Source of the DNA: Longimicrobiales bacterium
GTDB lineage: Bacteria; Gemmatimonadota; Gemmatimonadetes; Longimicrobiales; Gaopeijiaceae
Direction: 5' to 3'
NCBI GenBank assembly: GCA_965249725.1
Contig: CBDFMQ010000002.1
Location: 1,984,001 to 2,048,000 of the forward strand
DNA length: 64,000 nucleotides
Position 1 is the first letter of the stretch, and each line of letters opens with the position of its first letter. Shown here piece by piece: positions 1 to 64,000 of this stretch. Both the position numbers and the translations under genes were made by a program. The notes beneath the pieces are model-generated. The model searched no databases and was not told the origin of the DNA. It saw only the letters and a list, made by a program, of their open reading frames with translations.

Positions 1-77
1 GCTTCGGAGCGCGCTTCGCCGGCAAGACGGGCGGGGTGAGCTACCGAGGTGAGGCCACGATTCAAACCGGTACCCGC

Positions 78-497
78 TCAACCATCGGCGGCAAGCGCCT
101 CCACAGCACGCTCACGGATCTTCTGGTTCATCGAATAGAATCCGTTTCGTCGGTTGACCGAGAGATGCTGACCCAGGTCGAGACCTTCGAAGAGGCCCTC
201 CACATCAGCCGACAGGATCTCTTCGGCCGTCTTGTCCGCGTACATGAGAAACAGTACGGAGATGAGTCCCTTCACGATGTGTGCGTCGCTGTCCGCACGG
301 AGCTGCAGCTTGCCATCGTCGGAGGTTCCCAACGAAACGAGCCACACCTGGCTCAGGCAGCCGGGCACCACGTGATCCTGGTCCCGGTTCTCCTCCGGAT
401 ACGGCTCGAGCTTGCGGCCCAGTTGGATGAGGTAGCGATACCGGTCCTCCCATGAGAGGAGCCGATTGAAGCGCTCGACGAATTCGTCCGGTGTCAC
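78..497 (-). CDS. sufE: SufE family Fe-S/sulfur acceptor protein
   Basis: Motifs WEDRYRYLIQLGRKL, VPGCLSQVW (acceptor Cys), ADSDAHIVKGL and HLSVNRRNG. GTG start chosen at 497; the ORF track extends to 560. Confidence 0.9.
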   Translation of the reverse strand: MTPDEFVERFNRLLSWEDRYRYLIQLGRKLEPYPEENRDQDHVVPGCLSQVWLVSLGTSDDGKLQLRADSDAHIVKGLISVLFLMYADKTAEEILSADVEGLFEGLDLGQHLSVNRRNGFYSMNQKIRERAVEALAADG

Positions 498-707
498 GTG
501 CTTGGTATTCCTTTGTCGCGGCTCTTTGTCGCCGACAGGACTCGACCAGTGGGCGGCCATCCATCGGCTAGAACCCCGTGGCCTCGCCGGGGTTTCTTCC
601 GGATGGGGGCCCGCGTATCCTCCCGAGCGACTCTCGGAGGCGGTGGAACGCCTCTAGGGCTGCTACTGCGAAGCCCTCACGACCCGGAACGGCGACCGGA
701 GCCCACT

Positions 708-1031
708 ATGAGCACTCCACCCCTCGACGTGCTGGAACAAGCGGACGATTGGAGGACCCAGGGCTTGGGTGTGGCCCTGGCGACCGTCGTCCGCACCTGG
801 GGCTCGGCTCCCCGGCAACCCGGCAGCCAGATGTGCATCAACGAGCTAGGGCACTTCGTGGGCTCGGTTTCGGGCGGATGCGTAGAGGGCGCCGTCGTGC
901 AGGAAGCTCAGGAGGTCATGGCCCAAGGGGGCACGAAGCTCCTGAAGTACGGCGTGACCGATGAGCAGGCGTGGGAGGTGGGACTCGCATGCGGAGGCGA
1001 AGTCGAGATCTACGTGGAGTCCGTGGAGTGA
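708..1031 (+). CDS. XdhC/CoxI family protein, N-terminal half (Moco chaperone, split gene)
   Basis: ALATVVRTWGSAPRQPGS, GSVSGGCVEG and VGLACGG motifs. ATG at 708. Confidence 0.88.
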   Translation: MSTPPLDVLEQADDWRTQGLGVALATVVRTWGSAPRQPGSQMCINELGHFVGSVSGGCVEGAVVQEAQEVMAQGGTKLLKYGVTDEQAWEVGLACGGEVEIYVESVE

Positions 1032-1720
1032 ACGCCGAACTCCTCGCCCAACTGGTCCAAGATCGGCGGAGCGGTCGGGCCGTTGTCCTAGCGACCAACC
1101 TGGAGAGTGGCGCGCAGGTCCTTCTCTACCCGCTGGAATCAGGACCGGAGGACGTCGGGCCCCTTCGCGACGCCGCGCGACAGGCACTCCTGAACGACCG
1201 GTCCCAACCTGTGGACGACGTCGACGGCCGACATTTCCTGCAGGTACACAACCCACCTCATAGGATGGTGGTCGTAGGAGCCGTCCACATCGCGCAGCCC
1301 TTGACCCAGATGGCAAAACACGCCGGCTTTCAAGTCACGCTCGTCGACCCCCGCGAGTCCTTCAATTCCGAGGCTCGCTTTCCCGGTGTCGACCGCCGGG
1401 TGTCCTGGCCCGACGCCGCTCTGGTCGACCTGGAACTCGATCATCGGACCGCCGTGGTGACGCTCACCCACGACCCGAAGCTCGACGACCCCGCGCTCAT
1501 GGCCGCCCTGAGCAGCCCCGCCTTTTATGTCGGAGCGTTGGGAAGTCGCAAGACCCATGGCCGTCGCCTCGAGCGACTGGCCGAGGCCGGGTTCGACGAC
1601 GATGCAGTATCGAGGATCCACGGACCGGTGGGGCTAGACATCGGGGCGCGCACCCCGGGTGAGATCGCCGCGGCGATCCTCGCCCAGGTCATCGGAGAGC
1701 TGCGGCGAAGCGTCGCATGA
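1028..1720 (+). CDS. XdhC/CoxF family protein, C-terminal Rossmann half
   Basis: VVGAVHIAQPL, LTHDPKLDDPAL, YVGALGSRKTH and GPVGLDIGARTPGEIA. GTGA overlap with the upstream half. Confidence 0.88.
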   Translation: MNAELLAQLVQDRRSGRAVVLATNLESGAQVLLYPLESGPEDVGPLRDAARQALLNDRSQPVDDVDGRHFLQVHNPPHRMVVVGAVHIAQPLTQMAKHAGFQVTLVDPRESFNSEARFPGVDRRVSWPDAALVDLELDHRTAVVTLTHDPKLDDPALMAALSSPAFYVGALGSRKTHGRRLERLAEAGFDDDAVSRIHGPVGLDIGARTPGEIAAAILAQVIGELRRSVA

Positions 1721-2379
1721 TCCACGACGCGGCCCTAGCACCGGAGCGCCACGCGGATGACCCCTCGGGGGTCGTATGCCTGGTGCTGGCGGCGGGATCA
1801 TCCACCCGCATGGGGGACCGGAACAAGCTTCTGGAGCCGATCGACGGCACGCCCATGGTTACTGGTGTGGCCCGCGCCGCGGTGGCGTCCCGGGCCGACG
1901 CGGTCCTGGTCGTCACGGGCGAGGACCGTGAGGGCGTGGAAGCTTGTCTGCGGAAGGTCCCGGTCGATCTCGTCTGGAATCCGAACCACGTCAACGGGCT
2001 CAGCACGTCGGTTCGCGCGGGAGTCGCGGCCCTCCCGGAGGGCACAAAGGCCGTCGTAGTCTGTCTCGGCGACATGCCGCGTGTGCTCCCTCGCCACATC
2101 GACTCGCTGGTACAGGCCTTCCTCGAGGACCCGGACGGATCCATCTTCGTGCCCACCTGGCAAGGTCGGAGAGGGAACCCGGTGCTCTGGAGGGCGAACA
2201 TGCTCCCCGAGTTCGCGGAGCTCTCCGGGGACGAGGGTGCCAGAGTGCTCATGTCCCGCCATCCGACCGAGCTGCGCGAGGTCCCGGTGGACGCCCCTGG
2301 CATTCTCACCGACGTGGACACACCCGAGGCCCTCCGAGACCTGACCACAACAATTGCGAACCGGACCAACGAGAAATGA
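1717..2379 (+). CDS. mocA: Molybdenum cofactor cytidylyltransferase (MocA-like NTP transferase)
   Basis: VLAAGSSTRMG..NKLL, LGDMP, GNPVLW, GDEGAR and DVDTPE. ATGA coupling to the upstream gene, in Mo-hydroxylase context. Confidence 0.8.
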   Translation: MIHDAALAPERHADDPSGVVCLVLAAGSSTRMGDRNKLLEPIDGTPMVTGVARAAVASRADAVLVVTGEDREGVEACLRKVPVDLVWNPNHVNGLSTSVRAGVAALPEGTKAVVVCLGDMPRVLPRHIDSLVQAFLEDPDGSIFVPTWQGRRGNPVLWRANMLPEFAELSGDEGARVLMSRHPTELREVPVDAPGILTDVDTPEALRDLTTTIANRTNEK

Positions 2380-2426
2380 ACACGCCTGCGATGTCGCCTT
2401 CCTGCGACCGAGACGGTTAGGGCCGA

Positions 2427-2990
2427 ATGTCCTCTCTGAGAATCGAAGAGCGTTTCGAGCTGGACGCACCGGCGGACGGCGCCTGGGAGTACCTCACCCA
2501 CCCGGAGCGCATCGTCGTATGCCTGCCGGGAGCCGAGCTGACCGAGGTCATCGATGAGCGCAACTACGCCGGAGGCGTCAAGGTAAAGCTGGGCGCCGTA
2601 GCCATGGAGTACCACGGCACGATCCAGTTCGTCGAGGTGGACGCGGAACGGCGCCTCATCCGGATGGAGGGCAAGGGCAACGAGAAGCGCGGCGGCGGCA
2701 CGGCCACGCTGACCATGGAGAGCGCCGTCCACGAACTCGAGGGTGGCCGCTCGGCCGTCACGGTGGTCGCGGACATCCAATTGGCGGGCAAGATCGTCCG
2801 ATTCGGTAGGGGTATGATCCAAGCCGTCACGGCCGAGGTCTTCAAGGACTTCACGGTCCGTCTGGCGGAAGAGTTGGAGGCGAGTAGACCGGTTGGCGCC
2901 GGCACCTCTAGCCCGGAGTCGCTGCCTCTGCTCCCGCTTCTACTGCGGTCGTTCCGATCGTGGCTCCGGCGCCTCTTCGGAAGCGAGTAG
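2427..2990 (+). CDS. coxG: CoxG / SRPBCC family protein
   Basis: PERIVVCLPGAEL, VKVKLGAV and LAGKIVRFGRGMI, with a short hydrophobic/basic C-terminal tail. Confidence 0.8.
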   Translation: MSSLRIEERFELDAPADGAWEYLTHPERIVVCLPGAELTEVIDERNYAGGVKVKLGAVAMEYHGTIQFVEVDAERRLIRMEGKGNEKRGGGTATLTMESAVHELEGGRSAVTVVADIQLAGKIVRFGRGMIQAVTAEVFKDFTVRLAEELEASRPVGAGTSSPESLPLLPLLLRSFRSWLRRLFGSE

Positions 2991-4161
2991 GCGGCCGGGT
3001 CAACGCCTGTGCAAGCTCCCGTAAGCTGTTCAGGCTGTGCACCGACCGGAAGTCGTCGACGTGTGGAAGGATGGCCTTGATGCCCTGCGCCTCCGCCCGG
3101 AATGCGTCATAGCGCAGCAGCGGATTCAGCCAGATCAGTCGGCGGCACGAGCGGTGGAGGCGGTCCATCGCGGCGCTCAGTCCGTCGGCCCCTTCCCTGT
3201 CGAGCCCATCGGTGATCAGAAGGACCACGGCTCCCTGCCCCAGCACGCGTCGGGACCAGTGCCGATTGAACTCTTCGATACAGGCCCCGATGCGCGTGCC
3301 CCCGTCCCAGTCCTCAACGACGTGGCCGAGACGGTCCAATGCCACGTCGACGTCCCGATGCCGAAGGTGACGGGTGGCGTTGGTCAGGCGGGTCCCGAAG
3401 AGGAACGTGTGCACCCGATCCCTGTCGTTCGTCAGCGCATGCAGGAAGTGCAGCAGCATCCGCGTATAGCCGGTCATCGAGCCGGAGATGTCGCACAAAG
3501 CCACCAAAGTCGGAGGTCGGCGACGCCTGATGCGCCACTCCAAGGGGATCGTCGCTCCGCCCGTTTGAAGCGTGGTACGATGGGTACGACGCAGGTCCAC
3601 CTCCGATCCGGACGGGTGCGGTCGACGCCGCCGGGTCGGCAGGTCCCGGATGGGGAGTCGCATGCGAGCGATCGCTTCGCGGGCGGCCTCGATCTCGCCG
3701 ACGGACATCTGCTCGAAGTCCTTTTCCGATAAGGCCTCACGGTCCGAAAAGGTCATCCGCAAGTCTGCCTCGACCCGCTCACGTTCAGGGTCCATCACGG
3801 AGCCGCCCTCGGCCCAGGCCTCGGCTAGGCGCCGTTGCAGAGGAGGCGGCTCTCGTGTCGGCACCTTCGAGAGAGCGAGTAGCTCCTCCAAAACGGCGTT
3901 CGAGGGAGGTCGGTCGGACCAGAAGAGCTTGAACGCCTCAAGAAAGATCAGCCTCTGCTCGCCCCGCCTCACGAAGACTGCGTGGAGAGCCCAGTAGAAC
4001 TCGTCCGGACGAGTGACATCCACAGCCGCGAGGGCCGTCAGGGCGTTCAGGACGTCTCCCGGACCGGAGGGGAGCCCGGCCCGTCTCAGCAACCGGGCGA
4101 AGTCCGTCACCCGTTGGGCGAACCGATCGCCCCAAGGACGAGCGTCCTCGAAGTCAGCCAA
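2908..4161 (-). CDS. coxE: CoxE-like VWA domain protein
   Basis: LCDISGSM (MIDAS), WDGGTRIG, LITDGLDR and LIWLNPLL. TTG start chosen at 4161, overlapping the coxD stop. The last ~28 codons run antisense into coxG. Confidence 0.85.
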   Translation of the reverse strand: MADFEDARPWGDRFAQRVTDFARLLRRAGLPSGPGDVLNALTALAAVDVTRPDEFYWALHAVFVRRGEQRLIFLEAFKLFWSDRPPSNAVLEELLALSKVPTREPPPLQRRLAEAWAEGGSVMDPERERVEADLRMTFSDREALSEKDFEQMSVGEIEAAREAIARMRLPIRDLPTRRRRPHPSGSEVDLRRTHRTTLQTGGATIPLEWRIRRRRPPTLVALCDISGSMTGYTRMLLHFLHALTNDRDRVHTFLFGTRLTNATRHLRHRDVDVALDRLGHVVEDWDGGTRIGACIEEFNRHWSRRVLGQGAVVLLITDGLDREGADGLSAAMDRLHRSCRRLIWLNPLLRYDAFRAEAQGIKAILPHVDDFRSVHSLNSLRELAQALTRPPTRFRRGAGATIGTTAVEAGAEAATPG

Positions 4162-5077
4162 CTTCCTGCAGAATGGCCTCGACCGGTTCACCGCGAACCC
4201 GAGCCAGGTCATCCTCGTACTTGAGCAGTACGCCCAGCGTCTCGTTGACTACCTCGTGGTCCAGGCTGGACCGCCCCAAGGTCAACAACGCCCGAGTCCA
4301 GTCGATCGATTCAGCGAGGCCGGGCAACTTGAAGAGATCTTCCTCACGCAGGCGCTGAACGAAGTCGACCACCTGGCGCGTGAACTCCTCTCCCGCCTCC
4401 GGAACGCGTAGCGCTACGATCTCTGTCTCCCGATCTCGGGTCGGATAGTCGATCCAGTGGTAGAAGCAGCGACGCTTAAGGGCGTCGTGGATCTCTCGGG
4501 TGCGGTTGGACGTGATGATCACGATGGGCGGCTCTTTCGCCTTGATCGTGCCCACCTCGGGAACGGTGATCTGGAAATCGGACAGCATCTCCAGAAGGAA
4601 CGCCTCGAACGGTTCGTCCGTGCGATCCAGCTCGTCGATGAGGAGCACGGGCGGCCCTTCGGGACGAGCCGCGAGCGCCTCGAGCAAAGGCCGGTGAATC
4701 AAGAACTCGTCGGAGAACACGTCCGACTCGAGCCTGGCTCGGTCCGTGACCCCCGCCGCTTCGGCGATCCGGATCTCGATCATCTGGCGCGCATAGTTCC
4801 ACTCGTAGACGGCGGACGACACGTCCAGGCCCTCATAACACTGCAGGCGGATCAGGTGACGATTCAGCCCCGAGGCCAGCACCTTGCCCACCTCGGTCTT
4901 GCCGACTCCCGCCTCTCCCTCGAGGAAGAGAGGCCTGCCCAGGCTCAGCGACAGGTAGACTGCCGTGGCGAGAGATCGGTCCGCCACATAACACTCCTCA
5001 TGCAGGAGCGTCAGTGTGTCCTCGACGGAGTCCGGGTTCGCGACGCGGTTCTCTATGCGTACGCCTCCACTATGCAC
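4154..5077 (-). CDS. coxD: CoxD-like MoxR AAA+ ATPase
   Basis: [10 protein letters not shown] (Walker A), [28 protein letters not shown] and [11 protein letters not shown] at 5077 overlaps the coxM stop; the start is uncertain. Confidence 0.88.
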
Positions 5078-5864
5078 ACGCCTCCACGGCCCGGCGGGCC
5101 ATGACTCCGACGAGGTGCGCTCTGTACTCCGCGCTGGCGTCCGTATCCGACACCAGGCCATCCTGGTCCAAGCCGACACCGTCGAGGGCGTTGGCCGAGA
5201 AATCGGACGTCAGAACATCTTCGAGGCCGCCTGCTCGAAAGACCTTATATCCCGCACCGGAAACCGCCACGCGGACCGCCCCACCACCCTGTGCCACCAT
5301 GACGCCGGTGATGGCGTACTTGGAGGCGGGGTTGGGGAACTTGGCATAGGCTGCCCGATCGGGGATCGGGAAACGCACGGACGTGATGATCTCGTCGTCT
5401 TCGAGAGGTGTCTCGAACATGCCGACGAAGAAGTCCTCGGCGGCGATCTCGCGACGAGCGGTGACGACCGTAGCACCGAGGGCGACGAGGGCGGCCGGAT
5501 AGTCGGCCGCAGGATCACTGTGCGCCACCGAGCCGCCTAGTGTGCCGCGGTTCCGCACCTGAGGATCGCCGATGTCGCCGGCGAGGTCCGCAAGAGCCGG
5601 AATGGCGCCCCGCACATCGGCGGAGGCGCTCACCTCGGCGTGGGTCATCGCTGCTCCGATCGACAGCGTATCGCCGTCGCTCTGAATCCCTCGGAGCTCC
5701 TCGATTCCCGCGAGAGACACCAAGTCGCTCGGCGCCGCCATATCCAGCTTCATGACGGGGAGCAGACTCTGACCACCGGCCAGGAACTTGCCGGCGTCGG
5801 AGCCTCGGATGGCCTCCTGGGCCTCGGCCAACGTGCCGGGGCGATGGAATGTGAAGTTATCCAT
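5070..5864 (-). CDS. coxM: Molybdenum hydroxylase FAD-binding medium subunit (CoxM/CutM-like)
   Basis: [36 protein letters not shown] and ASAEYRAHL. Confidence 0.9.
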
Positions 5865-5874
5865 GGTCTTCCCC

Positions 5875-8244
5875 TTAGTTGGCGGCCGTAGCGTCCTGGA
5901 TAGCGCGCCACACGCGCTCCGGGGTCGCTGGCATATCCATGTGCTCGACGCCCAGATGGGCCAGGGCGTCGACGACGGCGTTGATGATGGCGGGTGGCAC
6001 TCCGATCGCCCCGACCTCACCAACACCCTTCACCCCGAGCGGGTTGTGCGTGCAGTTGGTGATGTTGTGCCCTGTCTTGAAGAACGGCAGATCGGCGGCT
6101 CGGGGCATCGTGTAGTTCATGTATGAACCGGTGAGGAGCTGCCCGTCATCATCGTACTTGCAGTCCTCCAGAAGCGCCTGTCCGATCCCGTGGGCCAGTC
6201 CTCCGTGCATTTGGCCCTCGACGATCATCGGGTTGATGATCCGTCCCACATCGTCGGCGCAGGCAATACCCACCAGCTCGACGACACCCGTCTCCGGATC
6301 GATCTCGACCTCGGCCACGTGGGCCCCGGCCGGATAGGTGAAGTTGCCGGGGTCGTAGAAGGCCGTCTCATCCAAGCCCGGTTCGAGCCCCTCTGGATAG
6401 TTGTGTGGGACGTACGCTGTGAGCGCGACGTCACCGAACCCTACCGACTTGTCCGTTCCGGCTACCGTAAAGGTGCCGTCCTCGAAGCGGACGTCCGCCT
6501 CGTCGGCCTCCATCAGGTGAGCTGCGATCTTGGTGCCCTTCGCGATGATCTTCTCGGCCGCGTTGTGAATCGCAGAGCCACCGACTGCGAGTGAGCGGGA
6601 ACCGTAGGTCCCCATTCCGAACGGGATCTCCCCGGTGTCTCCATGCACCACGTCGACCTGGTCGATGTCGACACCGAGACTCTCGGAAACGAGTTGGGCG
6701 AACGCCGTCTCGTGCCCCTGACCATGGCTATGGCTCCCGGTGAAGACCGTCACGCTCCCAGTCGGGTGGACTCTCACCTGCCCTACCTCGTAGAGCCCGG
6801 CTCGGGCACCCAATGCGCCGGCTACTGCGGACGGCGCGGCGCCGCATGCCTCGACGAATGTCGAAAGGCCGATGCCTCTGAGCTTGCCTCGGGCGCGTGC
6901 TTCCTCTTTCCTCGACTCGAAGCTCGCCCAGTCCGACATGTCGAGCACCATGTTCAACGTCCCGTCGTAGTCCCCGATGTCGTACTCGAGTGCAACAGGA
7001 GTCTGATAGGGGAACTGATCGGGCTGAATGAAGTTCTTCCGCCGGATCTCTACCGGATCGATGCCCAGTCTTCTGGCAGCCGAGTCGACGAGGCGCTCCA
7101 GCATAAAGGAAGCTTCGGGACGCCCGGCTCCGCGCACCGCGTCTACGGGCACGGTATTCGTGAAGATGCCCTTGACCTCGCTGTAGATGGCCGGAGTGGA
7201 GTAACAGCCTGAGAAGACCGATGCGTACATCCACGTCGGAACCGCCGCTCCGAATGTCGAGAGGTAGGCGCCGAGGTTCGCGTATGTGTGAACCTTCAGC
7301 CCGAGGAACCGCCCGTCGTCGTCGAGAGCCAGCTGTGCGTTGGTCACGTGGTCACGACCATGGGCATCGGACATGAACGCTTCCGAGCGCTCGGCGGTCC
7401 ACTTCACCGGCCGACCGATCCTGATGGACGACCACATGGTGATGACCTCTTCCGGGTAGTGGAAGATCTTGGAGCCGAAGCCACCGCCGACATCGTGCGA
7501 CACGACGCGGAGCTTGTGTTCCGGAATCTGGAGCACGAAGGCTCCCATGAGTAGCCGAATCACATGAGGGTTCTGCGTGGTCGTATACAGCGTGTACACA
7601 TCCCGCGCCGGCTCGTAGTCGCCAATTGCCACGCGAGGCTCGATGGCGTTCGGGATCAATCGGTTCTGCACGATGTCGAGCGACACCACATGCGGTGCAC
7701 CCTCGAAGGCCGCATCGGTCGCGGCTTTGTCACCGAGCTCCCAGTCGAAGCAGACGTTCCCCGGCGCTTCGTCCCAGACCAGAGGCGCCCCTTCCGCCAC
7801 AGCCTGCGGCGACGTGACCACCACCGGAAGACGCTCGTAGGACACGTCGACGAGTGCGGCGGCCTCCTTCGCTTGCGTCTTCGTCTCGGCGATTACGACC
7901 GCCACGATATCGCCCACATGCCTGACCCTACCGACGGCCAACGCCGGGTGCGCAGGCTCCACCATCGGTGTGCCGTCCTTGTTCGTGACGCCCCAACCGC
8001 ACGGCACCCCACCGACCTCGTCGGCCGCCATGTCGGCCCCGGTGAACACGGCCACCACACCCGGTGCGGACGCGGCCTCGGCGGTGTCGACGGCCGAAAT
8101 GCTCGCGTGCGCCTCGGGCGACCGAATCATCGAGGCGAACAACTGGCCCGGTCGGTTGATGTCATCCGTGTAGCGGCCTTTCCCAGTTAGGAAACGGCCG
8201 TCTTCCTTCCGCCGTACGGCGGCCCCGATACCGTTCTCAGCCAC
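5875..8244 (-). CDS. coxL: Molybdenum hydroxylase large subunit, form II CoxL-like (xanthine dehydrogenase family)
   Basis: [26 protein letters not shown], active-site loop [29 protein letters not shown] and [12 protein letters not shown] start at 8244. Confidence 0.9.
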
Positions 8245-8246
8245 GC

Positions 8247-8714
8247 TCAGCCTCCTATCTCGGAAGCCGCCGCCTGCACGGCCTTCACGATGTTGTGGTA
8301 GCCGGTGCAGCGGCAGAGGTTGCCCTCCAACCACTCCCTCACGTCGCCCTCCGACGGGGAGGCATTGCCCTTCACCAGGTCGAGGCTGCTCATCACCATA
8401 CCCGGAGTGCAGAATCCGCACTGGAGGCCGTGGTGCTCCTTGAAGGCCGCTTGCATGGGGTGAAGAGCCCCGTTCGTCGCGACACCTTCGATGGTCGCGA
8501 CGTCGGCACCGTCGGCTTCAACAGCCAACATGGTGCAGCTCTTGACCGACTTGCCTCCGACGTGCACGACGCAAGCCCCGCACTGACTGGTGTCGCACCC
8601 GACGTGGGTGCCCGTGAGCGAAAGGGTCTCACGCAGAAAGTCGACGAGTAGAGTGCGCGCCTCGACCTCGTGCGAGACCGCTTGCCCGTTTACCTGCATG
8701 GAAACGACTGGCAT
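8247..8714 (-). CDS. coxS: [2Fe-2S] small subunit (CoxS-like)
   Basis: [21 protein letters not shown] and GNLCRCTGY cysteine motifs. Confidence 0.92.
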
Positions 8715-8740
8715 GAACGGCTCCCTGTAGGGGAGAAGGA

Positions 8741-8771
8741 TCACGGCCGGTCCCGAAGGATCCGGCCGTGA
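8741..8771 (-). terminator. Stable hairpin with cUUCGg tetraloop between the clp-REC gene and coxS (terminator or RNA-stability element)
   Basis: Minus strand reads TCACGGCCGG-A-TCC-TTCG-GGA-CCGGCCGTGA, followed by TCCTTCTCCCC (pyrimidine-rich, not a clean U-tract). Confidence 0.5.
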
Positions 8772-8810
8772 CTTGGAACGAGGTCAGGATGGGGCGCTGA
8801 AAAGGCCCGG

Positions 8811-10277
8811 TCAAGCCGTCGCGGAGCGGCTGCTTCCTCCGCTGAGGCTGAGGGCCTCGAGGGCCCCCAGAAGTTCCTCGGCGACGAAGGGTTTCTTCAG
8901 GAAGGCGATCTCGTAGCTCTGACAGAGGAGGAACTCCTCTTCGTCCAGCGTGGCCCCGCTCATCACGACCGCTCCCGAGTTCTCGAATTCCTTGATGAGT
9001 TCCACCGCGAAGCCGACGCCCTCTCCGTCCGGGAGGATGTGGTCGAAGAGGAGAACGTCGGGCGCCGACTCCGATATCATTCGCCTGGCGCCTTCCACGG
9101 TCGAGGCGAGTCGGACCTCGTGCCCCTCCTCTACGAGGATCCGCTTGATCCAGCCCATGAGGGCCTCGTTGTCATCCACGGCGAGGACGCTCAGAGGCGC
9201 CATCTCTAGACGGGGAGTACCCCCCGCGGCGACGAGGGTCAGGTGGTCACCTTCTTCGTGGAGGTCCACGGTGACGTTGGCTCCCGGCGCAACCTCCCCG
9301 TTCGCCACCATGGCGGCCAACGGCTGAGTCAGGTGCCGGTGAATGGTCCGGCGCAGCTCGCGGGCGCCGTATTCCATGCTCGTCCCCTTGTCGAGCATGA
9401 AGAACCGGGCGGCGGGCGCCACCTCGATCTCGAAGGAGCGGCTGCCGAGGCGACTCTGAACGTGCCGCTGCAGGTCCGTAACGTGCTGTTCCAGGATGGC
9501 GACCAGCGAATCGCTGCCCAGGGGGCGGTACGTGATGACCGCGTCGATTCGGTTGACGAACTCGGGTGAGAAGTGACGCTGCACGGCGCGCAATCCTACC
9601 CTCTCCAGGTGCGCGGCCAGCTCGGGTCCGGGTCGACGCCGTTGCGTGTCGAATCCGAGCCCCGGCTGGATTTCTGCCATCATGTCGCGGGCACCCAGGT
9701 TGCTCGTCAGGAAGATGATGGACTGTTCGAAGTCCACCTCGGACCCGTCACCCAGCCTCAGGGTGGCCCTGTCGAGTACGTCGAGCAGCAGCTGAGCGAG
9801 CGAGGGCGCGGCCTTCTCGATCTCGTCGAAGAGGACCAACGTGAGATCGCTCCGGTCGCTGGCCGAGGAGTCGAGAGTCTCCTGGGTGAGTCTGGGCTCG
9901 GTCTGGGCATGCCCTACGTACCCGGGTGGTGCCCCGATGAGCTTGGCCACTTCGTGCTCGTGTTGGAACTCGCCGCAGTCGATCTGCACGATGCGGCGGA
10001 CGTCCCCGTGCAGCACTTCAGCCAAGGCCTCCACGGTGCGGGTCTTACCGGTGCCCGTCGGCCCGAGCAGCAGAAAGACACCGACCGGCCGGCCCTCGGG
10101 AGCGAGCCCCGATTGATGGAGCTGAATGCTCGGAACGATGTGCTCCAGGGCGTGGGCTTGACCGACGACCTTGCTCGAGAGGAGCCCGATCAGTTCGTCG
10201 GTGCGGCTCGGGCCCCCTACCCGATCGTCCGGCACTTCGTCCCTCGACCCTTTGGCGTCGTCACTGATCCCGCTCAA
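8811..10277 (-). CDS. Clp-family single (D2-type) AAA+ ATPase fused to a C-terminal response-regulator receiver domain
   Basis: VVGQ start of D2, GPTGTGKT, KLIGAPPGYVG pore loop, LFDEIEKA, PEFVNRID and YGARELRR, then a receiver with VDD, FDHILPDG, MSG and KKPF. GGAGG RBS precedes the TTG start. Confidence 0.85.
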   Translation of the reverse strand: MSGISDDAKGSRDEVPDDRVGGPSRTDELIGLLSSKVVGQAHALEHIVPSIQLHQSGLAPEGRPVGVFLLLGPTGTGKTRTVEALAEVLHGDVRRIVQIDCGEFQHEHEVAKLIGAPPGYVGHAQTEPRLTQETLDSSASDRSDLTLVLFDEIEKAAPSLAQLLLDVLDRATLRLGDGSEVDFEQSIIFLTSNLGARDMMAEIQPGLGFDTQRRRPGPELAAHLERVGLRAVQRHFSPEFVNRIDAVITYRPLGSDSLVAILEQHVTDLQRHVQSRLGSRSFEIEVAPAARFFMLDKGTSMEYGARELRRTIHRHLTQPLAAMVANGEVAPGANVTVDLHEEGDHLTLVAAGGTPRLEMAPLSVLAVDDNEALMGWIKRILVEEGHEVRLASTVEGARRMISESAPDVLLFDHILPDGEGVGFAVELIKEFENSGAVVMSGATLDEEEFLLCQSYEIAFLKKPFVAEELLGALEALSLSGGSSRSATA

Positions 10278-10316
10278 CTCGACCCTCCGTGTAGGATGTC
10301 ATGTTTCAGTAGGCCG

Positions 10317-11192
10317 TCACCCGCCGGCACTCGAGGATTCCTGCCCGGCACCGGTCTCTACGCTGGCTCCGACCAAGTTACCCCACTCCGTCCAGGACCC
10401 GTCGTAGTTCTTGATGTCGTCGTACCCGAGCAGGTACTTCAGCACGAACCACGAGTGACTGCTGCGCTCGCCGATGCGGCAGTACGTGATGATGGGCTGT
10501 TGTCCAGTGATCCCGCGATCGGCGTACACCGTGGCCAACTCGTCCCGCGACTTGAACGTACCGTCCTCGTCGTTGACCGCCATGCCCCAGGGAATGTTGG
10601 ACGCACCGGGAATGTGGCCTCCCCGCTGACAGGTCTCCGGGAGGCCGGGGGGAGCCAGAATCTCTCCGCTGAATTCGGCCGGGCTACGGACGTCCACCAG
10701 CTCGACCGCATTGTCGCTGACCTGTGCCTGCACTTCAGGCAAGAAGGCGCGAAGTGTGAGATCGGCCTCGGCGGCCTGATACCCCGTGGAGGATACCGAC
10801 GGCACCGCGGTCGTCATGTCCCGCCCCTCGGCCTCCCACTTCTTGCGCCCACCGTCCATGAGGCGCACGTCCTCATGACCATAGATCTTCAGCTGCCAGA
10901 ACGCCCATGCGGCGAACCAGTTGTTGCTGTCTCCGTAGAGGACGACAGTCGAATCGGGGCCGATGCCGGAGTTGGACAACAGCGCTTCGAGGTCTTCCTT
11001 GGACAGGATGTCACGTCTGATCCGATCGGCGAGTTGGGTCTTCCAACTCCAGCCGATGGCGCCGGACAGATGACTCTGATCGTACAGCTCCGTATCGACG
11101 TCGACCTCGACGATCGTGACTCGATCGTCCTCAGCGTGATCGGTCACCCAATCAGTGGTGACGAGGACTTCGGGGTGTGCATACTCAGACAT
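10317..11192 (-). CDS. Tandem-domain rhodanese / thiosulfate sulfurtransferase (CysA/SseA-like)
   Basis: YAHPEVLVTTDW, GHIPGA, active site YCRIGERS and YDGSWTEWG. AGGAGG RBS. Confidence 0.93.
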   Translation of the reverse strand: MSEYAHPEVLVTTDWVTDHAEDDRVTIVEVDVDTELYDQSHLSGAIGWSWKTQLADRIRRDILSKEDLEALLSNSGIGPDSTVVLYGDSNNWFAAWAFWQLKIYGHEDVRLMDGGRKKWEAEGRDMTTAVPSVSSTGYQAAEADLTLRAFLPEVQAQVSDNAVELVDVRSPAEFSGEILAPPGLPETCQRGGHIPGASNIPWGMAVNDEDGTFKSRDELATVYADRGITGQQPIITYCRIGERSSHSWFVLKYLLGYDDIKNYDGSWTEWGNLVGASVETGAGQESSSAGG

Positions 11193-11269
11193 GGTTGGCC
11201 TCCTGGTAGGAGCCGGCGAGTAGAAGCCCCGGGGCGCGCCCGGGCCGGGTCACAGCAAAATGTGTGAAC

Positions 11270-11288
11270 GATCGGATTCGTTCCGATC
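11270..11288. promoter_or_regulatory. Candidate operator palindrome upstream of the sulfurtransferase
   Basis: Perfect inverted repeat GATCGGA-N5-TCCGATC, ~80 bp upstream of the start in an AT-richer intergenic stretch. Confidence 0.35.
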
Positions 11289-11381
11289 ATACGCCGAGCT
11301 ATTTCAAAAGGAAACCTGGGAAAACGGGGGGAGGCGGCGAGTCGTCGCCCCTTCTGAGGCGCCGGGTCGGGTGGAGATCAG

Positions 11382-11455
11382 ACCCGGTGCAAACCCAGTG
11401 CAGACGGGTGTAAAAACCCGGTGCAGGCCCGGTGCAACCTCAGTGGGTCAGTGGA
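11382..11455. repeat. Degenerate ~11-bp tandem repeat, consensus ACCC(G/A)GTGCA(A/G)
   Basis: GTG cores start at 11387, 11398, 11408, 11421, 11432, 11443 and 11451. Confidence 0.6.
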
Positions 11456-11470
11456 CGAATATGGCTTCCA

Positions 11471-13990
11471 TCATCCGCACTCGCTGTATCCGCAAACGTG
11501 GCACTTGACGCACCCTTCTTCGAACGAGAGCTGACCGGCTCCACACTCGGGGCAGCTGCCGAAGAAGTTGTTTTGATCACCGTGGTCCGCTGCAGGCTGG
11601 GCTTGTGTGCCTCCGGCGCCCGCGCCCACTTCCAGAGGCAGGGTCTCCTGCACTCCGTCCTTCTCGGCCATGTACTTCTCGAGGGCCTGCCCAATGGCGT
11701 CCGGCAGCGACAGCACTTTGTTCGGGCCCACTCCAACGGCGCGATCCGACGAGATTCCGCGGAGTTGATCCCTGACTGCCGGAATCGGGATGCCGGACCG
11801 GAGAGCCAATGAGATCAAACGACCGACTGCTTCGGCGTCGGCCGTGGCAGCGCCGCCCGCTTTACCGAGCGTGCAGAAGACCTCGAAGGCACGCCCGTCT
11901 TCGTCTTCGTTGATAGTTACGTAGCAGTCGCCGAGCGGTGAACTCATCTTTACCGTGCGGCCCCGAAGCATCGAAGGACGCTGCCGCTTGTGTCGTCCGG
12001 CCGCCGCGGTGAGATCCTGCTCCTGTTGGTCCCGATGTACCTGCTCCAACTCCACGTGAAGTCCGTGCAGCGACTCGCGGGCGTCCGCAAGCAGATGTTC
12101 GAGCTCGAGCACCTCAGGGCTGCTGTCACCGCTCTCAGACTGCTCCGTCTTACCCGTGGACAGGACTTGGCCCTCCCTCGATCCATCCCGGTACACGGTG
12201 ACGCCCTTGCACTGGAGGTCGAACGCGAGCTGATAGATCTGCCTGACGTCCTCCTCCGAGGCCTCCGTGGGGAAGTTCGTGGTCTTCGAGATGGCCGAAT
12301 CCGTGTGCTCCTGGAACGCCGCCTGCATCCGCACATGCCACTCGGGTGTGATGTCGTGAGCGGTCTTGAAGACCGCCTGAACCTCTTCAGGTACCTCGTC
12401 GAAGTGGATGTGCCCCTCCTCCGCGATCCGTGTCATCAGATCTTCGGAGTACCAGCCCTCCGCGTGAGCCCGAGCCACGAAGTCCGGGTTGACATCGGGC
12501 ATCAAAGCACCGGCCTGATTGCGCATGAAGGCAACTGCGAAGATCGGCTCGATGCCTCCTGAACATCCGGCGAAGATGGAGATGGTGCCGGTCGGAGCCA
12601 CCGTGGTGAGGTTGCAGTTGCGCAGGCGACGCTCGGGCCTGATGCGGCGTCCCTCTTTGTCCCGGGCGCAGACATCGTCGGGACCCCAAATCGACTCCTC
12701 CCAGGCGGGGAACGCTCCGCGCGTTTCGGCCAGCCTCTCCGAGGCGTTACGAGACTCCTCGTTGAGGAAGCCCATGACCTTCCGCCCCATCTCGACGCCT
12801 TCGGGTGTGTCGTAGGGGATTCCCAACTTGATGAGCATGTCCGCCCAACCCATCACACCGAGGCCGATACGGCGAATCGTCTGGGCCAGCTCCGTGATGG
12901 CCGGGAGAGGATACCGGTTCGCGTCGATGACGTTGTCCAAGAAGTGGGTGGACAGCGCTACGGTTTGGCGCAGGCCGTCCCAGTCGATCATTTCGGCCGG
13001 CTCGGCGTCCGCCGGGGCGTCTTCGTGTACGAACGTCGCCAGGTTGATGCTTCCGAGATTGCAGACGTCATACGGGAGCAGCGGCTGCTCGCCACACGGG
13101 TTCGTCGCCTCGTAGACGCCGAGCTTGGGAACCGGATTGAAGGCGTTGGCGCGGTCGATGAAGAACGTGCCGGGCTCACCGGTCTTCCACGCGCCGTGCA
13201 CGATCATGTCGAAGATCTCGCGGGCGTTTTCCTGTCCGACCGCTTCGCCACTCTTCGGGCTCACCAAGTCGTAGCTGGCGTCGCTCCGCACGGCCTCCAT
13301 GAAGGCGTCGGTGAGAGCGACCGAGATGTTGAAGTTGGTGATCTGCGACGTGTCGTCCTTACAGGTGATGAACGACCGAATGTCCGGATGATCGACCCGC
13401 AGGATGCCCATGTTCGCTCCCCGCCTCGTCCCACCCTGCTTCACCACCTCGGTGCTCGCGTCGTAGAGGCGCATGAACGAAACGGGTCCGGAGGCCACTC
13501 CCATGGTGGACCGAACCTGGGACCCGGTGGTCCGTAGCCGCGAGAAGGAGAAGCCCGTCCCACCTCCGGACTGGTGTACCAGAGCCATGGACTTGAGCGT
13601 GTCGTAGATGCCGCTCGAGCCGTTCGACAGGGCGTCGTCGACGGGAAGGACGAAACACGCGGAAAGCTGACCCAGCGGCCGACCGGCGTTCATGAGGGTG
13701 GGCGAGTTCGGCTCGAACTTGCCATTGGTCATGAGGTCGTAGAACTGGCGCGCGAGCTCCCCGACGGCCGCATCCGACGCCCCGTGGTCCCTGTCCGTGC
13801 CGGCGATGACGCTCGCCACCCGCCAGAACATGGTCTCGGGCTCTTCGATCGGGTTGCCGTGCTCGTCCTTCTTCAGGTACCGCTTGGCCAGAACGATGCG
13901 CGCGTTCTCTGAGAGATTCGCAGGAGGAACGTCCTCCGGGACTACGTCATCGAAGATCTGCGCATCGTCTGAGGGGGAGCCCTGCTTCAT
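11471..13990 (-). CDS. nrdJ: Class II adenosylcobalamin-dependent ribonucleotide reductase
   Basis: PNSPTLMNAG, QLSACFV, GGGTGFSFS, RRGANMG, TNPCGEQ, CNLGSINL, APTGTIS, KGVTVYRDGS and a C-terminal CPEC..CHVCG Zn ribbon. No ATP cone is apparent. Confidence 0.95.
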   Translation of the reverse strand: MKQGSPSDDAQIFDDVVPEDVPPANLSENARIVLAKRYLKKDEHGNPIEEPETMFWRVASVIAGTDRDHGASDAAVGELARQFYDLMTNGKFEPNSPTLMNAGRPLGQLSACFVLPVDDALSNGSSGIYDTLKSMALVHQSGGGTGFSFSRLRTTGSQVRSTMGVASGPVSFMRLYDASTEVVKQGGTRRGANMGILRVDHPDIRSFITCKDDTSQITNFNISVALTDAFMEAVRSDASYDLVSPKSGEAVGQENAREIFDMIVHGAWKTGEPGTFFIDRANAFNPVPKLGVYEATNPCGEQPLLPYDVCNLGSINLATFVHEDAPADAEPAEMIDWDGLRQTVALSTHFLDNVIDANRYPLPAITELAQTIRRIGLGVMGWADMLIKLGIPYDTPEGVEMGRKVMGFLNEESRNASERLAETRGAFPAWEESIWGPDDVCARDKEGRRIRPERRLRNCNLTTVAPTGTISIFAGCSGGIEPIFAVAFMRNQAGALMPDVNPDFVARAHAEGWYSEDLMTRIAEEGHIHFDEVPEEVQAVFKTAHDITPEWHVRMQAAFQEHTDSAISKTTNFPTEASEEDVRQIYQLAFDLQCKGVTVYRDGSREGQVLSTGKTEQSESGDSSPEVLELEHLLADARESLHGLHVELEQVHRDQQEQDLTAAAGRHKRQRPSMLRGRTVKMSSPLGDCYVTINEDEDGRAFEVFCTLGKAGGAATADAEAVGRLISLALRSGIPIPAVRDQLRGISSDRAVGVGPNKVLSLPDAIGQALEKYMAEKDGVQETLPLEVGAGAGGTQAQPAADHGDQNNFFGSCPECGAGQLSFEEGCVKCHVCGYSECG

Positions 13991-14110
13991 GCCGCTCTTG
14001 CTCCATCGATCAAATGTGGGAAGTCGGTGGAAACACGACACATCCACCGTTTAAAACCGGAGACACGTGGCTCCGCCATTGCAGTTTTATGTGGAAAAGT
14101 TCCCTGAGTA

Positions 14111-14158
14111 CCACGAAATCTAGAGGTATCCCCAACGTACACCCCCTATATCTTGTGG
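14111..14158. promoter_or_regulatory. Tandem NrdR boxes upstream of nrdJ
   Basis: CCACGAAATCTAGAGG (14111-14126) and CCCCTATATCTTGTGG (14143-14158) match the NrdR-box consensus acaCwAtATaTwGtgt and start 32 bp apart. Confidence 0.8.
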
Positions 14159-14346
14159 TCAAGAGTTTTTCGCGCATTGGACCACAAGTCCCGTAATTTC
14201 ACTCGTTTTCGCCTGGCGCCGCCGCTGCCGGAGGGTCGAAAACCCGTCCCGACAGTTGGAAAAGGCACCGGCCTGGCCCTATCTTGCCTGCCGTCGGATG
14301 TGGACAGCCTCAGCCGTCTCACGAGGGAGATCTACGCGGGAGATCA

Positions 14347-14715
14347 GTGGTAAGAAGTTTACGCAGAGTCGTCGAGTTGGGATTTCCCGTCCTCGGCATG
14401 GTCATCGTGTTCGGCGGCGTCCTATTCGTCTCCCCGAGCAACCTCCAACTCCAGATCATCGTGGTCCTCGTGGGGGTCCTGATGCTGGAAGCCGGTGTCT
14501 GGGGTCTCACGAGTCAAATCCTTCCGAACGAGCGCACCTACACCGCTCTCAGGGACGAAGGCGATCACTTCATCAACCTCATCCGAAACCTCAACACCGC
14601 AGCCGTAGGGAAGGAATCCGGCTCACCGGGAAGCGATCAGCGATTCGACGAGGCGAAGGCTGCGATGCACGTGTCCGTCGATCGCATGGCGGAGTTGGCG
14701 GGGGAGGAGCGCTGA
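14347..14715 (+). CDS. Small hypothetical membrane protein (2 predicted TM helices)
   Basis: Two hydrophobic segments followed by a helical tail. GTG start chosen at 14347. Confidence 0.6.
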   Translation: MVRSLRRVVELGFPVLGMVIVFGGVLFVSPSNLQLQIIVVLVGVLMLEAGVWGLTSQILPNERTYTALRDEGDHFINLIRNLNTAAVGKESGSPGSDQRFDEAKAAMHVSVDRMAELAGEER

Positions 14716-14731
14716 CCTAGGGGGCCGGCGC

Positions 14732-17700
14732 TCAGAAGGCGGTCCCCAGGCGAAGATACAGCGGGTCGTCCGCTTCATCGTTCAGCGTGAGAGCCGCCCC
14801 TAACCTGAAGAACAGACGCGTATTGAACAGCGCGAGGACCGAGATCTGGAGTTCGGCTCCCACCGATCCCAGCGTCGACCGCCGTGGGTTGAGTTGGTCG
14901 ATGGCCGGGTCCGCGTCTCCCCAGGCGTTCCCGGTATCTGCGAAGAGGGCCCCGCTGACCCGGTCAACGTGCAGCGGGAAGAATCCCCAGCCCTTATGAA
15001 CGTTCAGGATCGGGAATCGGTACTCCGCCGACGCCGTCCAGGCATAGCGCCCGGAGCGTTGGCCCTGGAAGTACCCCCTGACGGGCAGCAGAAGCGGCGT
15101 CCCGCCGAACAGTTCGAGGCCCGTGAGGTCCTCCGTGCGCCCCTGGGCTCCACCGACATCGAAGTGAAAACCGTTCGCCCCCGGCCCGAAGGCCCCTCCC
15201 GCCGAGGCGCGCCACGCGAACACGTGACGGGAAAAACCCGGTCCAGAAAACGCGTGGTACCCTCGCACCCTCCCCGACACCTCTCGGAAGCTCCGATCGA
15301 TCCCGGGGACTCCGCGCATCTCACTCAAAAGCGACAGCTCGTGTCGGGCCCGCAGGCGTAGGAACCCGCCCACGCCGGCCTCGGCGGTCGTGGAGTATGC
15401 GAACGACCGTGCGTTGTTGAAGGACGCGGTCGTCGAGACCTCCCCCAATCTCCGCTCGGGTCGCGAGAGTGTGACCGTACTCGCATCCAGGTTCTCGTCG
15501 AACACGTCGAGCTGCTGCCAGATGTGGGCAGCGGAGAACGACAGCGCCGTACTGGTTCGAATCCGTTGTCGGACTAGGGTCACCGACCCCCTCATCGCCC
15601 GATCGCGCTGAGCGATGAACATCTGCAGCGTGTCGCCGGACTCCGCCTCGAAGTCGAGTGGGCCGGTCATCGCATGATCCTGCCCGAGAGAGAGCCCGAG
15701 GAATGGGTTGCCGCGGCCCGAGTAGGTGTAGGCGAGATCGACATCGGTCCGGCCGCTCTCCCGAACGACGGCCTCGGCTCCGTAGGAGTGCCTCCCTACC
15801 AGATCCTGCCCATCGATGCGCACGCCGTATCCCGGCCGCAGCACTTCCCTGCCCTCACGTTTCACGGCCGATGTGTAGATCGGCTCCCAGGACCGGGGCA
15901 GGAGCGTCTCCAGAGCCCGATACGGGCGGGATTGACCCGACACCTGCCGTGCGAACAGGTCCGCAGCCGCGTCTCCTCCACGGGTGAAGCCGACCTTCAT
16001 CGGGAGCGGATCGAACCACGAGCCGGGGTCGTAACGAATACGCTCCACGTCCCAACCGTGGGCGTGATAGCTGGAGAAGTAGATCCACGCACCCGACGGA
16101 TCCACGGAAGGGTAGCTGCTCCCTCCGAGCATGTTGGTGACTTGGCGGAGAGGGCCCGGTGCCCCCGATACCGGGTCGATGGACACGGCATAGAGGTTGG
16201 GAATCCCGCTCCGGTCCGATGACCAGAGGAGCTGTCCGTCCGGGCTCCAGGTCGCAGCCTGGTCGGTAGCCCGATCGTTGGTTATGCGGTGGACGATCCG
16301 GCCTTCCACATCCAGCAGGAACACGTCGTAGAAGGCACCGGGGCTCCATCGGGACGCTGCGATCCAGCGGCCATCCGGAGACCAGCTCGGAAGGGCCCAG
16401 TGTTCCGTGGCGACCGACTCCGTGAGAGGCTCGACCGCCCCGGTCGTGAGGTCCACACGGACCAGCCGGTTCGTGCCCGACCCGTCCTGGACGGCCACGG
16501 CGTACCGTCCGTCCGGTGAAACGGTGGGCTGGGCGAGACGAGCCCCGCGCGTCACCCAGTGCTCTTCACCGTCCTGATCGACGCGCACCAGGTCCGACCG
16601 GATGCGGTAGGGGTCCGTGTATTCCTGCTCGGCCACGAGCACCTGTCCGTCCGGCAGCCAGGTCCAATCCGCGACGCTGTTCACTCGGGTGAGCTTCCGG
16701 CTGTCCGATCCGTCCGGGTTCGCCACGCGGATCTGAATGTCGCTTCGCCCATCGGAGCGCAGGTAGGCGAGGCGCGTGCCGTCGAGGGAGACCTCGGGGA
16801 AAAGCGCCCTGCGCCCGGCCTGAGCGACGGGTTCCCCTCGGGTGAGGGGTGCGTGGGCTGCGAGGGCGTCGGCCTGCCCGCGGTAGCGGGTCTCGAGCTC
16901 GTCCCGCCACACCGACCACGCCTCACGGAAGCCGATTCCGAAGGCATCCTTCGCCCCTGATTCGATTCGCCACGGGACGATCTGCCGTGCGATGGCGTCT
17001 ACGAACTCTCCCATCCGCTCCTCACCGTAGGCAGCCAACATGTGGTCGAAGAACGAGGCGCCGTAGACGTACACCCGGCTACCGGCGGGCCAGTTGGGCG
17101 AAAGGCCGGAGACCTGATCCGGGCCCTCGAACCCGTCCTCGAGTATGGCCGTTCGGAGAACCATGTCATGGAAGCTGCCGTTCACCCTCCCCGACTCGGT
17201 GAGCGCCGACTCGTAGTAGGTAGCCATTCCCTCCCCGATCCACGCGGGAACGTCGTATCCCGGGAATGCGGGCCAATCCGCCGAGGATCGCCCTAGAACC
17301 GCCCGCACGAGAGACCCTAGCGGTCCTGCATGATCGAGGTGGAAGACGTGTACCAGCTCGTGCGTAACCACTGTCTCGAGCCAATCGTCGAAGTGCGTGG
17401 AGTTGAAGCCTCCCATGGGAGGACGCACAAACACGGTGATACGGTTGTAGGGGAGGGCGTTCGCGAAGCCGTTGCTCCGATCCGCATGATCGGTCAGCAG
17501 GAGCTCGATCCGGCCGCCCGGCGGGTCGAGGAGCCTCTCGCTCAGATAAGCATAGGCGCGCTCCGCCCGCTCCCCCGCCCTTCTTGAAACATCCTCGAGA
17601 TCCGCCGGGAAGGTGACGCGGAAATGGGCCGTCTCCAGGCTTCGCCAATCCTCGTCCGGCGGCACCTGGCCCCCCCCGGCGCTCGTCCAAAGTGCGCCGA

Positions 17701-17743
17701 GGATTACCGAACAGAGCGTAGCTCGCCGACGAAGGCGGCTCAC
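14732..17743 (-). CDS. Secreted/outer-membrane protein: zinc peptidase-like domain + PD40/TolB propeller + C-terminal BamA/TamA-like beta-barrel
   Basis: Signal peptide; HELVH plus EGMATYYE (gluzincin-type); repeated (W/V)SPDG motifs; VRGY and ASAEYRFP; terminal Phe. Confidence 0.75.
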   Translation of the reverse strand: MSRLRRRATLCSVILGALWTSAGGGQVPPDEDWRSLETAHFRVTFPADLEDVSRRAGERAERAYAYLSERLLDPPGGRIELLLTDHADRSNGFANALPYNRITVFVRPPMGGFNSTHFDDWLETVVTHELVHVFHLDHAGPLGSLVRAVLGRSSADWPAFPGYDVPAWIGEGMATYYESALTESGRVNGSFHDMVLRTAILEDGFEGPDQVSGLSPNWPAGSRVYVYGASFFDHMLAAYGEERMGEFVDAIARQIVPWRIESGAKDAFGIGFREAWSVWRDELETRYRGQADALAAHAPLTRGEPVAQAGRRALFPEVSLDGTRLAYLRSDGRSDIQIRVANPDGSDSRKLTRVNSVADWTWLPDGQVLVAEQEYTDPYRIRSDLVRVDQDGEEHWVTRGARLAQPTVSPDGRYAVAVQDGSGTNRLVRVDLTTGAVEPLTESVATEHWALPSWSPDGRWIAASRWSPGAFYDVFLLDVEGRIVHRITNDRATDQAATWSPDGQLLWSSDRSGIPNLYAVSIDPVSGAPGPLRQVTNMLGGSSYPSVDPSGAWIYFSSYHAHGWDVERIRYDPGSWFDPLPMKVGFTRGGDAAADLFARQVSGQSRPYRALETLLPRSWEPIYTSAVKREGREVLRPGYGVRIDGQDLVGRHSYGAEAVVRESGRTDVDLAYTYSGRGNPFLGLSLGQDHAMTGPLDFEAESGDTLQMFIAQRDRAMRGSVTLVRQRIRTSTALSFSAAHIWQQLDVFDENLDASTVTLSRPERRLGEVSTTASFNNARSFAYSTTAEAGVGGFLRLRARHELSLLSEMRGVPGIDRSFREVSGRVRGYHAFSGPGFSRHVFAWRASAGGAFGPGANGFHFDVGGAQGRTEDLTGLELFGGTPLLLPVRGYFQGQRSGRYAWTASAEYRFPILNVHKGWGFFPLHVDRVSGALFADTGNAWGDADPAIDQLNPRRSTLGSVGAELQISVLALFNTRLFFRLGAALTLNDEADDPLYLRLGTAF

Positions 17744-17860
17744 TTCGCTCCTCCGACCTTGTCAAACGGCGTCGTCGTCATCACCCTTCGATCAGTGTTG
17801 CGCTGCCGATGTCAAACAGGGCACTGCGGCCTCCCCTCGATCACTTGAGCCGTCTGTGGC

Positions 17861-18496
17861 ATGAGCGAACCGTCCAAGAACATCTGGTACCAGCTGGGCT
17901 ATGCGCTCGAAACCGCCCGCCAGCACGCTCCGGCCCCCAAGAAGGTAAGTAAGAAGCCGGGCAAGGCCGACGCGGCGGCTGGGCCCTCGGCCGTCGACCA
18001 GCTTCTCACCGCCGGCGGGGGGGCCGTCGCTCACAAGCTGATCTCGGCCTTGGCGGGAGGCCAGCCCGGGACCCTTCGCATTGCCAGGGCCGCCCTCGCG
18101 GGCGCGGGCGCAGCCTTCTTCCTCAGCCTATTACGGACTCCGAACGGCTCGTCCGCCGAGGACGGCACAGTGCCCGATCCGGCCCTCCAGCTCCTCATCG
18201 GTGCGGGGCGCGGCATCCTGTACGGCTCCCTGCTGGAGCCCCGCCTACCGGGCTCCCCAGTCTTTCGCGGCGCCACCTTCGGGGTCATGGAGTACGTCGC
18301 GTCGCCCATGGGCGGCCTCGACGGCATCCTGGGCGCCGCAAGCCCCCATCGCACGATGCCGGTCCTGTCCGTCCTCTTGGCCACGGGGGATGAGGTGCCT
18401 GATGGGTCCCTGACCCATCACGTAGCATTCGGCGCGGCGCTCGGCCTTCTCTACGGAGCGGGAAGAGCGAGAAGAGGCAAGCGCGAGGTCGTGTAG
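17861..18496 (+). CDS. Hypothetical membrane protein
   Basis: 211-aa ORF with Gly/Ala-rich hydrophobic segments. It fills the gap between flanking genes. Confidence 0.6.
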   Translation: MSEPSKNIWYQLGYALETARQHAPAPKKVSKKPGKADAAAGPSAVDQLLTAGGGAVAHKLISALAGGQPGTLRIARAALAGAGAAFFLSLLRTPNGSSAEDGTVPDPALQLLIGAGRGILYGSLLEPRLPGSPVFRGATFGVMEYVASPMGGLDGILGAASPHRTMPVLSVLLATGDEVPDGSLTHHVAFGAALGLLYGAGRARRGKREVV

Positions 18497-20151
18497 GGGG
18501 GCAGGCTCCTCGGTTCTGTCCTCAGCATGTCGTCGGGGCACTGGCCGATGCCTGCCTCGGCACCCTCTGCTGCCCCATCGGTCTCGCGGGGCGTCTCCGG
18601 CACCCCGATGATCCCGAAGATCTGGGTCGTCACCTGTTCCCTACCGATGCCCACCAGTCCACAGAACGCCTCGGGCCGCGCCCTCAGCACGGGGACCACG
18701 TAGGCGTTCCCCAACCCATCGACGCGGTCCAACACCACGTAGGAGATTCCGGCGGCTCGGGCTTCCTCGAGGAAACGGTCGGGCTCGGGGCTCAAGGGAT
18801 AGGTCCGACTCTTGACGCCGGAAAGCGTATAGAAGATCCGCGGCTTCCGGCTGAACACGGCCGCATCGTCCGGGGCGTTCTCGCCCAGCCACCGGGCGGC
18901 GGCGACAAACTGCTGAAACCCCTCGCCGTAGCAGGCAAAGGGCCCCGCGGCTCGCACCGCCTCTCGGCACGCCGCCGCCTGACGAGTGGCGTCGTTCCAG
19001 CCCCGAGCGGAGGGGACGATCAGAAGCGAGGCGACGATCAGACCGCCGAGGATCGGCATCCTGGGATGAACACGGGCCGCCCCGGCGAGGAGCGCCTCAC
19101 CGGAGTAGAAGAGCACGAGCGGATAGAGGGGCAGCGCGAACCGATCCCCGGACCAGACCGCCGGCCAGAGCAGGATCAGGCCGAAGTAGAGCGGAAAGAA
19201 CAGCTCGGCCGTGGTGGCCTCCTCTCGAAGGCGCCTGATCCACCCCACCCCCGCCATTCCCACCAAGGCGACGCCGAGCAGCACCAAGGGCGTTCCCGAC
19301 CAGGTCGTCAGCCCCCCTGGGATGTGCGAGAACACGTAGCCCTGGAGGTTGTCCAGCACACGCCGGACGAGGTCTGCGACGCCCGCCGTGCCCAGGTCGG
19401 GCCGGTAGGGATCGATCAGCCAGAACTCGGAGATGTACTGGGCTTGGCCCGAGCTTCGGGAGCGCAACCACCACGCCAAGCTGGGAATCGCGAACGCCAG
19501 GGCGAACCCACCCGATGCCTTCCAGCGACGGGAAAAAGCCAGCGCGCCGCCCACCGCGAGCACGAGGGGCAGTCCGGCCGTGCGAGTGAAGGTCGCAAGA
19601 ATGGCCATGAGACACCCTGCGGCGATCCAGACCCCAGCCCGGCCTCCAGCGGCCTGGCCTCCATCACCCGGGGAATCCGCCTCGGTCGAACGGTGGAGCG
19701 CCCAGAGGCACCCCATGGTGAGAGCCAGGAAGAGCGGGTCGGACAAGATCCAGTTGCTCGACCACAGCAATGCCGGTGACAGCGCGAGAACCGCAGCCAC
19801 GCCCGTGGCCAGGCCCGCGCCATGGCGGTCCCTCACCCAGCCGAAAGAGAGGACGACCGACGTGGTCACCAGCAGGACCGACAGGAGCTTGAAGGTGAGC
19901 CAGGCCTCGGCGCCGAGCAGCATGGCAGCGGCAAGGAGCGCGGGATAGAACGGCGGATACTTGGTGTGAGGCAGATCGGCGGGGTCCCACGCTTCCACAT
20001 AGCCCTCGCCCGAGGCCACGGAGTGCGCCAGCGAGATATAGCCCGCGTTGTCGCCCCCATTGTGCGGGGCCGGGTTGAGTGCGGGGAACGCGATGGCGAG
20101 GTGGGCGATGGCCACCACCAGGAGGATCGCCCAGCCCGGGACAGGCTTCAC
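18451..20151 (-). CDS. GT-C fold membrane glycosyltransferase (ArnT/PMT-like)
   Basis: GGDNAGYISLA, KYPPFYP, ILSDPLF and WSGDRFALP, with many TM helices. GTGA overlap with anmK. Confidence 0.72.
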   Translation of the reverse strand: MKPVPGWAILLVVAIAHLAIAFPALNPAPHNGGDNAGYISLAHSVASGEGYVEAWDPADLPHTKYPPFYPALLAAAMLLGAEAWLTFKLLSVLLVTTSVVLSFGWVRDRHGAGLATGVAAVLALSPALLWSSNWILSDPLFLALTMGCLWALHRSTEADSPGDGGQAAGGRAGVWIAAGCLMAILATFTRTAGLPLVLAVGGALAFSRRWKASGGFALAFAIPSLAWWLRSRSSGQAQYISEFWLIDPYRPDLGTAGVADLVRRVLDNLQGYVFSHIPGGLTTWSGTPLVLLGVALVGMAGVGWIRRLREEATTAELFFPLYFGLILLWPAVWSGDRFALPLYPLVLFYSGEALLAGAARVHPRMPILGGLIVASLLIVPSARGWNDATRQAAACREAVRAAGPFACYGEGFQQFVAAARWLGENAPDDAAVFSRKPRIFYTLSGVKSRTYPLSPEPDRFLEEARAAGISYVVLDRVDGLGNAYVVPVLRARPEAFCGLVGIGREQVTTQIFGIIGVPETPRETDGAAEGAEAGIGQCPDDMLRTEPRSLPPYTTSRLPLLALPAP

Positions 20152-21314
20152 CTGATGGCCCCGGGCGTGAACGAACCCAGGACTCGTGGGCCACGAGCCC
20201 CTGTAGCGTCCGGAGCGTTGCACGCAACGCCGTGCAGGTGCGCCCAGGTCAGCACAGCAAACGCGAGCGCCTCACGCGCATCCGGATCGACACCCAACTC
20301 TCCCCCGTCCAGCACCGGCACCGGAGCCAACTCGGAACGAATCTCCTCCGCCAACACGGGATTGCGGGATCCCCCGCCCATGAGAAACACCTCGTCCAGT
20401 CCCCGAGGGAGGACCCAGGCGCGGTATGCGTCCCCTAGGCTGCGTGCCGTGAGAGCCAGGAGCGTCGCGATCAGGTCGCACCACCCTTGTTCGTCCGAGC
20501 CGGAGACCAGACCCTCGGAGAGCCTGCGCACGTACTCCCGGCCGTACCGCTCTCGTCCCGTGGTCTTCGGAGGCTCCGCCCGCAGGTACTCGTCATCGAG
20601 AAGGCGAGCCAACAGCTCCTGGTCCACCCGACCCCGGCCGGCGAGGACGCCGTCCACGTCGTAGGGGAGCTTGCCGTCGGTTGCCTGGCGCGTCGCCTCG
20701 TCGGCGAGACCCATGCCAGGCCCCGTGTCGAAGGCCAAGAGTGGTTCGTCCGAGCCGGCCGGCGGCAGCCAGGTCACGTTGGAGATGCCACCCATGTTGT
20801 GGACCGCCCTGCTGCGGTCCGGCACGGAGTAGAGCAGCCAGTCGGGCCAGGTCACCATCGGCGCTCCATGGCCCCCGGCCGCTGCATCGCGACTCCGGAA
20901 GTCACTCACCACCGCTGCACCGGTGATCTCGGCCACCGTTGCCGGATCACCGAGCTGTAGGGTCGATCCGCGCTCCCGTCCTTCGGGAGGGATGTGCCAG
21001 ATCGTATGGCCGTGGCAGCCCACGGCAGCCAGATCGGTCGGCGAGACACCGGCGTCCTCGCACACCTGAAGGACGGCCGCCGCCATCCACTCGCCGAGCG
21101 AGGCGTTCAGGTGGCACAGCCCTGCAGGCGTCCCCCCTTCCATGCCCTTCAGCAGCAGCCCCTGTCGATCGAGCCCGTAGGGTGTGTTCACGAAGGCGAC
21201 GAGGGTCCACGCGAAGTCCTCCGGTGTGCTCCCCTCGAAGCGCACCAACGCCGCGTCGATGCCGTCGAGCGAGGTTCCGGACATGAGACCCACCACGAGT
21301 TGACCGGGCGTCAC
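20148..21314 (-). CDS. anmK: Anhydro-N-acetylmuramic acid kinase
   Basis: GLMSGTSLDGID, HGHTIWH, DFRSRDAAAGGHGAP, NMGGISN, AFDTGPG, PPKTTGRE and EALAFA. Confidence 0.95.
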   Translation of the reverse strand: MTPGQLVVGLMSGTSLDGIDAALVRFEGSTPEDFAWTLVAFVNTPYGLDRQGLLLKGMEGGTPAGLCHLNASLGEWMAAAVLQVCEDAGVSPTDLAAVGCHGHTIWHIPPEGRERGSTLQLGDPATVAEITGAAVVSDFRSRDAAAGGHGAPMVTWPDWLLYSVPDRSRAVHNMGGISNVTWLPPAGSDEPLLAFDTGPGMGLADEATRQATDGKLPYDVDGVLAGRGRVDQELLARLLDDEYLRAEPPKTTGRERYGREYVRRLSEGLVSGSDEQGWCDLIATLLALTARSLGDAYRAWVLPRGLDEVFLMGGGSRNPVLAEEIRSELAPVPVLDGGELGVDPDAREALAFAVLTWAHLHGVACNAPDATGARGPRVLGSFTPGAIR

Positions 21315-22225
21315 TCCTCCGAGCCCCCGCCGAGATCTTCCAGCACACGGGTCAGCACTCCATCCGCCGCTTCGAGCATCCGGGTGGCTTCCTCGGCGTC
21401 CACCCCTCGACCTCCCATCACGAGAGCGGTCTTCACATGGCCGCCGGCACCGGCGAGCAAGGCGTCGGCCTCGGTGCGATCAATCGCGAGCGTCTGCATC
21501 AAGATCCTCTCTCCCCGGTCCTGGAGCTTCTCGCACGTGGCCTGCAGGTCCACCATGAGGTTCCCGAACACCTTGCCGATCCGGATCATGGCCCCGGTGG
21601 TGATGATGTTCAGGACCAACTTCGTGGCGGTTCCGGCTTTCATGCGAGTGGACCCCGTTATGACCTCGGGCCCCACCAAGGGAGCGATGACGACGTCGTG
21701 GGTGTTCACCAACTCGGGCGTCGGATGCGTGCAGAGGAGAAACCCCGTCCGAGCCCCCAACTCCCGGGCACGGGCCAGGGCACCGTGTACGTAGGGCGTC
21801 GTCCCCGAGGTGGCGATCCCCAGGACGAAGTCGTCCGGCCCCACGTTTCTCCCGTCGACGGCGTCGGCACCGTCCTCCGTCCGGTCCTCGGCGCCCTCCT
21901 GTGAGCGGACCAGCGCCTCGAGACCGCCCGCTATGATCCCCTGCACCATCGTGGGGTCGGTTCCATAGGTGGGAGGCATCTCGGCTGCATCGAGCACGCC
22001 CAGCCGCCCAGAAGTGCCCGCGCCCACGTAGATCAGGCGCCCACCCGTGTTGAACGCCTCGACCACCATATCGATGGCACTCGCGATCGCCACTCGTTCC
22101 TCCGCCACGGCGTCCGCCACCATGCGGTCCTCGGCGTTGATGAGATCGACGATCTCGACGGCCGAGAGCGTGTCGATGCGCGCGGAACGCGGGTTCCTCT
22201 GCTCTGTAAGACGGTCATCGAGCAT
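21311..22225 (-). CDS. murQ: N-acetylmuramic acid 6-phosphate etherase
   Basis: TEQRNP, YVGAGTSGRLGVLDAAEMPPTYG, GPEVITGSTRMKAGTATK and GNLMVD. Confidence 0.96.
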   Translation of the reverse strand: MLDDRLTEQRNPRSARIDTLSAVEIVDLINAEDRMVADAVAEERVAIASAIDMVVEAFNTGGRLIYVGAGTSGRLGVLDAAEMPPTYGTDPTMVQGIIAGGLEALVRSQEGAEDRTEDGADAVDGRNVGPDDFVLGIATSGTTPYVHGALARARELGARTGFLLCTHPTPELVNTHDVVIAPLVGPEVITGSTRMKAGTATKLVLNIITTGAMIRIGKVFGNLMVDLQATCEKLQDRGERILMQTLAIDRTEADALLAGAGGHVKTALVMGGRGVDAEEATRMLEAADGVLTRVLEDLGGGSEE

Positions 22226-22383
22226 GTATGCCTAACGCTCTTCCGTGAAGGGGACCGAGGCGTCTGTGCGCGTTGCTTGCGGCATCTCGCGGACGCGAAC
22301 AAGCTAACCTTCGTATTTTTCAGGCTGCAACCAACGTCTTGGATCGACCGCAGCCGCAATCCACTACACCGAGTGCACGCCCT

Positions 22384-23592
22384 TTGAACCTTCTCGAGCA
22401 GGCCCGAGCGATGGCCCCGGACCTGGTCGAAATCCGTCGAGATCTGCACCGGCACCCCGAACTCTCCTTTGCAGAGGTACGTACGGCGGGCATCGCCGCA
22501 ACGGCAATGCAGGCGCTCGCGTGCCGGGTCCGAACCCAAGTGGGCGTTACGGGCGTGGTGGCCGACCTCGAGAACGGCGAGGGGCCCACTGTAGCTCTTC
22601 GGGCCGACATGGATGCCCTTCCGATTCAGGAAACGAACGATCACGGCTTCGTCTCGGAGTCTCCGGGCGTCATGCACGCCTGTGGCCATGACGCCCACGT
22701 CGCGGGACTGATCGGAGCTGCGAGGCTGCTGGCTCGGGAACGGGACGTGGGCCGCCTGCCCCAGGGCACGGTCCGCTTCCTCTTTCAGCCCTCCGAGGAG
22801 GGGACCGATGAGGAAGGCAAGAGCGGCGCCATGCGGATGGTGGAGGGGGGTGCCATGGAGGGGGTTTCGGCCATCACGGGACTCCACATCGCTTCCGTAC
22901 TCCCCTCGGGCAAGCTCTTCTTTCGGCCGGGACCCCTGATGGCGGGTACCGAGGAGATCCAGGTGGAGGTCCGAGGTCAGAGCGGTCACGCCGGGAGACC
23001 CGACCTGGGAGTGGACGCCCTCGTGCTGGCCGCCCAGGGGATCGTCGCCGCACAGCAGGCGGTCTCGAGGGCCCTCTCTCCCACCGAAGCGGGGGTACTG
23101 ACGTTCGGCCGCATCGAAGGCGGCACGGCGGGCAACGTCTTGGCCGATCGGGTCACGATCGATGGCACCATGCGGTTCTTCACCGAAGACGTGCGGGAAC
23201 GACTCTGCCGACACCTTGAAGGCTCCTTCCGGATGCTCGAGGCGCTCGGCGCCGAAGTGACCGTGCGCATCGGTCCCGGGTATCTGCCTGTGATCAACGA
23301 TGCCCAGGTCACCGAGTGGGTAAGGTCGGCCGCCGCGGATCTCATGGGCGAGGACTCCACGTTACCGATCGAGCCTATGACTCTCTCGGAGGACTTTTCC
23401 TTTCTGGCGCGCGAGGCGCCGGGCACGTTCTTCTTCCTGGGCGCCGCTCCTGCTGAGCCGAGGATGCACCACCGACCCGACTTCGACATCGATGAATCCG
23501 CTATCCCCATCGGGGCCGCCGCTCTGGCGGCCGGCGCCGTCCGTCTACTGCGCGAGATGGCCGGAAGCACAAACACCACTGAGGAAGATTGA
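22384..23592 (+). CDS. M20D family amidohydrolase (hippurate hydrolase/AmaA-like)
   Basis: RRDLHRHPELSF, LRADMDALP, MHACGHDAH, FQPSEE, SEDFS and HHRPDFDIDE. The start is uncertain (22273-22411). Confidence 0.9.
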   Translation: MNLLEQARAMAPDLVEIRRDLHRHPELSFAEVRTAGIAATAMQALACRVRTQVGVTGVVADLENGEGPTVALRADMDALPIQETNDHGFVSESPGVMHACGHDAHVAGLIGAARLLARERDVGRLPQGTVRFLFQPSEEGTDEEGKSGAMRMVEGGAMEGVSAITGLHIASVLPSGKLFFRPGPLMAGTEEIQVEVRGQSGHAGRPDLGVDALVLAAQGIVAAQQAVSRALSPTEAGVLTFGRIEGGTAGNVLADRVTIDGTMRFFTEDVRERLCRHLEGSFRMLEALGAEVTVRIGPGYLPVINDAQVTEWVRSAAADLMGEDSTLPIEPMTLSEDFSFLAREAPGTFFFLGAAPAEPRMHHRPDFDIDESAIPIGAAALAAGAVRLLREMAGSTNTTEED

Positions 23593-25371
23593 ATGCTAGT
23601 TATGCGACTGACCCGGATGCGCTTGGTGCGCTCGGCTTCCCTCTTCCTCGGTTTGATACTGGCGGTCGGTGCGTGTTCGCCCGAGGCGTCTGCACCCCGA
23701 GAGGCACCGGACGAGTCTACCTCGCTCGATGGCGGGTTTCGCTATCAATCCGATACGCCGCCTGTGACGGCCGAGAAGGCAATGGTGGTGAGCACAGACG
23801 TTTATGCAAGCGACATCGGTGCGGAGATCATGCGTACCGGCGGGAACGCCATCGATGCAGCCATCGCCGTATCTCTGGCACTCGCGGTCGTGAATCCAGA
23901 GGCGGGCAACATCGGGGGTGGCGGCTTCATGATGGTGAGGATGGCCGACGGTACGACCGCCGCCCTCGACTACCGCGAGAAGGCGCCGCTCGCCGCCACT
24001 CGGGACATGTTCCTCGACGAAGCGGGCAACCTCACGGACAAGTCCGTCGTCGGACACCTCGCGTCCGGAGTCCCCGGCTCGGTGATGGGGCTCTGGGAGG
24101 CCCATCAGCGCTTCGGTTCGCTGCCTTGGGCCGACCTGGTCCAGCCGGCGGTGGGTCTGGCGGAAGGGTTCGTGGTCCATCAGCGCTTCCGCGGCAATCT
24201 GGTGAGTTCGAGCAACGGACTCTCACTGTTCGCAACAACCGAGGCGACGTTCATACCGGACGGACACGTAGCGGAAATCGGCGAGACCTTCTCTCAGCCG
24301 GAGTTGGCGTCGACGCTCGGTCGGATTCGCGACCAGGGGGCGGACGGCTTCTATCGCGGTGAGACCGCAGATCTGATCGTAGCTGAAATGGAGCGGGGCG
24401 GCGGTGTCATTTCGCACCAGGACCTCGAGACCTATACCGCCGCTTGGCGTGATCCCATCGCGTTCACATACAGGGGCTACGGTGTTCTTTCGATGCCGCC
24501 ATCCTCGTCGGGCGGAGCCACTATGGCCGAGATGGCGAACATCCTGGAGACTCAGGACCTGAAATCGCTGGAGTACCACTCGGCCGAGATGATCCACCTG
24601 CTCGCAGAGGCGTGGAAGCGGGCGTACTCCGATCGTAACGAATATCTGGCCGATCCGGACTTCATCGATATGCCCCTGGAGCGCATGACGTCTAAGGAGT
24701 ACGCCCGTGAGAGGGGCGCGGACATCGGGGCTAGTGCGACACCCTCTTCAGAGGTGGGCCCCGGGTTGGAGGCACACCGCGAGGGGATTCACACCACACA
24801 CTTCTCCGTGGTGGACTCGGACGGGAACGCCGTTTCCGTAACCACGACGATCAACTCCTGGTTCGGTAGCAAGGTCACAGTCGCTAGAGCCGGATTCGTT
24901 CTCAACAACGAGATGGACGACTTCGCGGCCAAGCCAGGCACGGCGAACCAGTTCGGTCTGGTCCAGGGTGAAAACAACGCGGTGGGACCGGGCAAACGTA
25001 TGCTATCGGCGATGACCCCGACCATCGTGACGCGGCCCGACGGAGAGCTCTTCTTCGTCACTGGTACGCCCGGTGGCGCGACCATCATGACCACCACGTT
25101 TCAGACGATAGTCAACGTGATCGACTACGGAATGAACGTCGTCCAGGCCGTAAACGCCCCTCGTGTGCATCATCAGCACCTACCCGACCAGATCTACTAC
25201 GAGAACGGCGGCCTCAGCGCCGAGGTGGTGGCCGCTCTAGAAGCTATGGGACACACGATGGTGGAGCGCGGCGGGGTCTCGGGTGACGTGCAGGCCATTA
25301 TCGTCATGCCCGACGGCACGCTGCAGGCCCACTCCGATCCGCGGCGCGGCGGTACTGCGGTGGGTTGGTAA
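23593..25371 (+). CDS. ggt: Gamma-glutamyltransferase, probably a lipoprotein
   Basis: GGNAIDAAIA, GNIGGGGF, DYREKAP, autocleavage site H-TTHFS, LNNEMDDF, LSAMTP and DPRRGG. Lipobox-like VGAC. Confidence 0.95.
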   Translation: MLVMRLTRMRLVRSASLFLGLILAVGACSPEASAPREAPDESTSLDGGFRYQSDTPPVTAEKAMVVSTDVYASDIGAEIMRTGGNAIDAAIAVSLALAVVNPEAGNIGGGGFMMVRMADGTTAALDYREKAPLAATRDMFLDEAGNLTDKSVVGHLASGVPGSVMGLWEAHQRFGSLPWADLVQPAVGLAEGFVVHQRFRGNLVSSSNGLSLFATTEATFIPDGHVAEIGETFSQPELASTLGRIRDQGADGFYRGETADLIVAEMERGGGVISHQDLETYTAAWRDPIAFTYRGYGVLSMPPSSSGGATMAEMANILETQDLKSLEYHSAEMIHLLAEAWKRAYSDRNEYLADPDFIDMPLERMTSKEYARERGADIGASATPSSEVGPGLEAHREGIHTTHFSVVDSDGNAVSVTTTINSWFGSKVTVARAGFVLNNEMDDFAAKPGTANQFGLVQGENNAVGPGKRMLSAMTPTIVTRPDGELFFVTGTPGGATIMTTTFQTIVNVIDYGMNVVQAVNAPRVHHQHLPDQIYYENGGLSAEVVAALEAMGHTMVERGGVSGDVQAIIVMPDGTLQAHSDPRRGGTAVGW

Positions 25372-25393
25372 CGAGGAGCGCGCTCCGGTGGCC

Positions 25394-27217
25394 ATGAACG
25401 AACTCCGGACGGTTCTACCGTACTTCCGGCCATACCGGAAGGGCTTGGTATTCGGGCTGGTGCTGGTCGTAGTCAGCAACCTCTTCACGGTTGCCGCCCC
25501 CTACATCGTGAAGCTGGCCGTCGACGATCTCGGCGATCCCACGCTGACGGGCACCCGCATCGGAACGTACGCCCTGCTGATCGTGGGCGTGGCCTTCGTC
25601 GGGGGAGCGGCCAAGTTCGGGATGCGTGAGCTGCTGAACGGTCTGAGCCGACGGATCGAGTGCGACCTCCGGGACGACTTCTTCAGGCACCTTCTCAAGC
25701 TCGACGCGACCTTCTACGGGTCGGTCCGCACCGGCGATCTCATGGCTCGGGCGACGAACGACACACTGGCGGTACGGATGGCCGCCGGCCCGGCCATCAT
25801 GTACTCGGTCAACACGTCGGTCATCTTCGTCCTCGCCCTCGGATTCATGTTGTGGATCAGCCCGCGCCTCACCGCGTACGCGCTGATTCCAATGATCCTC
25901 CTGCCTCCCGTGGTCCTCGCCTTCGGCCGGGTCATCCACGCGCGCTTCGAGCAGATCCAGGAGCAGTTCTCGACCCTGTCGACCATGGTGCAGGAGAACC
26001 TGACGGGCATGCGGATCGTTCGGGCGTACCTGCAAGAGGGGTCACAGGCGCAGCACTTCGATGAACTCAATCGCCAGTACATGGAACGGAACATGGACCT
26101 CGTGAAGGTCGCGGGTCTCTTTCACCCGATCCTCGCCCTCTTCTCCGGCGTGGGCATGGTGATCGTGCTCTGGTTCGGCGGGCTGGAGGTCATCGCCGGT
26201 CGCATCACCATCGGCGCCTTCGTGGCCTTCCAAATCTATCTGGCGCTGCTCATCTGGCCGCTCATCGCGCTGGGATGGGTCGTCAACCTGTATCAGCGGG
26301 GCGCGGCCAGCATGGGACGCATCAACAAGATCCTCGCCACGGAGCCGGGCATCCGAGCGCCGGAGCACCCGAAGCGCCTAGAAACGCCGCAGGGGGAAAT
26401 CGAGTTTCGGCACGTGTCCTTCCGATACCCGGGGACCGAGCGCCTCGTCCTGGAGGACGTTTCGTTCGTAGCCAAGCCCGGCGAAACCGTGGCGGTCGTA
26501 GGCCCCACCGGTTCCGGCAAGACGACGCTTGTGTCGCTGATCCCACGGATCTACGACGCGACCGACGGCGAGGTGCTCTTGGACGGAATAGCCATCCGGG
26601 ACCTGGACCCCGACGAGCTGCGCACAACAATCGGCATGGTGCCGCAGGACCCGTTCCTGTTCTCCACCACGATCGAGGAGAATATCGGGCTCGGCTTACC
26701 TGGAGACTGGTGGGCTCGGGAGGAGCGCGTGACCCACAACGTGCCGGAAGGGCCGTTGGAAGACCCGGAAGAGGCCGTGGCCGAGGCGGCCCGCATCGCC
26801 CAACTCGACGAGTCCATTCGAGACTTCCCGCAGGGCTACGGCACATATCTGGGTGAGAGGGGCATCAACCTCTCTGGAGGGCAGAAACAACGGGCGACCC
26901 TGGCCCGTGCCGTGGCGCGCGACCCGACCATCCTGATTCTGGACGACGCGTTGAGTGCCGTCGACACGCACACCGAAGCCCAGATCCTGGACGACCTGGC
27001 TCGGGTGATGGCGGGACGCACGTCGTTCATCATCAGCCACAGGGTGTCGGCGGTCATGAACGCCGACCTCATCCTGGTACTGGCCGACGGGCGCATCGCG
27101 GAGCGGGGCCGGCACGCAGACCTGATGGAGCTCGGAGGTACCTACGCCACACTCCTGCGCCGGCAGATGCTGGAGCAGGACATCGAATCCACCGTGGTCG
27201 GCACGGCCGGAGACTGA
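25394..27217 (+). CDS. ABC exporter, fused permease/ATPase (MsbA/YheI-like)
   Basis: Six TM segments, RTGDLMARATND, GPTGSGKT, LSGGQKQR and ILDDALSAVD. Confidence 0.93.
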   Translation: MNELRTVLPYFRPYRKGLVFGLVLVVVSNLFTVAAPYIVKLAVDDLGDPTLTGTRIGTYALLIVGVAFVGGAAKFGMRELLNGLSRRIECDLRDDFFRHLLKLDATFYGSVRTGDLMARATNDTLAVRMAAGPAIMYSVNTSVIFVLALGFMLWISPRLTAYALIPMILLPPVVLAFGRVIHARFEQIQEQFSTLSTMVQENLTGMRIVRAYLQEGSQAQHFDELNRQYMERNMDLVKVAGLFHPILALFSGVGMVIVLWFGGLEVIAGRITIGAFVAFQIYLALLIWPLIALGWVVNLYQRGAASMGRINKILATEPGIRAPEHPKRLETPQGEIEFRHVSFRYPGTERLVLEDVSFVAKPGETVAVVGPTGSGKTTLVSLIPRIYDATDGEVLLDGIAIRDLDPDELRTTIGMVPQDPFLFSTTIEENIGLGLPGDWWAREERVTHNVPEGPLEDPEEAVAEAARIAQLDESIRDFPQGYGTYLGERGINLSGGQKQRATLARAVARDPTILILDDALSAVDTHTEAQILDDLARVMAGRTSFIISHRVSAVMNADLILVLADGRIAERGRHADLMELGGTYATLLRRQMLEQDIESTVVGTAGD

Positions 27218-27228
27218 GCCGCTAGATC

Positions 27229-29904
27229 CTACTCCGCTCGCAGAGCGTCGACGGGATCGACCGCCGCAGCCTTCAGCGCCGGAACGAGCGACGACCCGAC
27301 GGCCGCGAGGAGCAGGACCGCAGCCACCCCGCCAAAGGTCGTCGGATCCAGCGGAGACACTCCGTACAACAGGCCGGAGAGCACACGCGAAAGCCCGACG
27401 GCAATCGCCACCCCGGCAACCACACCCAACCCCGCCATCGACAGCGCTTCGCCGACGACCCCGGACAACACCTGGCGTCGCCCCGCTCCCAACGCGAGCC
27501 GCAGCCCGATCTCGTGCGTCCGCCGGGCGACCTGGTACGACACCACTCCGTGAATGCCTGCCGTGGCGAGCACGAGCGCCAGAAGGGCGAAGACACCGAA
27601 CAGCCCCGCGGCGAAGCGGTCCCGGGCGATCGTCTCGGACATCCGTGACTCGAGCGTCGTCAGCCGATAGAGGGGGAACTTGGGGTCGAGGTCGGCGACG
27701 GCGCTTCGAACGTCGGCCGCCACGCTGACCCCTTCGGCACTCCGCACCACGACCGTCAGATAGCCGAACACGTACTCCGCTTGAGCGAGAGGCACGAACA
27801 TCTGCGCGCGGGGTGCCACGCTGAGTCCGGCGTGACGAGTGTCTCGGACCACCCCCACCACCCTCCACGGCACGTTGTTCACGTAGAACACGGTAATGCT
27901 CCGCCCCACCGCCTCCTGACCCGGCCACAACTGCTCGGCAAAGGTCTCGCTGATCAGAATCACCCGCTCGGCGTCTCCCCGATCGAACCGGGTGAATCCC
28001 CGCCCCCTGACGATCTCCATCCCCATCGCGTCGAAATACCCCGGAGAGACGATGCGGTAGTCGGTCTGCGGAAGCTCCCCCTCGGGCACGGAGGGTTGCC
28101 CGTCGAACCAGTATGGGAGATCGAAGTCGATCCCTGCCGGATCCATCGGAAGCGTCGTCGTCACACCGGCCGCCTGGATGCCCGGGGTCTCGCTCAGACG
28201 ATCCAGAAGCGTCTCGAAGTACCTGATGCGGTCCTCGTTCGCCGGATACGCCTGGTTCGTGAGATTCACGGCGCCGAGGATGACCCCCTCCGGGTCGAAA
28301 CCGGGGTCGACCGCGCGCAGCTCCATGAAGCTCCGGGCGAGGAGGCCCGCGCCCACCAGAAGTACGAGGGACACGGCCACCTCACCCGCGACGAGAAGCC
28401 GGCGTGCGGAGCGCCGTGCCGTACCGCCTCGGGATCGGCCCTCCCGCAGAGCGTCTCCCGCGTTGCCGCGAGAGGCACACACGGCCGGGGAGAGCCCGAA
28501 GAGCACCCCGGTGAACACGGCGGTCCCCAGGGCGAAAAGCAGGACACGGAGGTCGACACCCACTTCGGCGACACGAGGCAAGTCACCCGGCTCCAACGCC
28601 AAGAAGGCACGCACGCCCTGAAAGGCCAGCAGCACCCCCACGGCCCCACCGAGTAGGCCGATCACCAGGCTCTCGGTGAGAAGCTGCTGTCCGATGCGCC
28701 GGCGACTGGCCCCGATCGCGGTGCGGACCGCGATCTCCTGAGACCGATACGCCGCCCGGCCCAGCATGAGGTTCGCCACATTGGCACACGCGATGAGAAG
28801 CACGAACCCGACAGCCCCGAAGATGATCATGAGAATCTTCGGGGCGTCTCCTACCGTTTGCTCGTGAGCCGAAACCAGATCGACCGTCCACCCGCCGTTG
28901 GACTCGGGGTGTCGTAGAGCGATGCCTGACGCAACCCGGTTCATGTCGGCTTCGGCCTCCTCGATCGAGACCTCGGCCGCGAGCCTGCCCATGACCGTCA
29001 GGTTGCGGGTCTGCCGATGGTGGTCCGGATCGGCCCAGTCCGACGGGACCCACACGTCCACGGCGGCACGGGGCACGTCGAAAGTGGCCGGCATGACTCC
29101 GACGATCTCGAGGCCGATGTCGTTGAGCACCAGACTGCGGCCCAGGGCATCCGGGCGCCCTTCGAAGGCACGCTCCCAAAGGCGTTGGCTGATGATGGCC
29201 ACGTTCGGGCCACCCGTCACACCCTCCTCGCGTGTGAATGTCCGCCCCAACATCGGGTCCACGCCGAGAAGCGGAAGGAGGTCCCACGACACGTGAGCGA
29301 TCGATACGACCTCCGGTTGATCGAGGCTGGAGAGTGTCATGGACCCGTCCAGCCATGCCGCCATCCCGGCGAAGCTCCGGTTTTCCCGTTTCCAGTCCTC
29401 GAAGTTGGGCGGCGACGGATTGTCGGCTGTTATGTCCTGAGACAGCTGCTGCTCCCAGATCATCACGAGCCGATCCGGCTCATGGAACGGGAGCGGCCTG
29501 AAGACCACCCCGTCCACGACCGAGAAGATGGCCGTAGTAGCCCCGATCCCGAGGCCTATCGTAAGCACGGCGACGAAAGCGAATCCGGGGTATCTGCGCA
29601 GCGTTCGAAGCGCATACCGCACGTCCTGGAGAATCACACCCATCCGCTCCACCCTCCTCTCCCTGGTGATCCGATCCTTCGAGATCTGTCGGCACTCCGA
29701 GGCCACACCGTCCAGATGCCCGAAGTGCCTGAGCACCTCGGCCCGGGCCTCATCTCGGTCCCAACCCTCGGACACCAGCTCGTCGATGCGGCCTTCGACG
29801 TGGAAGGCGAGCTCCGCATCGAGATCCTGGTCCAACTGAGGTCGTGGCCGAATGATCCGGCGCACCTCGGCCCAGCCGCGCCAACCCGCGCGCTTCGGGG
29901 TCAC
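27229..29904 (-). CDS. ADOP-type duplicated MacB/FtsX-like ABC permease with N-terminal prefix domain
   Basis: LDAELAFHVE prefix, QDVRYALRTL, LLIACANVANL, EIAVRTAIGA and EIGLRLALGA. GTGA coupling to PadR. Confidence 0.92.
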   Translation of the reverse strand: MTPKRAGWRGWAEVRRIIRPRPQLDQDLDAELAFHVEGRIDELVSEGWDRDEARAEVLRHFGHLDGVASECRQISKDRITRERRVERMGVILQDVRYALRTLRRYPGFAFVAVLTIGLGIGATTAIFSVVDGVVFRPLPFHEPDRLVMIWEQQLSQDITADNPSPPNFEDWKRENRSFAGMAAWLDGSMTLSSLDQPEVVSIAHVSWDLLPLLGVDPMLGRTFTREEGVTGGPNVAIISQRLWERAFEGRPDALGRSLVLNDIGLEIVGVMPATFDVPRAAVDVWVPSDWADPDHHRQTRNLTVMGRLAAEVSIEEAEADMNRVASGIALRHPESNGGWTVDLVSAHEQTVGDAPKILMIIFGAVGFVLLIACANVANLMLGRAAYRSQEIAVRTAIGASRRRIGQQLLTESLVIGLLGGAVGVLLAFQGVRAFLALEPGDLPRVAEVGVDLRVLLFALGTAVFTGVLFGLSPAVCASRGNAGDALREGRSRGGTARRSARRLLVAGEVAVSLVLLVGAGLLARSFMELRAVDPGFDPEGVILGAVNLTNQAYPANEDRIRYFETLLDRLSETPGIQAAGVTTTLPMDPAGIDFDLPYWFDGQPSVPEGELPQTDYRIVSPGYFDAMGMEIVRGRGFTRFDRGDAERVILISETFAEQLWPGQEAVGRSITVFYVNNVPWRVVGVVRDTRHAGLSVAPRAQMFVPLAQAEYVFGYLTVVVRSAEGVSVAADVRSAVADLDPKFPLYRLTTLESRMSETIARDRFAAGLFGVFALLALVLATAGIHGVVSYQVARRTHEIGLRLALGAGRRQVLSGVVGEALSMAGLGVVAGVAIAVGLSRVLSGLLYGVSPLDPTTFGGVAAVLLLAAVGSSLVPALKAAAVDPVDALRAE

Positions 29905-30248
29905 CCGGCTCGCTCCACCGTCACCTCGAGGACTCTGGACACGGCCTCGGTGTGTCGCACCCAGCTCTCTACGGCCGAAGTGAGGTATTTCTCTCCGGCG
30001 GGTGTCATCTCGTAGAACTTCGCACGCCGATTCTGGTCCGATATGCCCCAGCGAGCCCGGAGCTTCCCGTCCCGCTCCAAGCGATGGAGCGCCGGATAGA
30101 GTGTGCCTTCCTCGATGTTGAGGACCTCTCGCGTCTGGGCGTGGATGCATCGAGCGATCCCCAGCCCGTGCAGCGGCCCTTCAGCCAGAGTCTTGAGGAT
30201 GAGCAAGTTCAGTGTGCCGTACAGCGCTGACGCGTCGGATCTGGTCAC
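29901..30248 (-). CDS. PadR family transcriptional regulator
   Basis: GTLNLLILKTL, HGLGIA, EEGTLYPALHRLE and NRRAKFY. Confidence 0.93.
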   Translation of the reverse strand: MTRSDASALYGTLNLLILKTLAEGPLHGLGIARCIHAQTREVLNIEEGTLYPALHRLERDGKLRARWGISDQNRRAKFYEMTPAGEKYLTSAVESWVRHTEAVSRVLEVTVERAG

Positions 30249-30254
30249 GGTTAG

Positions 30255-30316
30255 CCTAAGCTGCTTAGGTAAACAGGGCAGGTGACGATACGGCTCCGTT
30301 ACCTAACCTGTCAAGG
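30255..30316. promoter_or_regulatory. Candidate PadR autoregulatory operators
   Basis: Perfect palindrome CCTAAGC-T-GCTTAGG (30255-30269) just upstream of the padR start, and a degenerate copy CCTAACC-T-GTCAAGG (30302-30316). Confidence 0.6.
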
Positions 30317-30367
30317 TGAGCACGACTCCTTGGACTTCGGGAGCGCGTGAAGGGTTGGAACGCCCTG

Positions 30368-31096
30368 CTAGATCCTCTGCAACACCCACTCGGGCGTGAA
30401 GCGCACCAGGTACGTGCTCAGGATCGTGAACGAGCCCGTCGCCAGCAGTATCCCCAGGATGATGAGCATCACCCCCGAGGCCTTCTCGACGATCGGCAGG
30501 AAGCGCCGGAACCTCGAGAACGCGCCCAGGAAGAAGTCCAACGCCAGGGCGGAAATCAGGAACGGAATCGCCAGGCCGAGGGAATACACGCTGAGGAGTA
30601 TCACCCCGGACCACACGGTGTCCTGAGTGCCGGCCAAGGTGAGGATGGCCCCGAGGACCGGACCGATGCACGGCGTCCAGCCTGCGCCGAAGGCGGCCCC
30701 TACACCCAGGGTGCCTATGTAACCCGCCGGCTTGTCGTTCACCTGGACCCGTCGCTCGCGCATGAGCGGAGCGATGCGGAAGATGCCGGTCAGGTGAAGG
30801 CCCAGAATGAAGACGAGAACGCCGCCGATGCGGGCGATCCACACCTCGTAGACACGCAGGAACACTCCCAAGAAGGAGGCCGAGGCACCGAGCGTGATGA
30901 AGATGATGCTGAAGCCCGCCACAAACAGCAGTGAGTGCATGAGGGTGGCTTTGCGATCCACCCCCTCCTGGAGGTCCTCCAGGGACATCCCAGTGACGAA
31001 CGACAAGTAGCTCGGTACCAGGGGCAGCACGCACGGGGACAGGAATGAGAAGATCCCGGCCATGAGAGCAACGAGAATTCCAACCGAATCGGTCAT
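30368..31096 (-). CDS. ccdA: Cytochrome c biogenesis protein CcdA
   Basis: SFLSPCVLPLVP and GWTPCIGPVL; six TM helices. Confidence 0.93.
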   Translation of the reverse strand: MTDSVGILVALMAGIFSFLSPCVLPLVPSYLSFVTGMSLEDLQEGVDRKATLMHSLLFVAGFSIIFITLGASASFLGVFLRVYEVWIARIGGVLVFILGLHLTGIFRIAPLMRERRVQVNDKPAGYIGTLGVGAAFGAGWTPCIGPVLGAILTLAGTQDTVWSGVILLSVYSLGLAIPFLISALALDFFLGAFSRFRRFLPIVEKASGVMLIILGILLATGSFTILSTYLVRFTPEWVLQRI

Positions 31097-32718
31097 CTAT
31101 TTTCCTGGTCGTGCCTCAGTGGTGAGCTCGATCCTTCGTCGTCCCTGCCCTCTTCAGCCGAATATCGTGCGCGCATTCGGTGCCATACCGCCCGAACGCC
31201 CGTAACCAGTCCGAGCCAGAGCAGCACGAAGGCTCCGGCCCACCCGAACACTCGAGGAAAGAACCCGACCACAGCGGCGGACGCGATGGCTATGACCGAT
31301 ACCGTCCCTAGGATCGTCCGGTCCTCTCGCCCCAACGTACGGTGACCCGCCAGAGCGCCTCCGAAGGACGCACCAGCCCGTACCAAGTGAGCGAGCCGCC
31401 AGGGCCTCGTACTTCCGGTCTCCATCAGGGCCTCGAGCCGTTCGGTCAGGCCGCCCTCCGGCTCGAGGGGCGTCTGAGGAATCTCGGTGAGCGAAGGTAA
31501 CGGATGGTCCCGCGCGACCTTCGGTATGCGGCGACTCCCCGGGAGCACGATTTCGGATGAAGACGCCAGGTCCGCGAGAAACAGGCCCTCGAGTTGCCCG
31601 GCGAGCGACGCATCCATAACGCCGACGTCGATCTCCCAGTTCCCCAGTAGACTCCACGCATTCAGGTTGCTGGAGCCGACACGACACCAGAGACCGTCGG
31701 CCACGGCGCTCTTCGCGTGGATCATCGGACCCTGCCACTCGAACAGGCGAACGCCGTGGTCGAGAAGATAGCGGTAGCCGGCCCTCGACAAACTCCCGAC
31801 GAGCGGCCAGTTGTTGTTCGCCGGCACCAGCAATCGGACGTCCACGCCCGCACGCGCCGCTTCGGTCATGGCTTCAGCCACGATGCCCGGGGCCACGAAG
31901 TATGGGTCGGTAATCCAGAGCCGCTCCTGAGCCATCGCGGCCACCAGGGAGAGCGTCCTCATCACCCGACTTCGGCGAGGCTCGCCCTCGATGAGCCAGA
32001 CCGAAGTGTCCCCCCCGGCGGGGGCCTTCGGCCCCTCCAGGACGTGGCTCGGGAGCGGATCACCCATCACGTCCCAGATACGTCCGAACGCGCGCGCAGC
32101 CACCTCGGCAGCGGGCCCACGGATCTCCACCCCGGTGTCGCGCCATGGAGGCTCGTTGCTCGTGCCTGCCCATTCCTGTCCCACACAGAAACCTCCGGCG
32201 AAGGCCACCTCACCATCTACGACCACGAGCTTGCGGTGATCTCGCTGGAAGATGCCGTAGGGGTCTCGGAGCGAGGGACGGTTGAAGGCCCGAACCTCCA
32301 CACCGGCCTGTCGGTAGGGCCTCCAGTAGCGCCGAGGTGTCGCCCAGCAACCCACCCAGTCGTAGAGGACACGGACCTCGACCCCCTGGCGCGCTTTCTC
32401 GATCAGGGCGTCCCTGAACACGTGCCCCACCGGGTCGTTGCGGAGGATGTAGTTCTCGAAGTGTACGTAGCGCTCGGCACCCTCGATGGCCTCGATCCAA
32501 GCGTCGAAGGTGAACGGCCCGTCGAATTGGAGCCCCACCGAGTTGCCGGCGATCTCGGGCGACCCGGTCGCCCGGGTGAGCATGTTCGGACTCAGGTTCT
32601 CCAGCCCCTCTCGTTTTGAGACGGGGGGCTGCGGCTCGGACGGGGCCAACGCGTCACCCGTCACGGGGACGGGGCGTTCCGGGGTCGAGGAGATCGAGCT
32701 GTCTTCTGGTGGCTTCAT
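31093..32718 (-). CDS. Phospholipase D family cardiolipin synthase-like protein
   Basis: Two HKD motifs (HRKLVVVD, HAKSAVAD), WRDT, PYFV and GSSNL. Hydrophobic C-terminal extension. Confidence 0.88.
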   Translation of the reverse strand: MKPPEDSSISSTPERPVPVTGDALAPSEPQPPVSKREGLENLSPNMLTRATGSPEIAGNSVGLQFDGPFTFDAWIEAIEGAERYVHFENYILRNDPVGHVFRDALIEKARQGVEVRVLYDWVGCWATPRRYWRPYRQAGVEVRAFNRPSLRDPYGIFQRDHRKLVVVDGEVAFAGGFCVGQEWAGTSNEPPWRDTGVEIRGPAAEVAARAFGRIWDVMGDPLPSHVLEGPKAPAGGDTSVWLIEGEPRRSRVMRTLSLVAAMAQERLWITDPYFVAPGIVAEAMTEAARAGVDVRLLVPANNNWPLVGSLSRAGYRYLLDHGVRLFEWQGPMIHAKSAVADGLWCRVGSSNLNAWSLLGNWEIDVGVMDASLAGQLEGLFLADLASSSEIVLPGSRRIPKVARDHPLPSLTEIPQTPLEPEGGLTERLEALMETGSTRPWRLAHLVRAGASFGGALAGHRTLGREDRTILGTVSVIAIASAAVVGFFPRVFGWAGAFVLLWLGLVTGVRAVWHRMRARYSAEEGRDDEGSSSPLRHDQENR

Positions 32719-32737
32719 CGAGACCCTTGCCGGCGGG

Positions 32738-33724
32738 CTATCGCCCACCTTCGAAGCGGTACCCAATGAGCTTATACACCAGCTTGGCCACCAAGAAGTC
32801 CGGCGCGTGCACTCCGGGCGTCGGAGCCAGCTCTACGACATCACAGGCGACGACGGTCCGTTCACGGAAGACTCGCCTCAGGAAGCGGAGGGTGCGATAC
32901 CAATCCCCTCCCCCCGGCTCCGGAGTCCCCGTCGACGGCACCAGGGAAGGATCGAAATAGTCCACGTCGAAGGTCAGGTAGACCGGGTCGCCCAAAGCCG
33001 AGAGGGCACGATCCATCCAGGTGTCGTCCTCCCACATCTCGTCGGCCCAAATCAGGGTGACCCCATCGTTCGTGTCGGCTACCCGGACCTCTTCTTCACT
33101 CACCCCACGTACACCCACGGAGACCAGATCCGCCACATCGAGGATCCGCGCCATGGCGCAAGCGTGTGAGTAGGCCGACCCCTCGAACTCGGCTCGAAGG
33201 TCGGCGTGGGCATCGAGCTGAAGAACGCTGAGCCGTCCGACCCGTGCAGCCTGAGCTCGGATGGCCGGGGATGACACGGTGTGTTCCCCGCCGAGCATGA
33301 CCAGGAAGCGGTCCTGCACCGTTTCGGCCATTCGAGCATACGCCGCTCCGAGTTCAGCCATGGCGGCCGGGGCTCCATCGCGGCTCAACTCCAGGGCAGG
33401 AAGCGTGTGAATACCCACCGTCGAGGGGTCCGTCTCGAGTTCCTGATCGTAGAGCTCGATGTACCGAGAGGCCTCGACGATAGCAGCGGGTCCGCTCCTT
33501 GCGCCGCCCCCATAGCTGGTCGTGGTTTCGTAGGGGACCGGCAGGATCACGGCCTTTGACCGGCCGAAATCCGTCGCCTCTTCGTCGAGGCCGAGGAAGG
33601 TGTGCGGCAGCTCCCAGGGGAGGTCCGAGATGCCGGGAGGCAACGACCCCGGCTGATTGGCATCGCGCTCAGGCTCGAAGCCCCGGCCGGGCGTCTGAGA
33701 GGATCGACGGTTGGGCATGGTCAT
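32738..33724 (-). CDS. speB: Agmatinase (ureohydrolase)
   Basis: GGEHTVS, DAHADLR, DVDYFDP, TGTPEPGG and DVVELAP. Confidence 0.9.
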   Translation of the reverse strand: MTMPNRRSSQTPGRGFEPERDANQPGSLPPGISDLPWELPHTFLGLDEEATDFGRSKAVILPVPYETTTSYGGGARSGPAAIVEASRYIELYDQELETDPSTVGIHTLPALELSRDGAPAAMAELGAAYARMAETVQDRFLVMLGGEHTVSSPAIRAQAARVGRLSVLQLDAHADLRAEFEGSAYSHACAMARILDVADLVSVGVRGVSEEEVRVADTNDGVTLIWADEMWEDDTWMDRALSALGDPVYLTFDVDYFDPSLVPSTGTPEPGGGDWYRTLRFLRRVFRERTVVACDVVELAPTPGVHAPDFLVAKLVYKLIGYRFEGGR

Positions 33725-33770
33725 CTCACCCGCAAATGGACGGTATCCCTCACCGCCCTGTAGGGTGCGA

Positions 33771-34271
33771 CTATAGAGTCTCGATGGGGCACGCCAGCCC
33801 CTCGGGTGTGAGTGCGATCCCAGCCTCTGAGCACTCCTTGCACAGGCCGTAGATCTCGAGTTTGTGGCGGGACGGACGGAAGCCATGCCGTGCCGTTACC
33901 ATCGCCTCGATCCGGTGAATATCGGGGCTCTGGAACTCGAGGACCTTGCCGCAGTTGAGGCAGATGAGATGCTCGTGAATGGGCTCCGGCGAGAGGCGAT
34001 GCTCATACCGCTTGAAGCCCTCTCCGAAGTCATGCTCGGCGACCAGCTTGCTCTTCACGAGAAGGTCCAGCGTCCGATAAATAGTCGCCTTTCCGATCCG
34101 CTGCCCGGTGGAACGAAGCACCCGCTCGATCTCATCGACGGAGAGATGTTCGTCCGAACCGAACACGACCTTGGCCACGGCCTCCCGTTGATGTGTCACG
34201 GGCAGCCCCTGCTCCCTCAGATACCGTCCGAAGAGACGGACAAAGGGTGAGGGGTCGTGGAGTGTCTTCAC
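33771..34271 (-). CDS. Fur family transcriptional regulator
   Basis: HLSVDE, ATIYRTLDLL, HEHLICLNCG and GLCKEC. Confidence 0.92.
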   Translation of the reverse strand: MKTLHDPSPFVRLFGRYLREQGLPVTHQREAVAKVVFGSDEHLSVDEIERVLRSTGQRIGKATIYRTLDLLVKSKLVAEHDFGEGFKRYEHRLSPEPIHEHLICLNCGKVLEFQSPDIHRIEAMVTARHGFRPSRHKLEIYGLCKECSEAGIALTPEGLACPIETL

Positions 34272-34687
34272 GTGTCTGTACTCTCCAGGAGTTCCGGATC
34301 GAACTCTGACATGAACTCCCGAAACTTTCCAGGGTCACCGGCGATTTCGATCGTCCGGGGCTCGCCGAGATCAACCTCGCTTCTCCGTACTACCCCAGTC
34401 ATGACGCGGGGGAGCCGATCCGGCGGCGCCTCACCTTCCTCGGCCATCCCGGCATCTACGGTCAGGCTGGTCCCGGATCTCTCCGCGGTGTACTGGGCCG
34501 TATAAAGGCGCCTCGTGCCCCCGTCGGCAAAACAACTAGCGGCCACCAGCCCCCACTCCTTCCGCCCTCGAATCAACGGAGGAAAGACCCAAAGGCGGTC
34601 GATCTCGCCCTCGCCCAAGCTGCGAGCAACCAACTGCAGCGTTCTCGGAATGGCCTCGGGCACTCCCGGACCACGGTTATCCTTCAC
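34268..34687 (-). CDS. Hypothetical protein
   Basis: 139-aa ORF with GGAG RBS and GTGA coupling to the fur gene. Confidence 0.65.
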   Translation of the reverse strand: MKDNRGPGVPEAIPRTLQLVARSLGEGEIDRLWVFPPLIRGRKEWGLVAASCFADGGTRRLYTAQYTAERSGTSLTVDAGMAEEGEAPPDRLPRVMTGVVRRSEVDLGEPRTIEIAGDPGKFREFMSEFDPELLESTDT

Positions 34688-34766
34688 CCGGTGTCTCCAC
34701 GTTAGATGCTAGGTGACGCCTTTGCAGCGGCACCGCTCGATGGCGCGTCTTACGGCGCCGCTTATC

Positions 34767-35792
34767 TTACCCCTCAGAGCCCAATAGCTCCACGGCAGTG
34801 ATGGTTGCGGCGACCACGTCACTCCGCACCTGCTCCAGTCCGCCCTCGACCAGCGCACCGGAAGCCCGGACATGGCCACCACCGCCAAAGCGACGGGCAA
34901 GCGCATTCACGTCCACGTTGCCGTTTGAGCGGAACGAGACCTTGATGCCACCCTTCGCCGTGGACCGGAACAAGAGCCCCACCTCGATGCCCTCCACGGT
35001 GCGTGGGTAGTCCACCAACCCCTCGATGTCGTCGGCGGTAGCACCCAGCCTCTGGTAGTCCTCCGACGGCACGGTCATCCACGCTACACCCGACTCGGAG
35101 TCGACCTCGAGCTCCCCGAGCGCGCTCCGCAACAGCATCAGCCGACGATGTGGCGAGCTTCCGTAGACCCTGCGATACATCACCTCCGGACTGACACCCC
35201 GCCGAACCAACTCGGCGGCGATGTTGTGGCTGGCCGGGTTGGAGTTGCTGAACCGGAACGAGCCCGTATCCGTGAGGATCGCCACATACATGGCCGGATC
35301 CGCGTCGGACGGCCAGGGGCCGCCAGCGGCCAGGATGATGTCGAAGACGAGTTCGCCGGTCGCACACGCGGTCGCATCGCGGAACGAGACCCCTTGGATC
35401 GGTTGATCCCCCCGTGGATGGTGGTCGACCACAACGGTCGGGAGCCGTTCGATGAGCGGCTTCACGCGTCCGATGCGTGGCACCTCACCGGTGTCCAACA
35501 CGACTGCGACGTCCGCCTCCTCACAGAGGTCTTGAGTCGCCGGTGCCGCGGGATCCAATACCCACGATTCGTCTGGAACGACAAACGCGAGGGACTTCGG
35601 CACCGGAGTCGGATTGACGATATGAGCCTGGGTGCCTCTGGCGCGCAGCCAGGCCGCCAGAGCGACCTCGGAGCCCACGCCGTCTCCGTCCGAGTTGATG
35701 TGCGTGGTGAGGACTGCCGTCTCACACCCGTCCAACGCCTCCAGAACCGCGGTGATGTCCGCCGATCTGGATTCTGGAGTCTGGTAGGTCAT
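34767..35792 (-). CDS. nrnA: DHH/DHHA1 phosphoesterase (NrnA-like oligoribonuclease / pAp phosphatase)
   Basis: HINSDGDGVGS, VDHH, TDTGSFRFSN, KVSFRS and GGGGHVRASG. Confidence 0.9.
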   Translation of the reverse strand: MTYQTPESRSADITAVLEALDGCETAVLTTHINSDGDGVGSEVALAAWLRARGTQAHIVNPTPVPKSLAFVVPDESWVLDPAAPATQDLCEEADVAVVLDTGEVPRIGRVKPLIERLPTVVVDHHPRGDQPIQGVSFRDATACATGELVFDIILAAGGPWPSDADPAMYVAILTDTGSFRFSNSNPASHNIAAELVRRGVSPEVMYRRVYGSSPHRRLMLLRSALGELEVDSESGVAWMTVPSEDYQRLGATADDIEGLVDYPRTVEGIEVGLLFRSTAKGGIKVSFRSNGNVDVNALARRFGGGGHVRASGALVEGGLEQVRSDVVAATITAVELLGSEG

Positions 35793-35847
35793 AGACCGAT
35801 CGTGAAAGGGACGTGGCGCGACCCGCTGTACCTCTTTCGACCGCCCT

Positions 35848-37737
35848 CTACGCCGAGAAGGGCAGACGCTTTCTCACCTTGGCCCAAGTGGAGGCCAGGT
35901 GCACCGACCAGGGCGTCGTTACACCCCTGACTCGCGCCCCCGCCAAAGCCTCCAACAGCGCCGCCGGCTCGTTGGGGTGATCCGGGACCTCCACGAAGCC
36001 ACCGGCCACCTCGCCCACCGTGTGGGCATCGGAACCGGCTCCCCTCGCCTTCCCCCACCGGACCGCCAACTCCTCCGCCGGCTCGTTCAGCCTACCCGGA
36101 TGAAGCCGCGCGTTGAAAACCTCGACCACATCGACCAACGGAGCAAGTTCCTCGGCGTAGCGACCGGATCCGCCCTTACCGCTGGCGTAAGCGTGCGGAA
36201 GATAGACGATGCCTCCCTGCTCACGAACAATGCGGCAGACCTCCTGGGCCAAAGTCCCTTTGGGGATCTCCTCTTCGAGGTACAGGCCGATCATGTCGAT
36301 TCCTTCGGCCGTCTTGACCTCCTCACCGGGGATGACCGCATCCGGGAACGCCTCTGCCATCTCCAACGCCAGGCCCAAGCGGTTGTGATCCGTGATGGCG
36401 ATACGCTGCACCCCCCTCGCTCTCGCGGCCTCGATCACACGAATGGGATCGGAGAGGCAGTCGAAGGAGGCCCTGGTGTGGAGGTGCATATCGATCCGAA
36501 TGAGGCCGGGAGGTGGGCCGAGACCCGTCTGGGCCTCCATGCGGATCTGGTCCAACAGATCGGACGCCGAGGCCTCCAACTGCCCCAACGTGCCCTCGTT
36601 GCTAAGCACGTGATCCGCCCGGTCACGCTTGAGTCCGGGGTCCATCTGGCTGGTCATGATCCCGCGCGCCTGTTCTTCACCGAGTCCACGCTCAGACATG
36701 AGTCGGGCCAGGCGGACATCCTCCGGCGCGTCGACCAAGACCGTGAAGTCGACCTCGTCCTCGAGACCCGCCTCGAACAGTAAAGGCACCTCGGATACGG
36801 TGAGGGAAACACCCTCGCTGAACCGCTTCCTCATCCAGCGGTCCCGAAGTACCCAGATGCGGGGGTGGAGGATGGCCTCCAGTGTGGTCCGTGCCTGCTC
36901 GTCGGAAAACACGAGAGCGCCTAGGGCCGGGCGGTCGAGCGAACCGTCGTCCTTCAGGATTCCGGGACCAAAAGCCTCGACGACCGCAGCCAGACCCGGG
37001 CTTCCCGGCGCCACCGACTCCCGTGCCAGCATGTCGGCGCTGACTACCGGCACGCCTTCGTCCTCCCAGAACGCCGCAACCGCAGACTTCCCTGCGGCCA
37101 CGTTGCCCGTGAGTCCGACGGCAACCAGTCCAGGGGGGTTCGACGCCCCGAAGACCCGACCCTTCACCGCGATGAGTGCCACCGCGGCCAGAGCCGCCAA
37201 TAGGGCCGCCCATCCCATGCCCAGGTAGTCCACGCCGACCTGCCAACCGCGAGCCGCTCCATAGGCGAACCCCAGTCCCACGAGGCCCCACGCGGCGACA
37301 CCCAGCAGGTCGAAGACCAGGAAACGCCGATAGCTCAGTCGCGACGAACCTGCCGCCAAGGGCATGAGTGTCCGTGCGAACGGAATCAGACGGGCCAGCG
37401 TGATCGACAGCACGCCATGGCGCTCGAACAGGGCGGAGGTCCGGTCCTGGTGACGCCGTGCACTCCTGGCCAATCGGCCCTTGCTCCGCATGAACCGACG
37501 GCCCCCGTAGCGTCCGAGCATGAAGCCGCACGAGTCACCGAGGGCGGCGCCCACGAGTGCAGCGACAACAACGGCCGCGAAGCTGAAGTGACCTTCCAGT
37601 GCGAAGGCGGTGGCCACGATGATGGTGGGTTCCGCGGGCAGGATCAGGCCGATGACCAGGGCGGTCTCGAACATGGCCATGGCCCCGACCAGGAGGGGGC
37701 CGTAGACAGCCACATAGGTCGCGATCCACTCGATCAT
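35848..37737 (-). CDS. coaE: DedA - dephospho-CoA kinase (CoaE) - PHP phosphoesterase triple fusion
   Basis: DedA: GDSCGFMLGR, LARLIPFART. CoaE: GLTGNVAAGKS, LDRPALG, LEAILHPRI, VPLLFE. PHP: DMHLHT, ITDHN, GEE, PH, EVFNAR, GSDAH. One open frame of 629 aa. Confidence 0.85.
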   Translation of the reverse strand: MIEWIATYVAVYGPLLVGAMAMFETALVIGLILPAEPTIIVATAFALEGHFSFAAVVVAALVGAALGDSCGFMLGRYGGRRFMRSKGRLARSARRHQDRTSALFERHGVLSITLARLIPFARTLMPLAAGSSRLSYRRFLVFDLLGVAAWGLVGLGFAYGAARGWQVGVDYLGMGWAALLAALAAVALIAVKGRVFGASNPPGLVAVGLTGNVAAGKSAVAAFWEDEGVPVVSADMLARESVAPGSPGLAAVVEAFGPGILKDDGSLDRPALGALVFSDEQARTTLEAILHPRIWVLRDRWMRKRFSEGVSLTVSEVPLLFEAGLEDEVDFTVLVDAPEDVRLARLMSERGLGEEQARGIMTSQMDPGLKRDRADHVLSNEGTLGQLEASASDLLDQIRMEAQTGLGPPPGLIRIDMHLHTRASFDCLSDPIRVIEAARARGVQRIAITDHNRLGLALEMAEAFPDAVIPGEEVKTAEGIDMIGLYLEEEIPKGTLAQEVCRIVREQGGIVYLPHAYASGKGGSGRYAEELAPLVDVVEVFNARLHPGRLNEPAEELAVRWGKARGAGSDAHTVGEVAGGFVEVPDHPNEPAALLEALAGARVRGVTTPWSVHLASTWAKVRKRLPFSA

Positions 37738-37800
37738 GACGAGGGAGTTACTGAATTGATGTCCGGAGGGATGGGACGAACAGTTCGACCGTGCAAACCT

Positions 37801-38172
37801 CTAGAACGGGCGATGCTTCGAAATACGGAGGTCGTCGTCGTTTCCCTGCAGCCCGTCGGGCCCGAAGGACTGAATCGCGAAGGAGTCGGCCCAGGACTGG
37901 TAACTGTAGGAGCGTCCCCAGGGATCGGTGCCACCGCCACCGGAGAAGTTGGTCTCCAGCCACGTAGACCACTCGCGGCGGCCGACCAAACGGTAGGTCT
38001 CGCGCGCCTGCAGCCTCACGGCTCTGGAGAGATCCTCCATCTCCCGCTCGGCATTCCAAACGAGGACGGGTTGGAGGACCGGCATGGCCTCATCGATGAT
38101 CATCTGACGGCTGTCGGGGAAGTACAATGCCGCGACGAAGCCAAATATGATCATCAGAATGACTTTGCTCAC
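37801..38172 (-). CDS. Small protein with GspG-like C-terminal motif
   Basis: N-terminal TM segment; DPWGRSYSY..IQSFGPDGLQGNDDD resembles the T2SS GspG C-terminus. No prepilin cleavage motif. Confidence 0.6.
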   Translation of the reverse strand: MSKVILMIIFGFVAALYFPDSRQMIIDEAMPVLQPVLVWNAEREMEDLSRAVRLQARETYRLVGRREWSTWLETNFSGGGGTDPWGRSYSYQSWADSFAIQSFGPDGLQGNDDDLRISKHRPF

Positions 38173-38450
38173 GGCGCTGTCTTCACTTTCATGCGCTTTC
38201 TCATCTCAGACCCCCACCGAACGTACCTTTCCATTTCATCCACGGGAGGTACGGCCTCCGCATCCCCGTATGCGGTCTCCATCCGCCATCTCATGTAGCC
38301 TTTTGGCGGAATGGGGAGGAAGGGGGGCCTCAAGTACCATCGATTCGCCCGGAACGCCCAGGACATACCCAAGAGTCCCGGAACGAGCGAAGGTCTGATT
38401 ACCGCTGCCTTTGCCAGCCGTACGTAAATCGATGCCAACCGGATTCTCAC
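38169..38450 (-). CDS. Hypothetical protein
   Basis: 93-aa ORF (W..RPPFLP.P...Y..WR..TAYG) with GTGA coupling to the next gene. Confidence 0.6.
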   Translation of the reverse strand: MRIRLASIYVRLAKAAVIRPSLVPGLLGMSWAFRANRWYLRPPFLPIPPKGYMRWRMETAYGDAEAVPPVDEMERYVRWGSEMRKRMKVKTAP

Positions 38451-38645
38451 GCTAACGGAGCCGTTCGAAACGCATTCGTAAACATTTGATATCCGAATCT
38501 ACCCGCGCCTCCGGGCGAATTCAACGATAATCGTAGCAGATAAGTTCCTTTCACATGTCCGGAAAGGCGCGGGCCTGCTTGAATAGGTGGCCATTTCGCA
38601 GTCGTTCGACTAAGGTGCTTTCCCGTCCAAGACCCGGAGTTCAGA

Positions 38646-40730
38646 GTGGCCAACCGTCTGTCTCGAGAGAGCAGCCCCTACCTTCAGCAGCACGCGGAGA
38701 ACCCGGTGGACTGGTATCCGTGGGGGGACGAGGCCTTCGAGCGAGCCCGGGAGCGCGACGTCCCCATCCTCCTTTCCATCGGCTATTCGGCCTGTCATTG
38801 GTGCCATGTCATGGAGAAGGAGTCGTTCGAGGATCCCGCCACGGCCGAGGTGATGAACCAGGGATTCGTGAACATCAAGGTGGACCGGGAGGAGAGGCCC
38901 GACATCGACTCGGTCTACATGCGAGCCGTTCAGGCCATGTCGGGCCAGGGTGGGTGGCCCCTCACCGCGTTCCTCACCCCCCAGGGTGAGCCCTTCTACG
39001 GAGGCACCTACTTCCCGCCGGAGCCCCGTCATGGCCTCCCGTCCTTCCGTCAAATCCTCGGTGCGATCCAGAACGCCTATGTGGATCGGCGCGATGAGGT
39101 GACCAAGAACGCTGGCGAACTCCAGGCCATCCTTCTTCGCAGTACCGCGGAGGCCGGCGACGGACCGGTGACCAGCGACGGAGAGAAGCTCGAAGGCGAG
39201 CATCTCATCGACCACGCCTACCGTCACCTCGCCTCACGGTTCGATCCGACCCATGGGGGATTCGGCGACGCGCCGAAGTTCCCGCAGCCGGTGACCCTGG
39301 AACTCGCTCTGAGGGTCCACGCCCGGACCGGCGACCGTCACGCCTTGGCGATGGTCACACATACGCTCCGTAAGATGGCCCGAGGGGGCATGCACGATCA
39401 TCTGGGGGGTGGGTTCCATCGATACTCCGTCGACGCGCGTTGGCTGGTTCCCCACTTCGAGAAGATGCTGTACGACAACGCCCTGCTCGCCAGGGTCTAC
39501 CTGAACGCATCTCAACTCACCGGGGACGCGGACCTGCGTGACGTGGCGGAGCGGACTCTTGATCATCTCCTGAGGGACATGCGTGATCCCGACGGGGGCT
39601 TCTACTCCGCACTCGATGCCGATTCGGAGGGTGAGGAAGGCACCTTCTACGTGTGGACGCCGGCCCAGGTGCGCGCCGTATTGGGCGATGAGGTCGCCCC
39701 TCTCTTCGAGCGCTGCTACGACGTCAGCGAAGCCGGCAACTTCGAGGGGAAGAGCATACTGCACCTACCCCATGACCTGGAGGCCGTGGCTCGCAGCGAG
39801 GACCTGGATGTCGAGGTGCTCCGGAATCGGTTGCGCGAGGCGGGCGAACTGTTGCTCGAAGCCCGAGGGCTTCGGGAGCCGCCGTTCCGAGACGAGAAAG
39901 TCCTCGCGGGGTGGAACGGCATGGCGATCCGGGCCCTGGCCGAAGCCGGAGGAGCGCTGGGTCGCGAGAGCTACGTACAGGCAGCCCTGTCCGCCCTCGA
40001 ATTCGTACTCACGAAGATGCGCCACGACGACCGTCTGCTCCGCTCATACAAAGACGGTGCATCACGTATCGACGCCTTCCTCGAGGACTATGGGGCCGTC
40101 GGGAACGCGCTGATGACCGTCTACGAAGTCACGCTCGATCCGCACTGGCTGGACGAGATTCAGTGGATCACGGACCGTGTGATCGAACTCTTCTGGCAGG
40201 ACGAAAAAGGCGTCTTCTACGACGCGCCGAGGGATGGCGAGACGTTGATCATCCGGCCCCGCGACATCATGGACAACGCGACCCCCTCCGGGAACTCCCT
40301 CGCCGTGGAGCTTCTACTCAGGTCGGCCCACCTCTTCGGGGACGAGCGGTATAAAGACATCGCCGAGCGGGTTCTCGAGCGTGAGGCCGGGTCACTGGCA
40401 CGCTTTCCCGCCGGCTTCGGACGACTCCTCTCGGGATTGGACCGAACCGTCGCCACGCCGGTAGAGATCGCGATTGTAGGAGAGAGAACCGACCCGGGGA
40501 CCCGTGGACTGCTTGCAGCGGCGTTGGCACCCTACCTTCCCAACCGGACGATGGCCGGGACGGCGCCGGGCGAGGTCGTGGGCCATTCCCTGCCGCTCTT
40601 ACTGGACCGAACCGCGGTAGACGACAAGCCCACGGCCTATGTCTGCGAGAGCTACTCGTGTCGCGCGCCGGTGACCGCACCGGACGGATTGTCGGAGCAG
40701 CTCCTGTCTCGTACGGGCCTCGAAGCGTAG
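38646..40730 (+). CDS. Thioredoxin-domain protein YyaL/SSP411 (DUF255 + alpha/alpha barrel)
   Basis: [41 protein letters not shown] and [11 protein letters not shown]. Confidence 0.93.
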
Positions 40731-40804
40731 CGTGATGCTCCTCTCTGATTGGACGTTTGGCTATGTTATCGGCTGTCCGACCGAACCCTGATTTCCGGGA
40801 ATAG

Positions 40805-42940
40805 ATGGCAACGAAAGAGCAGGACGTTATCACGACCACGGACGAGCCGGGTCTAGACCCCGACTGGTTGCTTGATGCCTACCGCACCATGGTCACCGCC
40901 CGCCGGCTGGATGACCGTGAGATCGCGCTCAAACGCCAGAACAAGATCTTCTTCCAGATCTCGGGTGCGGGGCATGAGGCCATTCAGGTCGCGATGGCCG
41001 CCCATCTCAAGAGCGGTCACGACTGGTTCTACCTCTACTACCGTGACCGAGCATTGGCCCTCGCCGTCGGTCAGACTCCCCTCGACCATCTTCTAGGAGC
41101 CGTAGGGGCTCACGACGATCCGAACAGCGCGGGGCGTCAGATGCCATCCCACTTCGGCGACATCAGGTACAATATCGCCAGCGCGTCGTCACCCACCGGC
41201 ACACAGTTCTTGCAGGCTGTCGGAGCTGCGGAGGCGGGCATGCGGGTCGGACGGATTCCGGAGCTCGAGGGCAAACTCGAGGGCTTTCAGGCCGACGAGG
41301 TCGTGCTCGTCTCGTCTGGAGATGGCGCCACCTCGGAGGGTGAGTTCTGGGAGGCCCTCAACAGCGCCTGCAATCTCAAGCTCCCGGTGGTGTTCCTGAT
41401 CGAGGACAACGGCTATGCGATCTCGGTCCCGGTCGAGGTCAACACGGCCGGTGGGAGCATCTCGAAGCTGGTCGAGGGTTTTCCGGATCTCCTGATCCGA
41501 GAGTGTGACGGGACCGACGTGGCAGACAGCTATCTCGCTGCTGGGGAGGCCGTTGCGCACTGTCGGGCCCGGAAGGGTCCCGCCCTGGTCCACGCTCATA
41601 CGATCAGGCCCTACTCTCACTCCATGTCGGACGACGAGCGGATGTATCGTCCCGCGGCCGAGCGAGAAGAGGAGGCGAAACGGGATCCGCTCTTGAGGGC
41701 TCGCACGCGCATCCTGAACGAGCGCATCGCATCGCCCGACGAGCTCGACGCTCTGGAGCAGGAGATCCAGGCGGCCGTCGCCGCTGCAGCCGATGAAGCC
41801 GAACTGCATCCTCAACCGGGCCCGGAAACCGTGCTGCAACACCTCTTCTCGGAAGAGGTCGACGTTACGGGACCCGAGTTCGACACCGAGGATTCACCCG
41901 ACTTCGGAGACGACCGTGATCTGACGATCGTCGATCTCCTGAACGCGTGTATGCGCGACGAGATGGAGCGGGATCCTCGAATCGTCGTGTTCGGCGAGGA
42001 TGTGGCCGACGCCTCTCGCGAAGACGTCCTGCCGGAGGTCAAGGGTAAGGGCGGCGTGTTCAAGGTGACCCACGGTCTGCAGACCCGCTTTGGGGGAGAG
42101 CGCGTCTTCAACTCTCCCCTCGCCGAGGCCAGCATCGTGGGCAGGGCCATCGGTATGGCCCAGCGCGGTCTCAAGCCGGTGATCGAAATCCAGTTCTTCG
42201 ACTACATCTGGCCGGCGTTCATGCAGATCCGGAATGAGCTCGCCACCATGCGATACCGGACGGCGGGCGCCTTCTCGGCTCCCCTCGTGATCCGGGTGCC
42301 CTACGGAGGATACCTGAAGGGCGGCGGACCCTACCACTCCCAGACCGGCGACACGCTCTTCACGCACACGCCGGGACTCCGGGTGGTGTTGCCATCGAAT
42401 GCGTTGGATGCCAACGGACTCTTGAGAACAGCCATCCGTTGCGACGACCCCGTCATCTTCCTGGAGCACAAACACCTGTACCGGCAGGTCCACAACAAGG
42501 GTCGGTATCCAGGTAACGACTACATGATTCCGTTCGGCAAGGCGAAGGTCGTGCGTCCGGGATCGGACCTGACCATCGTCACGTGCGGAGCCCTGGTCAA
42601 ACGGTCAATGGACGCAGCGAGGACCGCGGCTGACCAACACGGCATCGAGTGCGAGGTCATCGATCTGCGGACGCTGTCGCCCTTCGATATGGAGTCCATC
42701 GCGGCTTCCGTTAAGAAGACGAACAAGGTGCTCGTGACACACGAGGACTCGCTCTCCTGGGGTATCGGCTCCGAGGTCGCCGCCCGGATATCGGACGAGC
42801 TCTTCCCGTGGCTCGACGGTCCTGTCCGGCGTGTCGCATCGCTGGATACGTGGGTCGCCTATGCACCGCAGCTGGAGCAGGTGATCCTCCCGCAGCCCCA
42901 GGACGTTCTCGACGCCATCGTGGACCTGGCCGAGTTCTAG
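40805..42940 (+). CDS. 2-oxoacid (branched-chain-type) dehydrogenase E1, fused alpha/beta
   Basis: [11 protein letters not shown] motif [33 protein letters not shown] and YHSQ. Confidence 0.92.
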
Positions 42941-42956
42941 CAGCCGCCGAGAATCT

Positions 42957-44234
42957 CTAGGACTCGGTTGTAGCGGACCCCTTCGTTGCCTCAGGCAAGA
43001 TGAGGCGGACGGCCCGGCGGTAGAACACGTAGTTCCAGGCCCAGTTGACCAACACCAGGGCCCTGTTCCGGAATCCGATGAGCCAGGCCAGATGGATGGT
43101 CAGCCACAGGACCCAGGCAGAGAGCCCGGTGAAGGACCTCCCCCAGACATCGGCCACTGCCGCATTCCGCCCCACCACCGCCAGCACCCCCAAGTCCTTG
43201 TAGACGAACGTCACCGGCGCCTTCCCTTCGAGGATCCGCGCGACGCTGTCCGCCGCGGTGCGGCCTTGCTGTAAAGCGACCTGAGCCACCTGTGGCAGAG
43301 GGGTTCCGTCGGCCTCGCGATAGGCCAGGTCACCGACCACGAACACCTCCGGGTAACCCGGCACCTGGAGCGTCGGGTCGACGGGTACCCGTCCAGAGGG
43401 CCCGGACGGGAGCCCCCACCGTACCGCCATCGGGTCGCCCTGCACTCCGGCTGCCCACACCACCGTGTGCGTCGGGAGTTCGCCGTGGCCGCTGGTCACG
43501 GCCGCATCCGGCCGAACCGCCAACACCCGTGACCCGGTGCGCACCGTCACGCCACGCTTCTCCAAGCGCGTACACGCATAGTCCTGCAAGCGCCTCGACA
43601 TGCCCGGCAGGAGCCGCTCCCCTCCCTCGAGGAGTGTCACATCGACGTCGTCGGGCGAAATCCCCCGGTAATCCTTCAGCAGCGGCCCGTAGATCAGCTC
43701 CGCCAGCGCGCCGGCATACTCCACCCCTGTGTGGCCGCCCCCCACGATAGCGAACCGGAGCAGAGCTCGACGCTCCTCACGATTCGAGCTCTGAGCCGCC
43801 CGCTCGAAACAGGCGAGCACGTGGTAGCGGAGCGGAATGGCGTCGTCCATCGTCCGGAGTGGAAACGAGTAGCTCGCTGCACCCTCGACACCAAAGAAAT
43901 TCGGTACGCTACCCGGAGCGAGCACCAGATAGTCGTATCCGAGGGAGCCACCCTCGGTGCCGATCTGCCTCTCGGCGAGATCGAGCGCCACGAGCTCGAT
44001 CTTCCGGAAATCGACCAGTGGCTCACGCCGGAAGAGACTACGGATAGGGTACGCGATCTCTCCAGGGCTGAGTTCGGCGGCGGCCACCTGATAGAGCAAG
44101 GGGAAGAACGTGTGGTAGTTGTTCCGGTCGAGCACGGTCACCGCTAGCCGATGCCGTACGAAGCGACGGGCGGCCCATAGACCGCCGAACCCCGCGCCCA
44201 CGACCACGATGCGAGGGGTTGATGGGCTATTCAC
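42957..44234 (-). CDS. ndh: Type II NADH dehydrogenase (NDH-2)
   Basis: GAGFGG, PLLYQVA, GGGHTGVEYAG, WAAGV, PQVAQVALQQG and YKDLG. Confidence 0.9.
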   Translation of the reverse strand: MNSPSTPRIVVVGAGFGGLWAARRFVRHRLAVTVLDRNNYHTFFPLLYQVAAAELSPGEIAYPIRSLFRREPLVDFRKIELVALDLAERQIGTEGGSLGYDYLVLAPGSVPNFFGVEGAASYSFPLRTMDDAIPLRYHVLACFERAAQSSNREERRALLRFAIVGGGHTGVEYAGALAELIYGPLLKDYRGISPDDVDVTLLEGGERLLPGMSRRLQDYACTRLEKRGVTVRTGSRVLAVRPDAAVTSGHGELPTHTVVWAAGVQGDPMAVRWGLPSGPSGRVPVDPTLQVPGYPEVFVVGDLAYREADGTPLPQVAQVALQQGRTAADSVARILEGKAPVTFVYKDLGVLAVVGRNAAVADVWGRSFTGLSAWVLWLTIHLAWLIGFRNRALVLVNWAWNYVFYRRAVRLILPEATKGSATTES

Positions 44235-44257
44235 GAGGGTCGCCTGCTCGGACTCCG

Positions 44258-45445
44258 TCAGTACTTGGGAAGGCTCGGATCGACGTAATCCGCCCAGGCG
44301 AGAACACCACCCGAGAGGTTGTCCACTCGACGGAAGCCCGCATCCACCAACGCACCGGCCGCCATGCGGCTGCGCGCCCCGGACCGGCAGTACACCACGA
44401 TATCGCGCTCGCCGGGCACCTCACCCATGCGTTGCGGTAGCTGGCCGAGCGGGACACGCACCTCTTCGAACTCGTTCAGGCTCACGATGTCCCACTCGTA
44501 GGGCTCCCGTACATCGAGCAGCAGCGGCGGATCGGAGCCGACGAGCCGCTCCTTGAGCTGTACGGCGTCGATCTCGCCGAAAGTGGCGGGCAGCTCCTGT
44601 CCCTCGTCCCGGGGCATATCATCCTCCGCGCGTATACCACAAAAGTCCTCGTAGTCGATCAGGCCCGTCTGGGTCGGTTCGTCGCCGCATACCGGGCAAT
44701 CGGGGTTTCGGCGCAACTCGACTTCCCTCCAAGTCAGGTCCATCGCGTCGAAGATGAGGAGCCGCCCGCTCAGTGAGGTACCGGTGCCGAGAATGAGCTT
44801 GATGACCTCCAACGCCTGCAACGAGCCTATGATGCCTGGAAGCACCCCCACCACTCCGGCCTCCGCACAGTTGGGCACCAGGCCCGGCGGGGGCGGCTCC
44901 CGGAAGAGGCAGCGGTAGCACGGCCCATCACCATGCCCGAAAACGGATACCTGCCCCTCCCATCGGAAGATCGAGCCGTAGACGTTCGGTTTGCCGAGAA
45001 GCACACAGGCGTCGTTCACCAGGTAGCGCGTCGGAAAGTTGTCTGTCCCGTCCACCACAACGTCGTAGGGCTCCAAGATCTCGAGCGCGTTGTCGGAGCT
45101 CAAGCGGACCGCGTGAGTGATGACGTCCACATGCGGGTTGATATCGGCCAGTCGGTCCTGGGCCGATGCGAGCTTCTTTCGGCCGATGTCCTTGGTGCCG
45201 TGCAAGATCTGTCGCTGGAGGTTGGACGCGTCGACCTCGTCGAAATCCACGAGCCCGAGCGTGCCGATTCCGGCTGCGGCGAGGTAGAGCGTGAGGGGCG
45301 AGCCGAGCCCGCCCGCTCCCACGACCAGAACGCGAGCGCCCTTGAGGCGCTGCTGTCCCGCGAGTCCCACCTCCGGGAGGGACAAATGACGGGCATATCG
45401 CGTCAACTCAGCCGGCTCGAGCTCGGGACTCCGCGGATCCGCCAC
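44258..45445 (-). CDS. moeB: Molybdopterin-synthase adenylyltransferase MoeB with C-terminal rhodanese (MoeZ/MoeBR)
   Basis: RYARH, GAGGLGSP, SNLQRQ, CYRCL, NCAEAGV, CPVCG and rhodanese YCRSGARS. Confidence 0.93.
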   Translation of the reverse strand: MADPRSPELEPAELTRYARHLSLPEVGLAGQQRLKGARVLVVGAGGLGSPLTLYLAAAGIGTLGLVDFDEVDASNLQRQILHGTKDIGRKKLASAQDRLADINPHVDVITHAVRLSSDNALEILEPYDVVVDGTDNFPTRYLVNDACVLLGKPNVYGSIFRWEGQVSVFGHGDGPCYRCLFREPPPPGLVPNCAEAGVVGVLPGIIGSLQALEVIKLILGTGTSLSGRLLIFDAMDLTWREVELRRNPDCPVCGDEPTQTGLIDYEDFCGIRAEDDMPRDEGQELPATFGEIDAVQLKERLVGSDPPLLLDVREPYEWDIVSLNEFEEVRVPLGQLPQRMGEVPGERDIVVYCRSGARSRMAAGALVDAGFRRVDNLSGGVLAWADYVDPSLPKY

Positions 45446-47631
45446 TACTGCTCCGACGGAAGGAAGCGGCGGCCTCCCAAGGCCGTCGTACGGAACGCCG
45501 CAGCCTCCTCGGCCAGTTCGTTGATCTGATCAGTGGGCACCCCCGCCAGCGCCGCTGCGTCGGCGAGTTGGACGAACAGAAACTGATAGTACAGGGGGAT
45601 ATTCAGCGTGCTGCGATCCTGCCAAATCTCCCGGTCACGGATGCCACGGTACTGATAGACGTCATTCACCAATGTGAGATTACGGTCGATGTCGAACCAC
45701 TCGCCTCCCATCCGCGGGGTCCCCTGGGCCCATCCCTCGGGCGCCTCGGCGCTCAGGTCGCGCATGACCAATTTGGTCGCGAGCCCGTGGCGGATGCCCC
45801 AGTCCTGCAAACCGAGATCACCCAACAAACCAGCCACGCTCGCGAAGTAGACCGGGCGCTTTCCGATGGAGTCGTGGATAAAGTTCAGCGCCAGACGATG
45901 GCCACGGTCCAAGTACGCCCCAGCCGGGTAGGTCACTACGACATCGCCGAGCGACAGGTCCAGATCCTCGGGAATTCGGCCCGACCCAACGGCATCGAGC
46001 ATCTCGTCGGTCGCGCCGGTGATGGCCGTTTCCGGCATCGAAGTGGAGGAGTACAGGCCTACCACGAACTCCTCGTTGAACGGCCGCTGTCGCTCCGGCT
46101 CGGTCCAGTCCCGGAGCTGCTTCGGATACCAGTCGGTATAGAGGTATTGGATGACGATGACGCTCACGTCCTTCCGAATCTCCTCGACCTCCTGCAGGTA
46201 CCAAAGCGGAAACGTGTCGTTGTCTCCGTTCGTGAAGAGGATTCCGTAGGGCTCTACGCTCATCAGAAGATCGTAGGCCCAATCCCGTGCGGCGTAGTCT
46301 CCGGTGCGATCGGCCCACGCCCAGTTGTACGCCAGCGGGATCAGGGCGATCAGGAAGACGGGAGCCGCCTTCTTGTACGCCGCGCCACCGCCCCAGTGCT
46401 CGGAGAGGGACGCCCAGAATCCCGCCAATCCGATCCCCGCCAGGTTGCCCCACAGAATGAAGCTGGCCACGAAGAAGTAGTCCCGTTCACGCACTTCGTG
46501 GGCGTACCTGTCCGCGATGTGAGGCGCGAGCGAGAACCCGTGCTTGAAGTTCAGGTAGACGACGAGCCCGAGTGTCAGCGTGGCGGTCAGGGCCACGAGA
46601 TACGCGAATATGTGCCGGTCGGCTCGCCACACTACTAGAAGGCCCATGAACCCCAAAGCCATGAAGAGCATGGTAGCCGGCAAGCGCGCGCCCATGGGGA
46701 GCGCACCGAGATCGGCCCCTCTCGCCCACTGCCAGTCGAAGTATTGGAAGTAGTTGAGCAGTTGATCTCGAAGCGGTGCCTGCCGCTCCGTGAGGGGCCG
46801 CTTGTCGTACTGTTCTCGACTCAATGAGGAGGCCAGGGCCTCACACCCGGCCTTCCCGTTGCTGTAGATGGCTACGGCCACCTCCCCGGCAGACGCACAC
46901 ACCGGATCTCCCTCGTTGATGATGGGGTCCTGAGCGGCGCGGATAGGGAGGAAGACGTTGAACGAGAGGCCCAGGATCACGAGCGGGAGCGCGCGGACCC
47001 AGAACCTCGATGTCAGCAGAACCGCGGGGCCCGCCAAGAGCACGAAGAGGCCGAAAGCCGGCGCCGGCAGCACCGACATGAGGTGGTTTGCGGCACCGAG
47101 AACCATCAGGTAGATCGCCAGAAGCAGCGCCCTCAGGCCGGCCGGTTCGTCCTGCCGGTCATACCATCGCAGCAGGAGCCAGGACACCGCCGCGAGGATG
47201 GCGACGCTCAACGTGTAGACCTTCTCGTTCACGTTGGACTGATTCCACACCGTGTAGGCCGTGGCTCCCATCAGGGCGCCGGAGGCGGCTCCAAGAATAG
47301 CCATCCATCGCTCTTCGACGACCTCGGAGAGGATGCGATGACCGATCATGAAGAAGAAGAAGGTCGCCGTCGCACTCGTCACAGCAGCCAACAGGTTGAT
47401 GCGGACCGCCACCGGGAACCCGAGGGGCGCCAACAGCAGGCTCCAAACGCGGGCTACGGAGACGAACAACGGATTCCCCGGTGGGTGGGGAATCCCCAGG
47501 AGATGGCCAGTGGTGATGTATTCGCTGGCGTCCCACCAGCCCGTCGTGGGTGCGAGGGTCAACGCGTAGAGGGCGAAGACCGCGGCCCCCATGACGGCGC
47601 CCGCTCGGTACGGCGGTCTATAGTCCGTCAT
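45445..47631 (-). CDS. DUF2723 / TMEM260-like membrane glycosyltransferase
   Basis: WDASEYI, GIPHPPGNPLF, EKVY, RERDYFF and FTNGDNDTFPLWY.QEVE..RKDV. Confidence 0.85.
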   Translation of the reverse strand: MTDYRPPYRAGAVMGAAVFALYALTLAPTTGWWDASEYITTGHLLGIPHPPGNPLFVSVARVWSLLLAPLGFPVAVRINLLAAVTSATATFFFFMIGHRILSEVVEERWMAILGAASGALMGATAYTVWNQSNVNEKVYTLSVAILAAVSWLLLRWYDRQDEPAGLRALLLAIYLMVLGAANHLMSVLPAPAFGLFVLLAGPAVLLTSRFWVRALPLVILGLSFNVFLPIRAAQDPIINEGDPVCASAGEVAVAIYSNGKAGCEALASSLSREQYDKRPLTERQAPLRDQLLNYFQYFDWQWARGADLGALPMGARLPATMLFMALGFMGLLVVWRADRHIFAYLVALTATLTLGLVVYLNFKHGFSLAPHIADRYAHEVRERDYFFVASFILWGNLAGIGLAGFWASLSEHWGGGAAYKKAAPVFLIALIPLAYNWAWADRTGDYAARDWAYDLLMSVEPYGILFTNGDNDTFPLWYLQEVEEIRKDVSVIVIQYLYTDWYPKQLRDWTEPERQRPFNEEFVVGLYSSTSMPETAITGATDEMLDAVGSGRIPEDLDLSLGDVVVTYPAGAYLDRGHRLALNFIHDSIGKRPVYFASVAGLLGDLGLQDWGIRHGLATKLVMRDLSAEAPEGWAQGTPRMGGEWFDIDRNLTLVNDVYQYRGIRDREIWQDRSTLNIPLYYQFLFVQLADAAALAGVPTDQINELAEEAAAFRTTALGGRRFLPSEQ

Positions 47632-47726
47632 CCCCTACCTTGGTGTGAGATGTGATGCGCGCGACCGGATTGGCAGGAACTTGTAGCCCATCGGCCCGCC
47701 ACGGTTCCGCTCCCCTACGGTCGGCG

Positions 47727-48998
47727 TCACGCGCCGGCCGGCAATCCCTCCCGACCTACCTGGTCGAGAAGCTCGAGGATTCGATCGAGATCCGAAGGTC
47801 GGTTGTAGATGTGGGTGGACAACCGCATCCAACCGTAGTCGTACTCCCCGATGACTCGCGTTCGGATCTTGGCCGTGCGACTCAAGTGCCTCTGCAGCGC
47901 CAGGGAATCGATACCCTCCATCTTGAACGACACCATCGCGGACGACAGAGCCTCATCCTCCGGCGACGCGATCTCCACTCCCGGCAGGCCCTTCAACTCT
48001 GTTTGGAGGAGTAAACGAAGGTGGCGTACCCGGTCCTCGATCCGGTCGACTCCGAGAACGCCGTGGAATTCGACGGCCGCCAGCAAACCGGCCAGGCGTG
48101 ACTCGTCGAACGTCCCGAAGTGGTTGAAGCGCTGTGCGCCGAGATCGAGGTCGTCCCAGCCACCGGAAGCGAGGGTGGGCCACAGTCGGGTCCGCCAGTC
48201 ACTCGTCATGTAGAGCAGTCCGGTTCCCTGGGGCGCCAGCAGCCATTTGTGAGGTGAGGACGCATAGAAGTCACCGCCCAGGTCGCGCAGGCTCACCCTG
48301 AGCATGCCGGGCGGGTGGGCACCATCTACCGCGAAGACGATCGCCCGGTCTCGACACTCCCGGGCCAACTCGGCGACGGGCAGCATCGTACCCGTCGTAA
48401 ACGTGACGTGGGAGAGCGCCAACACCCGAGTGCGGGGAGTCATCGCCTCCATCACGGCACCCAGCAGCTCATCCGACGAGCGGGCCGGAACAGGGATGTG
48501 CGCCGTGACCAGCGAAGCCCCGCGCCGGGTGCAGATCAACTCCCAGGGCTTGTACCCCCCGATGTGCTCATGGTCGGTGACGACGACCTCGTCACCAGCC
48601 TCCAATTCGAGACCATTGGCCACGAAGTTCATCGCCTCGGTGGTGTTCCTCGGAAAGACGAAGCCCTCCGGATCGGCATCCAGGAGCGCTCCCATGGCCC
48701 CCTTGAGGTCGTCCCAACGGACGCCAGGTGGATACGTGGCGGCGACACGTCGGGTGTGCTCGGCGACCGCCTCCACGACCACGCTGGGTGAAGGCCCCAA
48801 CGTCCCGTTGTTCAGATAGATGCGATCGCTGGGGATGAGGAACTGGCCTCGGACGAACTCCCAGAACTCCTCGTCAGCGGGGGCCCCACCCACCTGCAGG
48901 TCCCGGCCGAGCGCGGCAACGGCACGCGGCCAGGCCAGGGCCGCGGCCCCGGCGGTCTGAAGAAAGCTCCGTCGTCCGATGGTCATCGATCGGATCAT
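47727..48998 (-). CDS. Tat-exported class V PLP-dependent enzyme (isopenicillin N epimerase / cysteine lyase-like)
   Basis: Twin-arginine GRRSFL signal; YLNNGTLGPSP, RNTTEA, DHEH, VDGAH and SPHKW (PLP Lys). Confidence 0.85.
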   Translation of the reverse strand: MIRSMTIGRRSFLQTAGAAALAWPRAVAALGRDLQVGGAPADEEFWEFVRGQFLIPSDRIYLNNGTLGPSPSVVVEAVAEHTRRVAATYPPGVRWDDLKGAMGALLDADPEGFVFPRNTTEAMNFVANGLELEAGDEVVVTDHEHIGGYKPWELICTRRGASLVTAHIPVPARSSDELLGAVMEAMTPRTRVLALSHVTFTTGTMLPVAELARECRDRAIVFAVDGAHPPGMLRVSLRDLGGDFYASSPHKWLLAPQGTGLLYMTSDWRTRLWPTLASGGWDDLDLGAQRFNHFGTFDESRLAGLLAAVEFHGVLGVDRIEDRVRHLRLLLQTELKGLPGVEIASPEDEALSSAMVSFKMEGIDSLALQRHLSRTAKIRTRVIGEYDYGWMRLSTHIYNRPSDLDRILELLDQVGREGLPAGA

Positions 48999-49090
48999 GT
49001 TCGACCCCCTGTGGGAGCGCAAGCCACGAGCGCAAGCGTGAAGACGGCAGGTGGCGGTCCCCTCCGCCCCGCTCTTAGCTTCTCGATCAC

Positions 49091-50188
49091 ATGGGTACCA
49101 TCCGAACATTCCGCGCGGTCAAGAGCTGGCTTACCGGCAAAACCGCCACACGCGAGTATGAGACGCTCTTGAACCGGGGAGACCGGCAAGTGCCCGCCTC
49201 GGTCATCGTGCCGCGCGGTGCGACTGGACAGTTGCCCGGGTGGATCGTGCTGCACGGCATCACCCGCCCGGGACGGTTCCACCCGAATCTCCTTCGCTTT
49301 GTCCGTGCTCTCGCGACGTCAGGCGTCGCGGTCCTGGTCCCGCAAGTGCCGGAATGGAAGAACCTGCGTTTAGCTCCCGAGGTGACACTCCCCACCATAC
49401 GGGGCGCTCTGGAGGGCCTACGCCGCCTCGACGCCACCAACGACGGTCCGTACGGGATCATCGGCTTTTCGTTCGGTGCGCCCCAGGTTCTGATAGCGGC
49501 ATCGCACGACGACGTGGCCGAGCAGTTGGGAGGCGCCGTGGGCTTTGGAGGCTACTGCGACATGGAGCGGATGGTGCACTTCCAGATGACTGGAGAGCAC
49601 GAATGGGAGGGGGTCACACACCGCCTTCGGCCTGATCCATATGGGAGATGGATCATCGGTGGCAATCACCTTACCTCGATCCCGGAGTACCGAGAGGCCG
49701 AAGATGTCGCTCAGGCGCTTTGGCGGCTGGCCGTGGAGGCCGGGGAGCGGCGCATCCTCGCCTGGGATCCTTCGTACGACGCTTTGAAGACCGAGCTGGC
49801 GACGCAGGTATCCTCCGAGCATCGGTGGCTCTTCGACCTGTTCGCTCCCCCATCCGATCGCGAGCCCGACCTGAGCGGGGCCCAGGACATCTCCCGACAG
49901 CTAGCGGTGGCCGTCAAGGAATCGTCGCCCCTGATGGATCCCACTCCCTACCTGACCAGCATCCGCACGCCGGTCCAACTCATCCATGGCGAGGACGATC
50001 AGCTCATCCCCTATACCGAGAGCCTGAGGATGCACGCCTCGCTCCGGGCAGAGCAGAGGGTAGAAACGACCATCACGGCCTTCTTCTCGCACTCGGATCA
50101 GGGGGGTCGCCTCTCGTCGCTCCGGCACGAGATCAGGGAAGGCCTCAAACTGGCGCGTACGCTCAATCGGGTACTGGGTATCGCCTGA
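49091..50188 (+). CDS. Alpha/beta hydrolase fold protein
   Basis: LHG, nucleophile elbow GFSFG, LIHGEDDQLIP and a candidate catalytic His in FFSH. Confidence 0.7.
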   Translation: MGTIRTFRAVKSWLTGKTATREYETLLNRGDRQVPASVIVPRGATGQLPGWIVLHGITRPGRFHPNLLRFVRALATSGVAVLVPQVPEWKNLRLAPEVTLPTIRGALEGLRRLDATNDGPYGIIGFSFGAPQVLIAASHDDVAEQLGGAVGFGGYCDMERMVHFQMTGEHEWEGVTHRLRPDPYGRWIIGGNHLTSIPEYREAEDVAQALWRLAVEAGERRILAWDPSYDALKTELATQVSSEHRWLFDLFAPPSDREPDLSGAQDISRQLAVAVKESSPLMDPTPYLTSIRTPVQLIHGEDDQLIPYTESLRMHASLRAEQRVETTITAFFSHSDQGGRLSSLRHEIREGLKLARTLNRVLGIA

Positions 50189-50219
50189 CCCGATAGGTGC
50201 GGGTGCCGTGCCGTTGACC

Positions 50220-51788
50220 CTACTTGGCGGCGAGCACTTGTTGGACGACGGCTCGCACGTTGGCGTCCTTATCGTCCTTCGCCGCTTCCACCAGACTCAT
50301 GGCATGGGGCGTCCCGATCGAACCCAACGCCGACAACGCCGCCACACGAACTTCGAGGGTGGGCTTCGAGAAGAAGGACCCGACCGCACGCTTCTCGATC
50401 AGTGGCACCGCCGCCGGATCACCCAACTGACCTAAGGCCCGGACTACCTGTTCGATGACGAGGTCGTCGTCGCCATCCTCCAGGATCTTGAGCAGCGGCT
50501 TGAAGGCGCGTTCGGACTTCAACACCGCAACCGCTCGTGCTGCCGCCGTGCGCACGTCGGCATCCGCATCGCTGAGCATGCCCACGACCAACTGGGCCGC
50601 ATCCTCTCCCCCGATCCTCGCCAGGGAAAGCACCGTCTCGCGACGCACGCGCGGGTCCTCGTGGGCCAGAGTGCCTGTTAAATGGGCGATGCCGGTCTCG
50701 CCACCAACCTCGCCGAGCACCGCTACGCCATTCCTGACCACAAACCACCGAGAGTCCTCGAGCATCTCCTCGACGACGCGCATGCCCGACTGCCCGAGCG
50801 CCACGAGAGCACTCACGTAGGTCTTGCGAGCAAGCCGGTCGTTGGTCTCGGTGAGCGCGCCGGCGATGGCGGCTGCCATGGGGTCACCCAGCTTCGCGTA
50901 AGCGTGCACGAGACCTTCCCGCGCTCGCTCCTCACGAACGGCTCCCATCAGAATGGCCATCCGCATCTGAGTGGCGGCGTTCATCAGCTCGTTGGCCAGG
51001 GCCTCGGCATCCGGATCGGGCACTGGCTGGACGAGGAGGGCGTTCATCGCTCTAGCCAAGCCGTCGAGGGCGTTAGCCGCTCGTGCCTCTTCCGCCGCCG
51101 CCCGCACCGGATCGCTGAGCGCGGAGCGCTGGTCGGAAGTGCCCCTCAAATAGTCAGCGACGGCCCCTTCGAGTTGAAGCTCCACGGGTGTGCGAGGCTC
51201 CTCCTCGGGCTCGTCGACGGGGGCTTCCGACTCGATGCCTTCCGTAGTCAATTCCGGAAGCGCATCGACCTCGGGGGTCGGATCCTCGGCTGCTGTGTCA
51301 GGCTCGGCGGGCCCGTCGAACGCCAGGCCGGGTTCCTCGACCCCCGTCTCTACTGCGGCCTCCGGAAGCTCGGTGAAGTCCAACATCGGGTCCGGCTCGG
51401 GCGCCTCGTCGAGGTCCCCGTCGAGCTCCCCGTCGAGCTCCTCGTCGAGCTCGTCGGGCTCCGGGAGCTCGGCGAAACCCGCCATGGGATCCGGCTCAGA
51501 CATCTCGTCGGGCACCTCGTCGGGCACCTCGTCGGGCTTCTCGGGAGCCGGGAGTTCGGTGAATTCCGACGCGGGCTCGGGTTGGGCCAGATCCGCTACC
51601 GGAGGCTCGGCGAAGTCGAGGGCCGGCTCCGGCTCGGGCTCCGACACGGGCCCGGACTCAGGGTCGACCTGGACCGCGGCCGCGTCGGTAGACGGCATTA
51701 CTGCATCCCCCTCGGGCTCCACCTCGGCGAAGAGGGAGTCGATGGAGCGTGCCCATCCCTTGAGTTCGCGGTCGTCGTCTTGAGTCAC
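50220..51788 (-). CDS. HEAT-repeat protein with long acidic Pro/Glu/Asp-rich N-terminal region
   Basis: C-terminal HEAT repeats (DSRWFVVRN, DPRVRRE, DADVRTAAARA, ALGQLGD). About 180 aa of low-complexity acidic sequence precede them. Confidence 0.8.
   Translation of the reverse strand: MTQDDDRELKGWARSIDSLFAEVEPEGDAVMPSTDAAAVQVDPESGPVSEPEPEPALDFAEPPVADLAQPEPASEFTELPAPEKPDEVPDEVPDEMSEPDPMAGFAELPEPDELDEELDGELDGDLDEAPEPDPMLDFTELPEAAVETGVEEPGLAFDGPAEPDTAAEDPTPEVDALPELTTEGIESEAPVDEPEEEPRTPVELQLEGAVADYLRGTSDQRSALSDPVRAAAEEARAANALDGLARAMNALLVQPVPDPDAEALANELMNAATQMRMAILMGAVREERAREGLVHAYAKLGDPMAAAIAGALTETNDRLARKTYVSALVALGQSGMRVVEEMLEDSRWFVVRNGVAVLGEVGGETGIAHLTGTLAHEDPRVRRETVLSLARIGGEDAAQLVVGMLSDADADVRTAAARAVAVLKSERAFKPLLKILEDGDDDLVIEQVVRALGQLGDPAAVPLIEKRAVGSFFSKPTLEVRVAALSALGSIGTPHAMSLVEAAKDDKDANVRAVVQQVLAAK
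51400..51645. repeat. Coding tandem repeats within the acidic region of the HEAT protein
   Basis: 12-bp units CTCGTCGGGCAC (PDEV) and (C/T)CGTCGAGCTCC (ELDG/ELDE), plus larger repeats of EP..(D/G)F.ELPE. Confidence 0.6.
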
Positions 51789-51898
51789 GGGGCATCGGAT
51801 TGGGGGAACAATTGGCCAGCGTCGCCCAATTTAGGCCGCTTGTCGGCGGGGCGCGAGAATATTTCGACGAGCAGGTACTCAGGGCATGGGAACTGTCG

Positions 51899-52867
51899 TC
51901 AGATTTCCACGGTGGTCCCGAGTCCCACTTCCGCGGCAGCCTCCAGGATTCGACCCGCAGCCGCGACGTCCTGGGCGGCACTTCCAACGGACTTGAACAG
52001 GGTCACCTCGTCCGGACTCTCGCGTCCCGGGCGGTCTCCGCTTACCACCTCACCCAGCTCGGCATGAATGCGGTCGAGAGAAAACGCACCTTCTTCGATC
52101 GCCTGCACGAGGTCGCCGGCCTCCGCCATGACCGTGTCCCGAGAGTCCACCACCACTTTCGCGCGCTCGACCAGGACCGCGTCCAATTCTCTCATCTCGG
52201 GAGTGAACGCCCCCACCGCATTGACGTGCGCCCCCGCCTCGACGAGCGCCCCCGGAAACACGGGCCGACGACTGTCGGTGGCCGTCACGATGACGTGTGC
52301 CCCGGCTACCGCACGGCCCGGATCGTCCGTGACGGTCACCTCTACCCCATCGAGTTCGCCTGCCAGCTCCTCCGACTCCGAAAGGGACAGGGAGGCGATC
52401 CGCACCTCGGAGATGGGCCGAACCGCCCGCACGGCCTCGATCTGGGTGCGTGATTGAGGACCCGCGCCGAAGACCGCGAGCACCGAGGCATCATCCACAG
52501 CGAGGACCTCGGTAGCCAGGCCACTCGCCGCGCCGGTTCGCAGTGCGGTCAGGTGAGTCCCATCCATGAGAGCCGACGGCAGGCCGGTCTCGCTGTCCAA
52601 GACCAGCACCAAGGCGTTGATCACGGGCAAACCCCGCTCCCGGTTTCCCGTGAACACCGAGACGATCTTCGCTGCCAGATGCTCCCCGTCGGGCAGGTAC
52701 CCTGGCATGAACAGGCTCACGCCCTTGCCCGTTGATACGCCGAGCCGGTCGGGCACCACCGCGTCACCCGAGGAAAGCTGAGCAAACGCCGCCCTCATGG
52801 CGTCGATGGCCGCAGGCATGTCCATGCAGGCACGTATGTCGGCCGCTGTCAGGATTCGTAGTTGCAT
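51899..52867 (-). CDS. Ornithine cyclodeaminase / mu-crystallin family protein
   Basis: AKIVSVF..N, LTALRTGAASG, FGAGPQ, HVNAVG, FKSVG and QDVAAA. Confidence 0.92.
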   Translation of the reverse strand: MQLRILTAADIRACMDMPAAIDAMRAAFAQLSSGDAVVPDRLGVSTGKGVSLFMPGYLPDGEHLAAKIVSVFTGNRERGLPVINALVLVLDSETGLPSALMDGTHLTALRTGAASGLATEVLAVDDASVLAVFGAGPQSRTQIEAVRAVRPISEVRIASLSLSESEELAGELDGVEVTVTDDPGRAVAGAHVIVTATDSRRPVFPGALVEAGAHVNAVGAFTPEMRELDAVLVERAKVVVDSRDTVMAEAGDLVQAIEEGAFSLDRIHAELGEVVSGDRPGRESPDEVTLFKSVGSAAQDVAAAGRILEAAAEVGLGTTVEI

Positions 52868-52962
52868 GACATCCGTCCCGGAAGAAGGTTGGGCAAAGTC
52901 GTCCGTCCACGGCCTTTCAGCCAGAACCTCTAGCGAATCCCTCTCCGAGAGGACCTATCAAG

Positions 52963-54132
52963 GTGGAACACAGTGAAGTGGTTGTCGTGGGCGGCGGGGT
53001 CTTCGGAGCGACCGCTGCCGTGGAGCTAAGGACCCGTGGTCACGAGGTAACACTCGTGGACCCTGGCCCCCTCCCCCATCCGGACGCCAGCTCCACCGAC
53101 ATCAGCAAGGTCATCCGCGCCGACTACGGTCCGGACGTCTTCTACGCCCGGCTTGTCCGGGAATGCATCGACGGCTGGCACGAGTGGAACGCGGAGGCCG
53201 GACGGACGCTCTATCACGAGACCGGGTATCTGATCCTGGCTCGAGAAGAGATGCGGCCCGGCGGCTTCGAGCACGACAGTTGGGAAGTGCTGTCCCAGAT
53301 GGGGCACCCGCTCGAACGGCTGGCATCAGGCGAGCTCGGCCGCCGCTGGCCGAGCTGGAGTGAGGAGAGCTACCCGGACGGGTACTTCAACCGCAGGGCC
53401 GGGTGGGCCGAGAGCGGCAACGTGGTGTCGTGGCTCCTGGGGAAAGCGCGGGATTCGGGAGTGCGGCTCGTCGAGGGACAGACGATGAAAGCCCTGCTCG
53501 ACAGCGGGTCGCGGGTATCGGGCATCGTCACCGAGAGCGGCGAGGAGTACTCGGCTGACGTGGTGGTAGTGGCCGCGGGCGCGTGGACGCCCACGCTGCT
53601 CCCCTGGCTCGGCGACGCCCTCTGGTGCGTGGGACAGCCCGTCTATCACTTCCAACCGGCGGACCCGACCCCGTTCGATTCGAGAGTATTCCCGCCTTGG
53701 AGTGCGGACGTCGCGAACACCGGCTGGTACGGTTTCCCCATTCAGCCCGACGGGGTCCTCAAGGTAGCCAACCACGGGGACGGAATCCGGATTGATCCCC
53801 GAAGTGAGAAAGTCGTCCCGCTGGAGAATGACGAGAAGTTTCGAGCCTTCTTCGAGGAGACGTTGGGAGGACCGGCCGACACCCCGATCGTCAAGCGACG
53901 CCTCTGCCTCTACTGCGATTCGTGGGACGGAGACTTCTGGATCGACCGGGACCCGGCCCGGGAAGGGTTGGTCGTGGCCGCCGGCGGGAGCGGGCACGGG
54001 TTCAAGGTCGCACCCATGCTCGGGCAGATCACCGCGGATGTGGTTGAGGGGCACGACAACCCGTTCGCCTCGCGCTTCGCCTGGCGGGCACCCGGAACGC
54101 TCACGACCGAAGCCGCGCGATACACGAGCTAG
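52963..54132 (+). CDS. FAD-dependent amine oxidase (sarcosine/pipecolate/fructosyl-amine oxidase family)
   Basis: GGGVFG, STDISKVIRADYG, AAGAW, RLCLYCD (candidate covalent-FAD Cys) and GSGHGFK. Confidence 0.85.
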   Translation: MEHSEVVVVGGGVFGATAAVELRTRGHEVTLVDPGPLPHPDASSTDISKVIRADYGPDVFYARLVRECIDGWHEWNAEAGRTLYHETGYLILAREEMRPGGFEHDSWEVLSQMGHPLERLASGELGRRWPSWSEESYPDGYFNRRAGWAESGNVVSWLLGKARDSGVRLVEGQTMKALLDSGSRVSGIVTESGEEYSADVVVVAAGAWTPTLLPWLGDALWCVGQPVYHFQPADPTPFDSRVFPPWSADVANTGWYGFPIQPDGVLKVANHGDGIRIDPRSEKVVPLENDEKFRAFFEETLGGPADTPIVKRRLCLYCDSWDGDFWIDRDPAREGLVVAAGGSGHGFKVAPMLGQITADVVEGHDNPFASRFAWRAPGTLTTEAARYTS

Positions 54133-54674
54133 GCGTTGGTGCCTAGGGTGGTGCTTAAGTAGTTGTCCACGAGACCTCTCCGGTGATGGATCTCGTGTCC
54201 GGCGACTATGAAGGGAAACGTGCGGATGCTGAACGAGAAGCCGCTCGCCACGCCGGACCGGGTCCACGCCGCGTCAGGCAGTCCTCGGAATAAGGCAAGG
54301 GTCGAGCGCCTGACCGCCTCCAGCTCGGCCGCGAGTTCCGCGAGCGGACGGACCGCAGCGTTCGAGGCCGCCATGTAATCGTCCTGGTCCATCCCGGGGA
54401 GTGTGGCGGCGTCGGCCCGCGCGAACGAGAACGCACGGTGGGCGAAGATGCGCTCAGTGTCGATTATGTGTCCCACGACCTCACGCACGGACCACTTGTC
54501 GGATGCGTACCGATGGGCCTCCAATTCGGGCGAGATCGATGCCAGCAGATCGAGCGTGGTCACGATCTCCGTGCTCAGAATCTCAAGAACGTCGCCGTCG
54601 GGCACCTGGTCTATGTAGGTGCTGTAGTACGCCTCGTATTCCTCTTGGCTCGGGCGTTGGAGGACTACGGTCAT
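54129..54674 (-). CDS. DinB family protein
   Basis: KWSVREVVGHIIDTERIF and AGHEIHH. Confidence 0.88.
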   Translation of the reverse strand: MTVVLQRPSQEEYEAYYSTYIDQVPDGDVLEILSTEIVTTLDLLASISPELEAHRYASDKWSVREVVGHIIDTERIFAHRAFSFARADAATLPGMDQDDYMAASNAAVRPLAELAAELEAVRRSTLALFRGLPDAAWTRSGVASGFSFSIRTFPFIVAGHEIHHRRGLVDNYLSTTLGTNA

Positions 54675-55126
54675 CGAGAACTCCTGGTGAAGAGCAGCCT
54701 GTTGCCCGACGGGAACAGCAGCGTCATCCGGTCGCCCTCCACATACGCGTTGGACGGCTCCCGAGGTGCATCCTCGAGATCGTGGTATACCATCTGCAGC
54801 GGCGCCTCCGGCCGCCCTTCGATGGCCTCCCCCTTTGAGAGGTTGTAGAGGTGCACGAACAAGAGTGCGTCACCCTCCAGTGTGTAGGTGCCCCCCTCGG
54901 CGGAGCCTCTCCTGACCTCACCGTCCTCGCCGACAACGAAGAACAGGACCTGCCAGTCGGACTCCGTGAAGAAGATCCGTCCCTCCGCACGGTGCTCGGC
55001 GCCGTCCTTCATTTGGTACGTGTGCGCGCTCCAGGCACCCTTGATGTTCTGCTCCTGAGCAGATCCCGGAACCGCCCAAGCGCCCAGGGCGACCAGGGCA
55101 CAGACGATGCCGACCAGGGCCCTCAT
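54671..55126 (-). CDS. Secreted hypothetical beta-rich protein
   Basis: Signal peptide ending in AQE; IKGAW and GTYTLEGD (lipocalin-like look). ATGA overlaps on both sides. Confidence 0.6.
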   Translation of the reverse strand: MRALVGIVCALVALGAWAVPGSAQEQNIKGAWSAHTYQMKDGAEHRAEGRIFFTESDWQVLFFVVGEDGEVRRGSAEGGTYTLEGDALLFVHLYNLSKGEAIEGRPEAPLQMVYHDLEDAPREPSNAYVEGDRMTLLFPSGNRLLFTRSSR

Positions 55127-58100
55127 CGGATTCCCGCCCTCGGCGTGGGCTGGGCATCGCTCTGCCAGTAGAAGGGACCCGCCTCCCGCTGCCGAGGCCA
55201 AATCTCGTCCAGCGAATCACCATCGTAGAGTCTTCCGTCTTTCATGACTTGATCCACCGTATTCGTGTTTCGAAGATCCTGAAGCGGATTCCCGTCCAGG
55301 ATCACAAGGTCCGCCAGTTTGCCGGGTTCGACGGATCCGAGGTCTAGGTCCAGGCCGAGTGCCTCCGCACCGATCCGCGTAGCGATGGCCAGCGCCTCAT
55401 GCTCCGTCATGTCGCTCGAGGAGCCCACCAGCCAAAGCTCCCAGTGGTACCCCAACCCCTGAAGTTGTCCGTGACTCCCCACACCCGCACGCCCGCCTGC
55501 CTCGACCACGTCGTCGATGAAGTCGGAGATCTCTGAGAATATGAACTGGCTCTCGTGGAACCACCCCGACGGACCTGGGCCGGGCCGGGGGCGTCGCAAC
55601 GCCTTTCTCTGGATCTCCTCGAACGGAGTGAACGTCCGCAACTTCTGGTCATCGAGCACGTCTTCGGTGGCGTAGAAGTAGTTCTCACCCCAAGGTCCGC
55701 CGTAGGTGACGAGAAGGGTGGGCGTGGTCGCCATACCGGACTGCGCCACCAATTGCACTACATCGTCGTACAGGGGCACGCCGGGCAGATTGTGCTCCGT
55801 GCCCGAATACCCGTCGATGGCCATGGTCAGGTTGACCTTCAGGTCCAAGCCGCCCTCGGTGGTGGGCATGAGTTCCAACTCGCGCGCAGCATCGATGATC
55901 CACTGGCGCTGCTCGCGGTTGCCCGCCGCGTACATCTTGATGGTCTTGGTGTCGTAGTAGTTGCTGTAGCGTTTGAGCACACTAGTGGCGTGGTCCAGGC
56001 TCTTGATACGCTCCGAGCTGAATACGCCCGGTCCGGTGGAGTAGACCCTGGGGCCTAGTGCCGTGCCCGCCCGGACTCGGTCCTCGTACGACAGCACGTC
56101 CGTGGTCCCCGTTTGCGGGTCCCGAGCCGTCGTCACCCCGTAGGCCAGGTTCGCCGCGTAGGACCACGGTTGCACCCGGTGGAAACCATTGGCGGTCCGC
56201 AGGTGGGCATGAGTGTCGACGTAGCCCGGTACCACCGTCTTGCCCGTGATATCGATGACTTCGGCACCCTCGGGAACGGCCACTGCGCCTCGCGGCCCTA
56301 CCGACACGATCCGGTTTCCTTCTACGACCAGATCGGCGTTCTCGATGACCTCGTCGCCCCGCATGGTGATGACGCGCCCGCCGCGCAGGACGGCCGTGCT
56401 CTGGTGCGAGTCGCGTTGAATCTCGATGCTGATCCTTGTCTCCGCCGGCTCGTAGGCCGCGTCGTCCTCGTCACCTTCCTCATCTCCCTCGTCCTCCGCA
56501 GCAGGGTCGGCGTCTGGCGCGTCCTCCACCTCTGCCCGTGCCGCTGCGGCCACGCTGTCCTCGAACGCTTCGGCGGCATCCAGGTCGTAGACCACGTGGG
56601 CGTTGCCGATCGACCAGTGGACCGTCCGACCGTCACTGGCCCAGGCGGGGAACTGGCCCCCGATGTCGGTGAGCTTGCGCGCGGGGAACGATGCCTTGTC
56701 GGGATCGTCCACCGAGATGGTGGGGGTCTCACCACCGACCCTCGGTACCGTAACGACGTAGAGGTCGTGCAGTACCTGAGCCAGGGCCTGATCACCTGTG
56801 GGAGCCATCAGGACGAAGGATGCACGTTGAGGCTGCTCGGCTCCAGGCACGGTACCGCCCGTCACCTTCACGAGTCCCTTTCGGTCGGTCCCATCCCACC
56901 TCATCGAGATGAGCCCGTCGGTGCTGCTAGACGCGAAGATGCGCGCCGGGTCGTTCGTGAAGTGCGGCGCCGAGAGCGACCCCATGGGTGTGACCAACGT
57001 GGTGGGGCCACCTGCCGCCGGAATCCAAACGAGATCCTGTGGCTCGGTGGGGGAGCCACGCTCGATCGCCTCCTCGTACGCCCGTGCAGAGCCCTGTACC
57101 ACAAGGATCCGCTCGCCGTCCGGGGACCACTTGGGGGTGGTGTAGAGGCCCGCGGCTTCGGTCAACCGCTCCGCATCGCCGCTTCCGTTCGAACGGACTC
57201 TGTAGAGATGTCCCTGCGTGTCGTCGCGCCAACCGCTGAAGGCGATCCACTGACCGTCCGGAGACCAGGCAGGTTGGTGCTGCATGGCGTCGACGTCGGT
57301 GGCGAGCCGCTGTGGCGTACCGTCGGGATAGTCCATGACGTACAACTTGCTGAGCACGGTGAACGCCAGCCGCCCACCACCCGGTGCCGGAACCGCATCC
57401 CGGACTTGCTTGGCGATGAACGTCGGCGCGTTGTCGATCAGATAGTTGAAGTCCACCGACGGACCGATGGGGATATTCACGTCTACCACGAACTGCACTT
57501 GCGTCGGTTCGGAGCCGTCCACGGGGACTCGCCAGATGCCGCCGCCGTAGCTGACCACGACCTCGCGAGAGTCGGGCGTGAAGGACATTCCGGGGTAGGC
57601 GTCCCGACTCGCGCGGCTCTCCTGGTCGTCTCGTTGAACGGGGTGGGCGAGCCAGCGCTCCTCCCCGTTGGTGAGGTCTCGAATCCGGAGAGCCGTCTCG
57701 GCGACGTGCCGCGTCGCGTAGACCAACCAACGCCCGTCGGGCGACAGGGTCGGGCGGACCGCGCCGCCGTACCGGCTCGAGCGACTGAAGGTCTCTCCGG
57801 TCTCACGATCGTAGACCCTCAACTGATAGTCGCTCCCATCCGAGTTGTACTCCCAGGAGCCGGTCCTTTGGGCATACCAGACGAATCGCTCGTCGGAGCC
57901 GAACGCGGCGCCGGTGGCCCGAATACCGTCGTCGTCGTCCGAGGTGACCTCGACCCCGGATCCACCCTCCACATGGTACATCCAGATCTTTCCGGCTCCC
58001 GGGGGTCGCTTCGTGGCCAGGACGTAGTCCCCGTCGGGGGTCCATTCGGGCGACTGGTACGACGCGTCCTTCCCCTCGGTGACCTGGACCGTGTCGCTCT

Positions 58101-58494
58101 TGTCGAGCGAGATGATCCACACGTTCTCGCCACCGTCCCGGTCGGATGTGTAGACGACCCGCTGACCATCGGGACTGAACCGGGGCTGGCCGTCGAACGC
58201 CATTCCTTGGGTCAGCTGCGTGGGGACTCCGCCGGAGATGGGCATGGTGTACAGATCTCCAAGGAGGTCGAAAACGAGCATCCCCCCGTCCGGGCTCACG
58301 TCGATCGAGAGCCACGAGCCCTCAGTGAGGGTCGCTTGGACACGCCTTCCGACCTCGAGAGGCAGACCCTCCTGCTCGATGTCCTCCTCATCCCCTCCGG
58401 GTTCGGCCTGCCCTGCGAGGGGCGACGCCAGTCCCAGGAAAAGCGCCGACACCACGACCACTGACCCTCCGGCCACCATCTGTGCTCTGTTCAT
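55123..58494 (-). CDS. Secreted PD40/TolB-repeat amidohydrolase
   Basis: Signal peptide, many SPDG repeats, PGYVDTHAH, GSHGQLQG and GSVEPGKLADLVIL. ATG chosen at 58494. Confidence 0.88.
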   Translation of the reverse strand: MNRAQMVAGGSVVVVSALFLGLASPLAGQAEPGGDEEDIEQEGLPLEVGRRVQATLTEGSWLSIDVSPDGGMLVFDLLGDLYTMPISGGVPTQLTQGMAFDGQPRFSPDGQRVVYTSDRDGGENVWIISLDKSDTVQVTEGKDASYQSPEWTPDGDYVLATKRPPGAGKIWMYHVEGGSGVEVTSDDDDGIRATGAAFGSDERFVWYAQRTGSWEYNSDGSDYQLRVYDRETGETFSRSSRYGGAVRPTLSPDGRWLVYATRHVAETALRIRDLTNGEERWLAHPVQRDDQESRASRDAYPGMSFTPDSREVVVSYGGGIWRVPVDGSEPTQVQFVVDVNIPIGPSVDFNYLIDNAPTFIAKQVRDAVPAPGGGRLAFTVLSKLYVMDYPDGTPQRLATDVDAMQHQPAWSPDGQWIAFSGWRDDTQGHLYRVRSNGSGDAERLTEAAGLYTTPKWSPDGERILVVQGSARAYEEAIERGSPTEPQDLVWIPAAGGPTTLVTPMGSLSAPHFTNDPARIFASSSTDGLISMRWDGTDRKGLVKVTGGTVPGAEQPQRASFVLMAPTGDQALAQVLHDLYVVTVPRVGGETPTISVDDPDKASFPARKLTDIGGQFPAWASDGRTVHWSIGNAHVVYDLDAAEAFEDSVAAAARAEVEDAPDADPAAEDEGDEEGDEDDAAYEPAETRISIEIQRDSHQSTAVLRGGRVITMRGDEVIENADLVVEGNRIVSVGPRGAVAVPEGAEVIDITGKTVVPGYVDTHAHLRTANGFHRVQPWSYAANLAYGVTTARDPQTGTTDVLSYEDRVRAGTALGPRVYSTGPGVFSSERIKSLDHATSVLKRYSNYYDTKTIKMYAAGNREQRQWIIDAARELELMPTTEGGLDLKVNLTMAIDGYSGTEHNLPGVPLYDDVVQLVAQSGMATTPTLLVTYGGPWGENYFYATEDVLDDQKLRTFTPFEEIQRKALRRPRPGPGPSGWFHESQFIFSEISDFIDDVVEAGGRAGVGSHGQLQGLGYHWELWLVGSSSDMTEHEALAIATRIGAEALGLDLDLGSVEPGKLADLVILDGNPLQDLRNTNTVDQVMKDGRLYDGDSLDEIWPRQREAGPFYWQSDAQPTPRAGIR

Positions 58495-58512
58495 GAAGCT
58501 CGTTCCAACGAA

Positions 58513-58538
58513 AGCGTTTGCATACAGCGTTTGCATAC
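58513..58538. promoter_or_regulatory. Perfect 13-bp tandem direct repeat just upstream of the amidohydrolase (candidate operator)
   Basis: AGCGTTTGCATAC twice (58513-58525 and 58526-58538), about 20 bp from the start codon. Confidence 0.55.
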
Positions 58539-58834
58539 GAAGTAAGGCATCCCGCCACCCTTCCGGAAACCGGAAACACTGGCGGCGGGACTCCAAGATG
58601 GGACGAACGGCGCCGGCCGCTACCCTCGCTCTCCGAACCGCGCTAGAATCGGGGCACGGCGGTCGATTCGAGCTTCCGCCACAGGCGCGGCTCGCCGACG
58701 CGCCGTCGATGGATAGAAGAGCCGAAGCACTCCCGAACGAGGCCGAAATGCGTAGTTGCTCCACGTACACTCCTCCCCGGACGACTTCGGGGTGGAGCCG
58801 ATCGGGGGGAACTAGGCGCGGCTAGCGTTTCCTA

Positions 58835-59059
58835 CTAGCGCTTCCTGATCAGCACGGAGAGGACGATGCCTGCGGCGATCGCCAGGCCGAGTACCGTCTT
58901 GGCCGTTTCGCTGAGCCGGTTCTCCAGGTCTTCGATGGCCTCGCGGCCAGTCGGAGCCGCCGGATCCTGACTCATATGGACTGCACAGAACTCGGAGCCC
59001 TCAAGCGCGTTGAGCCGACACTGAGCCCCCTTTTTTGTCGTAGCGTTGCAGCGTGCCAC
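58835..59059 (-). CDS. Small protein with CCCH zinc-finger-like motif and C-terminal TM anchor
   Basis: AGGAGG RBS; C-x9-C-x10-C-x2-H motif (CNATTKKGAQC..EFCAVH); hydrophobic tail ending RKR. Confidence 0.7.
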   Translation of the reverse strand: MARCNATTKKGAQCRLNALEGSEFCAVHMSQDPAAPTGREAIEDLENRLSETAKTVLGLAIAAGIVLSVLIRKR

Positions 59060-59165
59060 CGACCAACCTCCTAACCGCTATCAGGCGAATCGCGTCGCCC
59101 GGTGTCTTTGGTTCCACACAAACATACGTACGAGCGGACGATCCGGATTCATCCCGAGGCCTCTT

Positions 59166-60711
59166 CTACCCGAACTCGATGCCCTGCGCCAGGGGCAGCT
59201 CCGTACTCCAGTTGACCGTGTTCGTCTGACGCCGCATGTAGGCCTTCCAAGCGTCCGATCCGCCCACCCCCCGTCTCCTTCTCACCACCAAAGGCCCCAC
59301 CGATCTCGGCACCGCTGGTGCCGATGTTCACGTTGGCGATCCCGCAGTCGCTTCCGCGGTGCGACAGGAAGTACTCGGCCTCGCGGACGTGGTCCGTGAA
59401 GATGGCGGAGGAGAGTCCCTGAGGGACGCCGTTGTGGATCGCCATGGCTTCGCCGAGCTCATCCACCGATCCCCTGGGCGAGGAGGATGCCTCCCCGTAT
59501 CCGATGATGTACAGGATCGGAGCGAACGTCTCTTCCTGTACGATGTCGTACTCGTTCTTGGCCGCAGCGATGCACGGGGTCACATAGTGACCACCCGGAT
59601 ACTCATCTCCTTCGAGTCGTTCGCCACCATAGAGCACGTCTCCACCCTCCTCTTGCACCCGTCGAACCGCACCAAGCAGGTCGTCTACGGCTCCATGATT
59701 CACGAGCGGACCCATGAGCGTTTCGGGGTCGCGCGGATCACCGATGCGCACTCCTTCATACGCGCGGATGAGCCGGCCCACCAACTCTTCCCGCATCGAC
59801 TCGTGCACGATGATGCGCCTCGTGCTCGTGCAGCGCTGGCCCGCGGTGCCGACCGAACCGAAGACGATGCCCGGCAAGGCAATGTCCAGGTTGGCATGCG
59901 GCGTGACGATGATCGCGTTGTTTCCGCCGAGCTCGAGGATGGACCTCCCCAGCCTCTTGCCCACGACTTCGGCAACGCGATAGCCGACGGCACAACTTCC
60001 GGTCGCGGACACGAGGGGGATGCGACGGTCGTGCAGCAGACGATCCCCGACGCTGGAGCCCTTCCCGACGGTGAGCGAGAAGATCGCCGGATCCACTCCG
60101 TTCTGCTCACAGACCTCCTGGGCAATCTTGGTCACGGCGATCGCCGTCAACGGCGTCTGGCTGGCCGGCTTCCACAGGACCGAGTCGCCGCAGACCGACG
60201 CCAGCGCCGCGTTCCAGCTCCACACCGCGACTGGGAAGTTGAAAGCACTGATGACACCCACCACCCCGAGAGGATGCCACTGCTCCATCATGCGGTGGTC
60301 CTGGCGCTCCGAGGCAATCGTGAGTCCGTAGAGCTGTCTGCTGAGTCCGGTGGCGAAGTCGCAGATGTCGATCATCTCCTGCACCTCGCCCTCACCCTCC
60401 GCCTGGATCTTCCCCATCTTGAGCGCGACCAATGCACCCAGATCTGTCTTCAACTCGCGAAGCCTATCGCCGATCTGTCGCACGACCTCGCCTCGCTGAG
60501 GCGCGGGTACGGTCCGCCAGTGGAGGAACGCCTCGTGGGCCCGGTCCACGATCCGATCGTACTCGTCCTCGGTGACCTGCTGCACCGTCCCGATGACCGA
60601 TCCGTCGATGGGGGTAGTGACCTGGAGTTCGGGGCCCGAGCCCAGCCACTCGTCGCAGAATCCTCCGAGGTTGTCGCTCTCGATGCCGAGGGTCTTCAAG
60701 ACGTCGCTCAT
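59166..60711 (-). pseudogene. ALDH7-type aldehyde dehydrogenase (alpha-aminoadipate semialdehyde / P6C dehydrogenase) with a C-terminal frameshift (real lesion or assembly error)
   Basis: AFNFPVAVWSWN, LELGGNN, GTAGQRCT, EETFAPI and [17 protein letters not shown]. The family-type tail [31 protein letters not shown] lies in another frame, with its stop at 59166. Confidence 0.75.
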
Positions 60712-61002
60712 GCAGTTTCCTATGCAGATATGGCCGACACAGGGGGCGTGCGACCGATCTATTCCGATGAGAAGCAGCAGGAAAGATGGCCGGTTCCTGC
60801 CGGGGTGTCCACGAGCGGAGAGACCGTGAAAACACCGCGGTCACAACCGGGTCCGGTCCGCCTTCCCGGCAATGGACGAACTCTCAGGCTCCAGGACGGT
60901 ATGAGAGGCGTCGGCGCCCGAGGGGGGCCACGGAATCCGCGGTGGACGGGGTGGGGACAGTGGTCGTCCGTGGCCTGAACCGCGCTTCATTGGAGGTCCA
61001 GC

Positions 61003-61962
61003 ATGTCTTTCCGTCATAGCACCGCCATCGCCCTCAGCCTGCTCCTCGTTACCGGATGCAGCTCCGACGGCGAAGCCGACGGGGGAGCCCGACGTGGAGC
61101 CCAGCGTGGAGCCCAACGTGCAGTGGAAACCGGAGCCGACCGGGCGGTAGGGGCGGCTATCGTAGCACCCGGCACGCTGTCGACCGATGCCGGGGAGTCC
61201 TGGATCAGCTTCGATCCGACCCAGCAGATAGCCGTGTTCGGTCGGCACGACTCAGGTTGGGGTGACCACACCGTCTACGTCGCTCGCCGCACGGCCGACG
61301 GCTGGACCGAACCGAGGGTGACCCCCTTCTCCGGGCAGTACGCCGACCGAGGGGCCCGCCTCACAGCCGACGGCGCCGTCCTGTTCTATTCGTCCAATCG
61401 GCCACGCGCCGACGAAGGTGAAGAGGCCCAGGACGACTTCGATATCTGGCTCATTCAGCTTCTGGCGGACGGCTGGGGACCGCCGCGACCGCTCCCCGCC
61501 CCCCTGAACAGCGATGCCAACGAGATCCACCCGTCCGTGGCCGTGGACGGGACGGTCTACTTCGCTTCGGATCGCGAAGGGGGACTCGGGCGGTCCGACC
61601 TCTATGCGGCCACGCCCGGTCCATCGGGCTATGCAGTGGAGTCTTTGGGACCCGTCGTGAATACCGAGCACTCCGAACCCGACGTTTACGTGGATCCTCA
61701 GCAGCGGTTCATCATCTTCGCCCGGACGGACGATCCGGAAGGGTACGGCGGGGATGACCTATGGTTCTCCATGCGCACCGAGGACGGTTGGTCGGCGCCT
61801 CGCAACCTGGGGCCGGAGGTCAACTCATCCGAGTACGAGTACGGCCCGACGCTCTCGGCAGATGGTCGCACGCTCTACTTCACGAGCCACAGAGACGGCG
61901 ATGCGGACATCTTCGCGATCGAAGCCGCACGGGCGGGGATTCAGGTCTCCGAGACCAACTGA
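61003..61962 (+). CDS. PD40/TolB-like beta-propeller lipoprotein
   Basis: GGAGG RBS, lipobox VTGC, and repeats LFYSSNRP, YFASDREGGLGRSDLY, GGDDLW and NLGPEVNS. Confidence 0.85.
   Translation: MSFRHSTAIALSLLLVTGCSSDGEADGGARRGAQRGAQRAVETGADRAVGAAIVAPGTLSTDAGESWISFDPTQQIAVFGRHDSGWGDHTVYVARRTADGWTEPRVTPFSGQYADRGARLTADGAVLFYSSNRPRADEGEEAQDDFDIWLIQLLADGWGPPRPLPAPLNSDANEIHPSVAVDGTVYFASDREGGLGRSDLYAATPGPSGYAVESLGPVVNTEHSEPDVYVDPQQRFIIFARTDDPEGYGGDDLWFSMRTEDGWSAPRNLGPEVNSSEYEYGPTLSADGRTLYFTSHRDGDADIFAIEAARAGIQVSETN
61084..61119. repeat. 12-bp tandem repeat GGAGCCCRRCGT x3
   Basis: Units GGAGCCCGACGT, GGAGCCCAGCGT and GGAGCCCAACGT; encode GARR/GAQR in the lipoprotein linker. Confidence 0.7.
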
Positions 61963-62016
61963 AGGCCAGCTCGACTCGACCGTGGCTCCGGGCTCGGGCC
62001 TTGGCGCAGAGCGCAA

Positions 62017-64000
62017 TCAGTTCCTGAACAGATACGACGTCTTGAAGAAGAGGCGCCGCTGCATCTCGCTGAACCGGTCGCTGGGATTGAACCGTCCGCC
62101 ATCCCATTCGGTCCTCTCGTAGAGGGACCCGTACCCCAGGTGCATCACCGTTCCCGGGATGTACGTGAACGAAGCGAGGAAGTCCGTGACCAACTCCTCG
62201 CGGAAGTCGTTGTACTCCACGATTCCCCGGAAGAAGAGGTACTTGTTCATCTGGTACGTGATCCGGCCGCGGAGGATGGGATAATCGTAGATCTTCTCCG
62301 AATCTGATTCCCGAAAGAAGTCCACGTAGGTCAGCCGGAACTCCGTATCGATATTCTGAGTCGGTCGCGCCCCGAACGTGGCGGACATGCGACGAGACCG
62401 GCCCTGGTACGGATCGGCTGAATAGAAGGGCGATTTCCCGCTTCGAAATACGGTGCCGACGTTGATGCGGTCCGAGAACTGATTGATGACGGTGAAGGAA
62501 TACCCGCCGGTGTCGAACTCATCTCCCAAGAAGATCTCAGTCGAATAGCCGAACTCTCCTGTCACCGTCAAGCTCCCGAACAAGAAGTTCGTGAGGCCGA
62601 CGCTGTTGGCGGTCTCCCAGCGGTCGCTCTCGACGTCTAGCGTCTGGGTGGTGGAGAGGTTCAGATCGATCCGACGCACCCAGTCGAGCTCCGGGTAGAA
62701 CTTGGGCTTGAGCTGGCCTCCGATCTGCCGCACGCCGGTTCGCGTGAGGAATCCCATGTCCACCTGGAAATTTTGGGAGATGTCCGTGTAGGCCACGTTG
62801 TAGTCGATGTTGCGGCTCGCCACTCCGAAGCGTGCACCAACGGCGTGCCCGCCGACCGTGGAGCCCAGTGTGGAGCCCAGTGTGGAGCCCAGTGTGGAGC
62901 CCGGTGTGGAACCGGGTAAGGACGGCCCGCCGGGGGTGTCGATCACGTCCCTCGTACGAGACATGAGGGCGTGGAATCCGATGGATCCGGAGGCGCTGAC
63001 ACGGAAGTAGCCGTCGGCGCCGGCGACCCGGTTGAACTGACCATCCAGCTCCCGTCCCGCGTAGATCCCTCCAACGTAGGTGTCGTCGTCGAGAGACCGC
63101 TTGTAGCGCACTACGGGCACGTGGGCATAGGCCGTCCCGCCGTCCGACGCAGCACCGGGCAGTTCGTCGGCCGCATAGACCGTCGCGATCGTATGATTGC
63201 TCCCCAGCCTACCCGAGACGCGTGCACCCGTGATGGGATCGACGACTCTCCTCGTGTAGAAGACCGAGCGAAGCGGATCCAGGCCCGACTTCGCGGTAGC
63301 GGCGATACCGAAGTGCTCGCGGCCCTCGAGGAAGAATGGTCTCTTCTCGGGGAAGAAGAGATCGAACCTGAGGTTCACGTCCACCTGTCCCGCGTCCGCC
63401 TCGATCTGACTGAAGTCGGGGTTGTAGGTCGCATCGAGAACCAAGTCGGAAGTGAGCCCGTACTTGGCCGTGAGGCTGAACTCCCCTTGCTCCTCGGTCG
63501 TGTTCAACCGCCCGGCCTCGTTGGCCTGGTCCACTCCGTAGGTACCCGCGGGCAGCAGCTCCAGGAGCCGATCGCTCTCGATTCCCCGGTACGAGAGCGG
63601 CTGCATTTGGTTCAGCCACTGCCCCGCCAAAGCCGGGTCCAACTCCGGAGCCGTGCCCTGCTGGGAGTTCCGGAAGACATGCCGCTCGAATATGACGCCC
63701 ATGCGCACCGGGTCCGTATCAGCGAAGCGGATGCTCTTGAGCGGGATGCTCATCTCGACCGTATAGCCGGTCTCGTCGATCCGGGCGCCACTATACCAGA
63801 CCATGTCGACGTTGCGGTCCTCCGTCCCCGATGCGAATCGGCCGTCCCCTTGGATGCCGAGGGCGTTGGAGTAGAACGCGTTGAGCGACTGTTGATCGCC
63901 AAAAGTATCGAGGTTCACGGCGACCCAGTCCTCCCCGAACATGTTGTCCCGGCTCGTCACCGTGGCCTTTAGCTGGTCCGGCTCAGGGTCGTACGCGCGA
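62017..64000 (-). CDS. DUF5916-like / CBM9-like outer-membrane protein, 5' end outside the window
   Basis: YTVEMSIPLKSIRF, LDATYNPDFSQIEAD, FFPEKRPFFLEG, FYTRR and a barrel-like terminus FFKTSYLF. Confidence 0.8.
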   Translation of the reverse strand, partial: RAYDPEPDQLKATVTSRDNMFGEDWVAVNLDTFGDQQSLNAFYSNALGIQGDGRFASGTEDRNVDMVWYSGARIDETGYTVEMSIPLKSIRFADTDPVRMGVIFERHVFRNSQQGTAPELDPALAGQWLNQMQPLSYRGIESDRLLELLPAGTYGVDQANEAGRLNTTEEQGEFSLTAKYGLTSDLVLDATYNPDFSQIEADAGQVDVNLRFDLFFPEKRPFFLEGREHFGIAATAKSGLDPLRSVFYTRRVVDPITGARVSGRLGSNHTIATVYAADELPGAASDGGTAYAHVPVVRYKRSLDDDTYVGGIYAGRELDGQFNRVAGADGYFRVSASGSIGFHALMSRTRDVIDTPGGPSLPGSTPGSTLGSTLGSTLGSTVGGHAVGARFGVASRNIDYNVAYTDISQNFQVDMGFLTRTGVRQIGGQLKPKFYPELDWVRRIDLNLSTTQTLDVESDRWETANSVGLTNFLFGSLTVTGEFGYSTEIFLGDEFDTGGYSFTVINQFSDRINVGTVFRSGKSPFYSADPYQGRSRRMSATFGARPTQNIDTEFRLTYVDFFRESDSEKIYDYPILRGRITYQMNKYLFFRGIVEYNDFREELVTDFLASFTYIPGTVMHLGYGSLYERTEWDGGRFNPSDRFSEMQRRLFFKTSYLFRN
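62858..62917. repeat. 12-bp tandem repeat GGAGCCCAGTGT x3 plus 2 degenerate units
   Basis: Units start at 62860, 62872, 62884, 62896 and 62908; they encode PGSTPGSTLGSTLGSTLGST on the minus strand. Confidence 0.8.

Follow-up and report, generated by a model that had tools for sequence, protein, structure and literature searches.

Within the window, by which we mean the whole 64-kb stretch of DNA analysed here, one gene encodes a 488-aa protein that joins the second AAA+ module (D2) of a ClpA/B/C-type ATPase, including an LGF tripeptide in the predicted ClpP-docking loop, to a C-terminal receiver domain. Judging from the sequence, we lean towards reading this protein as a single-ring (class II) ATPase that works with ClpP and is regulated by way of its own receiver; taken separately, partnership with ClpP is quite probable and a functional phospho-switch probable. 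Such an architecture suggests that a sensor kinase could control protein degradation directly. The ORF lies on the minus strand and starts with TTG; the plus-strand frame across the same interval is interrupted by stops. The features are as follows.

8811..10277, minus strand: D2-only Clp ATPase-receiver fusion gene (ORF and Pfam; start position shared with loci L001-L004)
10284..10288, minus strand: GGAGG ribosome-binding site, 6 nt upstream of TTG
9222..10205, minus strand: ClpA/B/C-type D2 AAA+ module, aa 25-352 (Pfam, NCBIfam and structure matches)
10041..10064, minus strand: Walker A GPTGTGKT, aa 72-79 (motif; K78 in 202/203 fusion rows)
9912..9935, minus strand: pore loop GAPPGYVG, aa 115-122, which grips the substrate; the next residue, His123, is specific to the family (Y120 in 203/203, H123 in 120/120)
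9810..9827, minus strand: Walker B DEIEKA, aa 151-156 (motif; E152 in 203/203)
9651..9659, minus strand: LGF tripeptide, aa 207-209, in a loop predicted to dock on ClpP and flanked by helices 196-203 and 217-235
9549-9551, minus strand: arginine finger R243 (conservation)
9348..9368, minus strand: sensor-2 GARELRR, aa 304-310 (motif and conservation)
9192..9224, minus strand: linker joining AAA and receiver, about aa 352-362, whose length hardly varies within the family (junction spanned by contigs)
8835..9191, minus strand: receiver domain, aa 363-481, with D368/D369, D412, S440 and K462-P463 (Pfam, model and conservation)
9042-9044, minus strand: phospho-acceptor D412 (motif and conservation)

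Pfam places AAA_2 at aa 63-246, ClpB_D2-small at aa 254-337 and Response_reg at aa 364-473, the last scoring 45.1 bits where the cut-off is 30.2. The NCBIfam models for ClpB/ClpA (also ClpA/B/V/G/K) match solely through their second ATPase module, corresponding to positions 562-848 of 853 in the ClpB model. The class I Clp layout of two AAA+ modules and an N-domain is thus absent: D2 stands alone, preceded by ~24-25 residues. By sequence, the protein has the class II layout, one AAA+ module with intact Walker A and B motifs, sensors and arginine finger, and its receiver is canonical, combining the receiver fold with the acidic pair, the phospho-Asp, Ser/Thr and Lys. The ClpX family profile was matched at just 34.5 bits (cut-off 359, E 1e-8), the zinc-binding N-domain of ClpX is missing, and the Pfam scan detected neither a Lon ATPase nor a Lon protease domain in the fusion protein. 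A sequence-only reading of this DNA, which assigned no strand to the ORF, had described a Clp D2, an LGF motif and a receiver in one protein, and the Pfam matches and motif positions bear it out. The motifs VVGQ (aa 37), GPTGTGKT, GAPPGYVG, DEIEKA and GARELRR were all recovered where that reading had placed them, as were the LGF at 9651-9659 (aa 207-209) beyond the sensor-1 TSNLG (aa 191), the receiver residues DD 368-369, D412, S440 and KP 462-463, and the gene's own GGAGG at 10288-10284, 6 nt ahead of TTG; the proposed lack of an N-domain, D1 and M-domain agrees with the restriction of the ClpA/B/C model matches to D2. No sigma-70 promoter match was found in 8600-11600, and a GC-rich hairpin without a U tract lies at window positions 8740-8770, ~40 nt past the stop codon and ahead of coxS.

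An AlphaFold2 monomer model, built from an input alignment of 40 rows (mean pLDDT 87.1, pTM 0.71), begins with ~24 disordered residues, which are followed by the D2 module and a five-stranded receiver, with the LGF in a less certain loop (residues 204-216, pLDDT ~70). The best Foldseek matches for the model were ClpB NBD2 and ClpC.

The junction between the AAA and receiver parts, near position 9200, had been named as a point at which the fusion might prove artefactual. It is spanned, with zero differences, by single contigs in 4/4 runs from four studies, covering positions 8699-9396 in three runs and 8699-9384 in one; one of the four contig-bearing runs may be the source sample. A T/C polymorphism at window position 9781 yields Asp166 in the window and Gly166 in two of the four runs and in the homologue P0002. 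Within the 203 fusion rows, Asp at residue 166 is seen in the window alone, the remaining 202 having Gly, Ser or Ala, and it may be mildly deleterious.

A search of 50%-cluster representatives retrieved many D2-only proteins of 320-420 aa, which share the signature DC[GA]E[FY]Q..HE[VI]AKLIG[AS]PPGY[LV]GH. In a maximum-likelihood tree of 61 rows, in which the bootstrap had nearly settled, the 39 rows of the D2-only family form one branch (bootstrap/SH-aLRT 100/99), set apart from, rather than nested within, ClpA, ClpB or ClpC; the 21 two-ring rows include host ClpC as well as ClpB-type, ClpA, ClpK, ClpL and ClpV proteins. This tree takes in one third of the receiver-less rows and none with tandem D2 modules or inteins, and a quick tree of 107 rows recovered the family branch with SH-aLRT 99. 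Identity to host ClpC is ~34%, which, together with the separate clade, indicates that the gene is not a truncated clpC. The sequence-only reading had spoken of a ClpX-like single-ring ATPase; the single AAA+ module stands, and the likeness to ClpX gives way to membership of a separate D2-only clade related to the D2 of ClpA/B/C.

It is extremely unlikely that the gene represents a broken or split clpB or clpC fragment, a mis-assembly, or a stand-in for a missing ClpB. This explanation draws on the lack of a clpB match in the host genome (G000, 95.8% complete) and on stops in some close relatives. Against it stand the clade and the low identity to host ClpC, the junction spanned in four studies, and the host genome itself, in which no separate D1 gene was found. 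Replacement of ClpB, suggested by its absence in the host and in 6/11 close carriers, was rejected on 251 host-family genomes, 189 of which have a clpB match: ClpB is present in 14/22 carriers of the fusion versus 175/229 non-carriers (Fisher p = 0.20, with kin being non-independent).

All 15 fused rows of the tree fall within a 19-row branch (97/94), alongside four receiver-less rows. Likewise, all 29 fused receivers group in one branch when compared with 31 host and seven neighbouring receivers (SH-aLRT 97, in a tree built on few columns). Because the fused rows share one ATPase branch and the fused receivers share one branch, the simplest reading is that the receiver was apparently gained once, in one sub-clade, and then lost by some members.

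We next consider conservation across the family. The 120 best homologues have identities of 56-100% and are headed by an allele of the window gene; PF00072 was detected in 117 of them. The fusion set comprises 203 distinct rows with a C-terminal receiver, pooled from homologues and loci, window included, and picked with a receiver profile made in this analysis; 61 rows are left below 80% identity. In the 203 rows, the ATPase residues are essentially invariant: Walker A Lys in 202, Walker B Glu, sensor-1 Asn and the pore Tyr in 203 each, and the arginine finger R243 and sensor-2 R306 in 202 each. The receiver residues follow closely, with D368 in 201, D369 in 197, D412 in 196, S/T440 in 198 and K462 in 200. 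Between the window and nine relatives, dN/dS is 0.03-0.08 for the AAA part and 0.08-0.32 for the receiver; in three close pairs, at dS < 0.1, the receiver value is 0.60-0.75. On these comparisons, the D2 ATPase, the pore loop, the LGF-type loop and the receiver phospho-site are all under purifying selection.

The LGF-type loop is the main pointer to ClpP. Loss of the motif in homologues had been set out in advance as evidence against a ClpP partner; instead, at the ClpC position, G208 is kept in 203/203 and F209 in 201/203 rows, position 207 is L/F/I/M/V/Y in 202, and the flanking residues are just 13-51% conserved. The loop lies 16 residues beyond TSN in 59/61 rows, compared with 14 in host ClpC. 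As a control, we inspected 29 two-ring rows from Gemmatimonadota: [LVM]GF occurs in 17 ClpC-type rows and is absent from eight ClpB-type rows and one ClpV, three rows lacking the anchor. The claim that ClpB has no IGF/LGF loop thus holds in 8/8 ClpB-type controls and agrees with the available text of PMC10149685, according to which the LGF loop is the ClpP dock and distinguishes ClpC from ClpB.

The near-invariance of Gly-Phe in an otherwise variable loop, at the ClpC position, also weighs against a ClpP-independent single-ring remodeller or chaperone (AmiB/ClpN- or Skd3-like) that is regulated by the receiver and uses the LGF-type loop for something else. We consider this alternative distinctly unlikely, even with three points in its favour: structures of single-D2 relatives have been solved (CLPB/Skd3), the motif is eroded in some of the receiver-less family (the strict [LIVMF]GF is present in just 80/147 receiver-less members), and the nearest outside row, which the tree places as the likely sister group (98/91, long branch), is a 363-aa amidase-linked D2-only ATPase without the tripeptide. 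That protein, WP_075288620.1 from a Rhodococcus plasmid, which we take to be AmiB/ClpN-like, shares the D2-only layout with the fusion but is 31% identical to it, has a different pore loop and lacks both an LGF-type motif and a receiver; the comparison involves one reference protein, whose record is labelled just 'AAA family ATPase'. A second plasmid 'AAA family ATPase', tried as a possible AmiB, turned out to be a 964-aa protein. No amidase gene was among the recurrent neighbours of the fusion, either in 80 metagenome loci or in 22 host-family carriers.

Returning to the ClpP partner regulated through its receiver, the course of events can be sketched by analogy with established Clp biology. 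Six copies would form a ring, in which the GYVG loops would grip substrates and the LGF loops would dock the ring on ClpP. The host genome encodes ClpC (LGF), ClpX (IGF, its gene adjoining clpP), HslU and a single ClpP, located at L019:1426-2076 on the minus strand, so that the fusion would compete with ClpC and ClpX for the sole ClpP. A histidine kinase encoded elsewhere would phosphorylate D412, and this may alter ring assembly, ClpP engagement or substrate recruitment. ClpP was present in 11/11 carrier genomes checked, a co-occurrence that says little because ClpP is nearly universal. The points that weigh against this reading are that an N-terminal substrate domain is lacking and no adaptor was identified, that D412 is replaced in 7/203 rows, that the receiver has been lost in relatives and that a two-component context is found in one lineage.

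The missing N-domain, the single ClpP common to ClpC and ClpX, and the occurrence of receiver-less relatives on phage contigs could also fit a regulated competitor or poison subunit, which would occupy ClpP or mix into ClpC or ClpX rings and thereby shut proteolysis down rather than deliver substrates of its own. A plug of this kind would need none of the Walker B, arginine finger, sensor-2 and pore Tyr residues, which are essentially invariant, and we regard it as very unlikely.

The nature of the receiver can be approached through its phospho-site and through genomic context. The sequence-only reading had reported no kinase in the window, and there is indeed no HATPase_c or HisKA match in the 64-kb window; the 14 HisKA matches of the host genome all lie outside it. 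Nor did the 1.5-kb flanks of the gene contain a kinase in any of the 22 host-family carriers. At least 542 metagenome loci were retrieved, and the best 80 of them (79 giving a near-complete D2) include six with two-component context, all from one lineage. Four of these six (L074, L083, L091 and L121, mutually 63-75% identical) have the fusion gene among kinase and/or NarL-type regulator genes, and two more (L106 and L108) have the gene in the same setting on contigs cut ahead of the receiver; the neighbours include PAS kinases and, in L083, a REC-GGDEF-EAL gene. Among the best 80 loci, 47 adjoin csp, infA or wecB, 29 with and 18 without a receiver; three of the latter are cut by a contig end, leaving at least 15 syntenic relatives without a receiver. 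As receiver-less relatives occur at the same locus, the receiver is an add-on that the motor does without, and for the same reason it most likely acts, if the preferred reading holds, as a brake or as a substrate or adaptor tether, being unneeded for assembly. In seven loci (L053, L054, L061, L069, L071, L079 and L099), a Cas6-like gene (PF10040 in L079) is divergent from csp-infA beside the ATPase gene.

Alternatively, the protein might be a ClpP partner whose receiver is not a switch but binds substrates or partners constitutively, or takes up phosphate as a sink for signalling close by. D412 is replaced in seven of the 203 rows (six Glu, one Gly), the residue at 459, the aromatic switch position, varies (Phe in 77/203), several lineages lost the receiver and a cognate kinase is not conserved nearby. 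We nevertheless find this version unlikely: the whole phospho-site is kept in ~97% of rows, in proteins 42-60% identical to the query, and one lineage is placed among two-component genes.

In the window, the order is nrdJ, rhodanese, fusion gene, coxSLM with maturation genes, and sufE; the cox-like cluster (positions 78-8744) has a large subunit with AVRGAGR, which we take to be a form II-like motif, followed by maturation genes and sufE. The position between rhodanese and coxSLM pointed out by the sequence-only reading is therefore correct for the window but does not hold as a general context: of the 22 host-family carriers, eight have both rhodanese and coxS, one has rhodanese alone, seven have the order nrdJ-gene-sufE and six have unrelated genes. 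Moreover, neither rhodanese nor cox was a recurrent neighbour in the 80 best metagenome loci, out of at least 542. A functional link to rhodanese or cox was rejected, since these neighbours are lineage-specific.

Members of the D2-only clade occur most often in Acidobacteriota and sporadically in Gemmatimonadota, and some phages encode them as well. The Atlas holds three fusion-like clusters, with 130, 67 and 91 members, in which Acidobacteriota are commonest and one member is named Acidobacteriota, and the named homologues and close loci belong to Longimicrobiales/Gemmatimonadota. In the host family, the gene occurs in 22/251 genomes and 8/81 genera. Among 300 other genomes of the host phylum, with five candidates scored per genome, the fusion was found in one and a receiver-less member in one; the survey includes four unpublished genomes (G057, G097, G157 and G182), none carrying the gene. 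Two of the 22 host-family carriers have an in-frame TAG, one has a frameshift and in one the match begins at position 46; given a stop or frameshift in three carriers and the missing match start in a fourth, the gene appears dispensable in the host family. Disrupted copies, reflecting decay or assembly error, have an in-frame stop at L001:6001-7464, L004:6001-7464 and L068:8001-9350, and a frameshift at L011:6001-7412.

Receiver-less members are encoded on viral contigs (L131-L135 and L159), and L126 is a further phage or phage-like example; most phage and phage-like members retain the LGF-type loop. It is possible that they serve as motors for host ClpP. Among cultured phages and plasmids, the best matches reached 37% and ~39%, respectively, and none covered the fusion; in PHROGs, the match is confined to the D2 part of a two-ring family. 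Whether these proteins make up a class of single-ring ClpP partners that has so far gone undescribed, spread over Acidobacteriota, Gemmatimonadota and phages and with one branch phospho-switched in cis, is an evenly balanced call.

The fusion can be compared with several known systems. With the D2 of ClpC and ClpA, which work with ClpP as ClpCP and ClpAP, it shares the fold, the GYVG pore loop, sensor-2 and the LGF loop after sensor-1, but it lacks their N-domain, D1 and M-domain, belongs to a separate clade and has gained a C-terminal receiver. With ClpX it has in common one ATPase module and the ClpP tripeptide (IGF in host ClpX), but it matches the ClpX model weakly, has no zinc-binding N-domain and descends from a ClpA/B/C D2. 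CpdR and RssB are separate receiver-domain adaptors that control ClpXP proteolysis without being fused to the motor; here too a receiver would control Clp proteolysis, but it is carried in the motor chain. To our knowledge, the signals known to control Clp proteolysis act by way of separate adaptors. The available text of PMC9495089 lists ClpX, ClpM, ClpN and ClpY as class II Clp ATPases with one NBD.

A receiver in one chain with an AAA+ proteolytic motor is found in DVU3303 of Desulfovibrio vulgaris, a receiver-Lon fusion whose protease activity, according to a proposal by the authors of PMC3333781, may depend on phosphorylation. DVU3303 differs in being a Lon, which itself contains a protease domain, and in having a kinase next to it, whereas the fusion has a Clp D2, would use ClpP in trans and usually has no adjacent kinase. 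The assertion of the sequence-only reading that no characterized cis fusion is known thus stands insofar as DVU3303 itself has been proposed to be regulated in this way, and falls insofar as a cis fusion of a receiver to an AAA+ protease had already been noted (PMC3333781, as far as available). In the Atlas, the receiver-Lon clusters are separate from the fusion clusters (score 0.88), and we infer that the two arose independently. We found no description of the fusion or the D2-only clade in a literature search covering mostly titles and abstracts and few subscription papers. The available text of PMC7824862 mentions phage ClpP, ClpS, ClpA and ClpX and does not mention a D2-only family there, and PMC4558063 mentions neither Clp nor AAA nor protease. 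The receiver-fusion architecture may be listed in the census of response-regulator outputs (PMC3086695), which lies outside this search. Thus, the combination of a receiver with an AAA+ proteolytic motor in cis has a Lon precedent, and its Clp version is apparently unstudied.

If the preferred reading is true, the fusion would be the Clp counterpart of receiver-Lon, letting a kinase reallocate a single ClpP between motors. A motor with a built-in receiver would offer a compact, reconstitutable kinase-to-protease switch consisting of one 488-aa protein and ClpP, with the receiver-less relatives at the same locus as natural controls. The D2-only Clp clade of soil bacteria and phages further bears on the purpose for which ClpA/C require their D1 ring and N-domain, and on the possibility that phages supply host ClpP with motors of phage origin.

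Finally, several unusual architectures and residues were observed in the wider family. Seven representatives (P0141, P0168, P0170, P0174, P0196, P0207 and P0239) have inteins or LAGLIDADG domains near the P-loop. P0139, P0164, P0166, P0223 and P0254 are 1000-1300 aa long, with two or three tandem D2-type modules, and P0124 and P0135 have a common N-terminal domain (residues 1-130) ahead of D2 without a Pfam match. Residues 1-120 of P0146, taken by eye for a degenerate receiver, gave no Pfam receiver match at E 0.05. A single sequence, P0127 (610 aa), has TIR_2 fused ahead of D2 and of a receiver whose phospho-site holds Glu. Cys101 does not vary among the homologues (120/120), and Cys452, which lies in receiver helix 4, reaches 80% conservation; a redox or metal role is possible.
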